Part shown: positions 1-64,000 of the stretch, piece after piece
Layout of the letters: each line of letters opens with the position of its first letter
Position numbering within the stretch: position 1 is the stretch's first letter
Source: Steroidobacteraceae bacterium
GTDB lineage: Bacteria; Pseudomonadota; Gammaproteobacteria; Steroidobacterales; Steroidobacteraceae
Length of the DNA stretch: 64,000 nucleotides
Reading direction: 5' to 3'
Assembly: GCA_035488895.1 (NCBI GenBank)
Contig: DATHKV010000145.1
Location: 36,472 to 100,471 of the forward strand
The notes under the pieces: generated by a model
Seen by the model: only the letters and a program-made list of their open reading frames with translations
Database searches by the model: none
Told to the model about the DNA's origin: nothing
Made by a program: the position numbers and the translations under genes

Positions 1-1229
1 ATCCCGCCATGCATGCTCGTGTGTCCCGATACAACGATCTTTCGGTGACCAAACCCAAGGTGGAGTGGACCAAGCAGATCAAACACTTGCCGGTCGACAA
101 GATGTTGGATGATCTCGGCGAGCCTGCGGGCACTTTTGAACAACTGATCGATCGCACGCCCGCAGATCCGGCCTGGCGTCAGGGTGGCCTCTACCACGAG
201 GACATGGGTTGGGGTGTGCCGGCGCTGTGGTTCGACTCCTGGTACGACGTGTCCATCGGACCGAACCTCGAACTTTTCAACCATGCGCGAACCGATGGCG
301 ACAAGAACGCTGCCCCCAATCAATACGCAGTAGTCGCCCCCATACCTCATTGCACCTACTGGAAGATGGGTCCCGACACGACGGTCGGGGAGCGTTCCAT
401 GGGCGACACGAGCTTCGATGTGGACGGAACCATTTTCGCCTGGTTTGACCGGTGGTTGAAGGCGGACGCCAACGCCTGGCCCGCCACCACTCCGCATGTC
501 CGCTACTTCACCATGGGCGAGAACCGCTGGAATGCCTCAAACAGCTGGCCTCCCAAGGAAGTGAAGTCGGTGCGCATGTACCTTCGCAGCGAGGGAGCCG
601 CCAACAGCCTGTATGGCAATGGCCGGTTGGACCTTGCGGCGCCGCCGGGCAGCGAGAAGCCCGATCACTTCACCTACGACCCCATGAATCCGGTACAGAC
701 CCTGGGAGGCAGCGATTGCTGTAACGGTGGCCTGGTTACGCCAGGTGCCTACGATCAACGTTCCATCGAGGCGCGCTCGGATGTGCTCGTGTATTCGAGT
801 GAACCCCTGAAGGAAGCAATGAACGTCACAGGCTTCGTCAATGCAGTCTTGAAAGTGTCCTCCAGTGCGAAGGATACGGACTTCACCGTCAAGCTCGTAG
901 ATGTGCTGCCCGATGGCACGGCCTACATCATTGCAGATACGATTTTCCGGGCCCGCTACCGCAACGGCTTCGACAAACCAGAGATGATGACGCCGAATGC
1001 CGTTTACACCATCAACCCGACGCCGATGACCACCAGCACGCGGTTCGACAAAGGGCACCGCATACGGGTGGAGATCGCTTCATCCGACTTTCCAAAATTT
1101 GTGCGCAACTTGAACACGGGCGGAGCGAACGAAAGCGAGAGCACGGGCGTATTGGCCAACAACACGATTCACCACGCCGGTGAGAACGCCTCGTACGTCG
1201 AATTGCCAGTCATGCCGAGCAAACCATAA
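1..1229 (+). CDS. CocE/NonD family hydrolase (S15 X-Pro dipeptidyl-peptidase-like), C-terminal part; 5' end outside window
   Basis: Frame is open to the window edge. Motifs FAWFDRWLK, YFTMGENRW, DVLVYSSEPL and GHRIRVEIASSDFPKF match the C-terminal beta-sandwich region of CocE/NonD hydrolases. Confidence 0.8.
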   Translation, partial: PAMHARVSRYNDLSVTKPKVEWTKQIKHLPVDKMLDDLGEPAGTFEQLIDRTPADPAWRQGGLYHEDMGWGVPALWFDSWYDVSIGPNLELFNHARTDGDKNAAPNQYAVVAPIPHCTYWKMGPDTTVGERSMGDTSFDVDGTIFAWFDRWLKADANAWPATTPHVRYFTMGENRWNASNSWPPKEVKSVRMYLRSEGAANSLYGNGRLDLAAPPGSEKPDHFTYDPMNPVQTLGGSDCCNGGLVTPGAYDQRSIEARSDVLVYSSEPLKEAMNVTGFVNAVLKVSSSAKDTDFTVKLVDVLPDGTAYIIADTIFRARYRNGFDKPEMMTPNAVYTINPTPMTTSTRFDKGHRIRVEIASSDFPKFVRNLNTGGANESESTGVLANNTIHHAGENASYVELPVMPSKP

Positions 1230-1277
1230 CCGGCTCGGTCGGCTACACTGGCGGCTGGCTGCCGTAAAAGGTTGATC

Positions 1278-2975
1278 ATGAAGCACGCACTCCGCTTGAG
1301 CCTCGCCGCTTGTCTCGGGTTGTTCGCCGTAGGCGCAAAAGCGGATCCCGCCGAACTTCGCACCCTGGCGCATGAGTACTACCTGTGGCGTGACGCGGCT
1401 TATCCGGTGGCCAGCAGCAGCAATGGCGAGCATCGCTTTGACTCGCGCCTCACTGACTTTCGCATGGCCGCCGTGATCGATCGCCAGCGCCACATCAGTG
1501 AACTGCTGGCGCAAGTGCGTGCCATGTCCGATGCCGGCTGGGCCAAGGATGATCGCGTCGATCGGCTGTTGTTCCAGGCGCAGCTGGCGGGTGCTGATTT
1601 CTTCGACCGCGAGCGAAATCCGCAGGCTTCGGATCCCCAACTGTACGTCAACGAATGTACCAATGGCATTTTCAGCCTGCTGCAAAAAGACTACGCTCCC
1701 ACCCGCACGCGCGCCTTGGCAGCCACGGCACGTCTGAAGCAAATGCCGGCGCTGCTCTTGACGGCACGCGGCAATCTCACCCAACCGGTCAAGCTGTACG
1801 CTTCCCTCGCCATCGACGCGGCGCGCGGCGGCGATGAGCTATATACGGTAAGTCTCATGTCCCTGGCGGATAAGCTCTCATCGACGGAACGGCGAGAACT
1901 GGTGCAGGCACGCGACGGCGCCGTGAAGACGCTGCACGAGTTTGCTGAGTGGCTGAGCGCCAAAGCGCCTCAAATGCCGGATTGGCAGCCGATGGGCGAA
2001 GCCAAATACAACTACCTGCTGAAATCGGTGTTGCTCTTGCCCATGGATGCGCATGACGTCGCGCACCTTGGCGAAGTGGAACTGGCGCGCTATCGCGCGC
2101 TCGAGGCGATGCTCAAGGATCCCAGCCTCGCCTCGCCGGATCCCGCGAGGGCGGCCCATATTCCGAGGGATCAGGCCGAATTCCTGGCCGCTTATCAGGC
2201 GCGGCTGGATGACATCGTGAGTTTCCTCAAAAACAATCACTTGGTCACATTGCCGCCCTACTTAGGCTCCTTTCAAATTCGTCAGCTACCGGAAGCCTTC
2301 AAGCCCACCTCGCCCGGTGGCTTCATGAACGCGCCGGGCCTGTATGACAAAGACCCGACCGGCTTTTACTACATCCCTACCTACGATCCGAAAAGCGGCA
2401 ACTTCTATATTCGCGCCGCCATCGAAGATCCGCGGCCCATTCTGGGGCACGAGGGGATACCCGGTCATTTTCTGCAGATTTCCATCGCCAATCACCTCAG
2501 CAATGAAATCAGGCGCCAGCACGGCGATTCTGTATTCGTCGAGGGATGGGCACTATATGGCGAGGAAATGCTGAGCCGCGAGGGTCTATACCCTCAAGAT
2601 TCCGCCTCGCAAGGCCAGGTGCTTCGGCTGAGTCGCTACCGATCCGCGCGCATCGGCGTGGATGTCAACCTGCAATCCGGACGCTGGAGTTTCGAGCAAG
2701 CGGTTAAGTATTTCATGGATGCCGGGGGTCTCGATCGTGAAGCGGCCGAGGGCGAGGCGGCGGGCGCCGCATCCAGCCCGTCACAGAAGATTTCCTATAT
2801 CACGGGCAAGTGGCAAATCATGCGACTGCTTGGGCGCTATCGCGACCGAGAGGGCGCGAATTTCAAGCTCGGTGCCTTTCACGACCAACTCATCAGCTAT
2901 GGCTCGCTACCCGTCTCCGTGATCGAATGGCTCATGTTCGACGATGACAGTCAGGTGCAGAAGGCTTCCCGATGA
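1278..2975 (+). CDS. DUF885 family secreted protein
   Basis: ATG 1278 lies 6 nt after AAAAGG (ORF opens at TTG 1272). Signal peptide MKHALRLSLAACLGLFAVGAKA. HEGIPGHFLQ and EGWALYGE motifs are typical of DUF885. Confidence 0.8.
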   Translation: MKHALRLSLAACLGLFAVGAKADPAELRTLAHEYYLWRDAAYPVASSSNGEHRFDSRLTDFRMAAVIDRQRHISELLAQVRAMSDAGWAKDDRVDRLLFQAQLAGADFFDRERNPQASDPQLYVNECTNGIFSLLQKDYAPTRTRALAATARLKQMPALLLTARGNLTQPVKLYASLAIDAARGGDELYTVSLMSLADKLSSTERRELVQARDGAVKTLHEFAEWLSAKAPQMPDWQPMGEAKYNYLLKSVLLLPMDAHDVAHLGEVELARYRALEAMLKDPSLASPDPARAAHIPRDQAEFLAAYQARLDDIVSFLKNNHLVTLPPYLGSFQIRQLPEAFKPTSPGGFMNAPGLYDKDPTGFYYIPTYDPKSGNFYIRAAIEDPRPILGHEGIPGHFLQISIANHLSNEIRRQHGDSVFVEGWALYGEEMLSREGLYPQDSASQGQVLRLSRYRSARIGVDVNLQSGRWSFEQAVKYFMDAGGLDREAAEGEAAGAASSPSQKISYITGKWQIMRLLGRYRDREGANFKLGAFHDQLISYGSLPVSVIEWLMFDDDSQVQKASR

Positions 2976-3005
2976 CGGTGACGTTGCGATAGCGGGTACT
3001 TGCAT

Positions 3006-4763
3006 ATGACGGCAAAGTGGAAGTGGATGCTTTGGATCAGCGGCGCTCTGTTGCTGGCAATCGTTACTTTTGTGGTTTTTGTCGAGAATCGTGGTGGGCA
3101 CTACCCGATTTATAAGGCCTCGAGTTTTTCGCACCTTAAGGTGCCGACCGAGAGCACGGCGTCAACCAGCGATCCTGTGGTGCAGATCAGTGCTGGAACG
3201 CTGCGTGGTACCAACGCTGGATCCGCAATCGCGTTTCGAGGGGTACCCTACGCGAAGCCACCCATAGGCGAGTTGCGCTGGCAACCGCCGGAGCCACCGT
3301 TACCCTGGCAAGGCGTGCGAGAAGCGGTGCAGCCAGCCAGCGCCTGCACGCAGCGAACCTCGGGCCTCACTCCTTTTATCGCCCCGTTGGCTCACGCGTA
3401 TGGCTCAAATTTTGAGCAACCTCCGATTAAATCGTCCGAGGACTGTCTTTATCTCGATGTATGGATCCCAGAGTGGCCGGTTAAACGTGCGCTGCCCGTG
3501 ATGGTTTGGCTGCACGGCGGCAGCAACACCGTGGGCAGCGGCACACAGCCGGCGTATGACGGAGTTCCTTTAACGCGGCATGGCGTGTTGCTGGTCACCT
3601 TGAACTATCGACTCGGGGTGATGGGCTTCTTCAGTCATCCTGAGCTCACGGCCGAATCGCCGCATCACAGCTCGGGCAACTATGGATTGTTGGACCAACT
3701 CGCCGCCCTAACATGGGTGAAGCAAAACATCGCTCAGTTTGGCGGTGATCCCGATAATGTCACGCTGTTCGGCGAGTCTGCCGGCGCGATTGACGCAGGT
3801 CGTTTGATGACCTCGCCGCTCGCTGCGGGGCTATTCAAACGCGTGATATCAGAAAGCGGTCCTGCGTTTGAGTCGGGACAAACATTATCGCAAGCGGAAG
3901 GTTTCGGCAGCGCAGTAAGTGCCTTGGCCCCAGGTACTGCGTCGACGGCACTCACTAAATTGCGTGCACTACCGGCAACGGAAGTTGACGCACTGGTACT
4001 CAAGGCTAAGGAACATTTCCCGGCTGACATGACGGCCGCGACGACCGACGGTTGGGTGCTTCCGATGTCGCCGCAGCAAGCCTTTCTTACCGGATCAATC
4101 CAAAAGGTGGATTTGCTGATCGGTCTCAATGGCCGGGAGCTCAGCGCTTTTCGTCTCTCCGCTGCGGCCGCCGCCAAAGCTTCGGGCGGTCAGAGCAACG
4201 TCCCAGAATCGGCTGGGCTGGGGAAGGTTTCGGAGGCTGCTCGGCTCTATTTCGGAATCTGGACCAATCCCGCCATCGCTTTCTACTTCGGCAGAATACT
4301 GTTGAATAGAAGTACCGGGCTAGATAAGGCCGCCAATGACTTGATTGCCGCGTGTCCGGTTGGCGCGTTGGCGAGCCTTACCAAGGCCTCCGGTCAGCAT
4401 GTGTTTGTATACCGTTTTGATCGATCGATTCCTGGGAAGGGCGAGGCAACCTTAGGGGCGTTTCATAGTTTGGAAGTACCCTACGTTTTCGGTAGTTTGC
4501 GAACCCAAGAATGGCGGTGGCTTCCCTCGACTGCTGACGATGCATCGCTGTCCGACCTGCTGCAAACTTATTGGACCAATTTCGCAAGGACCAGCAATCC
4601 GAATACTTCGGGCTTGCCCAATTGGCCGGCATGGAGCGATGAAGAGAAAGAGTTTCTGGTGGTCAATCAGGATGCGAGCGTCACAGCGCAGCGCAATTTC
4701 CCGCCGCTTTTCTCCAGCCTTAAGGCAAATGAGCTGAAAAAGAGTTTCAAAGACAATGAGTGA
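3006..4763 (+). CDS. type-B carboxylesterase/lipase family protein
   Basis: N-terminal hydrophobic anchor. Motifs FRGVPYAKPP, EDCLYLDVW, VWLHGG and nucleophile elbow GESAGA. ORF opens at TTG 3000; first ATG is 3006. Confidence 0.85.
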   Translation: MTAKWKWMLWISGALLLAIVTFVVFVENRGGHYPIYKASSFSHLKVPTESTASTSDPVVQISAGTLRGTNAGSAIAFRGVPYAKPPIGELRWQPPEPPLPWQGVREAVQPASACTQRTSGLTPFIAPLAHAYGSNFEQPPIKSSEDCLYLDVWIPEWPVKRALPVMVWLHGGSNTVGSGTQPAYDGVPLTRHGVLLVTLNYRLGVMGFFSHPELTAESPHHSSGNYGLLDQLAALTWVKQNIAQFGGDPDNVTLFGESAGAIDAGRLMTSPLAAGLFKRVISESGPAFESGQTLSQAEGFGSAVSALAPGTASTALTKLRALPATEVDALVLKAKEHFPADMTAATTDGWVLPMSPQQAFLTGSIQKVDLLIGLNGRELSAFRLSAAAAAKASGGQSNVPESAGLGKVSEAARLYFGIWTNPAIAFYFGRILLNRSTGLDKAANDLIAACPVGALASLTKASGQHVFVYRFDRSIPGKGEATLGAFHSLEVPYVFGSLRTQEWRWLPSTADDASLSDLLQTYWTNFARTSNPNTSGLPNWPAWSDEEKEFLVVNQDASVTAQRNFPPLFSSLKANELKKSFKDNE

Positions 4764-4834
4764 GATGGGCGGCGCGAGCAATATGAAGGCAATCCAGCTT
4801 TATGAGCGGTTAGGTTGAACAGGGGGAGTCAATC

Positions 4835-4993
4835 GTGAAGTTAATCATCACTGTTTTTGCCGCCACTTGGCTAATCTCGGGCTGCTTGACAAACACTCCG
4901 CAGCAAGATAGCAGTGGCGTTGGCCAGAAGGATCCGCGTACCGGATTGTGCCATGACGCCACGCCACCGCCTTGCGAGCCTCCTAAAGACTAA
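4835..4993 (+). CDS. small putative lipoprotein (52 aa), below the ORF-track cutoff
   Basis: GTG 4835 lies 5 nt after GGGGGAG. Translation VKLIITVFAATWLISGCLTNTPQQ... has a lipobox LISGC. TAA at 4991-4993 checked in frame by hand. Confidence 0.45.
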   Translation: MKLIITVFAATWLISGCLTNTPQQDSSGVGQKDPRTGLCHDATPPPCEPPKD

Positions 4994-5094
4994 CGGGAAT
5001 TCGCCTCGCGGTAGTATGGCGGACGCCCATCTTCGTCCAGCCGGGCTGTCCGCGCCGCGCGCGTCATCACGCATTCTTTGGGGAGAGTTCACCC

Positions 5095-6594
5095 ATGCTT
5101 AATAAACGAGTCGGCAGAGAAGTTTATCGGTGGTTGAGCCGGTCTTTCCCGGTTGCGGTGCAGGGTCGCTGCCCGCGATCGATTCCGGCTGTGGTGGCGC
5201 TCGCTGGCGTATTTTTTTGCACGCCAAGCGGTGCCGATCCCGGTGGCTATGCCGCTCTGGTGAGACGGGCTGCACCTAGCGTGGTCACCATTCTCGTGGA
5301 AGAAGCACCCGTCGCTGCAGGCCAACTTGCCGCCTCAAGGGCAATTGCACGTGATTATGACTCGATACAGTCCGCGATTCAGCGGCTGCTGTCCGGAGTC
5401 AACCGTGATCAATCGCGCGACGATGGGGCCACCGCCTCATTGGGATCGGGATTTGTCGTGCGCGCGGATGGCATGATCGTGACGAATCGGCACGTGATTC
5501 TCGGGGCTCGCAAAGTTCATGTGCATCTGCCGGATGGCCGGGACGTCACTGCGGACATTGTCGGCGCGGACGCGCTGACCGATATAGCACTGCTGAGAGT
5601 CCACGCGGGGAATTTGCCGGCCCTGCGATTGGGGTCTTCCGAGGATGTCGCGGTCGGCGATGCGGTGATCGCCATTGGTAACCCCTTCGGGCTGGGTCAA
5701 TCGGTCAGCGCAGGCATCGTCTCGGCACGCGCGCGCGCGCTGGAAGATGATCCCTACATCAATTTTCTGCAGACGGATGCCGCCATCAATCGCGGTAACT
5801 CGGGTGGTCCGCTCCTATCGACCTCAGGCTCAGTGGTTGGGGTGACGTCTGTCATTTTCTCCCCGAGTGGTGGCTCGGTTGGCTTGGGTTTCGCGATACC
5901 CGCGGAAACCGTATCTGCGGTAATCCGGCAACTTGAGGCACACGGTCGGGTTGAGCGGGGGTATCTGGGAATCTCTGCGCAAGAATTGACGCCCGAGGTG
6001 GCTACGGCATTGCATGTGAAGGCTGCTGGCCACGCCTTGATCACAGGGCTTGATCCGCAGGGCCCGTCGACGCAATCGCTGGCCATCGGGGATGTGTTGT
6101 TGAGCATCAATTTAGCGTCTGCCACATTTAAGACGTTGAGTACGATTACGGCGCGATTGGTACCGAATTCGCTGGCGACGATTCGGATTGCACGCGATGG
6201 GAAAGAGCAGTCACTGGCCATCAAGGTGGCTCGTCTGCCTGATCCTCCCGTTGATGCGGCCGCGTCCGGCGGCCAGGATAGTTGGGTGCCCGCGTTGGGG
6301 TTAGGCCTCGCAGATACCACAAGCGCCATCCGCGATGCCATCAAAGCCAACAACGAGCCGAGTGGCCTGATCGTGACGCAGCTTAGGTCCGCCGGCCCAG
6401 GCGCACTGGCGGGTTTGAAAGTCGGCGACTTAGTCACACACGTCGGAACCAAGCAATTGATCGCCATCGCGGACTTAGGGGTGATTCACGCTCCGACTCG
6501 CCAGGCTCCGCTGCTTCTGCGTGTCGTGCGCGAGGGATCCCCAGCGTTTGTCGCCGTCACCGGAGAGGCCGAGATGTCTTTGGTCCCGCACTAA
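5095..6594 (+). CDS. Do/DegP/HtrA-family periplasmic serine endoprotease with PDZ region
   Basis: GGGGAGAG precedes ATG 5095. Signal-like N-terminus. Catalytic triad contexts TNRHV, DIALL, GNSGGPL. C-terminal PDZ-like segments. Confidence 0.85.
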   Translation: MLNKRVGREVYRWLSRSFPVAVQGRCPRSIPAVVALAGVFFCTPSGADPGGYAALVRRAAPSVVTILVEEAPVAAGQLAASRAIARDYDSIQSAIQRLLSGVNRDQSRDDGATASLGSGFVVRADGMIVTNRHVILGARKVHVHLPDGRDVTADIVGADALTDIALLRVHAGNLPALRLGSSEDVAVGDAVIAIGNPFGLGQSVSAGIVSARARALEDDPYINFLQTDAAINRGNSGGPLLSTSGSVVGVTSVIFSPSGGSVGLGFAIPAETVSAVIRQLEAHGRVERGYLGISAQELTPEVATALHVKAAGHALITGLDPQGPSTQSLAIGDVLLSINLASATFKTLSTITARLVPNSLATIRIARDGKEQSLAIKVARLPDPPVDAAASGGQDSWVPALGLGLADTTSAIRDAIKANNEPSGLIVTQLRSAGPGALAGLKVGDLVTHVGTKQLIAIADLGVIHAPTRQAPLLLRVVREGSPAFVAVTGEAEMSLVPH

Positions 6595-6668
6595 CGAATG
6601 CGGCAGTGCCGGTGCGCCAGTGCGCCATTTCTACTGGGGTTCGATGAGATTTTGATACGGAGACAATA

Positions 6669-6968
6669 GTGAAACTGAAGGCAAATTTTGCAATCTCGGC
6701 CTTGTTAGTGGTTACTGCGGGCTGCACCGACCTTAAACCCCTGGAAGAGCGTGTTTCGGAGCTGGAGGGGCAAGTCAGTCAGCTTAAGGTCGACCTCGCG
6801 AAATCGGCGAGCAATGCAGCGGCCGCCAATAGAGCAACTGCAGCGTCCGCGTCGGCAGCGTCTGGCGAGGCGAAGCAGGCTTTGTCGATCGCCGAGTCAA
6901 ATACCGCAGCCATCGACAAACTCAATGCAAAAATCGATCAGATGTTCAGGAAGCGGCCGGACTCCTAG
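6669..6968 (+). CDS. Lpp-like alanine-zipper lipoprotein
   Basis: GTG 6669 follows ACGGAGA. Lipobox VTAGC. The remainder is an Ala/Ser/Asn-rich heptad coiled coil (LEGQVSQLKVDLAKSASNAAAAN...). Confidence 0.65.
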   Translation: MKLKANFAISALLVVTAGCTDLKPLEERVSELEGQVSQLKVDLAKSASNAAAANRATAASASAASGEAKQALSIAESNTAAIDKLNAKIDQMFRKRPDS

Positions 6969-6972
6969 AGCG

Positions 6973-8577
6973 TCAGTTCTCATCGAGCAAACGTCGGGCT
7001 TCACGAATAATGGATTCGGAAAAACCGATTCTTTCCAGCAGCTTGATGGCATTCCTCGCGTGGCTAATGCCGGCGCGCAGCTTGTAGTCAAACACTTCAG
7101 GCAAATCGGGATTTTCTGTGAAGTGATAGATGGAATATTGCTGCTCCAAGTGCGCCTGAAGCTCTACATCGTGCGTTGTGGCCAGCACCTGGGCGTGCCG
7201 AGCCATCTCCTCCAACACCGCCTTAGCCGCGGCGATGCGTTCCGGCGTGTTAGTGCCGCGGAAAAGTTCGTCAATCAAAAATACTCCGCGCCCGGCTTCC
7301 TTAGCGTTCCTTAGAAACAACAGAATGCGTTCAATCTCCGAGAAAAAGTGACTCTTGCCTGATTCAATCGAGTGTTCCAACCGTATCGAAGTCATGACAG
7401 GGGATCGTGGAATCACGGCTGATGACGCGAAGCAGACGCCTAGCGTGCGTCCAAGAACGATATTTGTCCCGATCATCTTGATGAACGTCGTTTTCCCGGC
7501 CATGTTTGACCCGACGATAAGCGCCGATCGCCCCGCCAAGCTGATTGAGTTCGTCACCGCATCCGATAGAACCGGATGATATCCGTCCTGAATTTCGATT
7601 CGCTGCTCGCCGCATATCTTTGGAAAGCAGTGCCCTGGAAGTCGCCTTATCCACGAAGCAACGGAAACCGTCGCGTCCAATGACCCTACGGCCACAAAGA
7701 GTGCCTGCAGCGGTCTACGTAACCGCTGCATCCGTGCGATGGCGATTGCTCCTGCAGCGAGGTCCACCAAAAACAGCAGCTGTAGATAGAAGACCATGGA
7801 TCCAACCAAAGACTCGTCGCGCTTCACCAAAAACCAGCGAAAAGCGCGCCTTATTTCAACGTTGTGCTGCAGCAAGTCTCTAAGCTCAGCGATTTGCGAC
7901 AAAGATGCAGCAGATTGTATTCGCGACAGGCGAACTGCTACTCCGACCATAGTGCCAATTCGGGCCGCCGTTGAATAAACGTCGTGAAATCGGTGGCTAC
8001 CAAAGAACAGGAAAACAACGTTGCAAAGAACCAATGCCGCAAAAGCCCAAGCCACTGGATGTACAAAAATAGCGACGACGCAGGACAGAATCGAGAGTCC
8101 CGAGGACAGAAATATCAAAGGCGCCCACAGTGGCTGGCGAGGCTCCTGGCCAAATAGCGCGTCGCAAATTAATGCGTTTGAATCGTTCTGCAGGAGCGAA
8201 GCCGCGAGTTGTATCGATTCTCTGAGAGGTGCGTCGTTCGCGAGTATCCGATAGTTTTCGTACTCGCCCGCGAGCGCCAATTCGTCAGCCACGTAAGTGC
8301 GCAGCCGTCGGTACAAGCATTGGCTGCCCAGCGGGCTTCTGGTGCTATCCGCCAATGAAAATAGTCGGTCGAATTCCAAGTCAGACCAGGTGCGATCATC
8401 CATGGTCAGCTCATTCGTGGTCTTGCGGGTAAGTTCGAACAGTCGGCCGGCCAACCAAGGCGTCTTAGGAATTGGAGAAGCCCAATCGGCTCGAATTCTT
8501 TCCAACGGGGAATTGTTCCAGGAATACGCGTGTTTTAACGAAGTGATCCACTGCGAGATCCATAGCGGCATGTCCAA
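6973..8577 (-). CDS. MutS-related ABC-ATPase with membrane-spanning central region (MutS domain V only)
   Basis: Walker A GSNMAGKTTFIKMIG, Walker B FLIDELFRGTN, TTHD motif. Several hydrophobic helices in the middle. No mismatch-recognition or Smr region seen. Confidence 0.75.
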   Translation of the reverse strand: MDMPLWISQWITSLKHAYSWNNSPLERIRADWASPIPKTPWLAGRLFELTRKTTNELTMDDRTWSDLEFDRLFSLADSTRSPLGSQCLYRRLRTYVADELALAGEYENYRILANDAPLRESIQLAASLLQNDSNALICDALFGQEPRQPLWAPLIFLSSGLSILSCVVAIFVHPVAWAFAALVLCNVVFLFFGSHRFHDVYSTAARIGTMVGVAVRLSRIQSAASLSQIAELRDLLQHNVEIRRAFRWFLVKRDESLVGSMVFYLQLLFLVDLAAGAIAIARMQRLRRPLQALFVAVGSLDATVSVASWIRRLPGHCFPKICGEQRIEIQDGYHPVLSDAVTNSISLAGRSALIVGSNMAGKTTFIKMIGTNIVLGRTLGVCFASSAVIPRSPVMTSIRLEHSIESGKSHFFSEIERILLFLRNAKEAGRGVFLIDELFRGTNTPERIAAAKAVLEEMARHAQVLATTHDVELQAHLEQQYSIYHFTENPDLPEVFDYKLRAGISHARNAIKLLERIGFSESIIREARRLLDEN

Positions 8578-8711
8578 GTATGGCAGATTGGCGGTTACTT
8601 TTTCCCCGGCGGATCATGCAGCCTGACGCGGCGCGCAGGCGGCGAGTGCCTAAAGTCATCCCGATCTCGTAGAGCGGCGTTGGGTGACGGTGGCGAGGTT
8701 TTTCGTTAGCC

Positions 8712-9263
8712 CTAAGCCCGCACCCGCGCGGGGTTCCCGAGCGCGGTCGCGCCGCGTGAGACATTCCGCGTGACGACGCTGCCAGCCCCGATGATGGCGT
8801 CGTCATCTATCGTGACGCCGGGCAGAATAATGGCGCCGCCGCCAATCCATACATTGCGACCGATAGTGATGGGCCTGCCGAACTCGGCTCCCGACCGTCG
8901 CGCCGCGGGATCGCGTGGATGATCGGCCGTGTATATTTGAACTGCGGGTCCGATCTGTGTTCCTGCGCCGATGCTCACCGCTACCACGTCGAGAATCACG
9001 CAATTGAAATTCAGAAAGACATCGGCTCCCAGCGAGATGTTGTAGCCATAGTCGCAATGGAACGGCGGGCGGATTACCGCGCCGTTGCCGACGGCGGCCA
9101 AGCGCTCCCGCAGCAATTCGCGGCGCTCATCGGCGGTGGCACCGAGGGCGGCGTTGTAGCGCACCATCCAGGCCTTTGCCGCCTCCTGGTCCGATTGAAT
9201 CTCAGGATCGCTGGCGTGATAGAGCTCGCCGGCCAACATGTTTTGCTTCTGAGTTTGCTCCAT
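8712..9263 (-). CDS. sugar (maltose/galactoside-type) O-acetyltransferase, hexapeptide-repeat family
   Basis: ATG 9263 lies 8 nt after GGAGG. N-terminal Mac-like MLAGELYHASDPE. Left-handed beta-helix repeats IGRNVWIGGGAIILPGVTIDDDAIIGAGSVV. Confidence 0.8.
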   Translation of the reverse strand: MEQTQKQNMLAGELYHASDPEIQSDQEAAKAWMVRYNAALGATADERRELLRERLAAVGNGAVIRPPFHCDYGYNISLGADVFLNFNCVILDVVAVSIGAGTQIGPAVQIYTADHPRDPAARRSGAEFGRPITIGRNVWIGGGAIILPGVTIDDDAIIGAGSVVTRNVSRGATALGNPARVRA

Positions 9264-9431
9264 CGTGTCCGCCTCCATAAATGCGACAGCATAGCGTCGT
9301 TTCCCTTTCAACACGACAACCACCGCTCGCGTCGGCGGGTACCGTAATCTGAATGCCGCGAGATGTCCCCGCATCATGATACGATCGCGTGCTCGAGACG
9401 ACTACACGTCAATGTTTTGGCTGTCTATGGA

Positions 9432-9893
9432 ATGGATGCAATGCTCGCAGACACGACTGTAACTTTCCGGCAACTTGCTCAGCGCCGATTCAAAGGATTG
9501 GTGGTTGTGCTGGGTTTTATCGTGCTCGCAGCGTGCCAAACGCAAGGGGATGTCGTTCAACAAGAGAACACGCTCGCCGCGGCCGGATTCAGCGTGCGCA
9601 TCGCCAATACGGCGGCGCGACAATCCATGTTGAATCGCCTACCGCCGAACCAGTTCGTGACGCGCGTTCATGATGGCGTCACGCACTACGTATACGCAGA
9701 CCCGGGATGCGGATGTCTCTATGTGGGCTCGCAGCAAGCATTCAACCAGTACGTATCCAACCAACAGCTCGATATCGCCCATGAGCAGCAAATGGCGATA
9801 CAGGATTACTACGACGCTGCCTGGGATTGGGCCGCGTGGGGTCCTTGGGGTCCATTAGGTCCAGTGTATGGCCCGGCAGTCGGGGGCTGGTAG
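9432..9893 (+). CDS. putative lipoprotein, unknown function
   Basis: ATG 9432. Hydrophobic leader with lipobox VLAAC. W/G/P-rich C-terminus. Start choice is uncertain. Confidence 0.55.
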   Translation: MDAMLADTTVTFRQLAQRRFKGLVVVLGFIVLAACQTQGDVVQQENTLAAAGFSVRIANTAARQSMLNRLPPNQFVTRVHDGVTHYVYADPGCGCLYVGSQQAFNQYVSNQQLDIAHEQQMAIQDYYDAAWDWAAWGPWGPLGPVYGPAVGGW

Positions 9894-10396
9894 GAGTACC
9901 GCGCAGGATTGGGGTCGTGGTGGCAACTCCAGAAGCGTTGGGTGCGATCAAGGCGAGCACACAGACATTGTTATTTTGCTGCTCACTCTGTTCTGCAGCT
10001 GCGTCAGGTCGCGCGGCGAGCTCTCGTTCAACCCACCGTCAGCTCCTTCTCAGCTGCCTCACACCTTGAAATCTTTACAGGCGCCGCAATCGAGGTCATT
10101 CTTAGATTTATTTGAGGCGCGCGGCTTCGGTGGGCGGCACGCGCGGAGATTCAGCCCACGGCAACTGAAGGAGGTGATCCAAGTGGCACATACAAACGTT
10201 GGTTCGGTCGCGCCTCGTGGCGCACTGGTTGGTGTCGAGGTTCTTCGTTAGTCCACCTCGTACTGGCTGGAATGCCATGAGGGATGCGCGCAGGCTCGTT
10301 GCCACGCGCGCGATCCAAGTCCAACGGACGGACGCTCCGATGCAGTTGCTGACGTAGACTACCTTGGTCTGCAGGCAATAAGGCTGGAGCAGGAAT

Positions 10397-10428
10397 GGCG
10401 GGGTCCTCGCGGACTCCGCCATTTTTTG
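10397..10428 (+). terminator. rho-independent terminator with no annotated upstream gene within ~500 nt
   Basis: GGCGGGGTCC-TCGC-GGACTCCGCC forms a 10-bp stem with one G.U pair, followed by ATTTTTTG. Confidence 0.6.
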
Positions 10429-10479
10429 AATGGCCCGAAGTTGTGTGGGATGAACGGCCCGGCCGGACGAAGAATACGA

Positions 10480-10797
10480 CTAGCTACGATCGTCGGGCGC
10501 CCCTACTGACTGGGGCTTGCAGGAATAATGCCCCTCGGCGAGTTTGGTGACCAGCGAGGCGGCCTTGGCAACACAGTAGGCGTAGCCGGATTTTGAGGAC
10601 CAGAGCGTCGTGGTTCTGCCGTTCCGCGTGTAGTCGACGCGGCAAGCCTTGGGCTCGCGGGCAGCGTCGGTCTTTACGACGCTCACTGTTCGACTATCAG
10701 CGCCAAAGGTGCAGATGAATTCCTCGATGGATTGGGCCTGAATAATAGGCGTCATCACGAACGAGAGGAAAATGAGAGAAACGAGTCTTGACGCCAT
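10480..10797 (-). CDS. small secreted Cys-containing protein, unknown function
   Basis: Signal peptide MASRLVSLIFLSFVMTPIIQAQS. Four Cys in the mature part. Confidence 0.55.
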   Translation of the reverse strand: MASRLVSLIFLSFVMTPIIQAQSIEEFICTFGADSRTVSVVKTDAAREPKACRVDYTRNGRTTTLWSSKSGYAYCVAKAASLVTKLAEGHYSCKPQSVGAPDDRS

Positions 10798-11001
10798 AGG
10801 TCGTGGATTCCCAAATTGGGTTGCCGGGCAGGTTGGGGTGTCGACATCAGCATTCTCTGGCGTTTATTTCAACTGCAATGCCATCAAAGATCGACTCCCA
10901 TCCGGCCAAAGTCGAATGATATGCGAGAATGCCTCCCCGTCCGGCTGTCGGTTGGTGGAATAGACTTGCCCCGCGTTCTTGGCACACCGCATAACGCCGC
11001 C

Positions 11002-11742
11002 ATGTCGGCGGTTCCCCGCCTCGCGGCACTTCTTGCCGGTTCGGCGCGAACCGTCGTTTTCACCGGCGCCGGGATGTCGACTGAATCTGGGATCCCGGAT
11101 TTCCGTAGCCCAGGCGGCGTCTGGAGCCGGATGAAGCCGATCGACTTCGGCTCATTCATGCACCACGAAGATGCGCGGCGCGAGGCTTGGCAGCGCACCT
11201 TTTCCGGTGCGGCCGGCTGGGTAGGCGCCAAAGCGAATGAAGGTCATTTTGCCATTGCACATCTGGTCGGCATCGGCAAGATCGGCCTTGTGATCACGCA
11301 GAATGTGGACAATCTGCACCAGGATGCCGGCGTGCCCGCGCATCAGGTGATCGAGCTTCATGGCAACGCCAGCTATGCCACGTGCCTCATCTGCGGGCTG
11401 CGACACGAGCTCGCTGACTTGCGCGACCCATTTCTTGAGCAAGGCACGCTGCCAACCTGCCGAGCGTGCGGCGGCATCGTCAAGTCGGCGACGATCTCGT
11501 TCGGTCAGCCGATGCCCGTCGAAGCGATGCGCCGCGCCGACGCTGCTTCGCGTGAATGCGACCTGTTCATCGTGCTCGGCTCGTCGCTGTTGGTCTATCC
11601 CGCTGCGGCACTACCGATGGTCGCAAAGTCGAACGGTGCCGCGCTCGTCATTGTTAACCGCGAGCCGACCGACATGGATGGAAGGTCGGATCTTGTCCTT
11701 CATGCTGAAATCGGCGATGTGCTGAAAGCAATTGTGACCTGA
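11002..11742 (+). CDS. SIR2-family NAD-dependent protein deacylase
   Basis: ATG 11002. Motifs GAGMSTESGIPDFRSPGG, QNVDNLH, ELHGN. Zn-ribbon cysteines CLICG...CRACGG. Confidence 0.85.
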   Translation: MSAVPRLAALLAGSARTVVFTGAGMSTESGIPDFRSPGGVWSRMKPIDFGSFMHHEDARREAWQRTFSGAAGWVGAKANEGHFAIAHLVGIGKIGLVITQNVDNLHQDAGVPAHQVIELHGNASYATCLICGLRHELADLRDPFLEQGTLPTCRACGGIVKSATISFGQPMPVEAMRRADAASRECDLFIVLGSSLLVYPAAALPMVAKSNGAALVIVNREPTDMDGRSDLVLHAEIGDVLKAIVT

Positions 11743-11852
11743 TGCGGCCATCTCTAACCGTTGGGTCAGTTGACTGCCGCGCAGCTGCGAGCGATGCTAG
11801 CGGGCGCCACAACGCGCGGCCAGTTCGCGAACTTATAACAAGAGGAAATTGC

Positions 11853-12251
11853 ATGCGTGGATATCTAATGCCGATTTTCGTGGTCGCTGCTCTGGTGCTA
11901 GCCGGCTGCAACAAGTCGAAGTCACCGGAGGACGTATCGAAGGACGTCGCCAAGGCCGAGCAGAAGGCGGCCAACGAGGTGACGAAGAGCGAAGAACGCG
12001 CGCAGAGCGCACTGGATAAATCCTACGAGAAGGTAAGTGGACAGGAGATTAAATTCAACAACGACGCCGCACACCAAACCTACAATGTGGCCGTCGCAAA
12101 AGCCGATGGCAATCGCAAGGTGGCTCTGGCAACTTGCGAATCGCAAGGCGGCGCTGCTCAAAGGGCGTGCAAAGATCAGGCGGAAGCCGACTACAAGGCG
12201 GCGCGTGCAGACGCCAGGGCCAGCGCCGAGGCGGCGGTGCAGCAGAAGTGA
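11853..12251 (+). CDS. lipoprotein, Lys/Ala/Glu-rich, unknown function
   Basis: AGAGGAAA precedes ATG 11853. Leader MRGYLMPIFVVAALVLAGC with lipobox. Confidence 0.65.
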   Translation: MRGYLMPIFVVAALVLAGCNKSKSPEDVSKDVAKAEQKAANEVTKSEERAQSALDKSYEKVSGQEIKFNNDAAHQTYNVAVAKADGNRKVALATCESQGGAAQRACKDQAEADYKAARADARASAEAAVQQK

Positions 12252-12433
12252 GGGGACTGAAAAAAGGCCTGCAAGGATTGTTCTGAGGGAAGAAGCGACC
12301 CTTCAACACGGCACCGATCCAGGCAAGGGCGGCCATATGCAACGGCCTACGCACTCTCTAATGCTGCCCTAAACTAGAGTTCAGGCTAGGGCGTCCATGT
12401 ATGAACTAACATTGGAAGCTAAGCTCCAAGCAA

Positions 12434-13282
12434 TCAGATCCCGATAACGAGGCGCAGAGCCGGGACACGCTCGCCGATGCCGAACGACAACGGCTGGCGT
12501 ACGCCATCGGGGTCCACATAGGTGCCGAAGACGTGGTCCCAGATTGGGAAAAGGGCCGCCAAATTTCCCCGGTAGTGGGCCGGATCATCGCTGTGATGCA
12601 CGTGATGATAGCGCGGCGTGACGATGATCCACTCCAACCACTTGGAGCCCCACGGGACATTCAAATGCATCCAATCGTTTTGCAGCGTGTTCTTGCCGAG
12701 AATGACGAACACCATCCACCATGGCGAGATATACACCAGCGTCGCGGCGGCGATGTACGGAATGTTCACCAAAACTTGTTGGGTCAACGAGCCTCGCACG
12801 CCGGCCAACCAGTACATGTAAGTGGGGTAATGGTGCCACTTATGCACGCGCCACAGGCCGGGTGAGTGCATGGCCCGATGCACCCAATAGTGGCCGAAGT
12901 CGGCGATGACGATATACACCAAAAATCGCAGCACCAACGGCAAGGCATTTACGACTTGGGGGATTACAGGCCGGAAGGCGATCCAACGATTTACATAATC
13001 CGCTGCCGGACTGACCAACAGGCCGAACACCACCAGGGCGACCAAGTCGCGCGCCACTACTTTCTTATAATCGACCTCGCGGGCCGGACGCAGCTTCTCG
13101 ACGGTCGTGAGCACGATCGCGCGCGCCCCTAGTGCCACAATCGCAAGCAGGAGGGGGGTGTGCAACATATACGATGCAAACCGGTGCAAATAAACGAAGT
13201 TCGACACCTCCCAATTATCGCATGGCCCCAATATGTACAGAGTTGAATTGCGGCTTTCCGTGAATTGTCTGAGCCGGCGCAC
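12434..13282 (-). CDS. sterol desaturase / fatty-acid hydroxylase family membrane protein
   Basis: His boxes HYWVHRAMH, HKWHH, HHVHH. ORF opens at GTG 13282; the true start may be internal (e.g. ATG 13168). Confidence 0.8.
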   Translation of the reverse strand: MRRLRQFTESRNSTLYILGPCDNWEVSNFVYLHRFASYMLHTPLLLAIVALGARAIVLTTVEKLRPAREVDYKKVVARDLVALVVFGLLVSPAADYVNRWIAFRPVIPQVVNALPLVLRFLVYIVIADFGHYWVHRAMHSPGLWRVHKWHHYPTYMYWLAGVRGSLTQQVLVNIPYIAAATLVYISPWWMVFVILGKNTLQNDWMHLNVPWGSKWLEWIIVTPRYHHVHHSDDPAHYRGNLAALFPIWDHVFGTYVDPDGVRQPLSFGIGERVPALRLVIGI

Positions 13283-13413
13283 CTAGTTCACCATCGTGGA
13301 TCACCGCGAGCGAGGCGCATGAGAGGGAGCGCGAGAGCTACTTGTATTCGCGTACACTGAGAGGGCCAACTTTATTGGTAGAATGCGGCAATCAGAATCA
13401 ACGAGTAATCCGC

Positions 13414-14361
13414 ATGACAGATCGCCGCCGATTTCCAAGGCTGTCCGCAGCCATTGCCGCCTCGCTGATGTCACTGGCTGCCGTGACTGCCGATGCGGCT
13501 TCGGGCTCGCCCGTCGCGCAATTTCAACCGTTCAAAATTGGCAGCTATAGCGCGGTGGCCCTCAAAGACGGTAGGCTTGAGATGCCGGTCGACGGCAAGA
13601 GTTTCGTCCTCGGGCAGCCGAACGAGACGGTCGGTGCCGTGCTCAAGGCGGGTGGGGCCCCCGCCGATCACTTTGAGTTCAGCATTCAGCCGCTGCTCGT
13701 ACACGCCGGAAATCATGTGCTGTTGTTTGATGCCGGCGTCGGCAATTGGTATGGAGACATTGGCGGCAAGCTGCCTGATTCAATGAAAGCGGCGGGTGAA
13801 AAGCCGGCGAGCGTCACGGACATCTTTATTTCGCATGCCCATGGCGATCACATCGGAGGCCTCATAACGCCTTCCGGCGCGCTCGCTTTCCCCAATGCGA
13901 CCATTCACATGTCCGGGCCTGAATGGAAATGGCTCTCGAGCCTTACCGAAGAACAGGCGAAGAGCATGGCCATTCAACACGTCGCCGCATTCGTGAGCAC
14001 AATCAAACCGAAGGTCGTGGCCTTCGAGCCGGGCGCAGATCTCCTCCCCGGGATCGTCAAGGCGGTTGACCTCAAGGGACATACGCCCGGTCACTCCGGC
14101 TATCTCATCGGCTCAGGTCCGGATAGTGTGCTGGTCTTCGGTGATGCGATGCACAGCTACCTGGTGTCTGTTGGCAAGCCGTCCTGGCAAGTTGCCTTCG
14201 ATAGCGACAAGCAGCTTGGAGCGACGACACGGGTCGACCTGGTTAAGAACTCCGCCGCAAGTGCTCAGCGCCTCTACTCGGAACACTTCCCGTTCCCGGG
14301 CATCGGCAAGATCGTGAAGGGCAAGGACGGTGCGAGCTGGCAGCCGGAGTCGCTGCACTAA
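13414..14361 (+). CDS. MBL-fold metallo-hydrolase, secreted
   Basis: ATG 13414. Arg-rich signal MTDRRRFPRLSAAIAASLMSLAAVTADA. HAHGDHIGG metal-binding motif. Confidence 0.8.
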   Translation: MTDRRRFPRLSAAIAASLMSLAAVTADAASGSPVAQFQPFKIGSYSAVALKDGRLEMPVDGKSFVLGQPNETVGAVLKAGGAPADHFEFSIQPLLVHAGNHVLLFDAGVGNWYGDIGGKLPDSMKAAGEKPASVTDIFISHAHGDHIGGLITPSGALAFPNATIHMSGPEWKWLSSLTEEQAKSMAIQHVAAFVSTIKPKVVAFEPGADLLPGIVKAVDLKGHTPGHSGYLIGSGPDSVLVFGDAMHSYLVSVGKPSWQVAFDSDKQLGATTRVDLVKNSAASAQRLYSEHFPFPGIGKIVKGKDGASWQPESLH

Positions 14362-14380
14362 ATCCCGAATCGCGCGGTCT

Positions 14381-14725
14381 CTATTTCTGGCCAGAACCCT
14401 TTCTGTCCGTCGAATTGTCGGGCAGTTTCGAATGCGCAGCCTGGGACTCTGGATCCCTAGAAGTTGTATTTGCGATGTGCTCTCTCGCCTCGCGTGAAAT
14501 GTGCTGCTCGATCGCGTTAACGTCAAAAAAATCCGACACATCCGGCTTGGCGGGAAATGTCAGGCCCAAGAAGGCCGCTGATCCTTTCATATGCGGGTTC
14601 ATGCCTAGATCCTTAGCCGCCTGCATGATTTCTTCATCCGAGACATCAATCAGCTCTTGCCCAAAAGCCCTCAAGATGCGAGTGAGCACCACCTCAGGCA
14701 ACGCCGGTTTTACTTTGGTTCGCAT
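14381..14725 (-). CDS. hypothetical protein (114 aa)
   Basis: ORF start overlaps the stop of the upstream gene by 16 nt. No recognisable motif. Confidence 0.5.
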   Translation of the reverse strand: MRTKVKPALPEVVLTRILRAFGQELIDVSDEEIMQAAKDLGMNPHMKGSAAFLGLTFPAKPDVSDFFDVNAIEQHISREAREHIANTTSRDPESQAAHSKLPDNSTDRKGSGQK

Positions 14726-15171
14726 GTCAGTCCCTCTCGCAGCAGCGCGCGACGCATGCGCCTTCGCGCCGAGTCGTAGTCGGTTTTGGATATTTCCATG
14801 GCGCCGCGAATATGCTCAGCGGAACGCCCTTGGCCCAACCCAGCGATGGTCTTCAAGACAACGGGATCGTCGTCGAAAAGGCGCTCAATTGCCCTGAGTC
14901 CCTGCTGAGCAGTCAACATACGCTCAGGGCCCGGTGCCGGGTCGGGCAAATCAACCTTGCAGGGCCCATCGCCTATTCGATCAAGCCTCACCGCCTCGTT
15001 GCTGCCAGATCGCTTACCCCGGCGACGCCAGTGCTCGGCTCTCAGACTGCGCATGATACCGGCCACAAATGCAACTATTGCCACGCCTATGATGCCAACC
15101 ATGCCTAGGGCGAGTGCCGTCTCAGCCGGTCTCAGATCGCGCTTGTCTACGAGGTTTAGTGTTTGAGGCAT
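14710..15171 (-). CDS. membrane-anchored protein with sigma-70 region-4 / LuxR-like HTH
   Basis: One TM helix LALGMVGIIGVAIVAFVAGIM followed by a basic stretch. C-terminal LKTIAGLGQGRSAEHIRGAMEISKTDYDSARRRMRRAL resembles region 4.2. Confidence 0.55.
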   Translation of the reverse strand: MPQTLNLVDKRDLRPAETALALGMVGIIGVAIVAFVAGIMRSLRAEHWRRRGKRSGSNEAVRLDRIGDGPCKVDLPDPAPGPERMLTAQQGLRAIERLFDDDPVVLKTIAGLGQGRSAEHIRGAMEISKTDYDSARRRMRRALLREGLTCEPK

Positions 15172-15266
15172 ATCCGCGGCCCTTTATCTCATTGGGTATG
15201 CGCAACAAAAGGCGGCCTTCGGACAGGGGTGTGAAATTATTTATTCCGGCAATGGACCGAGAAGAA

Positions 15267-15343
15267 TGGTGGTGAAGGAGGGAGTTGAACCCTCGACCCC
15301 GGCGTTATGAATGCCGTGCTCTAACCAACTGAGCTACTTCACC
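15267..15343 (-). tRNA. tRNA-Met (anticodon CAT; an Ile2-type identity cannot be excluded)
   Basis: The reverse complement GGTGAAGTAGCTCAGTTGGTTAGAGCACGGCATTCATAACGCCGGGGTCGAGGGTTCAACTCCCTCCTTCACCACCA folds as a cloverleaf. It has a 7-bp acceptor stem, a GAGGG/CCCTC T-stem with TTCAACT loop, and an encoded CCA. Confidence 0.9.
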
Positions 15344-15544
15344 ACGGAGAGGCGCGAATTCTAAGGAGAGAGGCGCCGATGTCAACCAAAAGAGAGGTAA
15401 GAATACTATAAATCAATGGCTTACGCGCGCTAAAGGTGCCGCGGACGCTGGATGGTGATGGAAGCGCGGGGGCCTTGAAGAAGAGCGGGGTTGGAACCGC
15501 TCACGCAATCAGCGCGGTTGATCGCGGTATTAAATTGAGCCGAG

Positions 15545-15826
15545 TCAGGGCTGCACCGATACCACCCGATCGTCGCGCGACCGCGAAGTTGACGTCACTG
15601 CGTACACCGCAATTTTCGCAAGACTGTGTAGGAGCAACGGCAGCAGAAAAAGATCGTCCACCACGCCCAACACCGGAATCGCGAAATTAAAGGGCTCCAA
15701 CGCGAAGAACCCCAAAGCGAGTATTGCAGGAAGCAACCAAGTCGGTCGGTTCGGGTGCCGCAGCGCCAGCCACAGAAGCCTAAGATCGTTACGGCTCATC
15801 CGCCATAATCTGAATATCCTACGCAT
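15545..15826 (-). CDS. DUF1232 (YkvA-like) small membrane protein
   Basis: LEPFNFAIPVLGVVDDLFLLPLLL resembles the DUF1232 core (D.IPD.IPvlGy.DD). Confidence 0.55.
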   Translation of the reverse strand: MRRIFRLWRMSRNDLRLLWLALRHPNRPTWLLPAILALGFFALEPFNFAIPVLGVVDDLFLLPLLLHSLAKIAVYAVTSTSRSRDDRVVSVQP

Positions 15827-16022
15827 GGTGTCCTCACGTCGATTCGCCTATTTATGTTCGACTTCGCGCATTGAAAGTCGTTCAGCCAGTGGTCTACGTC
15901 AATGACGCGGTTGCCAAAGTGGGCGTGATGCTGCGACGCCATATCCCAAGTTGACCTGGCTCGTCAGCTATTCTATAAGGCGGGTGTCTCCGATCCTGTT
16001 TATTCAAATGGGAAGGTGCGCC

Positions 16023-16217
16023 ATGATGAACGAGAAGCAGAAAGCTCGGCCGTCGACCAGTCGGCGATCCCTCAGTCACAAACCAGTTCGATACCGCGTG
16101 CCACTTCGCGCAGCTGATGCCAAGCATTCGGTGGAGAACATCTTGATGTGGAATTCCTACTTACCAAGCGACTGCGTCAGAACCATGGTAAGGATGGGCT
16201 GGGACTACACCACCTGA
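16023..16217 (+). CDS. possible small protein (64 aa), unknown
   Basis: GGGAAGG lies 6 nt before ATG 16023. Basic N-terminal half and a W/C/M-rich C-terminus, ENILMWNSYLPSDCVRTMVRMGWDYTT. Confidence 0.3.
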   Translation: MMNEKQKARPSTSRRSLSHKPVRYRVPLRAADAKHSVENILMWNSYLPSDCVRTMVRMGWDYTT

Positions 16218-16246
16218 GTCAGCGGCCGATCGCGGTGGCCTGCTCA

Positions 16247-17389
16247 TCACCATCCGGAAAAGCGCTGCCATACGTCGATGCCTTCATCGGTCTCGTTCAA
16301 CACGTGATATCGATCGAACTGGGTGGCGGTTGCGCAGGCGTGATTCGGGAGTATGCGAACGCGTGATCCGATCGCGATATCGGGGAGCTTCGCGGTCGAT
16401 CCGGCCCGTAGTGAAACTATGCCGTGTTCCTGATTGACCCGCGTGACGATCAGATCGGGATAGGGCACGCCGGCAAGGTCGCAGACCAGTCCGTAACCCT
16501 GATCGACGGCTTGCTGTGCCGTACCGCGATCTTGCGATAGTGCCGTCCAACCGGCGTCGACGAGAATCCAGCCCTTGCCGGTTTGGTGCCCGATCACCGT
16601 GGCGAGCACACTCATTGCAATTTCGTCGATGCTGCAAACGCCAAGGCCAGTCATCACCAGGTCAAAAAACACGAAGACGCCGGCACGCACTTCGGTTACG
16701 CCAGAGAGATCCTGCGCAAAGAGTGCCGCGGGTGTCGAGCCGACACTGACCACGGCGCACGGCAAATCCGCGCGTCGAAGCGCCGCGGCGGCGCTGACGG
16801 CGGCTGAGCGCTCCGCCTCTGCCGCCGTGCGGAGCGAATCCGCACCTGCTCGAGCGTAAGAGCCGCCCGAGTGACTCATCACGCCGCGCAACTCTGCGCC
16901 GCCTTGAACCAGCACGCGACCGATCTCGATTACACGTGGATCTTCCGGGTGAAGACCGGCACGTTGGTCGTCGGCATCGATCTCAATCAGCACAGGAATC
17001 CGGGTTTGCGAATCCTTACAGGCAGCAACGACCGCGCGCGCCTGGTCCAGGCTGTCCAGCACGATGGCGAGGTCGATGCCATTCTTGCGCAGCGCCAGAA
17101 CTCTTGGCAGCTTGTCCGGGCCAATTCCCACCGCGTAAAGCAAGTCGCGCACGCCGGCGGCCGCAAACTGTTCCGCCTCCCGGAGCGTCGAGACCGTAGC
17201 AGGACCTGCCGCCGTGGTCATGACCATGCGAGCCACTTCGGCGCACTTGGCGGTCTTGAGGTGTGGTCGTAGCGGGACGCCGAGGCTCTGGAGATGACTT
17301 CGCAGCCGCGCGATATTCCGTCGCACGCGCTCGACACTGAGGAGCAGTGCGGGCGTCGTTAGTGCTTTGATGCTTTCCGAATGAGTCAC
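16247..17389 (-). CDS. DSD1-family PLP enzyme (D-threonine aldolase / D-serine dehydratase-like)
   Basis: RPHLKTAKC (PLP-lysine context) and C-terminal ILPNHACAT. The best start is GTG 17389, 4 nt after AGGAAG. The longer ORF to 17563 would overlap the next gene. Confidence 0.8.
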   Translation of the reverse strand: MTHSESIKALTTPALLLSVERVRRNIARLRSHLQSLGVPLRPHLKTAKCAEVARMVMTTAAGPATVSTLREAEQFAAAGVRDLLYAVGIGPDKLPRVLALRKNGIDLAIVLDSLDQARAVVAACKDSQTRIPVLIEIDADDQRAGLHPEDPRVIEIGRVLVQGGAELRGVMSHSGGSYARAGADSLRTAAEAERSAAVSAAAALRRADLPCAVVSVGSTPAALFAQDLSGVTEVRAGVFVFFDLVMTGLGVCSIDEIAMSVLATVIGHQTGKGWILVDAGWTALSQDRGTAQQAVDQGYGLVCDLAGVPYPDLIVTRVNQEHGIVSLRAGSTAKLPDIAIGSRVRILPNHACATATQFDRYHVLNETDEGIDVWQRFSGW

Positions 17390-17523
17390 TGACTTCCTAA
17401 TATTGTGGCTATTAAGCTGCGAAGTATACGATAGAGAGTGAGTCTCACATCGTATCGATAGACGTGCGGCAGGCGCCGGAGCAATCGCTCTCTCATGCCT
17501 CAATTGGCTTTCGCGAGCATCCC

Positions 17524-17976
17524 TTACTTCATTCGGGAGCCTACTGAGCGCAGGACCACCCATTTACCGGCGCGCTTTTCAAGGAGATCCATCCAAACGA
17601 ACTCACCGCTTACGTCTTTTCCGTCCCGAATCCTCTTTTCGGCGACACTACTATGAGCTACCGCCAGATTGCCGAACACCTGCACTTCCACAGGACCATT
17701 TTCAAACGACACGAGCTTATCGTGGAAGGCCTCGAAATCGCCTAGCAGTTCCTTTTTGGTGATGATCTTGCCGGAGGATCCGACGGTCGCGAAATCGTCG
17801 GCGTAGATCTGGCCGAGTCTATTGGTGTCGACACGCACCATTGCATCGCCCATGTCCTGCTCGAGTTTCTTGATCGCGTTGATATCGGCCGGGTCGTTGG
17901 AGGGCGGAGGCGCTCCGGCGACACTGGCGCCGGCGCACAGGGAGCAAAGCAAAATCGATGTGACAAGCGTGTTCAT
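17524..17976 (-). CDS. secreted NTF2-like (DUF4440/SnoaL-like) protein
   Basis: Signal peptide MNTLVTSILLCSLCAGASVAGA. Size and pattern typical of DUF4440. Confidence 0.6.
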   Translation of the reverse strand: MNTLVTSILLCSLCAGASVAGAPPPSNDPADINAIKKLEQDMGDAMVRVDTNRLGQIYADDFATVGSSGKIITKKELLGDFEAFHDKLVSFENGPVEVQVFGNLAVAHSSVAEKRIRDGKDVSGEFVWMDLLEKRAGKWVVLRSVGSRMK

Positions 17977-18133
17977 CTGCGTATCTCCTTCGGTTTGTGG
18001 AATCAGGCTCGGTTATTGAATTTAACTCCGGCTCAAGTGTAGGTGCACCCAACGCTGTGAGCCCATACCGCTTATTGCACCCTGGAGACCATTCGTTGCA
18101 TTCCTAGGCCGCGCGCGAAGGCCTTGGGGTAGA

Positions 18134-19237
18134 GTGACAACCATGATCGAGAACCCTCCTGGCGTGCGCTCGTCCCGGTGGCGCTGGATTGCCGCAATGT
18201 GGGTTGCGGGAGCGCTTTTTGAAGCGGCTCAGTCGGTGCTTTTCATGCGGGCAATCGGCCGGCAGCATGCGTGGTTGATCTTCGCAACTGAGCTGGCGTC
18301 CTGGATACCGTGGGCGTTGGCTACGCCGCTCGTTATCGGGCTGGCACGTCGACACGAAATCATTCACAGCAGAACCCTGCGTGGGACCGTCGTACATGTT
18401 GTAGCTTTCGCGGCCATCAGTCTGGTGGCAGAAATATGGTTTGCGGTGCTGCAAATGCTCTTTAATCCGTGGGGCTATCCACAGCAGCCGACGTTTATGG
18501 ATGCGTGGCGGACGTCGCTGCTCTTTCAAGCCCTGACGTACCTGATCGTCTATGCGCTGATCTTGACCGTTACTTATGTCACGGATGCTCGAGAGAGAAT
18601 GGCCCGTCAGATGATGGAAACCGCGCGTCTCAGCGAGGCACTCTCCAAGTCGCAGCTGGCTGCGCTGCGCCAGCAGATGGAGCCGCACTTCATGTTTAAC
18701 ACGCTTCATTCCATCACTGGGTTGGTGCGAGATCGTGAAAATGATGCCGCCGTCAGCATGATCGTGGGCTTAAGTGAGTTTCTGCGTCGCGGCTTGGAGG
18801 ATTCGCACAGGTCGCAGGTAACGCTGCAGGAGGAAATGGAGTATTTGCAGCGTTATCTTGACATTCAAAAGGTTCGCTTCGGAGAACGCCTCAACGTGAA
18901 CATGAGTATCCCGGCCGACCTCCTGCGGGCGCAGGTGCCGAATTTGCTGCTGCAGCCCTTGGTGGAGAATGCCATCAAGCACGGCATCGCGAAACGCACC
19001 GAGGGCGGAAGTGTTCGGGTTGCGGTGGCACGTAATCAAGGCCAGGTTTGTGTGACCGTTTACAACGACGGCCCGGATTTCCCTGCAGATACCAAAGCGA
19101 CGCATACTGGGGTGGGCATCCGCAATTTAAGGACCCGGCTGCAAATCCTGTACGGCGAACGGGCCGAACTACAACTCAAGCACACCGATTCGGGGGCAGT
19201 CGAAGTCACCGTCGTCCTGCCCCTTGAGGTTTCGTGA
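18134..19237 (+). CDS. LytS/YehU-type sensor histidine kinase
   Basis: N-terminal TM helices. His_kinase motif EPHFMFNTLHSI. HATPase motifs LLLQPLVENAIKHGI and GVGIRN. Confidence 0.8.
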   Translation: MTTMIENPPGVRSSRWRWIAAMWVAGALFEAAQSVLFMRAIGRQHAWLIFATELASWIPWALATPLVIGLARRHEIIHSRTLRGTVVHVVAFAAISLVAEIWFAVLQMLFNPWGYPQQPTFMDAWRTSLLFQALTYLIVYALILTVTYVTDARERMARQMMETARLSEALSKSQLAALRQQMEPHFMFNTLHSITGLVRDRENDAAVSMIVGLSEFLRRGLEDSHRSQVTLQEEMEYLQRYLDIQKVRFGERLNVNMSIPADLLRAQVPNLLLQPLVENAIKHGIAKRTEGGSVRVAVARNQGQVCVTVYNDGPDFPADTKATHTGVGIRNLRTRLQILYGERAELQLKHTDSGAVEVTVVLPLEVS

Positions 19238-19981
19238 ATGGTGGCGTCGGACAAGCTGACCGCGCGGCCCATAACGGCTCTGGTCGTCGACGATGAGTCG
19301 TGGGCGCGTCGCAACCTGACCGTCCTCTTAGGCCGTGATCCGGATATGGGGTCGGTGGTCGAATGTGGGTCCGGGTTGGAGGCGGTTGAAAAGATTAGGC
19401 GCTCGAAGCCAGATCTCGTGTTTCTGGACGTACAAATGGCCGGATGCGATGGCTTTGACGTGCTCGAGCTTTTGGGCAACGAGCTGCCTTCCATCGTTAT
19501 TTTCGTAACGGCATACGATGAATATGCACTGCGGGCCTTTGAAGCGGGCGCCCTCGATTACTTGTTGAAGCCGTTTGACGACGCGCGGTTCCGTCGTGCC
19601 TTGGATCGCGCCAAGGACAAGCTCGCGCATTACACACCGCAGAAGGCGCGCCCCGCGGCGCGATTGGTGGTCAAGAATCGCGGCGAAGTGATGTTCCTGA
19701 ATATTGCAGACATCGACTGGATCGAGGCGGTAGGCTGCTATGCGTGCCTGCACGTTGGCGACGACACACACATCATACGTCGAACCTTGTCAGAACTCGA
19801 ACAGGATCTCGGCGAGGAGAAGTTTATCCGCATTCACCGCTCGATCATCGTGCAGCTCGAGCAGATCCAGGGACTGGAGCTGCAGAACAGTGGCGAGTAT
19901 CAGGTGGTATTGAAATCCAAAGCTCGACTGCGCCTGAGTCGACGGTTTCGCAAGCGCCTTCAGGATCGTCTGCGCGCGTAG
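19238..19981 (+). CDS. LytR/AlgR-family (LytTR) response regulator
   Basis: Starts 1 nt after the kinase stop. REC motifs VVDDE and DLVFLDVQMAG. C-terminal LytTR pattern FIRIHRSIIV. Confidence 0.85.
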   Translation: MVASDKLTARPITALVVDDESWARRNLTVLLGRDPDMGSVVECGSGLEAVEKIRRSKPDLVFLDVQMAGCDGFDVLELLGNELPSIVIFVTAYDEYALRAFEAGALDYLLKPFDDARFRRALDRAKDKLAHYTPQKARPAARLVVKNRGEVMFLNIADIDWIEAVGCYACLHVGDDTHIIRRTLSELEQDLGEEKFIRIHRSIIVQLEQIQGLELQNSGEYQVVLKSKARLRLSRRFRKRLQDRLRA

Positions 19982-19996
19982 AGGAATCGAGCTGGC

Positions 19997-20803
19997 TCAG
20001 CGATTTGCGAATAGCGCTTGCAACTCTTGGTACGGCTTACAGTGCGCGTTGAGCGGCGCTGACTCTCCTGTCGCCAGAAACCCTCTTGCCAAGACTTCAG
20101 CTTGTGCCCAGAGCACCTGCGATAGGGCAGAGCCTGCGCTCAGCCTGCGGACGCCGAGCTTGCTGAGCGCATCGGCCGCGCCTTGGCCCGGCCATACCAT
20201 CACGTTAAGGGGCAGATCAACCTCGCCGGCAATCCTTCGAATCTGAAGCGGCTCGGTAAGGGCGGGAACAAAAAAGCCGTCGGCTCCCGCTTGCTGATAG
20301 CGGCGGCCTCGCGCGATAGTCTCCTCAAGGCGGTTGTCCTCGGTCACTAGGCCTTGCAGATAGACGTCCGTGCGCGCATTGACGAACAGGTCCGTGCCAT
20401 GGGTAATGGCGCATCGCTTGATTTGATCAATCTTTGCGACCAATTGATCCGGGGAATTGCTGCCATCCTCGATATTGATTCCGACGACACCGGCATCGAG
20501 GAGAAGTTTAACGTTCTGTCCCACGATCGTCGGCGAGTCCGAAAAGCCGCCTTCGAAATCAACCGATAGAGGAACGCGAATCAGCCGAACGATGCCAGCC
20601 GCGAGATCGGTGAGGCGCTGTATCGGAAGACGGTTGCCGTCCGGGAATCCGAGAGCCCAGGCAGCCCCGGCGCTCGTAGTGGCAATGGCTGGTGCGCCAA
20701 CACTCTCAATAAGACGCGCACTTGCGGCGTCCCATGCGTTGGCGAGAAGCAACGGCTGCGTTTTTGTATGAAGCTTTCGAAAGGTAGCGGCCAAATTGTT
20801 CAT
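19997..20803 (-). CDS. isocitrate lyase / PEP mutase family protein
   Basis: LLLANAWDAASARLIE, ATTSAG and GINIEDG motifs of the PEP mutase/ICL superfamily. Confidence 0.8.
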   Translation of the reverse strand: MNNLAATFRKLHTKTQPLLLANAWDAASARLIESVGAPAIATTSAGAAWALGFPDGNRLPIQRLTDLAAGIVRLIRVPLSVDFEGGFSDSPTIVGQNVKLLLDAGVVGINIEDGSNSPDQLVAKIDQIKRCAITHGTDLFVNARTDVYLQGLVTEDNRLEETIARGRRYQQAGADGFFVPALTEPLQIRRIAGEVDLPLNVMVWPGQGAADALSKLGVRRLSAGSALSQVLWAQAEVLARGFLATGESAPLNAHCKPYQELQALFANR

Positions 20804-21000
20804 ATCAAATCCTCTGCATTTTATGGGACCAAGAATAGCCGAATCTGAGGATCAGGTAGACCAGGGTGAGTCGCCCGACGAGAGGCCGGGAGCGCCATGC
20901 CCATCCATATATACTTGCGGGGGCGCGCCTGACCTGAGGCGACCGGGCGAAACTGCGGGCGGCCGTATATAGCTGGTGTGGTACTAGCGAGGTTCAATTT

Positions 21001-21564
21001 ATGGCGAATTCTAGATCCAAACTGGAAATCGGTGTCGAGCGGGTGTTGTTTGGCAGTCGTTGGATTCTCGCCCCTTTCTATCTTGGAATGGTACTTGCAC
21101 TCGTACTGATCCTCGTCGCCTTCGTGCGTACGCTGTTCATCGACCTTGCGCATATCCCGACCATGGATGCCGAGCACGCGATTCTGCTTGCGCTCTCCCT
21201 GATCGATCTGTCGCTAACAGGTAACCTGTTGTTAATTGTCATCTTCTCCGGTTATGAGAACTTCGTGTCGAAGATCCATGTTGGCGATCATGAGGATCGC
21301 CCGAGTTGGATGGGAACTGTAGATTTCTCAGGCCTCAAAATAAAGCTGATTGCATCGATCGTCGCAATTAGCGCGATTGCGCTGTTGCGTGCCTTTCTGC
21401 CTCTCGGAGACACCGGAGCAGAGGTCGATGGCCCACGTCTTCGCTGGATGGTCGTCATTCATCTGACCTTTGTGGTGTCGGGAGTCTTGATGGCGCTCAT
21501 GGATTGGATCGCATCGAAGGCCGAAAAGCACGCTCAAGTCGAGAGCGGCGGTAGCCGATCTTAA
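21001..21564 (+). CDS. UPF0114 (YqhA-like, TIGR00645) membrane protein
   Basis: N-terminus ERVLFGSRWILAPFYLGMVLAL matches the YqhA family signature. Confidence 0.7.
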   Translation: MANSRSKLEIGVERVLFGSRWILAPFYLGMVLALVLILVAFVRTLFIDLAHIPTMDAEHAILLALSLIDLSLTGNLLLIVIFSGYENFVSKIHVGDHEDRPSWMGTVDFSGLKIKLIASIVAISAIALLRAFLPLGDTGAEVDGPRLRWMVVIHLTFVVSGVLMALMDWIASKAEKHAQVESGGSRS

Positions 21565-21680
21565 GACATAGGTACGGCAGACCTAAAAGATAGGGATCGC
21601 CTCCCCATGCGCCAAATGGCCATTTTCGGCACTCTACGGTCTACGATGCCAATTGCGGTTACACACTCAGGAGTTCACCG

Positions 21681-22496
21681 ATGAATCCAAACCAGGTGCT
21701 GTGGGAGAAAGGAGATTTTACGCGCATCGCGCAAAGTATGAGGCGAAGCGGGGAGTCATTGGTCAAAGGACTTGAAATCACCAAGGGTATGAAGATTCTG
21801 GACCTGGGATGTGGTGACGGGACGACCGCACTCCCTGAAGCAATGCTCGGAGCCGACGTGCTTGGCGTCGATATCGCCGGCAATCTGATTGAAGCCGGGA
21901 AAACGCGCGCCCGTGACGCAGGCTTGACGAATTGCAGGTTTCAACAGGGTGATGCCAGCGATCTTCATGAACTGAAAGACAAATCTTTCGACTTGGTCGT
22001 CAGTATCTTTGGTGCCATGTTTGCGCCCAAACCGTTCGATGTGGCCAAAGAGATGGTGCGTGTAAGCCGATCCGGTGGGCGGATCGTGATGGGTAATTGG
22101 ATTCCGAATGATCCGACATTGGTCGCTCAAATCCTCAAAATAAGTTCCGCCTATTCGCCGCCTCCTCCGCAAGGGTTCATCAGCCCCATGACTTGGGGAG
22201 TGGAAAATAACGTGATCGAACGATTCTCAGGGGCGGGAATACCGAGCGGGAGCACTGCCTTCGCTAACGAGACCTACACCTTTGAGTTTCCGGGGTCGGC
22301 ATCCCAGTTTGTGGATGCGTTTAGGAGATTTTACGGTCCTACCATGAACGCATTTGAAGCAGCAGAACGCAGCGGTAGGGCCAAGGATTTGCAAGGTGAG
22401 CTGGAAGAGTTGTTCCACAGTCAGAACACGAGCTCGGGCAAAGAGACAACGACGATCCCGGCGACATACCTGCGTGTCACGGTCCAGGTCAGCTAG
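21681..22496 (+). CDS. class I SAM-dependent methyltransferase
   Basis: Motif I ILDLGCGDGT. Downstream acidic and DLVVSIFG motifs. Confidence 0.8.
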   Translation: MNPNQVLWEKGDFTRIAQSMRRSGESLVKGLEITKGMKILDLGCGDGTTALPEAMLGADVLGVDIAGNLIEAGKTRARDAGLTNCRFQQGDASDLHELKDKSFDLVVSIFGAMFAPKPFDVAKEMVRVSRSGGRIVMGNWIPNDPTLVAQILKISSAYSPPPPQGFISPMTWGVENNVIERFSGAGIPSGSTAFANETYTFEFPGSASQFVDAFRRFYGPTMNAFEAAERSGRAKDLQGELEELFHSQNTSSGKETTTIPATYLRVTVQVS

Positions 22497-22607
22497 CCCA
22501 TGGCCGGCGTGTGTCGATTCCGGTGAGAATCCCCGGCTGCGCCTAGACATAGTCGAGCCGGGTGTGACTCCAAGCACGGTTCTCTCAACTACGGCCTGGT
22601 CAGGTGC

Positions 22608-23000
22608 TCAATTGGCTTTTGCCAGCTGCACGAGGCCGGCTTTGTCGCCTTTGCTACGCAGCTCAGAATATCGCGTGAGCAGTGGGACGTTGACGCGGGC
22701 GACGGCGTCATTGACTGCCTTGCGCATACAGGCCTCCCGGTCGCTTTTGCCCCAGGTGGCGGCGTTCTGACAGAGCGTTTCGGCGGCATACCGAATGCGC
22801 AAGTAGAGTACCTTGGCTCCTTTTATCTTCGACACGTCGAGGTCTGAATATCCGACGGGATAGGTCACCTGTTCGCGGGATGCTTCGGCGACTGTGGGTT
22901 GATCCGCCGCGTTCGCGCCGCTCGCTGTGAAGCTGAGCGCAAAGACGCTGGCGGCAACGATTTTCACCAAATTGGACTGCGTCTTGATTGCGTATTTCAT
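22608..23000 (-). CDS. UrcA-family secreted protein
   Basis: Signal peptide. VGYSDLDVSKIKGAKVLYLRIRYAAETLC resembles the UrcA signature (V.Y.DLDL....GA..L..RI..AA..VC). Confidence 0.55.
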   Translation of the reverse strand: MKYAIKTQSNLVKIVAASVFALSFTASGANAADQPTVAEASREQVTYPVGYSDLDVSKIKGAKVLYLRIRYAAETLCQNAATWGKSDREACMRKAVNDAVARVNVPLLTRYSELRSKGDKAGLVQLAKAN

Positions 23001-23268
23001 GACTATCTCCTGGGGTAATTGCTGGTCTAAACACGATTCCCCAAGTTAGGGAGACGCGAATCCGGTCGCATGATCGTTGGATCAAAGTTGGGTGAAACTT
23101 CGCTGAAAGCTGGATGAATGGGTGATATTCCTCATGAATTACGATTCTGGCGCCTTAGCTGCAGCGCAGCAATTGGTTGCCAAGTCAGGACGGCTAGACC
23201 AAGATTGTCCAGCGAGGTGGCGAGGCGAGGCCAAGCGCTTCGGTCGCAACAACGAACAACAACGAGCA

Positions 23269-25155
23269 ATGCAGCCACCACTCTCACCTGACGCTGGGAC
23301 ACTTCCGCCGCGGTTTGTCATTGACGACCTGGAAGTGGACATCGGCAAAGCCGAAGTGAGGCGCGACGGCGGGCAGATCCCGTTGCCCAAATTGTCATTT
23401 GACCTGTTGTGCGTGCTAGCCAAAGCCGCGCCAGCAATCGTGACGATCGAAGACTTACTGCAACAAGTGTGGCCGGGTTTGCACGTCAGCCCGGAATCGG
23501 TCGCTCAACGGGTGAAGCTTCTGCGCAGTGCCATCGGTGATGATTCGCAACAACCTCGATACATTTTGGGGGTTCGGGGCAGAGGCTATCGTCTGATTTC
23601 GGTGCCCGCGCCGATTGCCAACCGGAATGAGCCGGCGGGGCCTGGATTGGTTCCTGCATCCAAACCTGCGCCGGGTGGGATCAGAAAGCCCCTGGGAATC
23701 GCCGCGGCGATTCTCATGGCGCTCAGTGCTGTGGTTCTCTTGGGGCTGCGTTACTGGTCTTCGAATCACCATGCCGCGCAGGCTGTCGCAACGGCGGACA
23801 GATCGATTGCGGTGTTGCCATTCGTGGACATGAGCGAGAAGAAGGATCAGGAGTATTTTGCTGACGGGATGGCGGAGGAGATTATCGATCTCTTGGTGAA
23901 GATTCCGGAACTGAGGGTCATCGGGCGTACGTCGTCCTTTCAATTCAAAGGCCAAACGCAGGATCTGCGTTCCATCGGTGAGAAACTCGGCGCCCACTAT
24001 GTCCTCGAGGGCAGTGTGCGCAAGTCCGGTGATCACCTACGGGTAACCGCACAGCTGATCAACAGCCAGGACGGCACCCATCTCTGGTCACAGACCTACG
24101 ACCGGGAATTAATTGACGTCCTCAAGATGCAGGATGAGATCGCTGCCAATCTCGTACGGGCGCTGCAAATTGAAGTGCGAGCCGGCTCGTTTGTGTCCCG
24201 CCCGGCCTTGCACAACACGGAGGCGTACACGTTTTCTCTGCGAGGCATGCACGCGTCCGCGCGCTTCGATCAGCAAGGCTTTGAGCAAGCCTTGAGCGAC
24301 TTTCAGCGAGCGCTCGATCTTGACCCGACATTCGTGCCTGCGTCTATCGGACTTGCCTGGACTTACTACCTTCTTGGACAGTTTCAATACATGCCGGCCG
24401 CCGTTGCTTTGGAGCAGTCCCGTCGCGCGGCCGAGCAGACTCTAAAGCTGGATCCGAAACTTGCCATGGCGCACGCTGTGCTCGCCAGAATTCATTTCGC
24501 CTACGATCGAGATTGGCCCGCGGCGGAACGAGAACTGCAGCTGGCACGGGCACTTGCACCCAATGACGATGCTATCTTGTCGGTCGCTGTTGACCAAACG
24601 TTGATCATGGGCCATTGGGACGAGGGTCTGAAACTGTCGAACAAACGTTTGGAATTGGACCCGCTAAACCCGGGTGGGTACTTTGCGCTCAGCTGGATAC
24701 AGCTGAAACGCGAGCGACTGGCGGAGGCGGAAAGCGCCATTCGTCGCACCCTGGAGATCAGCCCAACCTTTTCCGCCGGGCATTATTACCTCGGCCTCAT
24801 ATTACTCGCTCGTAACCAACCCGACGCAGCCCTGGCGGAGTTTGTGATAGAGCGAGATGAAGGCTGTCGCCTCGCGGGGTCAACCAGGACATTTTTGGTG
24901 TTGGGGCGAAAATCCGATTCCGATGCAGCGCTCGCGCAAACGCTGAAGGACTTTGCCAATCGTCCCGTCGGAATCGCCGGCATGTACGCATTTCGCGGCG
25001 AAGTGGACGATGCGTTCAAATGGCTGGATCGCGCGTTTGAGCAGAAGGACCCAACTCTTTATCACATCAAGAGCGATCCGCAGTTTCAGCGCCGAATCGA
25101 GCACGACCCACGCTACAGCGTGCTCTTGAAGAAGATGAACTTGCCGGAAGGGTAA
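23269..25155 (+). CDS. CadC/OmpR-type winged-helix regulator fused to TM helix, TolB-like periplasmic module and TPR repeats
   Basis: ATG 23269. wHTH segment LLRSAIGDDSQQPRYILGVRGRGYRL. TM helix LGIAAAILMALSAVVLLGL. SIAVLPFVDMS...EYFADG module, then TPR-like repeats. Confidence 0.8.
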   Translation: MQPPLSPDAGTLPPRFVIDDLEVDIGKAEVRRDGGQIPLPKLSFDLLCVLAKAAPAIVTIEDLLQQVWPGLHVSPESVAQRVKLLRSAIGDDSQQPRYILGVRGRGYRLISVPAPIANRNEPAGPGLVPASKPAPGGIRKPLGIAAAILMALSAVVLLGLRYWSSNHHAAQAVATADRSIAVLPFVDMSEKKDQEYFADGMAEEIIDLLVKIPELRVIGRTSSFQFKGQTQDLRSIGEKLGAHYVLEGSVRKSGDHLRVTAQLINSQDGTHLWSQTYDRELIDVLKMQDEIAANLVRALQIEVRAGSFVSRPALHNTEAYTFSLRGMHASARFDQQGFEQALSDFQRALDLDPTFVPASIGLAWTYYLLGQFQYMPAAVALEQSRRAAEQTLKLDPKLAMAHAVLARIHFAYDRDWPAAERELQLARALAPNDDAILSVAVDQTLIMGHWDEGLKLSNKRLELDPLNPGGYFALSWIQLKRERLAEAESAIRRTLEISPTFSAGHYYLGLILLARNQPDAALAEFVIERDEGCRLAGSTRTFLVLGRKSDSDAALAQTLKDFANRPVGIAGMYAFRGEVDDAFKWLDRAFEQKDPTLYHIKSDPQFQRRIEHDPRYSVLLKKMNLPEG

Positions 25156-25282
25156 TCGCGGTAGTCATGTTCCGGGCCGCGGACAACAGAATCGAGGCAC
25201 TCAAAAAAGCAATTCCGGTTGCGTAAAAGTGTCTCGCCTGAGATCGTAGAACTTGCTTTATACACCAGCGGAATATACATCT

Positions 25283-25654
25283 ATGAGAACACTCCTCTTT
25301 TCGGCAATGATGATGTGGGGTAGCGCGGCAAATGCTCAAAACCCTACCGCGACGCAAGCTCAAGGACAGGCTAGGGCATTGGGCATGTTAGTCGGCGGTA
25401 CCGCAACCGCGTACGATCTTTGCGTCAAGAAGGGGTTTATTGCCAAAAGTGATCAGAATGCTGAAGAAATTGCGAAGGCGTTTTTCGAAAAGGCACGCGC
25501 CAACGGCAGCCCAGACCAATCCGCTTACATCCAGGATGGGTGGGACACCATCGCAAAGGAAATCTCGGCGCATGAATCGTTCTACACCCAAGAGAAATGC
25601 GTTGGCGTCGGCAAAGAGTGGGCAAAAATCACGGCGACGATGCGCAAGAAATAA
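25283..25654 (+). CDS. small secreted protein, unknown
   Basis: Signal peptide MRTLLFSAMMMWGSAANAQ. Confidence 0.5.
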   Translation: MRTLLFSAMMMWGSAANAQNPTATQAQGQARALGMLVGGTATAYDLCVKKGFIAKSDQNAEEIAKAFFEKARANGSPDQSAYIQDGWDTIAKEISAHESFYTQEKCVGVGKEWAKITATMRKK

Positions 25655-25683
25655 TCGATTTGAAACATGGGGAGGTGAATTTC

Positions 25684-26106
25684 ATGATGGCAACAGCAGG
25701 CACTTTGTTGAGCGCGGCGGTGACGGTACTCGCGGTACTTCTTGGTCTCTACACGATGACTCTCGTGGGCCGCATGCGCGGAAAGCACGCGGTGCATGCC
25801 CCGGCGGTGACCGGCGCTCCCGAATTCGAGCGCGCGTTCCGGGTGCAGATGAATACTCTCGAGCAGTTCGTGTTGTTTCTGCCGCTGCTCTGGCTTGCAA
25901 CCGTTTACCCAGTCCTATCGGGATACTTGGCCCCAGGCTTAGGGTTCGTCTGGCTGGTGGGGCGCGTCTTGTATTCTTTAGGCTATATGGCAGACGCCGC
26001 CAAGCGCAGTTCGGGTTTTCTCATCGCTGGAATCGCGCTCCTCGGATTGCTGGTGCTGTCGATAGTCGGAATTATCCATGCGTGGCTGGTGACACGTCCG
26101 ATGTGA
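25684..26106 (+). CDS. MAPEG-family membrane protein
   Basis: GGGGAGG precedes ATG 25684. Has 3-4 TM helices. RVQMNTLEQFVLFLP and RVLYSLGY patterns are typical of MAPEG. Confidence 0.7.
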   Translation: MMATAGTLLSAAVTVLAVLLGLYTMTLVGRMRGKHAVHAPAVTGAPEFERAFRVQMNTLEQFVLFLPLLWLATVYPVLSGYLAPGLGFVWLVGRVLYSLGYMADAAKRSSGFLIAGIALLGLLVLSIVGIIHAWLVTRPM

Positions 26107-26283
26107 ATAGCATCCATCTTCCGTCCGCCGTCTGGATTTGATCGCCTTTGTGGTGTGCAGGGGAGGGCGCAGCGAGTTCCAATCCACCGTGCCTCGAATC
26201 TAAGAATAATCGGCACCCGAGAATGTTAATGAATACTTTCTTATAAGATTATGTTTTATATAGTGATTATATAGCCGTGATGG

Positions 26284-27306
26284 CTAGCCGGATTGGCTGG
26301 ATGCAGCCCAGATATTGAGTCCGCCATCGCTTGCGTGGAAGTCAATCTGGGCGAGTTCTGCGGGGGTAAACGCGCCGTTCTGCAATGCGCCTAGGCAATC
26401 CTGGATTTGCGCCCAGCTGCTGGCGCCGATGAGCGCGCTGGTGATGGCGGGGTTCTTGAGCACCCAGGCAATCGCCATTTGCGCAAGGCTTTGGCCACGC
26501 TTTTGGGCAATGTCATTGAGCGCACGCACATTGGCGAGATTCTGGGGAGTCAGCATGGAGGTTCGGAATGAGCCTTCTTGAGCTGCTCGCGCGGAGGGCG
26601 GAATTCCATTCAGGTACTTGGTGGTGAGTAAACCTTGTGCCAGAGGTGAGAAGGCGATGCAGCCGATCCTTTCCTGCTCGAGCACGTCGAGCAAGCCGTC
26701 TTCCACCCAGCGATTGAGCAGGGAATACGAGGGCTGGTGAATGACGCAGGGAACTTTGAGGTCGCGCAAGATTGCGGCAGCCTCGCGAGTCTTCTTCGGT
26801 CCATAGGAGGAGATGCCTACGTAGAGAGCCTTGCCACTGTGGACGGCGGTGGCGAGAGCGCCCATTGTCTCCTCCAGGGGAGTGTCGGGGTCGAAGCGAT
26901 GAGAATAAAAAATGTCGACGTAGTCGAGCTTCATGCGCTTGAGGCTCTGGTCGAGACTGGCGAGCAGGTATTTGCGCGATCCCCATTCCCCATAAGGGCC
27001 CGGCCACATGAGATAGCCGGCTTTGGTTGAGATGATGAGCTCGTCACGATGCGCGACCAGATCGGTTGACAGGATACGGCCGAAGTTTTCCTCGGCCGAC
27101 CCCGGTGGCGGGCCATAGTTGTTCGCCAGATCAAAATGCGTGATGCCGTGATCAAAGGATTTGAGGATCATGTCGCGGGCGTTCTCGAAGGAACTCGAAC
27201 CCCCAAAATTCTGCCAAAGCCCGAGCGAGATGCGCGGCAGTCTCAGTCCGCTCAAGCCGCAACGGGCATAGGGGAGCAATTCGTATCGATCTGCGGCAAC
27301 GTCCAT
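26284..27306 (-). CDS. yghZ: aldo/keto reductase, L-glyceraldehyde-3-phosphate reductase (YghZ/Gpr)-like
   Basis: Long collinear matches to E. coli YghZ as I recall it: GITHFDLANNYGPPPGSAEENFGR, ELIISTKAGY, YVDIFYSHR, KALYVGISSY, IHQPSY. Confidence 0.85.
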   Translation of the reverse strand: MDVAADRYELLPYARCGLSGLRLPRISLGLWQNFGGSSSFENARDMILKSFDHGITHFDLANNYGPPPGSAEENFGRILSTDLVAHRDELIISTKAGYLMWPGPYGEWGSRKYLLASLDQSLKRMKLDYVDIFYSHRFDPDTPLEETMGALATAVHSGKALYVGISSYGPKKTREAAAILRDLKVPCVIHQPSYSLLNRWVEDGLLDVLEQERIGCIAFSPLAQGLLTTKYLNGIPPSARAAQEGSFRTSMLTPQNLANVRALNDIAQKRGQSLAQMAIAWVLKNPAITSALIGASSWAQIQDCLGALQNGAFTPAELAQIDFHASDGGLNIWAASSQSG

Positions 27307-27457
27307 CGCGACTCCTTAAAACGAGGCCCGATTTTAGCGCTTAGCGCTCGACGCGGGCCACAGATCAATACTTGGTCCGCTCTACAGTGGTGACGGGAAG
27401 TGATTGGTGTCACAGCAGTGATCGCGGCAGCGTCTAGGGTATGACGATTGACAGTTC

Positions 27458-27871
27458 GTGCTCCAACAGACACGGAGGCCTCATGACCGAAAACCTGTTG
27501 AAAAATGGCATCGCATCGTGCTCACACAAGACCCTGGCGGATTGAGCGATTTGCTGGCCGACGATGCGGTCTTTTATTCACCGGTTGCTTATTCGCCGCA
27601 CCGCGGCAGGGAGGTTACGATTCGCTTCCTAAGCGCCGCCTTGCGCGTGTTTTTCAATCCGAGCTTTCGCTGCGTGCGTAAGATTGTCGGCCCGACGGAG
27701 GGCCTTTTCGAGTTCGAGACCCGAATCGATGAAGTAATGGTCAACGCAGTTGATTTGCTCACATGGAACAGCAATGGACGAGTGGTCGAGTTTAAGGTCA
27801 TGGTAAGGCCGCTCAAGGCGCTCAACCTGACGCAGCAAAGAATGGCAGCCATGCTGGAGTCGATGCAATGA
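27458..27871 (+). CDS. NTF2-like (SnoaL-like) protein; 5' end apparently frameshifted
   Basis: WHRIVLTQDPGGLSDLLADDAVFYSPV pattern. ORF opens at an RBS-less GTG, while a GGAGG-ATG (27483) sits in another frame. Confidence 0.6.
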   Translation: MLQQTRRPHDRKPVEKWHRIVLTQDPGGLSDLLADDAVFYSPVAYSPHRGREVTIRFLSAALRVFFNPSFRCVRKIVGPTEGLFEFETRIDEVMVNAVDLLTWNSNGRVVEFKVMVRPLKALNLTQQRMAAMLESMQ

Positions 27872-28001
27872 AAGCGCGGTGCGCTAAGCCGGGGACGATT
27901 CACGCCTTTTACGGGGTTGGTCGGCACTGCGGAGTTGACCGCGGTAGCTCGCCCGGCGTTAATATCCCAGACAGGTTTGTCCTAACTCGGAGTCCAGCCC
28001 C

Positions 28002-28379
28002 ATGCGCAGCATCGCGTTCGCTCCTGCATTTCTGATAATCGGCTCATTGTCGCTCGCGCAGAGCGTGTCGAGGGTTGACCTCGACCGACCCGGCGTTCTA
28101 GATCAACTCAAACAGCAGCATCCGCAGCGTTACCAGGCGGTTAGCGCACTGCTACGTGCCTCCGAGCACGCTCCGTGCCAGGCCAGCGAGCTTGAAGTGC
28201 TTAAGACCCGCTTCAGCGTAAGGGATCTCGAGTGCGGCATGATTCTATCCACAAGCTATCCGGCGAAGCGCCACGTGAGTTTCGAATTGGACGGAACCCA
28301 ATATGAGGCGACGGTCGTGCTCAAGGACGCCGAAACGGTACAGCCGATATCTCCCGTGACTGAGTTGCCGGCTCACTAA
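28002..28379 (+). CDS. small secreted protein, unknown
   Basis: Signal peptide MRSIAFAPAFLIIGSLSLAQS. Confidence 0.5.
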   Translation: MRSIAFAPAFLIIGSLSLAQSVSRVDLDRPGVLDQLKQQHPQRYQAVSALLRASEHAPCQASELEVLKTRFSVRDLECGMILSTSYPAKRHVSFELDGTQYEATVVLKDAETVQPISPVTELPAH

Positions 28380-28607
28380 CGAGGCAAGTTTCCCTGCGTG
28401 GATGGGAAACCGCGTTAGAATCGCGTTCAAAGATCATGGACGATAGCGCGTGAACCGAAACGGCCGTCTGGCTGCATCTTGCTCGCTTCTTCTTTGTTGT
28501 GAATCCCGTGCCTCCGCCTCAGGTTCAGCTCGAAGGAGTAAATCGCCAGTCAATAACCAAGAAAGATGCGGAGTCCGGAGATCCTAAGCAGTGATCGGGA
28601 CCATTTT

Positions 28608-29519
28608 CTATCGACTCGCCAACTGTTTTTTCATCTTGGCCTCAATATCTTTTTTTTGCATGAAATAGTCGACTTCTTGCCCAACCGTGTTGAGAGCTCG
28701 CAAGTAAGCCAAGTCAGCCGCCGTAATTGACTGGGATTTCTCGCGCGTGCAGGCCGACGCCATCAGGTCAAGAATGCTTGGCAGTTCGCCACAACCTTCA
28801 CCCAGGCGCACCTGCGACAGGGTCAGCATGGCGATGTAGTCTGAGATCGCACTGATTGGATACCCCAATACCTTCCTTCCATCGACTACAACCAATGTGA
28901 AGAGAATGAAACTGTGCACACCGTTAGAGCTTCGGTTGGCCCAAGTTACAATCAGCGGGGGAGCCCAAACGCTATCGAGCTGAACACCTCCGCCCGCGGC
29001 CTGAAGGCCTGTTACGTGCCACACCTGAATCGGGTGATCGAACGTTTTAAGCTTTTTAGTTTGGGACGACCAATGATATCCGAGTATTTCCGGGTTTTGA
29101 TCGACCGCCATATCAATAGCCCTCTGGGGCTCATTGGTGAAAATGACATAGACATTTGGCCTGCATGGATTTCTCTTCTCACGCGGAGTTTTGACTGCGG
29201 CGGCAATCGCTTCGACCCGCGCCGAAACATAATCCTCATACGCTGATGGCAATCCTAGTGTCTTTATGCAGACAGCTTCTTTCCAGCGTGACAACGTGCC
29301 CGTTCCGCTGGTTTTGGGTTTGCTATGCGAATCGATGAACGTCATCACATTGTCGCCGGCAACTTCGCTTGCGGTAGGTGGCCTCGGGGCAATCACGGTG
29401 ATTTCTGCCAAGTCCGGTGGTGGCGCGGCTGGTAATGAACTCGTCTGTGCCCAAGCCTTGCAATGGCCGAAGAGGCATACCGATGCAGCCAAGAGTGCAA
29501 TCGCGATTGCTTGTCTCAT
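28608..29519 (-). CDS. secreted protein, unrecognised family, subtype B (copy B1)
   Basis: GGAAGG precedes ATG 29519. Signal peptide ...CKAWAQ. Paralog of 60153..61130, sharing SRW..(K/G)..(V/I)C, C(R/K)(P/S)NV, VVD, DY(I/L)AMLT(L/M)S, LPSILDLM and DLA(Y/F)L(R/K)AL. Confidence 0.8.
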   Translation of the reverse strand: MRQAIAIALLAASVCLFGHCKAWAQTSSLPAAPPPDLAEITVIAPRPPTASEVAGDNVMTFIDSHSKPKTSGTGTLSRWKEAVCIKTLGLPSAYEDYVSARVEAIAAAVKTPREKRNPCRPNVYVIFTNEPQRAIDMAVDQNPEILGYHWSSQTKKLKTFDHPIQVWHVTGLQAAGGGVQLDSVWAPPLIVTWANRSSNGVHSFILFTLVVVDGRKVLGYPISAISDYIAMLTLSQVRLGEGCGELPSILDLMASACTREKSQSITAADLAYLRALNTVGQEVDYFMQKKDIEAKMKKQLASR

Positions 29520-29649
29520 GCGCGCACCTTCCAGAAAGCCATTTCAATGAACACGACGATTTGGGCGTCAGAGAGACCAATACGATCGAGCGGAGCAATT
29601 TGAGGACGTCGCACCAAAACGATCAGCACTTGTCTCGATTCCACCAGTT

Positions 29650-30576
29650 CTAATTTTGCGACTTCGGAGCAATGTCCTTTAGCGCCGCTGTTTGCATTTG
29701 CGAAATCTGCATTACGCTGGTTTGTGAGGTGCTATAGAGAGCATGCAAAAGAGCCCTGTCCCACATGGACATTTCCGGGGGCCGCGACTGCCCCGAACTC
29801 TCAAATAGCCTCAGGATAGTAGGCACATCACCCGGTTGCTTCTCAAAATTTATCTGGGCGAGACCGACAAGCCCGATGTAGTCGGTAAGCTGGCCAAAGT
29901 TAATATTGCCGATCTTTGTGGAATCCACCACCACAATTACCGAGGAAATATTGCGGGTCGCCGTCACCTTCAAGCGAGTCGCGGCCTCCGGCGGGATGCG
30001 AACCCATGGGGCCTTTCCGGAGGTTTTTGCTCGAATCGAAGTCGCATCAAGCAAACCGATAAAAAACTGTCCGTCCACCCCAACGGTGCCGGCACTATAC
30101 CAGACGCGTATGGGTCGAGGTGTTTCGAGAAATCGCTTCACGGGTGGGCCAGATTCACCGTCGAATAGATCGACGTCACGGCGCCACCACTGTTTCAGCA
30201 GGAGCTCGGGGTCTGAAGTTACAATTACGTAGAGGTTCGGCTTGCATGTGTCGGCGCCGAGCGGAGCACCCGCGGATTTGGCAATTTCGGAAAGACGAGC
30301 AAGGACAAACTCGCCCTGTTCCTTACTCAGTCCGGCCACAAGGGGACAGACCTTGTCGTTCCAACGCCAGAGTGACTGGTCATAGTGGTTGGGTGGAACA
30401 ATCGCGCTTGAGACGAATTTATTAACCTCACGCTCGAGTTTGGCTCTGTCTCTTTGCGCCTGTACGGTGATTGTATCGATCGAATCAGCGCTAATCGAAT
30501 TGGCGAGACTTATGAGCACTGCGACGGTAGCGCATATCCAAAGGGAATGGCTAATTGCTGGTGATCGGACGTCCAT
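29650..30576 (-). CDS. secreted protein, unrecognised family, subtype A (copy A1)
   Basis: GGAGG precedes ATG 30576. Signal peptide ...LANSISA. Paralog of 61655..62578 and 62811..63734. Confidence 0.8.
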   Translation of the reverse strand: MDVRSPAISHSLWICATVAVLISLANSISADSIDTITVQAQRDRAKLEREVNKFVSSAIVPPNHYDQSLWRWNDKVCPLVAGLSKEQGEFVLARLSEIAKSAGAPLGADTCKPNLYVIVTSDPELLLKQWWRRDVDLFDGESGPPVKRFLETPRPIRVWYSAGTVGVDGQFFIGLLDATSIRAKTSGKAPWVRIPPEAATRLKVTATRNISSVIVVVDSTKIGNINFGQLTDYIGLVGLAQINFEKQPGDVPTILRLFESSGQSRPPEMSMWDRALLHALYSTSQTSVMQISQMQTAALKDIAPKSQN

Positions 30577-30948
30577 GACACCTCCGGCAAATACAAAACG
30601 ATCTGCCGCTTTTAGCATAGCGCGACTCGATCCCGGTGGCGACATTCACACTTGGTCTCTCATCCGGAAGGCGATGGAGGAACAGGGCAATCCCGCCCTT
30701 TTCTCCGTGTGTGCGAGAATCCGGCCATAGAAAGCCGGCGAGCCGATCGACATAGGAGTACATGGCAAATCTGCGGCGGGCGCGAAGGCACCAAAAGCCA
30801 AGACGGCCGGCTCGTAGTGTTACAGCGATCATGTGAGCAACAATATGAGGTGGCTTCGATTCAGTCGCTTGATGAAATGGAAGAGACGACTGTCACCGAC
30901 ATGGCGTTTCAACTAGAGTAAGAGGCCATTTGAGGATAGGGACGGTCC

Positions 30949-32307
30949 ATGTTTCGGCACGACCTGCGAATTGCCTTTCAAAGTATCCGACAGAATCCGT
31001 TCATCGCAGCTCTGATTGTCGCAGTGATTGCGGTCGGGATCGGCACCTCGGTGGTGGCAATTACGCTCTACCACTCGAAAGCGGGTAACCCGATCTGGTG
31101 GAAGAACGACGTTCTTTTTCGGGTGATGCTCGACAGTCGACCAGCGCCTCATGAAGCGGACGTGTCTCAGCATCCGGAATATCCGCCGTTTACGCTGATT
31201 TATCGTGACGCCGCGGCTCTTTACCAATCAAGGATTCCGACGCGTAGTGCATTGATGGTCGCAGCCTATGCGCCCGTCAGTAGTCCGAGCGCGATGAGCC
31301 GCCCTTTCAATCGGGCAGGTCGTTTAACGACGCGTGAATTTTTCTCAATGTTCGACGTGCCATTTCTCTATGGCCATGCTTGGTCGAAGAGCGACGATGA
31401 GGGTCCCTCTCAAGTTGCTGTCATCAGCCGTGCTTTGAGTGAACGACTATTTGGTGCCGGCGACAGTGTGGGCCGGACACTCGTCTTCAGCGGTCAGACC
31501 TTCCAAGTCGTCGGTGTCACCGATCGGTGGATGCCGCTGCCGCGCTTTTATGATGTCGGTCGCAGCTTCATCCCCTCCGATGACTTGTTCATTCCATTTC
31601 GCTGGGCCGACTCGCTCTCAACCTTGCACTTTCCCGGCTTTTGCGCTCGCACGCAGACTAGTGTGACCACGTTCAAGGAACTGGCGCCGTCGGAGTGCAT
31701 CTTCGTCGGCTTGTGGGTGGAACTCTCAAGCACGGCGCAGTTTCGGGAATACCGCAAATTTTTGGACAACTACGCTCGAGAACAGCAGCAGGCGAGACGC
31801 TTCGAGCGCCCATTAAACAATCGACTGGCGAACGTGTCTACCTGGCTGGTGATGAACGATGTCATTGGAAGCCAGACCAAGTTCCAGGTGGTTCTTGCGC
31901 TGGTATTCCTTGGCATTTGCATCCTCAACACCTTGGGTCTGTTACTCGCGAAATTTATGAGTCGCGCACCGCTCGTTGGGTTGCGCAGGGCATTGGGAGC
32001 CACCCGCGGGGATATCGTGCGGCAGCATCTAACGGAAGTCATGGTCTTGGGAGCCATCGGCGGGGCGATCGGCATTGGCCTCGCTATCGTCGGGCTGCGT
32101 CTGGTGCGGATCTATTTTTTCATGCAATCAAACCGGCCCGGTGATAATCCCGAGTTTGCGAGCGTGGCGCAATCACTGTCGCATTTGGATGGGCGAATGA
32201 TCCTCATCGCGGTTGGACTGTCATTGCTGGCCGGCTTGCTGGCAGGCGTCTATCCGGCGTGGCGGATCGGGCGAATGGCGCCGGCTACGTTCCTCAAGAT
32301 CCAATAG
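30949..32307 (+). CDS. ABC transporter permease, FtsX/MacB-type (single FtsX domain with large periplasmic loop)
   Basis: N-terminus LRIAFQSIRQNPFIAALIVAVIAVGIGTS. C-terminal FtsX region RRALGATRGDIVRQHL. Confidence 0.85.
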   Translation: MFRHDLRIAFQSIRQNPFIAALIVAVIAVGIGTSVVAITLYHSKAGNPIWWKNDVLFRVMLDSRPAPHEADVSQHPEYPPFTLIYRDAAALYQSRIPTRSALMVAAYAPVSSPSAMSRPFNRAGRLTTREFFSMFDVPFLYGHAWSKSDDEGPSQVAVISRALSERLFGAGDSVGRTLVFSGQTFQVVGVTDRWMPLPRFYDVGRSFIPSDDLFIPFRWADSLSTLHFPGFCARTQTSVTTFKELAPSECIFVGLWVELSSTAQFREYRKFLDNYAREQQQARRFERPLNNRLANVSTWLVMNDVIGSQTKFQVVLALVFLGICILNTLGLLLAKFMSRAPLVGLRRALGATRGDIVRQHLTEVMVLGAIGGAIGIGLAIVGLRLVRIYFFMQSNRPGDNPEFASVAQSLSHLDGRMILIAVGLSLLAGLLAGVYPAWRIGRMAPATFLKIQ

Positions 32308-32321
32308 CGGATCTGGAAACA

Positions 32322-33554
32322 GTGAGACTCAAGGCAGTTTTTAGTTCCCTATGGCAAAGTCCAATAGGCCCACTGCTGCTCGCAGCTCAAGTCGCACTGA
32401 GTATGGTGATTCTCGCCAATGTCGCGTACGTGGTTTCGATCCGTCTCGAGCATACAAGCCGGCCAACGGGCCTGGATCTGGAGAATATTTTCTGGATATC
32501 GAGCGAAGGCCACGGTCCCAGTTACAGTCAGCAAACCACAGTCCATTTTGATCTGGAGTATCTGAATTTGCTCCCTGGAGTGCTGGCGGCGTGCGCCGCC
32601 AGTTCAATTCCTCAGACTTTCGACGCCCAAGAAACGACGGTGTCCGGCGATCCGGAGTTCAAGGAGCGGCGTGATGTACTTCTGTACCAGATGACTGGGA
32701 GGGCTGTCGACACCCTTGGGCTGCGCCTGATTCAGGGCAGGGGGTATCTTAAAGACACCGTGGCGCCGGCGCCGTCGAGCGCGGACGCCGCAGGAACTCT
32801 CTTTGGCCAAGAAGTAGTCGTCACGGCAGCCTTGGCTGAAAAGCTCTTTGGCAGCAGCGAAGCTGCTATCGGCAAGTCTCTGCATTTCAGTATGGCGAAG
32901 GGCCGGTCCGCGGCCATCGTTGGGGTGGTCGAGCGCATGCAGGCGGCGCCGTTCTTCCTGCCTGGGACGAATTTCGTCAACGAAATCGTCTTGGTGCCGG
33001 CGGTGCCGGCCGGCCCCAGAGCGCTCTACCTGGTTCGCACCAAGCCGGGATTTCGTGAGCGGGTCATGAACCAAGTTGTCAAAGAGTTCGAGCCCCTGCA
33101 GCAGGACCGTTACGTCAATGCGGTGAGGTCACTCGCGGACACGGCATCGGAGGCACGCGCTTCAGACCGTGCGACCGCCGTTGTGCTGGCGATTTTGGCG
33201 TCTTTCGTGCTGGCCGTGACCATGTTGGGTTTGTTCGGATTCGCCGCGTTCGCTGTCACCAGCCGCACCAAAGAAATTGGAACGCGTCGGGCAATTGGCG
33301 CGACCAGGACCGATATCCTCAAGCAATTTCTGCTGGAGAACTGGCTCATTACCACCGCAGGCGGGATTGTCGGCTCCGTAATGACGCTCGCATTCGCGCT
33401 GCAACTGAGTCTGCTCTTGGAACTGCCGAGGCTTCCGTTTGTCTTTCTCGTCGGAACCATGGCGCTTGTCTGGACGGCTGGCTTGCTCGCTGCACTGCTG
33501 CCTGCATTGCGCGGCGCGAGTGTGCCGCCCGCGGTGGCCACGCGAGGTGCCTAA
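32322..33554 (+). CDS. second FtsX/MacB-type ABC permease
   Basis: ORF opens at 32259, overlapping the previous gene; GTG 32322 is the plausible start. FtsX motif RRAIGATRTDILKQFL. Four TM pattern. Confidence 0.8.
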   Translation: MRLKAVFSSLWQSPIGPLLLAAQVALSMVILANVAYVVSIRLEHTSRPTGLDLENIFWISSEGHGPSYSQQTTVHFDLEYLNLLPGVLAACAASSIPQTFDAQETTVSGDPEFKERRDVLLYQMTGRAVDTLGLRLIQGRGYLKDTVAPAPSSADAAGTLFGQEVVVTAALAEKLFGSSEAAIGKSLHFSMAKGRSAAIVGVVERMQAAPFFLPGTNFVNEIVLVPAVPAGPRALYLVRTKPGFRERVMNQVVKEFEPLQQDRYVNAVRSLADTASEARASDRATAVVLAILASFVLAVTMLGLFGFAAFAVTSRTKEIGTRRAIGATRTDILKQFLLENWLITTAGGIVGSVMTLAFALQLSLLLELPRLPFVFLVGTMALVWTAGLLAALLPALRGASVPPAVATRGA

Positions 33555-33570
33555 GGCGCGTCAATCTAGA

Positions 33571-34260
33571 TTACGCTGCTGATCGGTCGGTCTGATGATC
33601 CGTTGCGACCCGGCCATCCACCATGTGTACCGTTCTGTTAGCGCGAAATGCGAGTTCGTTGTTGTGCGTGACCATGAGAATGGTCGTACCCGCGGCGTTG
33701 ATCGATTGCAGCAGGTCCATGATTTGCGCAGTCATCGTGGTATCCAGGTTTCCGGTCGGTTCGTCGGCCAGGATTACCTGCGGGTTCCCGCCAATGGCTC
33801 GCGCGATGGCAGCACGTTGCTGTTGGCCTCCCGATAACTGCGCGGGGAAGTGCTTCGTGCGGGAGGTGAGGCCGACTTTTTCCAAGGATTCGGTGACCCG
33901 CTTGCGGCGCTCGGCAGCCGGCATGCGACGGTAGTGCAGCGGAGCGTCGACGTTGTCGTAGATGTTCAAGTTGGGAATCAGATTAAAGGCCTGAAAGACA
34001 AAGCCGATCTTGCGATTGCGGATATGGGAACGCTCATTGTCCGACAGCACTCTGACGTCTTCGCCCTCAAGTCGGTAGTCACCCGCTTCGAATTCCTCCA
34101 ATAATCCAGCCACATTCAAAAGAGTAGTTTTGCCTGAGCCGGAATGCCCCGTGATCGCGACAAACTCGCCCGCCTCGATCTTAAGGTCAAAATCTCGCAA
34201 GGCGTAAGTTTCGACGATGTCGGTGCGAAATATCTTGCTGACTGACTTCAGTTCGATCAT
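33571..34260 (-). CDS. ABC transporter ATP-binding protein (MacB/LolD-like)
   Basis: AGGAGG precedes ATG 34260. Walker [13 protein letters not shown], signature [14 protein letters not shown], Walker [12 protein letters not shown]. Confidence 0.9.
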
Positions 34261-34554
34261 GCCGCCTCCTTTGGCGGGGCAATCAGGACGAGCACATGGT
34301 GTCATTCATTGGAAACCGTGTCACAGCGTGCTCCTACGCCGAGACCGCTGTACAGGCCCTCAGGCTCATGGAACTATCGTCACCTCGGGCCACACAGACT
34401 TAGCTCGTGCGGCCTTCCTCTCATGCGTCTCCCTATGTGGGAGAGCGTAGTTCGGACGAATCACCATAGCGAAGATATCCTCCAATCCGAATGGGGCCGA
34501 AAACGTCGAGTTGATCGTCTTGCAGTAGGCGAACTTGAGCGCTGCGAAAATCCT

Positions 34555-35310
34555 CTAAGTTATCCTTGTCCCGAATCGGTGCCAAATCGGCCAGCCAGGT
34601 ATTTGCCAATTCATCCAAATGAGCATGGCACGTCCGTCTAAGTTCTTGTCCGGCACGAAGCCTACCTGCGTGAATCGAGAGTCCTCGCTATCGTTGCGAT
34701 TGTCGCCCATAAAAAAATAGTTGCCGGGAGGAACAACGCTCTCATAGTCCTTGGACATTCGATCGTGATCAAGCATGATCACGTGATCGCGATCACCCAT
34801 CCGTTCGACTTCGAGTTCGGCTCCGGAGAATCCGTATCCACCGGCGTACTCACCGTCGCGTTTCGCTGGAACGCGTGCGCCATTGATGAATAGGGTGTTG
34901 TCACGCACAACGACATGATCGCCGGGGAGTCCGATTAAGCGTTTGATGTAGTGAGTCGAGGGATCGGAAGGCAAGCGGAACACGACGACGTCCCCGCGCT
35001 GCGGCTGGCCAGTCGACAGGATCTTGGAGTTGAGGACGGGCAGACGCAAGCCATAAGCGAATTTATTGACGAATATGAAGTCGCCGTCTACCAGACCCGG
35101 CATCATTGAGGCCGACGGAATACGAAACGGCTCCGCAACAAAAGAGCGTACAAGCAAAACAATTAAAACGACGGGAAACAGGGAGCGTGCATATTGGATT
35201 AGCAGCTCTGTGGATTTGGCGCGCCTCCGTCGTTTGAAAATTGCCGTGTCCGCCAAGACTATCAGCCCGCTCACCACAAAGAACAGCACCAGAACGAGCG
35301 AGAAATCCAT
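34555..35310 (-). CDS. lepB: signal peptidase I
   Basis: N-terminal TM helix. Catalytic Ser box PSASMMPGL. Lys-box region and GDNRNDSEDSR box E. The start lies 1 nt after the stop of the upstream ORF. Confidence 0.85.
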   Translation of the reverse strand: MDFSLVLVLFFVVSGLIVLADTAIFKRRRRAKSTELLIQYARSLFPVVLIVLLVRSFVAEPFRIPSASMMPGLVDGDFIFVNKFAYGLRLPVLNSKILSTGQPQRGDVVVFRLPSDPSTHYIKRLIGLPGDHVVVRDNTLFINGARVPAKRDGEYAGGYGFSGAELEVERMGDRDHVIMLDHDRMSKDYESVVPPGNYFFMGDNRNDSEDSRFTQVGFVPDKNLDGRAMLIWMNWQIPGWPIWHRFGTRIT

Positions 35311-35311
35311 G

Positions 35312-35635
35312 TCAGCGTCCGTGACTGTGATAGCTGTCGGTTCGAGTCGTGTCCGCCTGCGTAAGCGACCCTACCCCCAGGGCGATGATTGCAGCCATCA
35401 GCAGGGCGTTAACGAGCCGCAGTAGGGAAGCTCGAAAGCCGGTGCCCGGAGCCGTACGAAGGACTCGCGCACGAGCGAGAATCAAGGCAGCGATGACCTG
35501 CCGCCAGTACCAGGTTCGGCTGCGGCCGGCACGGAACATTTCGAGGAGGTCGCCCAGCAACGATTCGCGCTGATAGGGCGATGCCCATTGCTTCAAAAGC
35601 CACACCGCCATCCTGGGTGGTTCACGATTGATCAT
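35312..35635 (-). CDS. small membrane protein resembling the 'permease prefix' proteins found after acidobacterial-type PadR genes
   Basis: The ATGA overlap with the PadR stop suggests translational coupling. MAVWLLKQWASPYQRESLLGDLLEMF followed by TM helices. Confidence 0.55.
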   Translation of the reverse strand: MINREPPRMAVWLLKQWASPYQRESLLGDLLEMFRAGRSRTWYWRQVIAALILARARVLRTAPGTGFRASLLRLVNALLMAAIIALGVGSLTQADTTRTDSYHSHGR

Positions 35636-35967
35636 GAGTGCTCGCCTTTCGCCAGAAGCAGTCCGGTCGAGAGCTTCAGCAACGTAGCGCGTGCATTGCT
35701 GGCTTCTTTTAAACCTTTCGGAGTCGCCTTGAAGTAAGTGCGCGCTTTGCCTCCGCGCTCGGCGGTGGGATCGCCTAGGGAGGAGACAAGTAAACCCTTT
35801 GCTTCCATTCGTTCCAACGCCGCGTAGACACTCGCGATTGCAACTTCACGACCGCTTTTTTCAGAGATCTCGCGACAAATCTGCACTCCATAAGCATCAC
35901 CTGCCGGTCGGATTGCTGCGAGAAGAACCATGAGTTCCATTTGCCCCAGATACTCGCGCTTTCTCAT
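35632..35967 (-). CDS. PadR-family transcriptional regulator
   Basis: ELMVLLAAIRPAGDAYGVQICREI....VYAALERMEAKGLLVS wHTH pattern. ATG 35967 preferred over TTG 36003. Confidence 0.8.
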   Translation of the reverse strand: MRKREYLGQMELMVLLAAIRPAGDAYGVQICREISEKSGREVAIASVYAALERMEAKGLLVSSLGDPTAERGGKARTYFKATPKGLKEASNARATLLKLSTGLLLAKGEHS

Positions 35968-36394
35968 ATCTTCTACAATAGTGAGGATATGGAGATTTTG
36001 CAACTAGATAAACGAGAAACGCCCTAGATACCGAGCTTGGTTCTCACAAGCCTCTTTGAGGGGACGTTTTGAGGTGATGACGGCGATTCAACCGGATCAC
36101 AGCGTACCCGCTCATGAGTTGGGGGAGGGAGGCCGTCCTTGGCCAGGGTCCACGTTCCATGTTTTTTGCGGTCCGGCGAACGCCAGTCTAAATATCCAGG
36201 GAGTCGGTGTTCCCCGATCCGCGAGGTATCATTAGACGGAATACAGTCTCACAATTGAATCACCACCAAGGGTGACCCAAATGGCCTATCCTTTTTCGCT
36301 GTGCAGCGAACGAGGCCGGGCGAGCCTGCATGTTAGAGTGCCGTTGAGCGGCTTGCTCGACTTGAGCCGTTGATTTGAGGGCAACTGCACCGTC

Positions 36395-37108
36395 ATGAAG
36401 ATACTGCTGGTCGACGATCATGTGCTGTTCCGCGAAGGCATCGCCTTGCTGCTGCGGAGCTTGGTGGCGAATGACTCACTGTATCAGGCAGGAACGTGTG
36501 AAGAGGCCCTGGCGCTGGTTGCCCAGGACCCCAGTATCGAGTTGGTGCTGATGGACATCAATCTACCCGGCACCTCTGGGATCAATGCCATATCACTGAT
36601 TCGCGCCGAATTCCCGCTCATTCCCGTGGTGGGCCTGTCTTCGAGCGACGACAAGCAAACTATTTTGGATGCCATCGATGCCGGTGCCATGGGTTTCATC
36701 CCAAAGAGTTCGTCCTCGGCTGTACTTTTCGCGGCACTGCAGTTGGTACTGTCGAAGGGGATCTATATTCCGCCGGAAGCTTTTCTTCGCGACCGAGGCG
36801 TGCCGGCCAGAACGACTGCGGCCATTTCTCCAGATAAGTCAGCCTCCGCAGAACACGCAACGCCCAGAGATCTTGGCTTGACGCCGCGACAGTCGGACGT
36901 GTTGTTCCTGATTCTGCAAGGCAAGTCCGCCAAGGCCATATGCCGGGATTTGTCTTTATCCAGCAGCACCGTGAAAGTTCATACCTCCGCGGCCCTTCGC
37001 GCGCTGAATGTCACCACACGCACGCAGGCCGTGATTGCGGCGGGCCGCATGGGTTTGCGTTTCGACGACTGCGTGCATCCGCGAGTTCATTCCGACGAGA
37101 CCGCCTGA
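36395..37108 (+). CDS. NarL/FixJ (LuxR-type) response regulator
   Basis: REC motifs KILLVDDH and LVLMDINLPG. LuxR HTH LTPRQSDVLFLILQGKSAKAICRDLSLSSSTVKVH. Confidence 0.85.
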   Translation: MKILLVDDHVLFREGIALLLRSLVANDSLYQAGTCEEALALVAQDPSIELVLMDINLPGTSGINAISLIRAEFPLIPVVGLSSSDDKQTILDAIDAGAMGFIPKSSSSAVLFAALQLVLSKGIYIPPEAFLRDRGVPARTTAAISPDKSASAEHATPRDLGLTPRQSDVLFLILQGKSAKAICRDLSLSSSTVKVHTSAALRALNVTTRTQAVIAAGRMGLRFDDCVHPRVHSDETA

Positions 37109-39456
37109 TGCTCCGCATTCACCACTCGGGGGATGAGTTCCATCACGATGCGGCGAATCCGTTGAGCGTTGGCCGGCTTCTGTAGGAACACGATGTCACA
37201 GGCTTTCGCCGTGGCGGCGCGTGCCACATCGTGATCTGCCGTCAGGATGATGGCTGGAATGCTCATTTCAGCATCGCGCCTTAGATCCTGAATGACGGCA
37301 AGCCCGGTTTCCTCGTTGCCCAGCCAATAATCCGCGACGATGAGATCCGGTTGGCGTAGGTGCGAAGAGAGCTCGTGGCGAACGGCGGCGCCGCAGCTGC
37401 CGGCAATCACGTGGCAGCGCCAGGACTTGAAAATCGCTTCAGTCGCGAATCGACTGTCTTGATCGTCATCGACGACGACAATAAAGGCACCGGCAAGTAC
37501 CGGATCGTGCCCGTACGAGGGTGTCGGCGGCATTTGCCGAAATTGATAGGGGCTGGCGATGGGCGACTGTATGCCAAACACGGAGCCTACTCCGATCGTA
37601 GACCTTGCGGACAATTGATACCCCAAAAGCTCGGCGGTCCTTCTGACGATGGCAAGGCCCAAACCAAGTCCTTGGCCGCGACTGCGACTCGTGTCGGGCA
37701 GCTGATAGAATTCCTCAAATATCCGCTCCAATTCCACCGTCGGAATGCCGATGCCGGTATCGGCGACAAATACGGTGACGAGTGAGCCGCGTTTTCGGCA
37801 GTAGACATCAACATGGCCTCGCTCCGTGTAACGAATCGCATTGGATACCAAGTTGCCGAGCATACTAAATAGAAGCGCGCTGTCGGTATAAACCAAAGTT
37901 CGCAAGCCGTGCACTCTAAGTGTCAGTCCCTTGGCGACTGCTGCTTGCGAATGGCTGAGTTCGACGGACTCGAGCAGGGAGTCCAAACTCACACACGTCA
38001 GGTGTGGCGCCACGATCCCGGCATCGAGTTTTGAGATATCGAGCAATGTTTCAAATAGATTCTCGAGTGCCGATACCGAGAGCTGGATCTTGGTGAGCAA
38101 CGCGCCGATCTCCGGCGATATCTGCCTGTCCGCGAGGATCCCCACCAGCAGACCGACCGCATGCATTGGCTGGCGCAAATCGTGGCTTGCCGCGGCGACG
38201 AAACGCGTCTTGGCTGCGCTCGCCCGGTCCGCCGCGTCGCGCTTCACATTGAGTTCTTGTAGCTGAACACCTAATTTGTCGTTCAGCACGGACAATTCTC
38301 GTGCTTGGGTGGTGATTTGTTCGTTTGCCTGCGCGAGATCCCGGGTTCGCTCCAGGACCTTGGATTCCAAGCTTTCGTACAGTGTGCGCAAACTATCGGC
38401 CATGCCGTTAAAGGCGATGGCCACCGATTGAATCTCGTCGCGACTCTGGACATCGATCTTTGCCGACAAATCACCGCTGCCCAGTTTTTGTGCGCCGTCC
38501 CGAAGCTGCAAGATGGGTTTCGTTAAGCGCCGAGCCAATAGCAGTGCGGCGAGACTCGCAGCTGCAATTCCCAGCGCCAGCACCAGCATCGTCACGCCGA
38601 TCGTTGCCCAGACGGTGCGCAGTATTTCGTTGGCCGGCTGCTCGACATACAGCACCCATTCGGGGCCCGAGATCCGGGTTGCGCTGGAAAACACCGCGCC
38701 ACCGTTGGGACTCTCGCCCCAGACGGAGGGCAATTCGGCTCGCCCTTGCGAGAGCGCGGACTTTACTTCTCTAATTTGTGGCAATTGCGAAACGTCACTC
38801 CGGCGCAGCAGCGTGCGCAGATCGGGGTGCGCCAATAAACGTCCATTCAGATCGACCACGTATGCGCGACCTGCCTTGCCAATCGAGAGTTTGGCCAGCA
38901 AATCGTCGATGAACCTCACGCTAATCTCAGCAACCAGTGTGTCACCGCCTTGGTGATCATTGACGGAGACGGCCACGTAGGGCTCAGTCTGATCACGGAC
39001 AAATATGGGACCGTAGCAAAATGCTGAAGCGCAGTGCTGTAACAGTTGTTGATTGCCTGGATATGGCGCGCCGGACGCGAGGCGATCTGCATCGAGTCTC
39101 GAGACAAAGTTTGTTTCGAGAAATCGCGCGTCGAGTGAGCGGATATTCAAAATGGCCGGCTCGAACTTCAACGCGTCGCGAAAATCCCGAGCTTGGGCGG
39201 TGCGACCGACGGCGGTACCCTCTAGCAAGCGCCGCGATAACGGCCTGAGCACTCCCTCGATGCCCCGAAGATACGCGTCGATGGAAGCGGCGGCAGCACG
39301 CGCTCCAGCTGTCTGTACTTCGTGGGCGCGCTGTTGGTCTTGGAAATAATGGTTGAGCGCGAGAATCGAGCCAATCGTCAACACAGATACCGAAACCAGG
39401 CTCGCGAGCGTGATCACGTAGCGTCGAAAGAGCCCTTTCATCGTTGCTGATTGCAC
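37087..39456 (-). CDS. hybrid sensor histidine kinase / response regulator with periplasmic Cache-like domain and HAMP
   Basis: Two TM helices flank a ~250-aa periplasmic region. HAMP (PILQLRDGAQKLGSGDL). H-box AAASHDLRQP. HATPase GLGLAIV. C-terminal REC (IVVVDDDQDS). Confidence 0.85.
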   Translation of the reverse strand: MQSATMKGLFRRYVITLASLVSVSVLTIGSILALNHYFQDQQRAHEVQTAGARAAAASIDAYLRGIEGVLRPLSRRLLEGTAVGRTAQARDFRDALKFEPAILNIRSLDARFLETNFVSRLDADRLASGAPYPGNQQLLQHCASAFCYGPIFVRDQTEPYVAVSVNDHQGGDTLVAEISVRFIDDLLAKLSIGKAGRAYVVDLNGRLLAHPDLRTLLRRSDVSQLPQIREVKSALSQGRAELPSVWGESPNGGAVFSSATRISGPEWVLYVEQPANEILRTVWATIGVTMLVLALGIAAASLAALLLARRLTKPILQLRDGAQKLGSGDLSAKIDVQSRDEIQSVAIAFNGMADSLRTLYESLESKVLERTRDLAQANEQITTQARELSVLNDKLGVQLQELNVKRDAADRASAAKTRFVAAASHDLRQPMHAVGLLVGILADRQISPEIGALLTKIQLSVSALENLFETLLDISKLDAGIVAPHLTCVSLDSLLESVELSHSQAAVAKGLTLRVHGLRTLVYTDSALLFSMLGNLVSNAIRYTERGHVDVYCRKRGSLVTVFVADTGIGIPTVELERIFEEFYQLPDTSRSRGQGLGLGLAIVRRTAELLGYQLSARSTIGVGSVFGIQSPIASPYQFRQMPPTPSYGHDPVLAGAFIVVVDDDQDSRFATEAIFKSWRCHVIAGSCGAAVRHELSSHLRQPDLIVADYWLGNEETGLAVIQDLRRDAEMSIPAIILTADHDVARAATAKACDIVFLQKPANAQRIRRIVMELIPRVVNAEHQAVSSE

Positions 39457-39490
39457 GCTCGAGTTCCTTTAAGCGTCCCGCATCACTCAT

Positions 39491-40555
39491 TCACTCGAAA
39501 ACGGTGGCCTCGCGTGCCAGGCGCTCGCGTGTAGCGCGGTCTAGTTGCGCGACCGCCGATGCCTTCACGGCAATCTCGATTTCCTTGGGGCGCATCACCG
39601 GGATACTGCCAACGGGCGCACCATTCAAAATGTTGGCGATGGATTTAGCCCATACATCCATCGCCTCCTCATCTACGGACTGAACGGAGATCAAGCCGCC
39701 TAGTTCAAGAAATTTGCGGCGTGCGTACACGGTGGGAGTGGAGCTGCGAGCCAAGACCGCCGCGACCTCCGCACCGTAGTTGAAAGTGAAATCCGCGTAA
39801 GGGATATACCACACCTGCACCTCGCGCGCCCGCGCACCTCCGAGCATTGGGCTAATCTCATCGCGGTTGTGGAGGTTAAATATTCTGAGTTCCAGTCCGA
39901 GCGCCTTGGCTTGGGTGAAGAGATCCAGGCTCATATTCGACCCTTCCAGCCAGTAGTCGCTCGCCACGACACCCACATTTCTGGCATCAGGAAAAACCCG
40001 GCGAATCAGTTCCATGATTTTCACGTCCAAGGGCACGCAAAAAGTGTAGCCCGTGAGTGCCTCCGTTGAGAGCAAAGTGGGTACCAAGCCTTCCCGTACA
40101 GGGTCGGACTGAATGACAAAATAAATCGGAATCTTCGTATTCATCGCCAACAGGGTTTTCGCCACATTGACCGAAGAGGCCACAATGAGCGCGGGTTTCG
40201 TGGCAATCAATTCGGTCATTTTCATTGCCCGCCGTGAGGGACTGTCCACATCGGTGCCAATCAGTTTGAGCTCGACGGGTCGGGGGCCCTCGAAGCGTTG
40301 GGCATCGAGATGCTCTTTGAATCTGGCCACTCCTTGGCGTACCGCCGCGACATCGAAATCAACCCACGCGACGATGCGCGGTTCGTGATAATTCGGTAGT
40401 CCAACATCTTTGAACGTGCACAAGAGGAGAAAGCCGCCGAGCAAGCTCGTCCCGATGAGAGCTGTTAGTGAGCGAAGGCGAATCGGTCGTACCAATGGAT
40501 AGACCTTTTGGGTCTGGCGGGCTGAAAAACGATGCCCTAATGTTATTCCAGTCAT
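39491..40555 (-). CDS. ABC-type substrate-binding-like protein (PF04392-like) upstream of the hybrid kinase
   Basis: TM/signal anchor. KIPIYFVIQSDPVREGLV and GGLISVQS...ILNGAPVGSIPV fit the ABC_sub_bind pattern. Lies 34 bp upstream of the kinase on the same strand. Confidence 0.6.
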   Translation of the reverse strand: MTGITLGHRFSARQTQKVYPLVRPIRLRSLTALIGTSLLGGFLLLCTFKDVGLPNYHEPRIVAWVDFDVAAVRQGVARFKEHLDAQRFEGPRPVELKLIGTDVDSPSRRAMKMTELIATKPALIVASSVNVAKTLLAMNTKIPIYFVIQSDPVREGLVPTLLSTEALTGYTFCVPLDVKIMELIRRVFPDARNVGVVASDYWLEGSNMSLDLFTQAKALGLELRIFNLHNRDEISPMLGGARAREVQVWYIPYADFTFNYGAEVAAVLARSSTPTVYARRKFLELGGLISVQSVDEEAMDVWAKSIANILNGAPVGSIPVMRPKEIEIAVKASAVAQLDRATRERLAREATVFE

Positions 40556-40577
40556 AACGACACGCCAAGGAGGTTAG

Positions 40578-41000
40578 ATGAGCCGCGAAGTTCCGACCAC
40601 TCGCTATTTTGCGGTGGGCTATTTCACCGCTGAGCAACTGGAAGAAAAGCATCGCGCCATGCTGGCGCGTGCTGCACAAAACGCGGCAGTCACAGAGATA
40701 CGAAGCGCTGTCGAGGTCGTCTCAGTCACCGTTTTCGACGTTGACATCGGGACGGAAACGGTGGAGATGGCTATCACTAAGGTGAGCATGGTGGTGCAGG
40801 ATACTCGGCTGCAGGCGGCCGGGGTCTCGTTTGCGGTGGAACGCTTCGATTCCAGTCAGTTCCCGGGTACGTTGACCCCTCAAGACGCTTTCACGCAATA
40901 TCTTGCCAGCGCAGAAGGCATCGCAAGCTTTGGCACGGCAACCGCGGTGCAGTTGTTCGCCATCGATGTAGACGCGGTCCAGGATCTGGCCAAAAGCTAG
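40578..41000 (+). CDS. hypothetical protein (140 aa)
   Basis: Strong AAGGAGG 5 nt before ATG 40578. No recognisable motif. Confidence 0.6.
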   Translation: MSREVPTTRYFAVGYFTAEQLEEKHRAMLARAAQNAAVTEIRSAVEVVSVTVFDVDIGTETVEMAITKVSMVVQDTRLQAAGVSFAVERFDSSQFPGTLTPQDAFTQYLASAEGIASFGTATAVQLFAIDVDAVQDLAKS

Positions 41001-41022
41001 CTCTAAGAACTCTGCCGTACCG

Positions 41023-41676
41023 GTGGTGCATAGGCTGCAGTTGAAGTTGGGCGACGACCAAGCGGGCTCGTTTATCTACCCGTTAACCGACGCAGATCCG
41101 AACAACGCCGAGCGAATTCGTCTCGCCTTGAGGATGAACGGTCACGTTTCATCGCCTCTGGTATTTACCGGCATTTTCTCTCCCGAAGAATGCCAGAAAA
41201 TCATGATCTTGAGCCTGCATCGACGACCGCGCGCGGGCACTATGATGTACGCCAAACCCAATATCCGCAAATCGACCATCGCCTGGATCGATATTCAGGA
41301 GGACAGCCGGTGGCTGTATGAAAAAGTCTGGAATACATTTCAGGCGGTGAATCGCTGGTTCAATTTCGACTTGTGCGGTTTAGTCGACGAGATTCAATTT
41401 GCCACGTACGCGGTGGGCGACAGCTTCGGATGGCACCTCGACACCGGCGGCGGGCAGACCTCGACCCGTAAGCTCAGCATGTCGTTGCAATTGTGCGGTG
41501 ACGATGAGTACTCCGGCGGGGATTTGGAAATATGCGCCTGTCCGCAGCTCGACCCCCGACGCCGCCGCGGGACCATTATCGTTTTCCCTTCGTTCTTGGC
41601 GCACCGTGTCACCCCGGTCACGCGTGGTTCGCGCTGCTCCTTGGTGGCTTGGGCTCACGGCCCGGTATTCAAGTAA
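41023..41676 (+). CDS. 2OG-Fe(II) oxygenase superfamily protein (PKHD/prolyl-hydroxylase-like)
   Basis: Facial triad context WHLD ... HRVTPV. RCSLVAW resembles the 2OG-binding Arg strand. Confidence 0.7.
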   Translation: MVHRLQLKLGDDQAGSFIYPLTDADPNNAERIRLALRMNGHVSSPLVFTGIFSPEECQKIMILSLHRRPRAGTMMYAKPNIRKSTIAWIDIQEDSRWLYEKVWNTFQAVNRWFNFDLCGLVDEIQFATYAVGDSFGWHLDTGGGQTSTRKLSMSLQLCGDDEYSGGDLEICACPQLDPRRRRGTIIVFPSFLAHRVTPVTRGSRCSLVAWAHGPVFK

Positions 41677-41837
41677 CGCTTGATATCCGGCTGCAGTGTA
41701 TCGTTACGCTCCAGGACCGCCGGCACCATGACAGAGTGCGAAAATGTATCAATTTGTAGGACGAAGGCATACTGTGATAGGGCGGCTTGAACACCGTGCT
41801 ACATTGTAAGACTGATTCAAATGAACAGGGTCGGCCG

Positions 41838-42020
41838 ATGTTGATTCTAACGAGGCGAGTGGGCGAGACCTTGATGATCGGTAACGACATTACGGTGACG
41901 GTGCTTGGCGTCAAGGCCAATCAAATCAGGCTGGGGATCGAGGCACCGAAGGATGTTCCGGTGCATCGAGAGGAGGTTTATGCTCGCGTCCAGGAGGAAA
42001 AATCAAAGAAGGACCTGTAG
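41838..42020 (+). CDS. csrA: carbon storage regulator CsrA/RsmA
   Basis: [48 protein letters not shown] is near-identical in pattern to canonical CsrA. Confidence 0.9.
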
Positions 42021-42134
42021 GTTGTTGAGGCGTCTTGCCCAACAATGACGGGCGACCCGCGTGCCCGTGGCTAGAAAGTGCACACGCTCCTCATCGGAGG
42101 CGGTTGTGTCCTTGATCGACCGGAAGCCGGCGCG

Positions 42135-42764
42135 TCACAAGGAAAAGGACAGTCGGGGGCTGGCGCCAAGTCCGGTGCGAAAGACGCGAAAATTGATGGT
42201 GTCTCCAACCGCGCGGACAGAATCCGATTTTGGATCCACGACAAAAATACGCTTGTCGTGCCATGTCACAAAGTAGCCCACGAACCGATAGCCATCTGAG
42301 TCCGCGGAAATGCTGCTCTCGATCTGCGCTGTGCCCTGTGTGATCGAGGCGCTCGAGTTTGCGGATTCATGGTCCGCCACTTCTTCATTGGAGGCCGCGG
42401 AATTCGTTTTGAAGCGCAAGACCCTGTGGCCGTTTGCTTCGCTTCGATACACTACGATCTCGAGGGTGCCGCCCGTCGCGTGCGGCTGATCGGCAGTATC
42501 CGCGACGACGATGCGCGTCGAGCGCCAAGTTAGAACATATCCAATGTACCGATATCCCTTGTCCGTTGCGGTGATGACCTCTTCAATCCGTCCGACCTCG
42601 TGGTTGCCGGGCGGCGAGAGCGCAGGGCGGTCGGGCACCTGAGCATGTGCTATCGACAAGATCGAGGTGCTCATGACTGCTATGCCAATGAGTGACCTCA
42701 CCCATCGCAGTTTGAGTGCACGGAAGCTGCGGGTCGCGAGCATCTGGCTAGCCGCCGGGCGCAT
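42135..42764 (-). CDS. secreted protein with internal tandem duplication, unknown function
   Basis: Signal-like N-terminus ...ILSIAHAQ. Two ~50-aa repeats: DKGYRYIGYVLTWRSTRIVVAD...TLEIVVYR and SDGYRFVGYFVTWHDKRIFVVD...TINFRVFR. Confidence 0.6.
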   Translation of the reverse strand: MRPAASQMLATRSFRALKLRWVRSLIGIAVMSTSILSIAHAQVPDRPALSPPGNHEVGRIEEVITATDKGYRYIGYVLTWRSTRIVVADTADQPHATGGTLEIVVYRSEANGHRVLRFKTNSAASNEEVADHESANSSASITQGTAQIESSISADSDGYRFVGYFVTWHDKRIFVVDPKSDSVRAVGDTINFRVFRTGLGASPRLSFSL

Positions 42765-43272
42765 CGCGCGATCCTACCTTCGGAATCTCTGGCTGGCCCT
42801 CGCTCGGCTGCGTATCCTGTTTCACTTCGTCTGCTGTGCTGCCGGGGGGAGCTTTGTGAAATTTATGATGTAGGGCATCTTCTTGGTGACGGACCGCGTC
42901 TTGCGACCGTTGACCGGTCGGATCCGAGGGCCCTCGCCGATCACGATTCGCGTTTTTGCTGTCGTTGGGCATTTGGTATACCACTTGCAAAGCGGCGAGC
43001 TACCGCCATGCAAGAGTCTGCCTGCCCATACCCTAGGGCTATCAGACACCGGGCACATCCGTCGTAGGAGTAATGGGCAACGCCAATATTTTTGATAAAC
43101 GCCTATCTGCTCAATCAGTATGCGACCGACAGTCATGCTTTTCGGATCGAACGGCCAGTCCAGTTGCTCCAGCACGCAGACGATGTACATCCCAATCGCG
43201 TGGGTCAGTGATCGACATTGGAACAAATCTCACGCGGCCTGCAGGCCTCCGAATTCGCAGCGTTTCGAGGAA

Positions 43273-43572
43273 TCAGCCCGACGTGCCCGGTCCCTTGAGG
43301 GGGTCCTTGATCATGATGCGCTGCCACCGGTCGCCGGCGCGCGCCATGAAATAGCCTTCTGCTGGCGGTGCGAGCAACAGTGGTTGGCGATCCGTCGTCA
43401 CGAGCGCCCCAGGAGCTGAGGAGGTCGTCACGACGAATCCCATTTTGTCACTAACGGGGATCCAATGTTGAGCATCGACTCCGGCCGGGCGATCGGGGCT
43501 CGCGGCGCCGAGGGCGAAATGAATGGTGAAGATGGACGCGACAATGAGAAGCGTCGCGGTGATTGCCTTCAT
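43273..43572 (-). CDS. small secreted protein, unknown
   Basis: Signal peptide MKAITATLLIVASIFTIHFALGAA. Confidence 0.45.
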   Translation of the reverse strand: MKAITATLLIVASIFTIHFALGAASPDRPAGVDAQHWIPVSDKMGFVVTTSSAPGALVTTDRQPLLLAPPAEGYFMARAGDRWQRIMIKDPLKGPGTSG

Positions 43573-43590
43573 GGAAGGAACTCCTTTGGA

Positions 43591-43869
43591 TTATGTTTCT
43601 TCAATCCATCGTCGAAGCGGCGTTTTTAGTTGTTTGGATTTGTCGGGCCAGAATACCGCACTGGCGATAACAAGCAGAATCGCCGCAATGAAACCGATCA
43701 ACATTAAACTTAAGGCTACGATCAGGCCTAAGGTGGTTGCCGGTTTGAAAATGATGAATGCGGCGAGCATGGCCGGCATTGCACTTAAGGCGGTGGCGGC
43801 TGCGGCCAGCCTCAATAGTTTATCGAGAGTCCATCGAACCGCGGACCATCCGTGTTTCATGGCGTTCAC
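43591..43869 (-). CDS. small membrane protein, unknown
   Basis: Two to three hydrophobic helices. Lies 18 bp upstream of 43273..43572 on the same strand. Confidence 0.45.
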   Translation of the reverse strand: MNAMKHGWSAVRWTLDKLLRLAAAATALSAMPAMLAAFIIFKPATTLGLIVALSLMLIGFIAAILLVIASAVFWPDKSKQLKTPLRRWIEET

Positions 43870-44038
43870 CTTTTAGTGCCGAGTCTCCGTTCCGGGCAAA
43901 GTGCGATGCGTGGATTTTAGCGCTTTTGCACTGCATTGGCATCTGTCGGCAATTCCTAAAGCTTGGTAACGTCGGAGTCTTCAGCAGGCCAGTTATGCAA
44001 AGTTTTGTGAAGACAACGAACTGCCCGGTGTAGCGCTG

Positions 44039-44206
44039 TCAGGCGACGTACCGGCTGATAAGCATTATCTCGGCCCGGAGGCGCGCGGCTTCTTGATGCC
44101 GACCGCCGCGCTCATATTCAATGACTGCGGTGCGACGTGACGTTACCTCTGCCTGCAACAGCGTCTGCAATTCACTTTGGGTCAACGACTTTCTCGGGAC
44201 TTCTAC
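44039..44206 (-). pseudogene. GatB/YqeY-domain fragment (middle segment only)
   Basis: LTQSELQTLLQAEVTSRRTAVIEYERGGRHQEAARLRAEIMLISRYV aligns by eye to the central part of YqeY-like proteins. The N- and C-terminal parts are absent. Confidence 0.3.
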
Positions 44207-44249
44207 CGAGGACCCGAAGGCCTTAGGGTCTTGCGCGCCGGCGTTATCT

Positions 44250-44894
44250 TCACACGATGCCTTCCAGGGTTGCATCGAGGGTGACTGCCTCGCGCAATGG
44301 TTTAGATCCCGGTCGGGCCGGCAGCCCGACGCGATTGTGCCAGACCACCGGCATACCGACTCCCGCCGCACCCGCAACATCCGCGCTGCTACCCGCAACG
44401 AACAGCGCGTCCTCGGCACTGACCTTGAGAGCCGCGAGTACTGCGAGGTATGCTTCCCGACGCGGCTTATAAAAGCCAGCTTCCTCCGCGGTCACGACCG
44501 CATCGAAAGCGATACCGCAACGCGTAGCCGCACGCTGCCCTAGCTCGGTGGAGCAGTTGGTCACCACGCCGAGGTGTAACCCTCGCGCGCGCAAACCGAC
44601 GAGCACGCGTGGGACTTCCGGCCAGGGAGTTAGTGTGTCCCAGTTTGCGCGCAGTGTGACGGCGGCGGTGTCGGGCAGCTCTGCATCGGCGGCCGCTTCG
44701 GCGACGAGTTCCTCGTACGGCCGGTAAAGACCGCAGGCGTACGTCAGTTCCAGATAGCGGGCACGCCAGCGCCGACCCAGGATCTCGCTGCCCGCGGCCC
44801 TATCCCAGACGCTCCAACTGTCCAGAAGAGCGGTGAGGAGGTCAAAGATGATGGCTCGGGGATGTCGAGTATCGATCGCGGATTCTGTGATCAT
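44250..44894 (-). CDS. HAD-superfamily hydrolase
   Basis: Motif I-like IIFDLLTALLD. VVTNCS (motif II) and a later acidic motif region. Confidence 0.7.
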   Translation of the reverse strand: MITESAIDTRHPRAIIFDLLTALLDSWSVWDRAAGSEILGRRWRARYLELTYACGLYRPYEELVAEAAADAELPDTAAVTLRANWDTLTPWPEVPRVLVGLRARGLHLGVVTNCSTELGQRAATRCGIAFDAVVTAEEAGFYKPRREAYLAVLAALKVSAEDALFVAGSSADVAGAAGVGMPVVWHNRVGLPARPGSKPLREAVTLDATLEGIV

Positions 44895-45049
44895 TGCAAT
44901 GCCTTATTTGCGCCTAGAAGCAGGCTATGAGGATCATTGGCGGAGGTAGGATTTGAAGCTCCATCGAAGGCACTAAAATCGGGTGGTACCGACACGGTTG
45001 CCGCCTCCATGCAATAGCATCACCGTGTCGCGCATAGGACATCTCCAAC

Positions 45050-46483
45050 TTAGTCGTGGCTGTGCCGGACCGCCTTTTGTTCGCCGCCGAGATCCATGGT
45101 GGTGGTTGTGTCATTGAAGGTGAACACGATTTCGCGTCCGGAGTCGCGGCTAAAAAATTTGCTGTCGGATTCAGGTAGCAGGATCATTTCTCTGACTCCC
45201 TTATAGGTCACGACGAGGGTGGCATTTTCCCTGGTGATGTTCAGATCTTCGGTCTTGCCAGGGTCCTCGCCAGATGCAATCGCGTAACTGCCAATGAGGC
45301 GTTCGAGTGCGGCCATGGGCACATCCGCGACGGAGCGTTCCAGGGGTTTGAGTCCCGGCCAGCCGTACAGATTGCCGAGCGTCAATATCAGCTCCTGCGC
45401 GAGGCGCCCGCCATTGTCCGAATTTGCCATGACGACGACTCCGGCGCGACCGTCGAGGAAGCCTGTTACCTCGGCCTGGAAGCCCTCATCGGCGCCGCCA
45501 TGGCCGAAGCGCAGTCCGTCCGCGGTGATCACGGGTCCCAGACCGTGGTTGTTCATGCCCGGCGTGAGCATGGCGTGCACAAGTTCCGGGGATAAGAGAT
45601 TCGTCGGACCGAGGTTTGCGTTCTGAACGGCGATGACGTACTTCGCCAGCTCGCGAGGCGTCGTCCAGAGTCCGGCCGCAGCCATCTCCGGGTAAACATG
45701 CCAGTCGCCTTCGACCTTCTTGCCGTCGCCTCCGTAGCCGGAGGCGGCCAGCGAGCGCAGATCGCCGGGCAGGGGTTGTTCGTAGGTGCTGTGATACATG
45801 CCGAGTGGTATCAGAACTGATTCGCGCATCAGCACGGGGAAGCTTAAGCCGCTTTGGTCGCTCAGCAAGAGCTGCAGGATGGTGTAGCCGCCGCCGGAGT
45901 AGCGCCAGCTCAAGTCAGGTTGCTTCCAAACTCGGATCGCCGGGGTATTGCCGTTGCCGTCGAGGACCTCGACGGTAGTGGGTATCTTTGTGTCGCGTGA
46001 GTAGCCGGGGAACCCCCACACCGTAAGGCCCGCCGTGTGGTTCAAGATGTTGCGGACGGTGACCTTGTGGATGGAGGTGAACTCATTGTCCGGCAGCTTC
46101 CAGCTTTTCAGATAAATGTTGACGTTGCGGTCCAAATCAAGCTGAAACGCATCGATGCGCCGCAGAGCTGCAAGGGCCGTCAATGGCTTACTGATAGAGC
46201 CGGCCTGAAACAGCGTGTCAGGCCTTGCAGCGATCTTGCGCTCCTTGTCTGCAAAGCCGTAGGCGCGCGCCCAATCGAGCTTGCGGTCGCGGACGACGGC
46301 GATGCTGACGGCGTTGACATTCAGTTGCGACATCCGCATCGCGAGAGAGACGGGAGAGTGTTGCTCGCCCTGTATGACGACGAGCGGACTGACGGACTGC
46401 TCCATCGAAGCGATGACGGGCGGCGCCGCGGCAGCCACGGCCGTCGTCGCGGCGAGGCATATCATCAATAGGAGCATTTTCAT
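45050..46483 (-). CDS. serine hydrolase, beta-lactamase/transpeptidase-like (class C family) with C-terminal extension
   Basis: ATG 46483. Signal MKMLLLMICLAATTAVAAAA. SxxK motif SISKPLT, plus YSGGGY and HGG motifs. Confidence 0.8.
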   Translation of the reverse strand: MKMLLLMICLAATTAVAAAAPPVIASMEQSVSPLVVIQGEQHSPVSLAMRMSQLNVNAVSIAVVRDRKLDWARAYGFADKERKIAARPDTLFQAGSISKPLTALAALRRIDAFQLDLDRNVNIYLKSWKLPDNEFTSIHKVTVRNILNHTAGLTVWGFPGYSRDTKIPTTVEVLDGNGNTPAIRVWKQPDLSWRYSGGGYTILQLLLSDQSGLSFPVLMRESVLIPLGMYHSTYEQPLPGDLRSLAASGYGGDGKKVEGDWHVYPEMAAAGLWTTPRELAKYVIAVQNANLGPTNLLSPELVHAMLTPGMNNHGLGPVITADGLRFGHGGADEGFQAEVTGFLDGRAGVVVMANSDNGGRLAQELILTLGNLYGWPGLKPLERSVADVPMAALERLIGSYAIASGEDPGKTEDLNITRENATLVVTYKGVREMILLPESDSKFFSRDSGREIVFTFNDTTTTMDLGGEQKAVRHSHD

Positions 46484-46613
46484 GTTGGCCAGCCTGTGTT
46501 TTAGGGATAACCCGGCATTAGCGGCGACTTGAACTGACATCCAAAACCGAATTGATAAAGACCGATTTAGCTTGATTGTAAGGGTTTCCATCGGCCTTGT
46601 ACGCTTTAGCAGT

Positions 46614-47348
46614 TCATCGCTTCAGAATGAGTTCTTGTGTGGAATTGTCGATTGACCAGGATTTGAATCGTTTGAGGAAGCTTTGCCCGAGAAGGGGCGG
46701 GGCGTTGGACGGCGAGACCTTCGCTTGAACATTGGGCGCTTCAATGTTTCCAATTTTTAGGGATCTGATGATGAAGGTCTTCGATTGGGACACCTCGCCG
46801 TCGGCGTTCTTGTAATTGCGAACTCCCGTGATGTCGGCTTGCGTAACAGTGTTGGCGCTGACCAAGCTCGCAAAGACTTCGGCGGGTATGCTGACATCGG
46901 ATGCGCCGCTATCGACAATGAAATTCAATTTGAGGGCCTTGTTGATGACGACTGGCGCGATTAGGCCGCCCGACATTCTCACGAGGGGAATTCGGGTTTC
47001 AAGGGGACCGTCCTCGATCAAACCCAATTCAGTTTTGAGCTGCCGCACAGCCTTCGCGGAGATTTCGGTAAGGCCCGGATTGAGCCGCTCGGCTTCAAGC
47101 ACTTCCGATCGTGCCAAATTGGTCTTATTTGCCTTGGCGTAAACCTCCGCTTGAACCCAATGAGCCTTGGCGCTCTTTGGATGGTTGGCGAGAACCTGGG
47201 CGATCATTTCCTGGGCCTGATCCAAGTGGCCGGCGGTGGCGGCCTCGTAGATCTGGTGCATGGTGGGCTCGGCCGCGGCCGCCGCCGCCGCGCTTGAAGC
47301 AAGTGCAAGGCCTGCGGCGGCAACTAATGCTCTTAGATATCTTTGCAT
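46614..47348 (-). CDS. retropepsin-like (clan AA, TIGR02281-like) aspartic protease with N-terminal TPR-like region
   Basis: Signal peptide. FIVDSGASDVSIP active-site context. Confidence 0.7.
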   Translation of the reverse strand: MQRYLRALVAAAGLALASSAAAAAAAEPTMHQIYEAATAGHLDQAQEMIAQVLANHPKSAKAHWVQAEVYAKANKTNLARSEVLEAERLNPGLTEISAKAVRQLKTELGLIEDGPLETRIPLVRMSGGLIAPVVINKALKLNFIVDSGASDVSIPAEVFASLVSANTVTQADITGVRNYKNADGEVSQSKTFIIRSLKIGNIEAPNVQAKVSPSNAPPLLGQSFLKRFKSWSIDNSTQELILKR

Positions 47349-47506
47349 ACTGAACGCTCGTATCTAATCGGCGATTTTATGCGCGTTGGGGGCGAAGTAA
47401 TCTGTTTTCGCGTGAGTCCAAGGATACCCGAACGGCTCGATCGACGAAGAAGCCTCGACGCTGGCACGCCAAAAGGAGAGGCCGTCAGGATGGGTCGGGT
47501 CGGTAG

Positions 47507-49420
47507 TTAATTGGGCTTCTTTAAAAACCGGTCGTACCAGTTCAGGATTCTTTCGAACATATCGATGTTATACGACCCTTTTCGCGGCGAGTGCCCCTCT
47601 CCCGGGTACAAGACCATCTCGGTCTCGACACCGAGGTGTTTGAGCGCTCGATATAGTCCTTTTGACTGGCCGACAGGATTGGAAGCATCCTCTTCTCCGT
47701 CGAGGATCAGTGTAGGTGTGTGCGCATTGCCGATATAGGTCGCGGGGGAGTTGCGCGCGAAGACCTCCGGATGCTCCCAGGGCGTACCGAAATGCCATTC
47801 GTCCTCCGCCGGGCCATCCTCTGTTTCGAATTCGGCTTGCTGATTGAACACAGGCGCGCCCGCGACAGCCGCTTTGAACCGGTTGGACTGAGTGGTCGCC
47901 CACGCGCTCATTTCGCCGCCATACGACCAGCCGCCGATACCGAGTCGGTCAGGATCGGCTTCACCGGCGGTGATCACGGCATCTAAGACTGCAATCAGGT
48001 CCCGGTAATCGCCTCCGCCCAAGTCACCGCGGTTGGCCTTCATGAAATCCTCGCTGTATCCGTTCGAGCCGCGGGGATTGACCATCAGTACCAGGTATCC
48101 GTTCGCGGCGAGCAGCTGGGCCCAAGCGGTGTCCCAACTGTAATTTGCGAAAAAATTCGATGACGGGCCGCCGTGAACGAGCAGGACAAGGGGCAACTTC
48201 TCGCCCGGTCGGGCGTTGGCAGGGTGCATCAAGGCGGATTCGATCGGCGTGCCGTCGAAGCTCTTGGTCTGGAAGATCCTCGTCGATGCCAGACGAATGT
48301 TGGCCCAGTCTTCTTGCATGTGCGTAAGCTGGCGAATGCTGCCGTTTTTGGTCTTAAGGTAAAGTTCCGATAGATGATCAAAGTCTCCGCCAGCATAGAC
48401 CAGCACGTCATCGCGCGAGACATCGAAGGAGTCGGCAGAGAGCGGTAGGTCGATTGGCACGGGCGAACCCTTTTGGGGCAGTCGCCAGATGCGATTTCGG
48501 AACCCATCGACCACGCGCAGCCAAATCGCCGATTGATTGTGCCATTTCACTTCGGCGACGGACCGGTCCGGTGGCGCTGAGATGTCGCGCAAATCGTCAA
48601 GACTTATCGTGCCGACGAAGAGATCGCGTGGGTCGGGTCCCGCTGAGCGGGTGGAACGCACTGCGAACTGTTTGCCGTCGGGCGAGACAATTAGGCCGCG
48701 AAAGGGTTGCGGTGGACGACTTACCAGGGTGACCGCACTATCGTGAATGGAAACGGTGTACACGGCGCCGTTATGCTGCTCGACTCGCGGCTGGTCGGTT
48801 GCCATTACCAGAATTTGCGATGCATTCTGCCATTGAAACTCATCGATCCGAACGCCCGTCTTGCCGACGACCCGGGTCATTCCGGAGGCGAGATCGGTGA
48901 CCCACAATCGCGACAAATCGCTCTCCCGGTCAGCGACTTGCGGACCATTGTCGGAGGCTGGCGCGGAGTCGTCCTTCGCGAGGAAGGCGATGCTCCGGCC
49001 GTTGGGTGACCAATGAAAGCTCGTCACACCGTACTTTCGGGACGTGACGGCCTTTGCTTCGATTCCGTCGGCGTGAGCGGTATACACCTGCGTCTTGCCG
49101 TCTCGATTGGATAGAAAGGCCAGCATCTTGCCGTCGGGCGACCATTCAGGTGAGCGCTCGGCTTTCTTAGAGGGCGTCAGTTCGCGCGCCTTGCCGCTGG
49201 TAATCTCCATGAGCCAAAGGTGCGGCTGCCAGTCCCAGCGGTAGCTGTACATTACGTATAGGAGTTTGGATCCATCGGGCGATAAATGCAGATCCCCGAC
49301 GCGGCGGTAGTCCAATGCCTGCACCGGCGTCATGGCACTCTGCGCGTGACAGACCAGCGACCATGCCGTGAATAGGGCGCCACACAGAAAATTCCGGCCT
49401 AAATTGCTCCATACAGCCAT
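47507..49420 (-). CDS. S9 family peptidase (prolyl oligopeptidase / acylaminoacyl peptidase type)
   Basis: N-terminal beta-propeller repeats (PEWSPDGKMLAF). Nucleophile GGWSYGG. C-terminal Asp/His contexts DGEEDASNP and GEGHS. Confidence 0.85.
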   Translation of the reverse strand: MAVWSNLGRNFLCGALFTAWSLVCHAQSAMTPVQALDYRRVGDLHLSPDGSKLLYVMYSYRWDWQPHLWLMEITSGKARELTPSKKAERSPEWSPDGKMLAFLSNRDGKTQVYTAHADGIEAKAVTSRKYGVTSFHWSPNGRSIAFLAKDDSAPASDNGPQVADRESDLSRLWVTDLASGMTRVVGKTGVRIDEFQWQNASQILVMATDQPRVEQHNGAVYTVSIHDSAVTLVSRPPQPFRGLIVSPDGKQFAVRSTRSAGPDPRDLFVGTISLDDLRDISAPPDRSVAEVKWHNQSAIWLRVVDGFRNRIWRLPQKGSPVPIDLPLSADSFDVSRDDVLVYAGGDFDHLSELYLKTKNGSIRQLTHMQEDWANIRLASTRIFQTKSFDGTPIESALMHPANARPGEKLPLVLLVHGGPSSNFFANYSWDTAWAQLLAANGYLVLMVNPRGSNGYSEDFMKANRGDLGGGDYRDLIAVLDAVITAGEADPDRLGIGGWSYGGEMSAWATTQSNRFKAAVAGAPVFNQQAEFETEDGPAEDEWHFGTPWEHPEVFARNSPATYIGNAHTPTLILDGEEDASNPVGQSKGLYRALKHLGVETEMVLYPGEGHSPRKGSYNIDMFERILNWYDRFLKKPN

Positions 49421-49520
49421 CGTATGACCCTCATAATCGCCGCGGAATACTATACTCGTTGAGATTTCCGTTCTTCCACGTTCCTAGCGCGCTTGCATAG
49501 GACAAACATTGGAGGCGCCT

Positions 49521-50285
49521 GTGTTGGCTCATTCTCACCTTCGCATTTCCCGTTACCAAGCTCGCACTGAAATGTCGCCGCACCAACATGACGCACCTTC
49601 GATGGGGATCGTTGTAAGCGGCGCATTCCTGGAACGCATCGGCAATGATGAGCGAACGTATTCGAGGGGTACGGCCTCATTTTGTCCCGCGGCAACGACG
49701 CATTCCCAGATATTCGGGGCGACCGGCGTCCAGCAGATCATCTTCAAACCGGATACCAGCTGGCTTGAGTATCTTGCAGACTGCAAGGCGCGGCTCGATG
49801 AGGCACCGCACACGCGCTCCGCTAAATTTCGTGAATTGGGCGACAAGCTGCTTGGAGAAATGCGGCAAGGCGACTCCTTCTCGGCAATCGCTTGCGAAGG
49901 GATCGTGCTCGAGATTGTCGCCGCCTTTGGCCGAAACAGCGCTGCAGAGTCGGCCAATATTAAGCCACCGTCTTGGCTTCGCGCGGCACGGGAGTTTATG
50001 CATGAAAACGCGGGCACCTCGCTGACCATGGCGCAGATTGCACGTGAAGCGGGGCGTCACGAAATTCACGTTGCGCGAGAGTTCCGCCGCTTCTTCGGAT
50101 GCTCGGCAGGCACGTATCTGCGACGACTGCGGATGGAAGAAGCGGAGCGACTGCTGCTGACGAACCAAAGTTCCATCAGCGAAATCGCGCAGAGCTGTGG
50201 ATTTGCGAGTCACTCGCATCTTTGTCGCGAGTTCAAAGTGCATTTCGGTGTCACGCCATCAGAGTACCGCTCGCGCAATCGCTAA
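49521..50285 (+). CDS. AraC-family transcriptional regulator
   Basis: GTG 49521 lies 5 nt after GGAGG. Cupin-like N-terminal half. C-terminal HTH ISEIAQSCGFASHSHLCREFKVHFGVTPSEYR. Confidence 0.8.
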   Translation: MLAHSHLRISRYQARTEMSPHQHDAPSMGIVVSGAFLERIGNDERTYSRGTASFCPAATTHSQIFGATGVQQIIFKPDTSWLEYLADCKARLDEAPHTRSAKFRELGDKLLGEMRQGDSFSAIACEGIVLEIVAAFGRNSAAESANIKPPSWLRAAREFMHENAGTSLTMAQIAREAGRHEIHVAREFRRFFGCSAGTYLRRLRMEEAERLLLTNQSSISEIAQSCGFASHSHLCREFKVHFGVTPSEYRSRNR

Positions 50286-50397
50286 TGCGTGAAAGAGTCG
50301 CTCTATGATGCGGCCGAGCAATAAGGAGGATGATTTGTCAACCGCGCCCCAGTACTCGCTGCCACTCGTCAGCAATTAGCTGCAGGTCGCATCGTTC

Positions 50398-51306
50398 ATG
50401 CTGAGTAAACACACATATGTCCTCACGTGGGTGCTGGCTTTCTCGGCTTTCTCCGCGTCGGGCCAAGAGATGGCCGTGACTGTCGACGATCTTCCAGTTC
50501 ATGGGGCGTTGCCGGCAGGGGTGACGCGGTTGGAGATAGCGAAGTCAATATTGGCGACGCTCAAGCAGGAGAAGCTGCCGCCAGTGTACGGATTCATCAA
50601 TGGCGGGCGAGGTGCAGATGATCCAAGCTCGCTTTCCGTCTTAAAGGCGTGGCGGGCGGCGGGGCAGCCGTTGGGGAATCACACCTGGGCGCATTTGGAT
50701 TTGAACAAGGAAACTGCGGAGGAGTTTGGGGCGGAGGTATCAAAGAACGAGCGATTGCTTCAGAGCTTGATGGGGAAGAGGGACTGGCATTGGCTGCGGT
50801 ACCCCTACTTGCATGAGGGTGATACGGTGGAGAAGCGGCGCGCAGTGAGGGCGTGGCTGTTTTCCCATGGGTACAAGATTGCTGAAGTCAGCATGGATTT
50901 TGAAGATTATCTTTGGAACGAGCCGTATGCGCGCTGTGTAGAGAAGCACGATGAGAAATCGATTCAAAAGCTCCACGATAGCTATTTGGCGGTGGCGGAT
51001 CAGTACTATGGTGAATTCCGGGAGCTGTCGCAGTTAGTCTATGGGCGAGACGTGAAATACGTGCTGCTGATGCACGTGGGAGCGTTCGATGCGCGAATGT
51101 TGCCGGAGCTTCTGAACCTGTACCGAACCAAAGGCGTGCAATTCATCAGTCTGCCGGATGCCATGTCGGATCCGGCGTACCAGGACGATCCGGATATCGC
51201 GGAACCTACCGGCGGGGCGTTTCTGGAACTGATGATGCAAAAGAAGAAACTCAAGTTTCCGGCGAACTCCAAGCCGTATAAGGAATTGGAGGCGATGTGC
51301 CGGTAA
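50398..51306 (+). CDS. polysaccharide deacetylase family protein
   Basis: Signal peptide. VTVDDLP and GNHTWAHLDL metal-binding motifs. Confidence 0.8.
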   Translation: MLSKHTYVLTWVLAFSAFSASGQEMAVTVDDLPVHGALPAGVTRLEIAKSILATLKQEKLPPVYGFINGGRGADDPSSLSVLKAWRAAGQPLGNHTWAHLDLNKETAEEFGAEVSKNERLLQSLMGKRDWHWLRYPYLHEGDTVEKRRAVRAWLFSHGYKIAEVSMDFEDYLWNEPYARCVEKHDEKSIQKLHDSYLAVADQYYGEFRELSQLVYGRDVKYVLLMHVGAFDARMLPELLNLYRTKGVQFISLPDAMSDPAYQDDPDIAEPTGGAFLELMMQKKKLKFPANSKPYKELEAMCR

Positions 51307-51307
51307 G

Positions 51308-51513
51308 GGATCGGGCAGGGACCCGATGCCATACCCTGAGGAGTCTCTCGCCTACTATGTCGCGCTACAAAAAGCCGGCGTCCCCACTGAAATGCACCTG
51401 TACGCGAAAGGCGGTCACGCCTTCGGCCTGCGACCGAGCAAGTCACCGATCGCGCGCAGTGGCCGCGGTTGGTGGAGACGTGGCTCAGGACGACTGGGAT
51501 GATTTCGGAGTAA
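51308..51513 (+). pseudogene. C-terminal remnant of an alpha/beta hydrolase, truncated and frameshifted
   Basis: Frame 2 reads ...SLAYYVALQKAGVPTEMHLYAKGGHAFGLRPSKSPIA. The expected continuation QWPRLVETWLRTTGMISE* is in frame 1 from about 51457. No N-terminal catalytic part precedes it. Confidence 0.5.
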
Positions 51514-51554
51514 ATAGCTTCCTCATTTCTTGATCAGGGAAGGAGATCCTGTCG

Positions 51555-52426
<872 letters not shown>

Positions 52427-52451
52427 CTAATTAGAACGCTCTCGCGCCCGC

Positions 52452-54494
52452 ATGACCGAATCAAGTAAAGCGGTTTTCTTAAGCTACGCGTCGCAGGACA
52501 CGCAAGCCGCACTGAGCTTGTGCGATGCATTACGGGCAGCAGGCATCGAGGTGTGGTTCGACCAAAGTGAGCTGCGGGGTGGGGACGCCTGGGACCAGGC
52601 GATTCGCAAACAGATCAAGACATGCGCTCTTTTCATCCCGGTTATCTCCCGCAACGCGCACGAACGTATCGAGGGGTATTTTCGACTCGAGTGGAAGCTT
52701 GGAGTCGATCGTTCTCACCTGATATCGGCGGATCAGGCTTTTCTCTTGCCAGTCGTTATCGACGACACGCCTGATGATGATGAGCGTGTACCAGACCGGT
52801 TTCGAGAGGTGCAGTGGACGCGGCTACCGGCCGGTCAACATGCGCAAGCCTTCGCAGAGCGTGTGCTGCGGCTACTCTCGGGAGAGCCACGACGGCGTTC
52901 AACAGGGCCTGAATCGGCGACCGCTCGCGTGCTGATCGCCAGAGACCCGGTTTTGCCATGGTGGCGCTCGAGAGCGGCGTTCCTCGCCGCAATTGTTGTC
53001 ATCGCGGTCACATCGGGATACTTGGCAGCAAACCGACTGGTATTGTCGAAACGTGGTGAGGCTCGAACAGCACCGACTCCTGCCGCGCCCAACGCTCCAG
53101 GGCCTGCTCCATCGTTCAGTCCACCGGCGCACTCGATCGCCGTGTTGCCATTCGTCAATCTAAGTGGTGATAAGGATCAGGAGTACTTTTCCGACGGACT
53201 TACTGAGGAACTGCTCAACTCGTTGGCCGAGATCGAGGGCTTGCAAGTTGCGGCGCGCACCTCGGCCTTTTCGTTCAAGGGACAGGACAATGACATCGGC
53301 ACCATCGCCCGAAGATTGAACGTGGGCGCCGTGCTCGAAGGTAGTGTGCGGCGCTCGGCACACACCATCCGGATCTCGGCACAGCTTATCAATGCCACCA
53401 CGGGCTTTCACCTGTGGTCCAAGACCTACGATCGGGACTTGGGTGATGTGCTCAAACTGCAAACGGAGATTGCCACGGCGGTCGCCGGCGCACTCAAGGT
53501 GACATTACTGGGCGATCCCTCTTCGAAAATCGAGATGGGTGGAACGCGCAACCCGGCAGCCTTCGATGCCTATCTGCGAGGAGTCAGGGCGTATACATCG
53601 AGACATGAGGCTAAGGACCTCCCCGCTGCAATTGCCGCCTACACCGAGGCGGTGCGCCTCGATCCGAACTATGCGCTCGCCTATGCGGCGCGATCGCTCG
53701 CGTTGTCCAGCTATGGTGCAGAAGCCGCGACTGGAACCGCCGTCCGCGAGGCTTTTGTCGATGCGCAAGCAGATGCTCGTCAGGCACTTCGGATCGCGCC
53801 GGATCTGGCGCAGGCTTATCTCGCGTTGGGGAGCGTTGCGGAAGATACCCTCAACTTCACGCAGGCAAGTGCCTCGTACCAGCGAGCACTGGCACTCGCT
53901 CCGGGCAATGCTCAAGTATTGCGAATTAGCGGTGGCTTTTCAGCCTCCGTGGGATACTTCGATGCAGGCGTTGCGGCCACTCGTCATGCCGTGGTACTTG
54001 ACCCGCTCGCTCGCGCCAGCTATACGGCGCTCGCTCAGGCGCTGTATTACGCTCGTCGATATGATGAAGCGGTAGCGGCTTATACGGAAGGCATTCGACT
54101 TGCGCCGGACTTCAAGGTTTATTACGCGCAACGCGGGATGGCGTATTACGGGCTCGGAGACTTGGTAAGCGCGCAGGCGTCCTGCGAGATCAAGTCGGAC
54201 TACTGGGCGAGCCAACAGTGCCTTGCAATAGTCTACGACAAGCTCCACCGGCATGCGGACGCAGAGGTTGAACTCGCGAAATTTACAGCGTGGGGCGGCG
54301 ACGACGGCGCATACCAAAACGCTACTATCTATGCACAGTGGGGCAATGTGCCCAAGGCGCTGAAATGGCTCGAAACGGCGCTGCGGCTGCATGACCCGGG
54401 CCTGGCGAGTTTGAAAACCGACCCGCTGCTAGACCCGTTGCGCAAAGAGGTACGCTTCCAGGCAGTGATGCGAGAGTTGAAGTTTCCGCAGTGA
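52452..54494 (+). CDS. TIR domain - TM helix - TolB-like periplasmic module - TPR repeat protein
   Basis: N-terminal TIR_2 pattern KAVFLSYASQD...IEVWFDQ...FIPVISRNAHERIEGYFRLEWKLG. TM helix AAFLAAIVVIAVTSGYLAA. SIAVLPFVNLSGDKDQEYFSDG module. C-terminal TPR-like repeats. Confidence 0.8.
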   Translation: MTESSKAVFLSYASQDTQAALSLCDALRAAGIEVWFDQSELRGGDAWDQAIRKQIKTCALFIPVISRNAHERIEGYFRLEWKLGVDRSHLISADQAFLLPVVIDDTPDDDERVPDRFREVQWTRLPAGQHAQAFAERVLRLLSGEPRRRSTGPESATARVLIARDPVLPWWRSRAAFLAAIVVIAVTSGYLAANRLVLSKRGEARTAPTPAAPNAPGPAPSFSPPAHSIAVLPFVNLSGDKDQEYFSDGLTEELLNSLAEIEGLQVAARTSAFSFKGQDNDIGTIARRLNVGAVLEGSVRRSAHTIRISAQLINATTGFHLWSKTYDRDLGDVLKLQTEIATAVAGALKVTLLGDPSSKIEMGGTRNPAAFDAYLRGVRAYTSRHEAKDLPAAIAAYTEAVRLDPNYALAYAARSLALSSYGAEAATGTAVREAFVDAQADARQALRIAPDLAQAYLALGSVAEDTLNFTQASASYQRALALAPGNAQVLRISGGFSASVGYFDAGVAATRHAVVLDPLARASYTALAQALYYARRYDEAVAAYTEGIRLAPDFKVYYAQRGMAYYGLGDLVSAQASCEIKSDYWASQQCLAIVYDKLHRHADAEVELAKFTAWGGDDGAYQNATIYAQWGNVPKALKWLETALRLHDPGLASLKTDPLLDPLRKEVRFQAVMRELKFPQ

Positions 54495-54747
54495 ACGTGG
54501 ATCGCAAGCGGGCGCAGTCGCGCCTCTGGACCGCCGGTGTCGGGCGAGGGCAGGGGAACGGCTCGACTAGACAAAGAATCCCGGCCGTCGAAGAAACCTG
54601 TCGATGTTCATCCTCCGGTCGTCTGATGCACTGCTCTTTTGATAGAGGGTCGGTAAAAGGCCATAGTTCTGGCAGAATTATGAGTGGATCAAGAGCGGTC
54701 GCAGGGTGCGCCGTTTTTCCCAATTTATTCGCGCAATGGAGGAGATC

Positions 54748-55050
54748 ATGGTCAAAGTTGGATTGCTGGTTCAATTGCACGCAAAAGCTGGAAAAGAGGC
54801 GGTGGTGGCGAAATTCTTGACTGATGCACTGGCGCTCGCGAATCAGGAGGCCGGAACGTTAGTGTGGTTCGCGCTGCAGACAGGGCCCTCGACATTCGCG
54901 ATATTCGATGCGTTTGCAGACGACGCGGGGCGTAAAGCTCATCTCGCTGGTCCTATTGCCGCAGCGCTCATGGCGAACGCTTCAGAATTGCTTTCTCAAC
55001 CCCCACAAATTGGGCAAGTTGACGTACTTGCCGCCAAGGTACAAAGATAA
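54748..55050 (+). CDS. antibiotic-biosynthesis-monooxygenase (ABM)-like / putative quinol monooxygenase
   Basis: GGAGA precedes ATG 54748. About 100 aa with a ferredoxin-like pattern (LVWFALQTGPSTFAIFDAFADDAGRKAHL). Confidence 0.65.
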   Translation: MVKVGLLVQLHAKAGKEAVVAKFLTDALALANQEAGTLVWFALQTGPSTFAIFDAFADDAGRKAHLAGPIAAALMANASELLSQPPQIGQVDVLAAKVQR

Positions 55051-55243
55051 CCAGGCACTGCAAGCGCCAAGAATCGGAGCCGGCATGACCCGAGTCTCGA
55101 AGTCTCACTATAGCTTGATTATCATATAGTTATCGTATATTTCTCGATAGGATCGAGAAAGAATACCTCACGCTCTCATACTGAGAAAAACACTTCATAG
55201 TTGTTTCCTCGCTTGAACAGACGCGTGGCGGCCTCACCGCGGC

Positions 55244-56059
55244 CTAAGTGCGCGTACTCACAGCGCGCTCGCGTACGCTGTGATAAAGAGCTTGCGTCTT
55301 GGCGTTGGGTGGCACGCCGAGGAAGCGCGTCAGCAACTCGCGGCAGCGCCTGTAGGCCTGCAACGCTTCGCTGTGGTCTCCAATCTCGCGGTGGCAGAGC
55401 ATCAAGCCCCGATACAGACCCTCGTTGAGCGAGTCGAGCTCGATCCCGGATCGATACAGGTTCGCCGCATCCTCCCAACGGCGCGCACGTTCGCACGCAC
55501 GCGCAGCATCGCGGATGGCACCCAGCAAACCATCGCGCAACTCGTGGCGTGCCCTCAAGACCCAGGGTCTTTCGGCCTCATGCTGGAGAAAATGCCCGTG
55601 ATAGAGGCGTCGGAGACACCCGATCCTGTCGATGCGATTCGCCCCCGGATCATGAGGACGCTGCAGCTCCTCTTCGAACTTCCACATGTCGACCCACAGC
55701 TGATCCCGGTTCAGGCTGACCTTGCCGCCCTCCATGCGCGCCGCGTCGCGTGCCCCGAGCAGCTGACGCAGCCTGTAAAGAGCGCTTTCGAGCGCGTGAT
55801 AAGCCGCATCGCCCTCGGAATCCGGCCACAGCGCATCGATTAGCACGCCGGCGCTCACTTCGGTTCCACCGAATGCGATCAGGGCCTGCAGCAGCTCCTG
55901 CGGCTTGCGTAAGCGTGGAGGGATCGTGATAGGCGTATCCCCGCCGAGTAAGCGAAAGCGCCCCAACACATGCACCCTGAAACGCTCGCCGCCGGCATGT
56001 CGACTGTTGACCGTGTCGAGTCGATACGGAGGAAGTTCCTTTGCAATTGCGCTTGTCAT
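55244..56059 (-). CDS. SARP/AfsR-type regulator (winged helix + BTAD domain)
   Basis: RFRVHVLGRFRLL...QELLQALIAFGG (wHTH), then the BTAD pattern VDMWKFEE...LYRGLMLCHREIGDHSEALQAYRRCRELL. ATG 56059 avoids overlap with the upstream gene. Confidence 0.75.
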   Translation of the reverse strand: MTSAIAKELPPYRLDTVNSRHAGGERFRVHVLGRFRLLGGDTPITIPPRLRKPQELLQALIAFGGTEVSAGVLIDALWPDSEGDAAYHALESALYRLRQLLGARDAARMEGGKVSLNRDQLWVDMWKFEEELQRPHDPGANRIDRIGCLRRLYHGHFLQHEAERPWVLRARHELRDGLLGAIRDAARACERARRWEDAANLYRSGIELDSLNEGLYRGLMLCHREIGDHSEALQAYRRCRELLTRFLGVPPNAKTQALYHSVRERAVSTRT

Positions 56060-56171
56060 GCTGAGGTCCTGTCTGCCGGTTGTTAGTGCCTGTCGTCCTG
56101 CGTGCGTCGTCGAACCGGTTGGCATCAGCGCGCAGCCCCAATTCAAGTGGGATTCGGGCAATATCTGACAT

Positions 56172-57287
56172 TCAACTCCGTGGCTTTCGCAAATGCGGTG
56201 AGTGTTTGACGACAAACCGCGTAATGAGCGGCGCCAGTGCGATCACGAACAGCAGTCGCACCGACTGCAGGGCCAGCACGAACGGCAGATCGACCTGCGG
56301 GGTCGAACTCGCAATGATGGCTATCGAGTCAATGCCTCCCGGGCTGGTTGCAAGATACGCGGTGAGCGCGTCGGTCCCGGTCAATTTGACGAGGCACTGT
56401 GCCAATACCGCACAAAATCCCATCAAAGTAAGCGCCGCGAGGATGACGACCGGCATGGCGCGGCCCGCATGGACGAGCGCTTCGCGCCTGAAACCTAAGC
56501 CGATGTACCACCCTAAAGAGGCGTACGCCGCGGCCAGCAGCCAACGTGGCAGATCAATCTGAAGCCATCCGGCGGCATGTAGCCCCGAGAGCAGGACCAT
56601 CGGGCCCAAAAGCGCCCACGCGTGCAGCCCCAGTACTCGCGCGAATTGCTGAGCGATCAGTGCAAGGATGAGTACCAGAGCAAGGTTGCCCCAAGAGACC
56701 GGGCCGAACCAGGGTGCGGTGGGGGCCTGCGCATTCCCGACATGCGCCCAGAAGTGCGCCACCAACGCGGCCGCCAGGGCCACCAGCAACACACGTGAGA
56801 ACTGCATGAAGGCCACCAAGCGCGCATCGGCGCCTTCCGCCTCGCCGAGAATGACCATTGCATTGGCCGCGCCCGGCGAGGTGCCATACACGGCGGTTGC
56901 ACCGCTGATCAATCCCGTTCGACTGATCAACCAGCCGATGCCGGCAGCGCCTAGCAGGGTACCTAATATCACAGTGCAGAAGAGCCAATACTGATGACTG
57001 AATGTCACCAGAATCGAGCGGGTAATGCTTTTCGCCACCATGGCGGCGATGAGCGCTTGCGCGCCCACGAATGGGATGCGAGGCACCTGAATTTCTGCCC
57101 CATTCACGCCGAGCACGATTGCAGCGATCATGGGTCCCAGCAGGAGCGCTGCTGGCAGTCTCAAGGCGCTCCAGCCCGCAAAAATCGCCGCCGACAGCGC
57201 CAGTAGTGCGAGCCAGAGCAGCGGGGTGGGCCAGCTGCCGAGTCGCAGCTTGGCCCGGAGCACGGTAGAAACCTCGGGTGTACTCAT
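56172..57287 (-). CDS. AbrB-family (PF05145, duplicated) membrane protein
   Basis: About 10 TM helices. N-terminal RLPAALLLGPMIAAIVLG motif, repeated in the second half. Confidence 0.65.
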   Translation of the reverse strand: MSTPEVSTVLRAKLRLGSWPTPLLWLALLALSAAIFAGWSALRLPAALLLGPMIAAIVLGVNGAEIQVPRIPFVGAQALIAAMVAKSITRSILVTFSHQYWLFCTVILGTLLGAAGIGWLISRTGLISGATAVYGTSPGAANAMVILGEAEGADARLVAFMQFSRVLLVALAAALVAHFWAHVGNAQAPTAPWFGPVSWGNLALVLILALIAQQFARVLGLHAWALLGPMVLLSGLHAAGWLQIDLPRWLLAAAYASLGWYIGLGFRREALVHAGRAMPVVILAALTLMGFCAVLAQCLVKLTGTDALTAYLATSPGGIDSIAIIASSTPQVDLPFVLALQSVRLLFVIALAPLITRFVVKHSPHLRKPRS

Positions 57288-57838
57288 TCGAAGGTAATCG
57301 ACTCCGAATCCACCACGCGTGCCAAGCGGGGAAAAATGTACTTGAAACTGTGGGCGTGCGTCACCGCGCTCAAATCAGAGCAGAGATCCTCGCAAAGGAC
57401 GAGTTCGTAGCCGTGCTCCCAGGCACTTCGCGCCGTGGACTCAACCCCGATGCTCGAGGCAATGCCGCCCAACACGATCGTGTTCACCCCGCGGCGCCGC
57501 AGCTGCAAATCAAGATCCGTGCCGTAGAAGGCGCCCCACTGACGCTTGGTCACGATCACGTCCGATGGAGGCAGTGCTTCAGGAAACTCATCCCAACCAG
57601 CTGGCAGGGCCCTCATGTCGCTCGGCTGATCGACCCTTGCGCGCGGCGCATCACCGAAATTGCTGGCAAAAGACACGCGTACCCAGACGATGGGTCCGCC
57701 GGCCGCGCGAAGGCGGGATGCGAGCGCCTTCGAGCGCGCATAAACGGTGCTCGCAGGGTTGGGGAGAACCTGCATAGCCAGGACGCCTTTCTGCAGGTCG
57801 ATAAGTACCAGAGCCGTGGTCTTCGTATTCAATAGCAT
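57284..57838 (-). CDS. isochorismatase-family cysteine hydrolase
   Basis: TALVLIDLQKG. IVLGGIASSIGVESTARSAWEHGYELVL contains the catalytic Cys context. Its stop overlaps the downstream gene's start (ATGA). Confidence 0.8.
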   Translation of the reverse strand: MLLNTKTTALVLIDLQKGVLAMQVLPNPASTVYARSKALASRLRAAGGPIVWVRVSFASNFGDAPRARVDQPSDMRALPAGWDEFPEALPPSDVIVTKRQWGAFYGTDLDLQLRRRGVNTIVLGGIASSIGVESTARSAWEHGYELVLCEDLCSDLSAVTHAHSFKYIFPRLARVVDSESITFE

Positions 57839-57943
57839 GTTCTCTCTCGCAAAATTGGAAAAGGGGATAGCGATCAGGGGGTATACGGTCCGCTTATATG
57901 AGGGTATCATCATATAACTCGAATTATGAGGGGAGACTCATAA

Positions 57944-58549
57944 ATGTCAAGTCAAGCAGGGACCGCGGCGGCGGTTTTGCCGAAACGTCAGCGCGGCAAG
58001 CAACGTGTCGCCGAACTGCTCGCCGCCGGCGCGGCCGTTTTCGCCGAGAAAGGCTATGCGGCCGCGACCATGACGGAAATTGCTGCGCGTGCCGAGGCGC
58101 CTATCGGCTCGTTGTATCAGTTCTTTCCCTCCAAGGAAGCACTCGCCGACACGTTGGTGCAAAGCTATATCGCGTTGCTCACCGCAGACTTGGAATCGCT
58201 CGAGGCTCAGGCACGGAATCTCTCCACCGCGGCCCTCATCGAGGGTCTCTTTGCCGTGCTGCGGGCTCACCCGCAGGAGCGTGCAGCGACATTGCCCTTA
58301 GCCGAAGCCCGAATGGATGAGCGCACGCGTCGCGAGACATTTCGCTATCTGCTGCGCAAGCGTATCGCCTTGATCTTGCGCGCACGCTCGCCGACACTCT
58401 CCGCGGAGCGCGCGCGGGACCGCGCAATCGTGCTGTTGCAGCTCATGAAGGCTGCAAGTGCGCTCAACGACGAGGAGAGCTTAAGCGGCCGTTCAACCGC
58501 GCTTCGGGAACTACAGTCCCTGGCCGCCCAATACCTGGAGCAAAGATGA
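57944..58549 (+). CDS. TetR/AcrR-family transcriptional regulator
   Basis: HTH GYAATTMTEIAARAEAPIGSLYQFFPSKEAL. Divergent from the isochorismatase operon. Confidence 0.85.
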   Translation: MSSQAGTAAAVLPKRQRGKQRVAELLAAGAAVFAEKGYAAATMTEIAARAEAPIGSLYQFFPSKEALADTLVQSYIALLTADLESLEAQARNLSTAALIEGLFAVLRAHPQERAATLPLAEARMDERTRRETFRYLLRKRIALILRARSPTLSAERARDRAIVLLQLMKAASALNDEESLSGRSTALRELQSLAAQYLEQR

Positions 58550-58759
58550 AATCTCATCGCTGCACTCATTTCACTGCGGCCCAACGAATCAACCAACGAC
58601 CCGCTGTGTTCCGAGAGTAGGGCGAATCGTGAATCCGGAGGTGGCTTGCGCAGTACTTTGGCACCCGATTGGCGCCTTAGTTGTGAGATCCGGAGAGGAG
58701 TACGACACAGCCCCTTCCATCCGACGAGCAGATGAAAGGGGCTGTCATTTCCGGGCCGA

Positions 58760-59377
58760 CTAGCGCCGCGGGTCCGTCCCTGTGAATGACTCGCATGAAA
58801 CGTTGGGATGCCAGTTCACGAACGCACCGTTGGGATTGTCCTTCCACGCCCAGACGTGCAGTGTGTAGAACGCCGGGAGCCCGAAGCGATTGGGAGCGTC
58901 GAACAAATGAAACAGTTGTCCCATGAGCTGCGGCGGATCACCCGGATGGTTCTTGTCCCACCCTTCGGCGAGAATCAGATAGTCAGCACCGGTCAGGCGC
59001 ACGCGCCCGTCTGATGTCGGCTCGTAAATCACAATCTGGGGATGATTGAGCTTCACTTCACCCTTGCTGACCAGGTCCATGTTGACATAGTGGAGTCCCA
59101 TCGCACCTACGCTATCGCCGCTCACGCAGCCGAACAGAAGCTGATACCCGTCCGCCTCAGCCACCTGCACATTCTGAAAGCGCTCGGTCGCGTCTCGGAC
59201 CTTCTTCAGAAGGGTTCTCGCCTGGCTCCTTTGGTCCGCAGTGAGTTCGGCATTTTGCTGCGCCTGCGAATGAGAGTGGGCATCTTGCGCCTGCGCGGGC
59301 AGCTGAGCCAAGCTCATGAGGGCGAGGGCGCTGGCGGGAAGATGCAATTGTTGAACTAATCGTCTGAGTCTCTTCAT
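58760..59377 (-). CDS. secreted protein, unknown function
   Basis: AAGGAGG precedes ATG 59377. Signal ...LAQLPAQAQ. His/Gln-rich linker followed by a globular domain. Confidence 0.6.
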   Translation of the reverse strand: MKRLRRLVQQLHLPASALALMSLAQLPAQAQDAHSHSQAQQNAELTADQRSQARTLLKKVRDATERFQNVQVAEADGYQLLFGCVSGDSVGAMGLHYVNMDLVSKGEVKLNHPQIVIYEPTSDGRVRLTGADYLILAEGWDKNHPGDPPQLMGQLFHLFDAPNRFGLPAFYTLHVWAWKDNPNGAFVNWHPNVSCESFTGTDPRR

Positions 59378-59799
59378 ATAGCCTCCTTAACAAATTACTT
59401 GCATTGCGAAACAAGGAAGCGAGGATGAGACGTCGGGAATGACACCGCATCGGGTGCTCACCCCCAATTTTGCGATCCGGCACCCCTAGGTTTGTGGAGG
59501 AGGCTCAAGATTGGCTGGTGTCTGAATTTCCGCAGCGCCGATTCCGAAAACCGCGTGTTGAAACTAATTGGGTGCCGGCGTGTGTTATGGGTATTCGCAA
59601 TCGGGCGACCGGAAATGGAGGCATGGCAGATGGTTCCCCACGATTTCGTAATGATGGATACGGGAGAGCGGTTGAGCGTACGCGAGACGCGAGTCATGTT
59701 CGGCGTGGAAAATCATCTGCCGGAAGGCGTGGACTATTACGCTTGCGTCGCGGGACGGTGGGCGCACTATTCGCCGGAACAGAAATAGGCAGATTGACT

Positions 59800-60150
59800 A
59801 GGTAAGACGGAAAGGAACTGACTGGAAGGGGAGGTGCATTTCACCTCGAAGCCAATTGCTTTCGATGTGACAAACGTCGAAAGGGCTTTCAGTCCGAAAC
59901 CCATGTGAAGCGCGGCGATCGCGTCCTGGGCGGCACGAAACAATGGTCTCTAGAGTGGGCTTGCGACAGGATGTCGCAACGGACTCGACAGCGCTTCGGA
60001 TGAGAGTCCGGAAGGCAACTCAGAGTCACGCCTCTGAGTCCGCCGGTGCCAGGCGAGGGCAGGAAGCCCGAACTCCTGGCCAGACGGAGAAGGCTCAGGA
60101 ATCGCGGTAGTTTCGCGTCGTACACACGCGAGCTTTGCGTGGGCTTTTTT
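59800..60150 (+). ncRNA. candidate structured non-coding RNA (identity unknown; Csr/Rsm-type sponge is one hypothesis)
   Basis: No credible CDS. Perfect hairpins at 59831-59847, 59859-59883, 59961-59979 (loop AGGAT), 59981-60009, 60019-60038 and 60048-60080 (inner loop AGGAA). Ends in a terminator at 60125-60150. Confidence 0.3.
60125..60150 (+). terminator. rho-independent terminator
   Basis: CACGC-GAGCTTT-GCGTG followed by GGCTTTTTT. The stem is short (5 bp). Confidence 0.45.
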
Positions 60151-60152
60151 AC

Positions 60153-61130
60153 CTAAGGCAACTTGAACTGTCTCATCATATTGTCTTCGATCGCGGATCT
60201 CGAAGGCGACGGCCCCAGACCTGTGTTTTTGTAGTAAAGAGCCTTTAAAAAGGCTAGATCGCTGGCGGTAAGGGCAATAGGCTTCTCACGCGCGCCACAG
60301 CTTGTCGACATTAGATCCAAAATGCTCGGCAGCGGATCGCAATGATCGGGAGATTGTGCCACCGACATTGTGAGCATCGCTAAGTAATCGGCAATCGTCC
60401 CGACGGAGTACCCGACGACTCTCGTTGTGTCGACAACTAGGATGACAACCCCAATTCCACTGCCCGTTCCGCTAGCACCGCCGACACGCGTTCCCGTGGC
60501 ATTGCTTCCGGCGTAGTTTTGTTCGACCTGCGGCCAAACGGGTTGGACGCTAAACCCTACCAATGCCACGTCAGTACTCAATACAGCGGAGTCGCCACCT
60601 GTTACCAGAAACCAGCCCTGAATCGCGTGGTCGCTTTTGAACGCAATTAGATTCCTGCCACCGCCCGCATACCTATTGTGAAAGGCAGGCCCCGTCGCCC
60701 ATTTCACGACGGAATCCATTTTTTCCGAGGGGTTGCTCGTAAAAAGTATTTGCACATTGGATTTGCATTGTGGGTCCGATGCTACGGGTGCACCAACATA
60801 CGCGGCGAGCGCGCGAATTCGCGCCGTGACGAAGGCGTTGTATCCCGGGCTGAGCCCTTCAGTGAACGGACAAATGCTCTGCTTGCCTCCACGCCAACGT
60901 GCAGAGTTGCCCGTCGTCGTGGTATTCGCGTAGTGCGTTGTGGCGTGGTGCGAGATGAATGCATCCAGGCTGTTGCCCGCTAATTCCTGATCGGCAGGAG
61001 GGCTCGGCGCTTTGACGCTTACATCGCCGATTTCTGGTGTTTCGCCCGCACGAGGCGAGATATCAGCGCGCGCCGTCTCAGACAGTCCGAATATCACAAT
61101 AAGAAAGGGGAGAACGAGTTGAGTTCTCAT
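60153..61130 (-). CDS. secreted protein, unrecognised family, subtype B (copy B2)
   Basis: AGGAG precedes ATG 61130. Signal MRTQLVLPFLIVIFGLSETARA. Paralog of 28608..29519. Confidence 0.8.
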   Translation of the reverse strand: MRTQLVLPFLIVIFGLSETARADISPRAGETPEIGDVSVKAPSPPADQELAGNSLDAFISHHATTHYANTTTTGNSARWRGGKQSICPFTEGLSPGYNAFVTARIRALAAYVGAPVASDPQCKSNVQILFTSNPSEKMDSVVKWATGPAFHNRYAGGGRNLIAFKSDHAIQGWFLVTGGDSAVLSTDVALVGFSVQPVWPQVEQNYAGSNATGTRVGGASGTGSGIGVVILVVDTTRVVGYSVGTIADYLAMLTMSVAQSPDHCDPLPSILDLMSTSCGAREKPIALTASDLAFLKALYYKNTGLGPSPSRSAIEDNMMRQFKLP

Positions 61131-61251
61131 GGGTGATTTAACTCCTGTTGTCTGTTCGCATCCGCCAATCGCTGGTGTCCGTTTCAGCTGGTGACAACAT
61201 GATATGCCCATGTGTCGAAAACGGCATCTTATCCGCGGCGCGGAATTGGAC

Positions 61252-61296
61252 ACGAACGCTTCGTAATATTAACTTCGGGTGGCCAAATCATTAAAC
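61252..61296 (-). promoter_or_regulatory. conserved 45-nt upstream block (copy 1), putative promoter/operator of B2
   Basis: 38/45 nt identical (hand count) to 62627..62671. The minus strand reads GTTTAATGATTTGGCCACCCGAAGTTAATATTACGAAGCGTTCGT, with two TTAAT words 22 nt apart. Confidence 0.5.
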
Positions 61297-61489
61297 CTAT
61301 GCCGATACAGTTACTGCAGCGTCCCAATTCGACCTTCGCAAATAGCGATCCGCCTGTGGTGCGCACAATATGCACCAATGACCGCGATTACACGGTAGCC
61401 AAAGGAGGGGGCCCCGGAAAACAAATAAAGCGCTTCACCCGTGGTGCGCGCGACGATGTTTGATACGCGCCATTGCGTCGCGGCTAGCG

Positions 61490-61519
61490 AACAAGAAAGA
61501 GGGGGCCCGTGAGGCCCCC
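61490..61519 (-). terminator. rho-independent terminator downstream of A2
   Basis: Minus strand GGGGGCC-TCACG-GGCCCCC followed by TCTTTCTTGTT. Confidence 0.6.
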
Positions 61520-61654
61520 GAGAGTGACGGAACTGATTACTTACCGTTACGAGTGTTGTTGTCGTCAGTGTCGGTCTTGGAGCGGGGATGGGGACGAGTG
61601 AGGGATCGACGCGCCTGCGCGGATGTGCCTCGTGACTTCGCCAGCTGCTCGTGA

Positions 61655-62578
61655 TCAGGGCGTGAGATCGTTCACCACGGATGTCCTGATCTCGGCCAGC
61701 TGCATTTTGTCTTTATGGCTCGTGCGGTAAAGAGCTTTGAGGTAAGCTTGGTCCCATAAACTTAGACCCGCGGCGCGGCCCTTTTCTGAGGTCGAAAACA
61801 CGTTCAATATCGTGGGGGCGGCGCCTATCTTAGGGTCGGATCGAAGTTCTGCAAATCCAACCATCGCGATATACGCGGCAAGCTGCCCGAAGGTGACGCC
61901 GCTTTCCCTTACGCGTTGCGTGTCGACGATTACGACGACCGAGGTAAGGTCTCGCATCGAGCTAAATGCAATAGCGGAAGCCGCGCTCCCTGATCCAGAA
62001 CCGTCCGAGTTCACCCTAATTCCGAAATCATCATACAGTTCCGCGTTGTACCAAACGCGAACCGGGCTGGTCGAGCTGCGAAACCTGCGCACCAACGTGT
62101 AGTATCCATCTGTATACATTTCTGGGTGTTTCTTCTCGAGCCCCTTCAGCAGTTCACTCGGCTTCTCGGTCACGATGACGAAGAAGTTGGGTTTGCAGCG
62201 CTCGCGACCCAAAGGCGCGCCCGCGGCAAGTGCGATTCGCGACAAGCGAGCGAGGACGAATTCGCCTTCGTCGCGGGGCAATCCAGCGACCTGAGGGCAG
62301 ATTGTCGTCGGTTCTTCCCAACGCGCGAGGGAATCTCCGAAGCGTTGCATGGCAATGGCCGACACGAAGGTTCTCACTTGGCGTTCGAGTGACGCCCGCT
62401 GGGCTTCGACGGTAACCGTGTTGAGTTCCGTCTCAGATCGTTGCTCAGGGGGTTTGGCTGGCGGCTCTGCTGCAGCGGATGTAGCGAGCAATAATGCAAC
62501 CAGCGCCGCACGTCCTGGCGCGGGATAACTGCGGCGATATCTCGCAGACTTGTCGAACTGTGTCTCTGGCACTCGCAT
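61655..62578 (-). CDS. secreted protein, unrecognised family, subtype A (copy A2)
   Basis: ATG 62578 follows a G-rich RBS (alternative ATG 62599). Signal ...ALLLATSAAA. Paralog of A1/A3. Confidence 0.8.
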   Translation of the reverse strand: MRVPETQFDKSARYRRSYPAPGRAALVALLLATSAAAEPPAKPPEQRSETELNTVTVEAQRASLERQVRTFVSAIAMQRFGDSLARWEEPTTICPQVAGLPRDEGEFVLARLSRIALAAGAPLGRERCKPNFFVIVTEKPSELLKGLEKKHPEMYTDGYYTLVRRFRSSTSPVRVWYNAELYDDFGIRVNSDGSGSGSAASAIAFSSMRDLTSVVVIVDTQRVRESGVTFGQLAAYIAMVGFAELRSDPKIGAAPTILNVFSTSEKGRAAGLSLWDQAYLKALYRTSHKDKMQLAEIRTSVVNDLTP

Positions 62579-62626
62579 ACAATCCCCCCGCCCTCCCATG
62601 GCGATCAGCGATGCTCAGCGTACCAA

Positions 62627-62671
62627 ACGTACGCTTCGCCACATTAACTGGGGGTGGTCAAATCATTAAAC
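62627..62671 (-). promoter_or_regulatory. conserved 45-nt upstream block (copy 2), putative promoter/operator of A2
   Basis: Minus strand GTTTAATGATTTGACCACCCCCAGTTAATGTGGCGAAGCGTACGT. About 49 nt upstream of ATG 62578. Confidence 0.5.
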
Positions 62672-62810
62672 GCGCCGCTGCGATCGCGCCCAATCCCTGC
62701 ATAAATAGGCTTTTCGCGCATTTGACCCGCCAAATCAACCAGAGTAGAACTTAGCTCTTGAAACCGCTTGAAGACGGACTAGCGAAGGGTGCTGGTGTCG
62801 CGGAGGTGTC

Positions 62811-63734
62811 ATGGATGTCACGACGGTAGGGACACACCTTAGCTGTTGGATCGCAGCCGCATTACTTGTGCTCGCGAACATTTCTGGCGCCGCCAGAGCG
62901 GACTCGCTGGATCAGATCACCGTCCAGGCGCAGCGCGAGACATTGCGAAAACAAGTAGATCAATTCTTTCATTCAGCGATGCTGAAGCCCCTGTTTGACG
63001 AGTCACCGTTGCGCTGGGAAGACGCGGTTTGTCCTACAGTCGAGGGTATGATCCGACCGGCGGGAGAGTTCGTGTTGAGGCGTCTTTCCGAATTGGCGCG
63101 GGAATCGGGTGTTCCTTTAGCCAAGGACAATTGTAAACACCCGAATCTCTTCATCGTTGTCGCCAAAAATCCTGAGACTTTTTTAAAGCTATGGTGGCGT
63201 CGTCAGCCGAGAATGTACGACACGGCGCATGGCATTGCGCCGGTAAGGAGATTTATTGAAAAGTCGCGTCCCATCAGGGTCTGGTACAACATTGGATCGG
63301 GAGCTCTCTCAAACGAGATCTCGGGTTTACTCGCGGCGAGTGTAGATGCGGGGCTGGGAACAATAGACTACCCAATCGTTCGAGGGCCATCAACCGGCGC
63401 AAGCACTTTATTAATATTTCCCAAGGTGCGCCGCATTAGCACCGCACTCGTTGTAATCGATCCCGCGCAAGTCGCTGAACTTAGTATTGGACAATTTGCG
63501 GACTACATCGCAATGGTAAGCTTCGTCGAGATTAACCAAGATGCGGACCTCGGCGCGAATTCCACGATCCTCAATCTGCTCGCAGGTCCCAACGCCGAAG
63601 TGCCGCTCGAAATGACCCGTTGGGACAAAGCGTTGCTGCGAGCCTTATATACGTCGGAGCATGGGAATCGAATGCAAATGTCGCAGATGGAGACGAGGGC
63701 AATAAATATTCTGCAATCGAAGCCGTCCCCCTAG
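62811..63734 (+). CDS. secreted protein, unrecognised family, subtype A (copy A3)
   Basis: GGAGG precedes ATG 62811. Signal ...LANISGAARA. Plausible sigma-70 promoter TTGACC-17-TAGAAC at about 62732-62760. Confidence 0.8.
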   Translation: MDVTTVGTHLSCWIAAALLVLANISGAARADSLDQITVQAQRETLRKQVDQFFHSAMLKPLFDESPLRWEDAVCPTVEGMIRPAGEFVLRRLSELARESGVPLAKDNCKHPNLFIVVAKNPETFLKLWWRRQPRMYDTAHGIAPVRRFIEKSRPIRVWYNIGSGALSNEISGLLAASVDAGLGTIDYPIVRGPSTGASTLLIFPKVRRISTALVVIDPAQVAELSIGQFADYIAMVSFVEINQDADLGANSTILNLLAGPNAEVPLEMTRWDKALLRALYTSEHGNRMQMSQMETRAINILQSKPSP

Positions 63735-64000
63735 GGGCTTTGATGGTAGGCGAGGAAGTCTCCGCTGCAGCGAAGCAGAGAGCGGAGCGTGGCGGACCGA
63801 ACAGTTCGAGCCAGATGGAGGACGTATGGAATGGAAGCATCGAACTTTTAGGTTGATGGGAATCGTAACGTCGGCTGTGGTTATGTCGGCGTATGTGTGG
63901 TGTACCGAGTGCCGGCGGGGGTCTATGCCGTCAGCTTCGACGTGGGCCCACCGCTGAATGCGCCAACCTTCCTCGTGCCAGCCGGACACGCCGTCTATGT

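Follow-up and report, generated by a model that had tools for sequence, protein, structure and literature searches.

Which kind of protein is encoded five times within 64 kb of a Steroidobacteraceae genome, and what could it do for the cell? The window, as we call the whole stretch of 64,000 nucleotides analyzed here, had been described in an initial annotation as the site of an expanding, possibly diversifying family of secreted proteins with two subtypes, A and B, whose genes form duplicated cassettes. The B2, A2 and A3 open reading frames were all found where that annotation had placed them. The five genes are:

28608..29519, minus strand: B1 gene, 303 aa; paralog in pair 1
29650..30576, minus strand: A1 gene, 308 aa; paralog in pair 1; AlphaFold2 model me1444c983e67
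60153..61130, minus strand: B2 gene, 325 aa; signal peptide, TonB-box-like motif, B-type X domain and two Cys pairs; called gene in L002
61655..62578, minus strand: A2 gene, 307 aa; signal peptide, Pro/Glu linker, TonB-box-like motif and A-type X domain
62811..63734, plus strand: A3 gene, 307 aa; divergent from A2

Five related exported proteins

BLASTP comparison of all window ORFs of at least 100 aa detected exactly five mutually related proteins, confirming the copy number first proposed; the next best matches beyond the five all had E > 0.7. The A-type proteins shared 35-41% identity with each other (E 1e-48 to 6e-78), B1 and B2 shared 32% (E 6e-43), and A-B pairs shared about 25% (E 1e-13 to 1e-18). 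The similarity is not driven by low-complexity sequence or signal peptides because homology of the five proteins extends over about 270 residues and includes 25 invariant columns, two Cys among them. The subtype motifs listed in the initial annotation were present in the five-protein alignment, except that A2 has SPVRVWY rather than RP(I/V)RVWY.

All five proteins have Sec-type signal peptides ending in AxA-like sites, and the mature parts contain an even number of Cys (two in A-type and four in B-type proteins), of which two are invariant across 110 family members. These features suggest that family members are exported and fold in an oxidizing compartment, and the proteins are predicted to be disulfide-bonded.

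Extent and predicted fold of the family

The family comprises 3,691 clusters at 50% identity, mostly of about 300 aa, with 1,211 at E<=1e-30, and 779 matches were detected in a 90%-identity cluster database. Members occur in Steroidobacteraceae, Caulobacterales and Sphingomonadales, including the cultured and genetically tractable Brevundimonas diminuta ATCC 11568, Caulobacter ginsengisoli DSM 18695 and Sphingomonas species. Searches with Pfam and NCBIfam models gave no match, and the sources name the members only as hypothetical or uncharacterized; the family has neither an annotation nor a known housekeeping role.

Family members share a common plan: a Sec-exported protein of about 30 kDa with a TonB box at the start of the mature chain, then a helix, and then an alpha/beta domain, about 250 residues long, which we call X. 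The PDB contained no relative by sequence. The AlphaFold2 models of A1 (pLDDT 77.9, pTM 0.74) and B2 (pLDDT 71.3, pTM 0.74) were fairly confident, and Foldseek searches with them against the PDB gave no significant fold match (best E 0.014 at TM<=0.19).

A TonB-box-like motif at the mature N-terminus

A TonB-box-like motif lies near the mature N-terminus of all five window proteins:

29382..29411, minus strand: LAEITVIAPR, residues 37-46 of B1
30451..30480, minus strand: IDTITVQAQR, residues 33-42 of A1
61002..61031, minus strand: IGDVSVKAPS, residues 34-43 of B2
62396..62425, minus strand: LNTVTVEAQR, residues 52-61 of A2
62907..62936, plus strand: LDQITVQAQR, residues 33-42 of A3

The motif was detected within 60 residues upstream of X in 110 of 144 N-terminally complete representatives and is conserved in the A1 ortholog group; it is degenerate in a subfamily whose genes come after that of a receptor of about 1,070 aa. 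A position-specific scoring matrix of the 10-residue motif following the signal peptide was used to scan 83 loci and the window, covering all ORFs of 80 aa or more. The eight best matches from outside the family scored 17.1-18.4, compared to a family median of 18.7, and all lay near the N-termini of large ORFs. Five of these eight were checked against Pfam and all five were receptors with Plug and barrel domains, in which the motif preceded the Plug domain by 14-17 residues. An STN-type receptor adjoining the window has PLEELVVTGTH at the equivalent place. As compared by sequence, the N-terminal motif of the family is identical in type to the TonB boxes of receptors, and we infer that family members bind TonB. 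The motif was modeled at the start of a long helix in A1, at low confidence (pLDDT about 60), and as short strands in B2. Motifs of 7-10 residues can arise by convergence.

STN, FecR and M56 architectures

An N-terminal STN domain, followed by a linker, the motif and X, was detected in 12 of 150 representatives (best E 1.7e-13). All four STN members whose neighborhoods were examined are encoded directly downstream of FecR, two of them in a complete ECF sigma-FecR-X row. The position downstream of ECF sigma and FecR genes is the usual place of a barrel-type TonB-dependent transducer. The initial annotation had proposed a multi-copy secreted family and suggested that its products be sought in culture supernatant or outer membrane vesicles. 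Export and the two subtypes are borne out by our analysis. As judged from the TonB box at the N-terminus, the STN fusions and the association with FecR, however, the proteins would reside in the periplasm and not in the medium.

By Pfam analysis, the STN domain is absent from all five window proteins. No TonB, ExbBD, FecR or TonB-dependent receptor gene was found in the window and no sigma factor or FecR gene adjoins the window copies; the closest ECF sigma/FecR module is on the opposite strand, 4-10 kb past A3. Any role assigned to the plain form is therefore extrapolated from about 8% of the family.

Representative P0219 is an M56 membrane protein of the BlaR1 type (HEACH motif); it contains two X domains, both without a TonB box. 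The two X domains occupy the place where BlaR1/MecR1-type sensor-transducers carry their extracytoplasmic sensor domain, an arrangement that supports a sensor role for X. The fusion implies that X behaves as an extracytoplasmic sensor module and that the TonB box is separable from it. Unlike BlaR1/MecR1, the window proteins have neither an M56 domain nor a membrane anchor, and the M56 fusion was seen once.

Comparison with known systems

Like TonB-dependent receptors and transducers of the FecA/FpvA type (STN, PF07660; Plug, PF07715; TonB_dep_Rec_b-barrel, PF00593), family members carry, behind the signal peptide, a TonB box that matches theirs in sequence type and in place. They also share the optional N-terminal STN domain, a Pro/Ala/Ser linker to the TonB box, and, in the STN forms, a gene position after ECF sigma and FecR. 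Unlike those receptors, they lack the Plug and the beta-barrel; in their stead is a soluble alpha/beta domain, about 250 residues long, that has one or two disulfides. No Pfam match to Plug at E<=1 was found in the five proteins, none was found in the 150 representatives, and Foldseek gave no match to receptor structures. The 22-stranded barrel (PF00593) was likewise not found in either set, the proteins being about 300 aa long and modeled as alpha/beta. Without Plug and barrel, they cannot be outer-membrane transporters.

The only precedent for a barrel-less cell-surface-signaling receptor that we found described in the literature is VreA (PA0674) of the Pseudomonas aeruginosa PUMA3/Vre system, a mostly soluble receptor-like part of an ECF-sigma/anti-sigma module that has an STN domain (PMC2729926). 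Its C-terminal half was modeled as a TonB/TolA C-terminal-like domain, a "TonB box" was proposed inside its STN fold, and vreA is the first gene of its operon (PMC2729926). The present family differs in having a canonical TonB box after the STN domain, an unrelated X domain, a gene order in which X follows FecR, and, in the window, five copies without any STN domain. The five proteins and the 150 representatives gave no Pfam TonB_C match, and no fold match to a TonB/TolA C-terminal-like domain was obtained.

Faint, recurrent matches of the N-terminal third of X to DUF2927 (PF11150) were detected in 5 of 150 representatives (best E 0.0065). In P0219, residues 448-512 aligned with profile positions 12-80 at 16.6 bits, compared to a gathering threshold of 26.2 bits; no representative reached the gathering score and the five window proteins had no match at E<=1. 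We found no literature on DUF2927, so a genuine relationship would still not reveal a function.

The strand-helix-strand-strand-strand-helix-helix order of the models, together with weak Foldseek matches, would be compatible with a scaffold like that of metzincins (astacin, snapalysin, MMPs and myroilysin). Metzincins were enriched among the top matches of the B2 model, although none was significant (E 0.8-3; TM on query <=0.28; snapalysin TM 0.55 on target), and no metzincin signal was obtained for A1 against the PDB. The 110-member alignment contained no HExxH and no conserved His; X, if related to zincins at all, would thus be catalytically dead as a zinc peptidase.

These matches bear on an unlikely alternative, in which the motif is a TonB box in appearance only and serves, for example, to form a structural strand, to cap a helix or to direct sorting. 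The proteins would then be conventional periplasmic binding proteins or enzymes, perhaps with a degenerate zincin-like scaffold, and would have nothing to do with TonB. The metzincin enrichment and the faint DUF2927 matches are in its favor, as are the best viral match of the A1 model (a putative metalloprotease, E 0.13), the lack of TonB-system genes in the window, and the gene neighborhoods of plain members, which are highly variable, unrelated to transport and give no functional hint. The invariant residues R71, W72, R157, W159, D218, D232, Y233, W272, D273 and Y281 may make up a site for binding or catalysis. However, the motif is conserved family-wide at the receptor TonB-box position, just after the signal peptide or STN domain, and its best matches outside the family lie near the N-termini of large ORFs, receptors in all five cases checked. 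The STN-motif-X and sigma-FecR-X orders are exactly those of TonB-dependent transducers, the motif is lost where an M56 membrane domain anchors X, and the missing HExxH and conserved His argue against the zincin part of this reading.

Age, selection and arrangement of the paralogs

The sequence elements that bear on the history of the copies are:

30568..30586, minus strand: 19-nt RBS/start context of A1, common to A3
60450..60509, minus strand: Gly/Ser/Thr-rich loop GSNATGTRVGGASGTGSGIG of B2, found in B2 orthologs and not in B1; within the variable, low-pLDDT loop of the family
61252..61296, no strand assigned: 45-nt direct repeat, copy 1, 122-166 nt upstream of the B2 start
61501..61519, minus strand: GC-rich, terminator-like hairpin GGGGGCCTCACGGGCCCCC with a T-rich tail, about 135 nt after the A2 stop
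62627..62671, no strand assigned: 45-nt direct repeat, copy 2, in the intergenic region between the divergent A2 and A3 genes, 49-93 nt upstream of A2
62801..62819, plus strand: 19-nt RBS/start context of A3, common to A1

It is improbable that the genes are duplicated A-B cassettes, as first proposed, and that their family has been expanding recently, is diversifying and releases its proteins into the medium or into outer membrane vesicles; the periplasmic character of the TonB box, STN and FecR features already argues against secretion. The five copies in 64 kb would fit recent expansion, and arrays elsewhere reach five tandem copies. The identical start context of A1 and A3, taken as a sign of recent duplication, is present: the 19-mer CGGAGGTGTCATGGAYGTC occurs exactly twice, at the positions listed, with a chance expectation of 0. 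The flanking DNA did not align between the copies, however, and the identity is an isolated RBS/start/"MDV" island whose MDV start also occurs in many orthologs. Either conservation of translation initiation or an exchange of 5' ends between paralogs could account for the island, and such exchange, of which there are signs, could be counted toward recent expansion; residues 1-42 of A3 are 95% identical to P0037 and the remainder only 41-56%. Recency itself is contradicted by saturated dS between paralogs (4.4 for A1/A3, 3.4 for B1/B2, not computable for A1/A2) and by the finding that four of the five have relatives at 76-94% identity, closer than their paralogs, in other genomes or in metagenomes; for B1, none so close was among the matches listed. 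The five genes are ancient paralogs, of two subtypes, of one large family.

Diversification fared no better. Gene-wide dN/dS between orthologs was 0.17-0.41 and the orthologs are under purifying selection; values in the A1 lineage (0.27-0.41) are fairly high for bacterial genes but below 1 throughout. Variability was restricted to the signal-peptide n-region and one hypervariable loop. The Gly/Ser/Thr-rich insertion reported for B2 is present in the alignment (residues 208-227, opposite an 8-residue gap in B1) and is kept in all B2 orthologs examined.

The A gene does lie upstream of the B gene on the minus strand in both pairs, with gaps of 130 nt (A1-B1) and 524 nt (A2-B2), but the pairs do not behave as cassettes. 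The A1 orthologs at L005 and L006 have nothing but the gene itself in common with the window, B2 orthologs are singletons in unrelated contexts, and tandem arrays elsewhere are A-A and never A-B. The hairpin between A2 and B2 suggests that these two genes are separate transcription units. The two copies of the 45-nt repeat, 84% identical, are a candidate shared regulatory site.

Colicin M, pesticin and S-type pyocins enter competitor cells by TonB-dependent import, and the N-terminus of colicin M reads ETLTVHAPSP. That the window proteins are bacteriocin-like toxins imported into competitors by their TonB boxes, with the paralog arrays reflecting an arms race, is very improbable: the box at the extreme mature N-terminus, the B-type motifs (EITVIAPRPP and DVSVKAPSPP) that recall colicin M, and the multi-copy family with one variable loop would suit a toxin, but no small immunity-like genes are interspersed in the arrays, a Sec signal peptide would keep the protein in the producer's own periplasm, Foldseek against the PDB gave no match to colicin M, pesticin or pyocin structures, STN, FecR and M56 linkages make no sense for a toxin, and the orthologs are stable and under purifying selection.

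Proposed role and significance

The features of the encoded proteins and their gene neighborhoods indicate that the family probably consists of barrel-less, periplasmic, TonB-engaging sensor or binding proteins, the sensor function being putative. The family follows the modular plan of TonB-dependent receptors, with TonB box-X as the plain form and STN-TonB box-X as the transducer form. In STN forms, FecR and the sigma factor would be coupled to the signal that X senses. Their non-signaling counterparts may be the plain forms of the window, as TonB-tethered binding or adaptor proteins that would differ in specificity through the variable loop. One objection is that TonB would have no obvious anchor to pull against in a soluble periplasmic protein.

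More tentatively, and with somewhat less than even confidence, we propose that the family is a new class of barrel-less TonB clients: soluble periplasmic sensors that engage the TonB/ExbBD motor by a genuine TonB box, of which the STN-bearing forms drive FecR-type anti-sigma factors and the multi-copy plain forms provide a repertoire of TonB-docked periplasmic binding or adaptor proteins with differing specificities. The proposal is directly testable because the family is present in cultured, genetically tractable bacteria. If it is true, regulation of the cell-surface-signaling type could report periplasmic as well as cell-surface signals.

The TonB box is regarded as a hallmark of outer-membrane receptors and of the bacteriocins that parasitize them. 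The family, every member of which is now annotated "hypothetical protein," deserves at least a domain model. It would add a second and far more widespread type of barrel-less receptor for ECF-sigma signaling besides VreA. Its thousands of clusters, in which a soluble domain is joined to a canonical TonB box and in some cases also to an STN domain at a FecIR operon position, would enlarge the known range of TonB-motor users.

Five Paralogous Proteins and Their Family

The products of B2, A2 and A3 were each compared by BLASTP with every window ORF of 100 aa or more (151 in all), and their only relatives there were one another and the products of A1 and B1; the next best ORF had an E value above 0.7. 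The initial annotation had placed these three ORFs correctly, and their starts are identical in public gene calls from the source metagenome contigs. The five genes are:

28608-29519, minus strand, B1 (match in the window-wide BLASTP)
29650-30576, minus strand, A1 (match in the window-wide BLASTP)
60153-61130, minus strand, B2 (ORF confirmed)
61655-62578, minus strand, A2 (ORF confirmed)
62811-63734, plus strand, A3 (ORF confirmed)

Identity was 35-41% between A-type proteins (E 1e-48 to 6e-78), 32% between B1 and B2 (E 6e-43) and about 25% between the two types (E 1e-13 to 1e-18); A1 was no closer to A2 than to A3. The proteins align over about 270 residues with 25 invariant columns, including two Cys. 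By BLASTP and by alignment, the five ORFs are mutually related and the paralog family is real. The A-type and B-type motifs listed initially are present in the alignment, as is the Gly/Ser/Thr-rich segment of B2, at which B1 is gapped.

The family is large. A profile of the five proteins matched 779 clusters in a 90%-identity database, and a 40-sequence profile matched 3,691 clusters at 50% identity, 1,211 of them with E<=1e-30. None of the five proteins matched a Pfam or NCBIfam model, no Pfam domain is on record for any family member, source names are "hypothetical" or "uncharacterized" throughout, and no paper on the family was found within the searchable library. The window is similar to soil-type metagenome contigs, and the closest genomes are Steroidobacteraceae MAGs, whose A1 orthologs are 81-84% identical. 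Remoter members were found at 28-33% identity in Hyphomonas and in cultured Caulobacterales, and remoter members are also carried on plasmids of Sphingomonas, Novosphingobium and Gluconobacter. Because the genome scan used an A-type alignment, B-type loci are under-sampled in the resulting set.

A TonB Box Motif Precedes a Soluble Domain

All five proteins start with a Sec-type signal peptide with an AxA-like end (ISA, AAA, ARA, AWA, ARA). The mature part contains two Cys in A-type and four in B-type proteins, and two Cys are invariant among 110 family members; signal peptides and Cys content fit folding in an oxidising, extracytoplasmic compartment. The extra Cys pair of the B-type lies around LPSILDLM (B1 243/257, B2 264/278) and is missing from the A-type.

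Directly after the signal peptide comes the family motif [DE]x[IVL]x[VI]x[AG]x[RK], represented by IDTITVQAQR in A1, LNTVTVEAQR in A2, LDQITVQAQR in A3, LAEITVIAPR in B1, IGDVSVKAPS in B2, and EIVVTGVR and DVVVEGRR in Caulobacterales. It lies at most 60 residues upstream of X, the soluble alpha/beta domain that follows it, in 110 of the 144 N-terminally complete family representatives, and most of the others have a weaker yet recognisable version. When the window and 83 loci were scanned with a PSSM of the motif (every ORF of 80 aa or more), the top eight non-family matches, among them PLQEIVVTGSRIAAPN, SLTEIIVTAQKRE and IAEVVVTARRR, scored 17.1-18.4 (family median, 18.7), and all eight were near the N-termini of large ORFs. 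All five matching ORFs that were checked against Pfam had Plug and barrel domains, with the motif 14-17 residues before the Plug. An STN-type receptor encoded just outside the window has PLEELVVTGTH at the equivalent position. By sequence and position, then, the family motif is a TonB box.

The motif is degenerate in one subfamily (L044, L046, L048, L049, L051 and L079). In the five loci covering that region, these genes are on the same strand and downstream of genes for a response regulator of the LytTR type, an unknown protein (about 370 aa) and a TonB-dependent receptor (about 1,070 aa), together with a small ORF.

AlphaFold2 models of A1 (pLDDT 77.9, pTM 0.74) and B2 (pLDDT 71.3, pTM 0.74) were fairly confident and had a common order: a helix, an alpha/beta domain (four main strands) and two C-terminal helices. 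Each model has a single long low-confidence loop (A1 168-203, B2 183-222). Sequence searches of the PDB with two profiles detected no relative, and when Foldseek compared the A1 model with PDB and BFVD, and the B2 model with PDB, it gave no significant match. A likeness to NAD kinase had a TM score of only 0.13-0.15 and was regarded as noise. Metzincins were enriched among the matches of the B2 model, all weak, and this predicted likeness is a weak lead rather than a finding. The family-invariant residues (A1 numbering) are R71, W72, C77, C111, W159, D218, Y233, L255, W272, D273, L277 and Y281; the alignment of 110 members contains no conserved His and, unlike zincins, the family lacks HExxH. 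Faint matches to DUF2927 (PF11150) in 5 of 150 representatives were below the gathering score, and no literature on that domain was found within the searchable library.

STN, M56 and Sel1 Fusions

An N-terminal STN domain was detected in 12 of the 150 representatives (best E 1.7e-13). In these STN forms, STN is followed by a Pro/Ala/Ser linker, the TonB box motif and X, and the order up to the TonB box is the same as in FecA- and FpvA-type transducers. STN occurs on A-type and on B-type (P0241) members. STN members were directly downstream of FecR in all four neighbourhoods examined: genes for an ECF sigma factor, FecR (DUF4880 plus FecR) and the STN-X protein form a contiguous row in L087/L088 and on the P0261 contig, and in L084 and L085 the contig is cut inside the FecR C-terminal region. 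A plain member, with a TonB box and X, comes after the STN member in L085.

Other representatives carry X in different company. P0219 combines an M56 membrane domain of BlaR1 type (HEACH motif) with two X domains that begin past the TonB box position; with regard to the extra Cys pair, these are B-type. Four representatives have C-terminal Sel1 repeats. Given the STN, M56 and Sel1 fusions, X behaves like a transferable module for extracytoplasmic sensing or binding, with the TonB box and STN as N-terminal modules that can be separated.

Age and Exchange of the Paralogs

The genes had been interpreted as recently duplicated, but dS between paralogs is saturated (A1/A3 4.4, B1/B2 3.4; not computable for A1/A2), and A1, A2, A3 and B2 have nearer relatives in other genomes or metagenomes (up to 92% identity for A1, 94% for B2, 77% for A2 and 76% for A3). 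B1 had no comparably close relative among the matches listed. The suggestion that the family is diversifying does not hold gene-wide: ortholog dN/dS was 0.27-0.41 for A1, 0.17-0.21 for A3 and 0.18-0.20 for B2, and the B2 segment TGTRVGGxSGxGSGIG is kept in all B2 orthologs examined. Variation in the A1 ortholog group is concentrated at residues 1-10 and 181-200, the latter in the low-confidence loop, and the TonB box and core are conserved.

Recent duplication had been argued from a 19-mer, CGGAGGTGTCATGGAYGTC, which is indeed shared by the A1 and A3 starts and found nowhere else, with 0 occurrences expected by chance. The DNA flanking it at A1 and A3 is unalignable, so the identity is an island. 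"MDV" starts are frequent among orthologs. Over its residues 1-42 (62811-62936; signal peptide and TonB box), A3 shares 95% identity with the protein P0037, which is only 41-56% identical to A3 beyond them; P0031, the true ortholog of A3, is 59% identical over residues 1-42 and 73-90% elsewhere. This pattern resembles a swap of the 5' module among paralog lineages. The 19-mer is better accounted for by conserved initiation signals, by 5'-end exchange or by both than by recent duplication.

Gene Order, Neighbours and Regulation

A1-B1 and A2-B2 had been described as two copies of an A-then-B cassette. Of the window genes, A1 alone is common to L005 and L006, B2 orthologs occur singly, in contexts that are unrelated, and tandem arrays elsewhere, of up to five copies, are A-type only. 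The 524-nt gap between A2 and B2 contains a strong, GC-rich, terminator-like hairpin about 135 nt past the A2 stop, so that B2 has about 370 nt of upstream region to itself. These observations argue against a conserved cassette, and the account in which cassettes expanded recently and diversified is largely wrong. Intergenic features of the second gene group are:

61501-61519, minus strand, terminator-like hairpin (8 pairs, 7 G-C; T-rich tail)
61252-61296, 45-nt direct repeat, copy 1, upstream of B2
62627-62671, 45-nt direct repeat, copy 2, divergent A2/A3 intergenic region

The repeat copies are 84% identical (minus strand GTTTAATGATTTGRCCACCC..AGTTAAT.T..CGAAGCGT.CGT) and the repeat is absent upstream of A1/B1 and from other loci, except same-strain contigs. 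Possibly it serves the second gene group as a common operator or promoter for co-regulation. An Rfam search for structured RNA in the B2 leader and intergenic regions gave only a sub-threshold L31 ribosomal-protein leader match (24.8 bits; gathering score, 33.2). It lies inside A2 on the opposite strand, at 61721-61792 (+), and was judged to be chance. The long B2 leader folds no better than shuffles (z = 0.16).

All-against-all clustering of adjoining ORFs revealed no general conserved neighbour of plain members; it yielded antisense-ORF artefacts, Caulobacterales tig/clpP synteny and one receptor-linked subfamily. Caulobacter, Brevundimonas, Terricaulis and related alphaproteobacterial MAGs have one to five family genes in tandem, in association with tig, clpP, clpX and lon (L052, L055-L059, L063, L067, L070, L071, L076-L078 and L080, from Caulobacterales and unclassified alphaproteobacterial MAGs). 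Most of these loci have them between tig (trigger factor) and clpP; in L052, L056, L058, L063 and L078 they lie between clpP and clpX.

A MacB-type ABC system (30949-34305; two plus-strand FtsX/MacB_PCD permeases and a minus-strand ABC ATPase) is divergent beside A1, with PadR and S26 signal peptidase genes farther on; none of these is conserved beside A1 orthologs. Immediately beside B2 are genes for a protein of 205 aa that has a signal peptide and no Pfam match (58760-59377, minus strand) and for a TetR-family regulator (57944-58549, plus strand). A complete cell-surface-signalling cluster (ECF sigma, FecR, STN-type TonB-dependent receptor and S9 peptidase; L001 5704-11738) lies 4-10 kb past A3, outside the right end of the window and on the opposite strand.

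A Putative Role as TonB-Docked Periplasmic Proteins

The proteins encoded by the window genes are exported, contain disulfides and have an N-terminus of the TonB-box type, and relatives of theirs take the transducer position in FecIR-type modules. In TonB-dependent receptors, the TonB box pairs with TonB's C-terminal domain. The window proteins would stay in the periplasm, their motif would, by extension from these receptors, pair with that domain of TonB, and X would bind a ligand or partner. In STN forms, FecR and the ECF sigma factor would receive this binding event as a signal. The plain window forms would be TonB-docked binding or adaptor proteins, whose specificity could be set by the variable loop, including the Gly-rich loop of B2. 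With moderate confidence, we favour this composite reading of a periplasmic, TonB-docked sensor, binding or adaptor family. Its weak points are that TonB would have no obvious anchor to pull on and that the neighbourhoods of plain members are uninformative. A bacteriocin function was considered and rejected.

The sole relevant precedent found within the searchable library for barrel-less or soluble TonB-box proteins, and the closest described, is P. aeruginosa VreA. This STN protein belongs to an ECF-sigma system, has no barrel and is largely soluble, and its C-terminal half was modelled as TonB/TolA-like (PMC2729926). VreA resembles the STN forms in these first features, but it has neither X nor a canonical TonB box after STN. 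TonB-dependent receptors share the N-terminal logic of the family, whereas no Plug or barrel was found in family members. The window proteins belong to a large unannotated family in which a receptor-like N-terminus is retained and the plug and barrel are replaced by a soluble domain of unknown fold, and they are of more interest than a generic secreted family.
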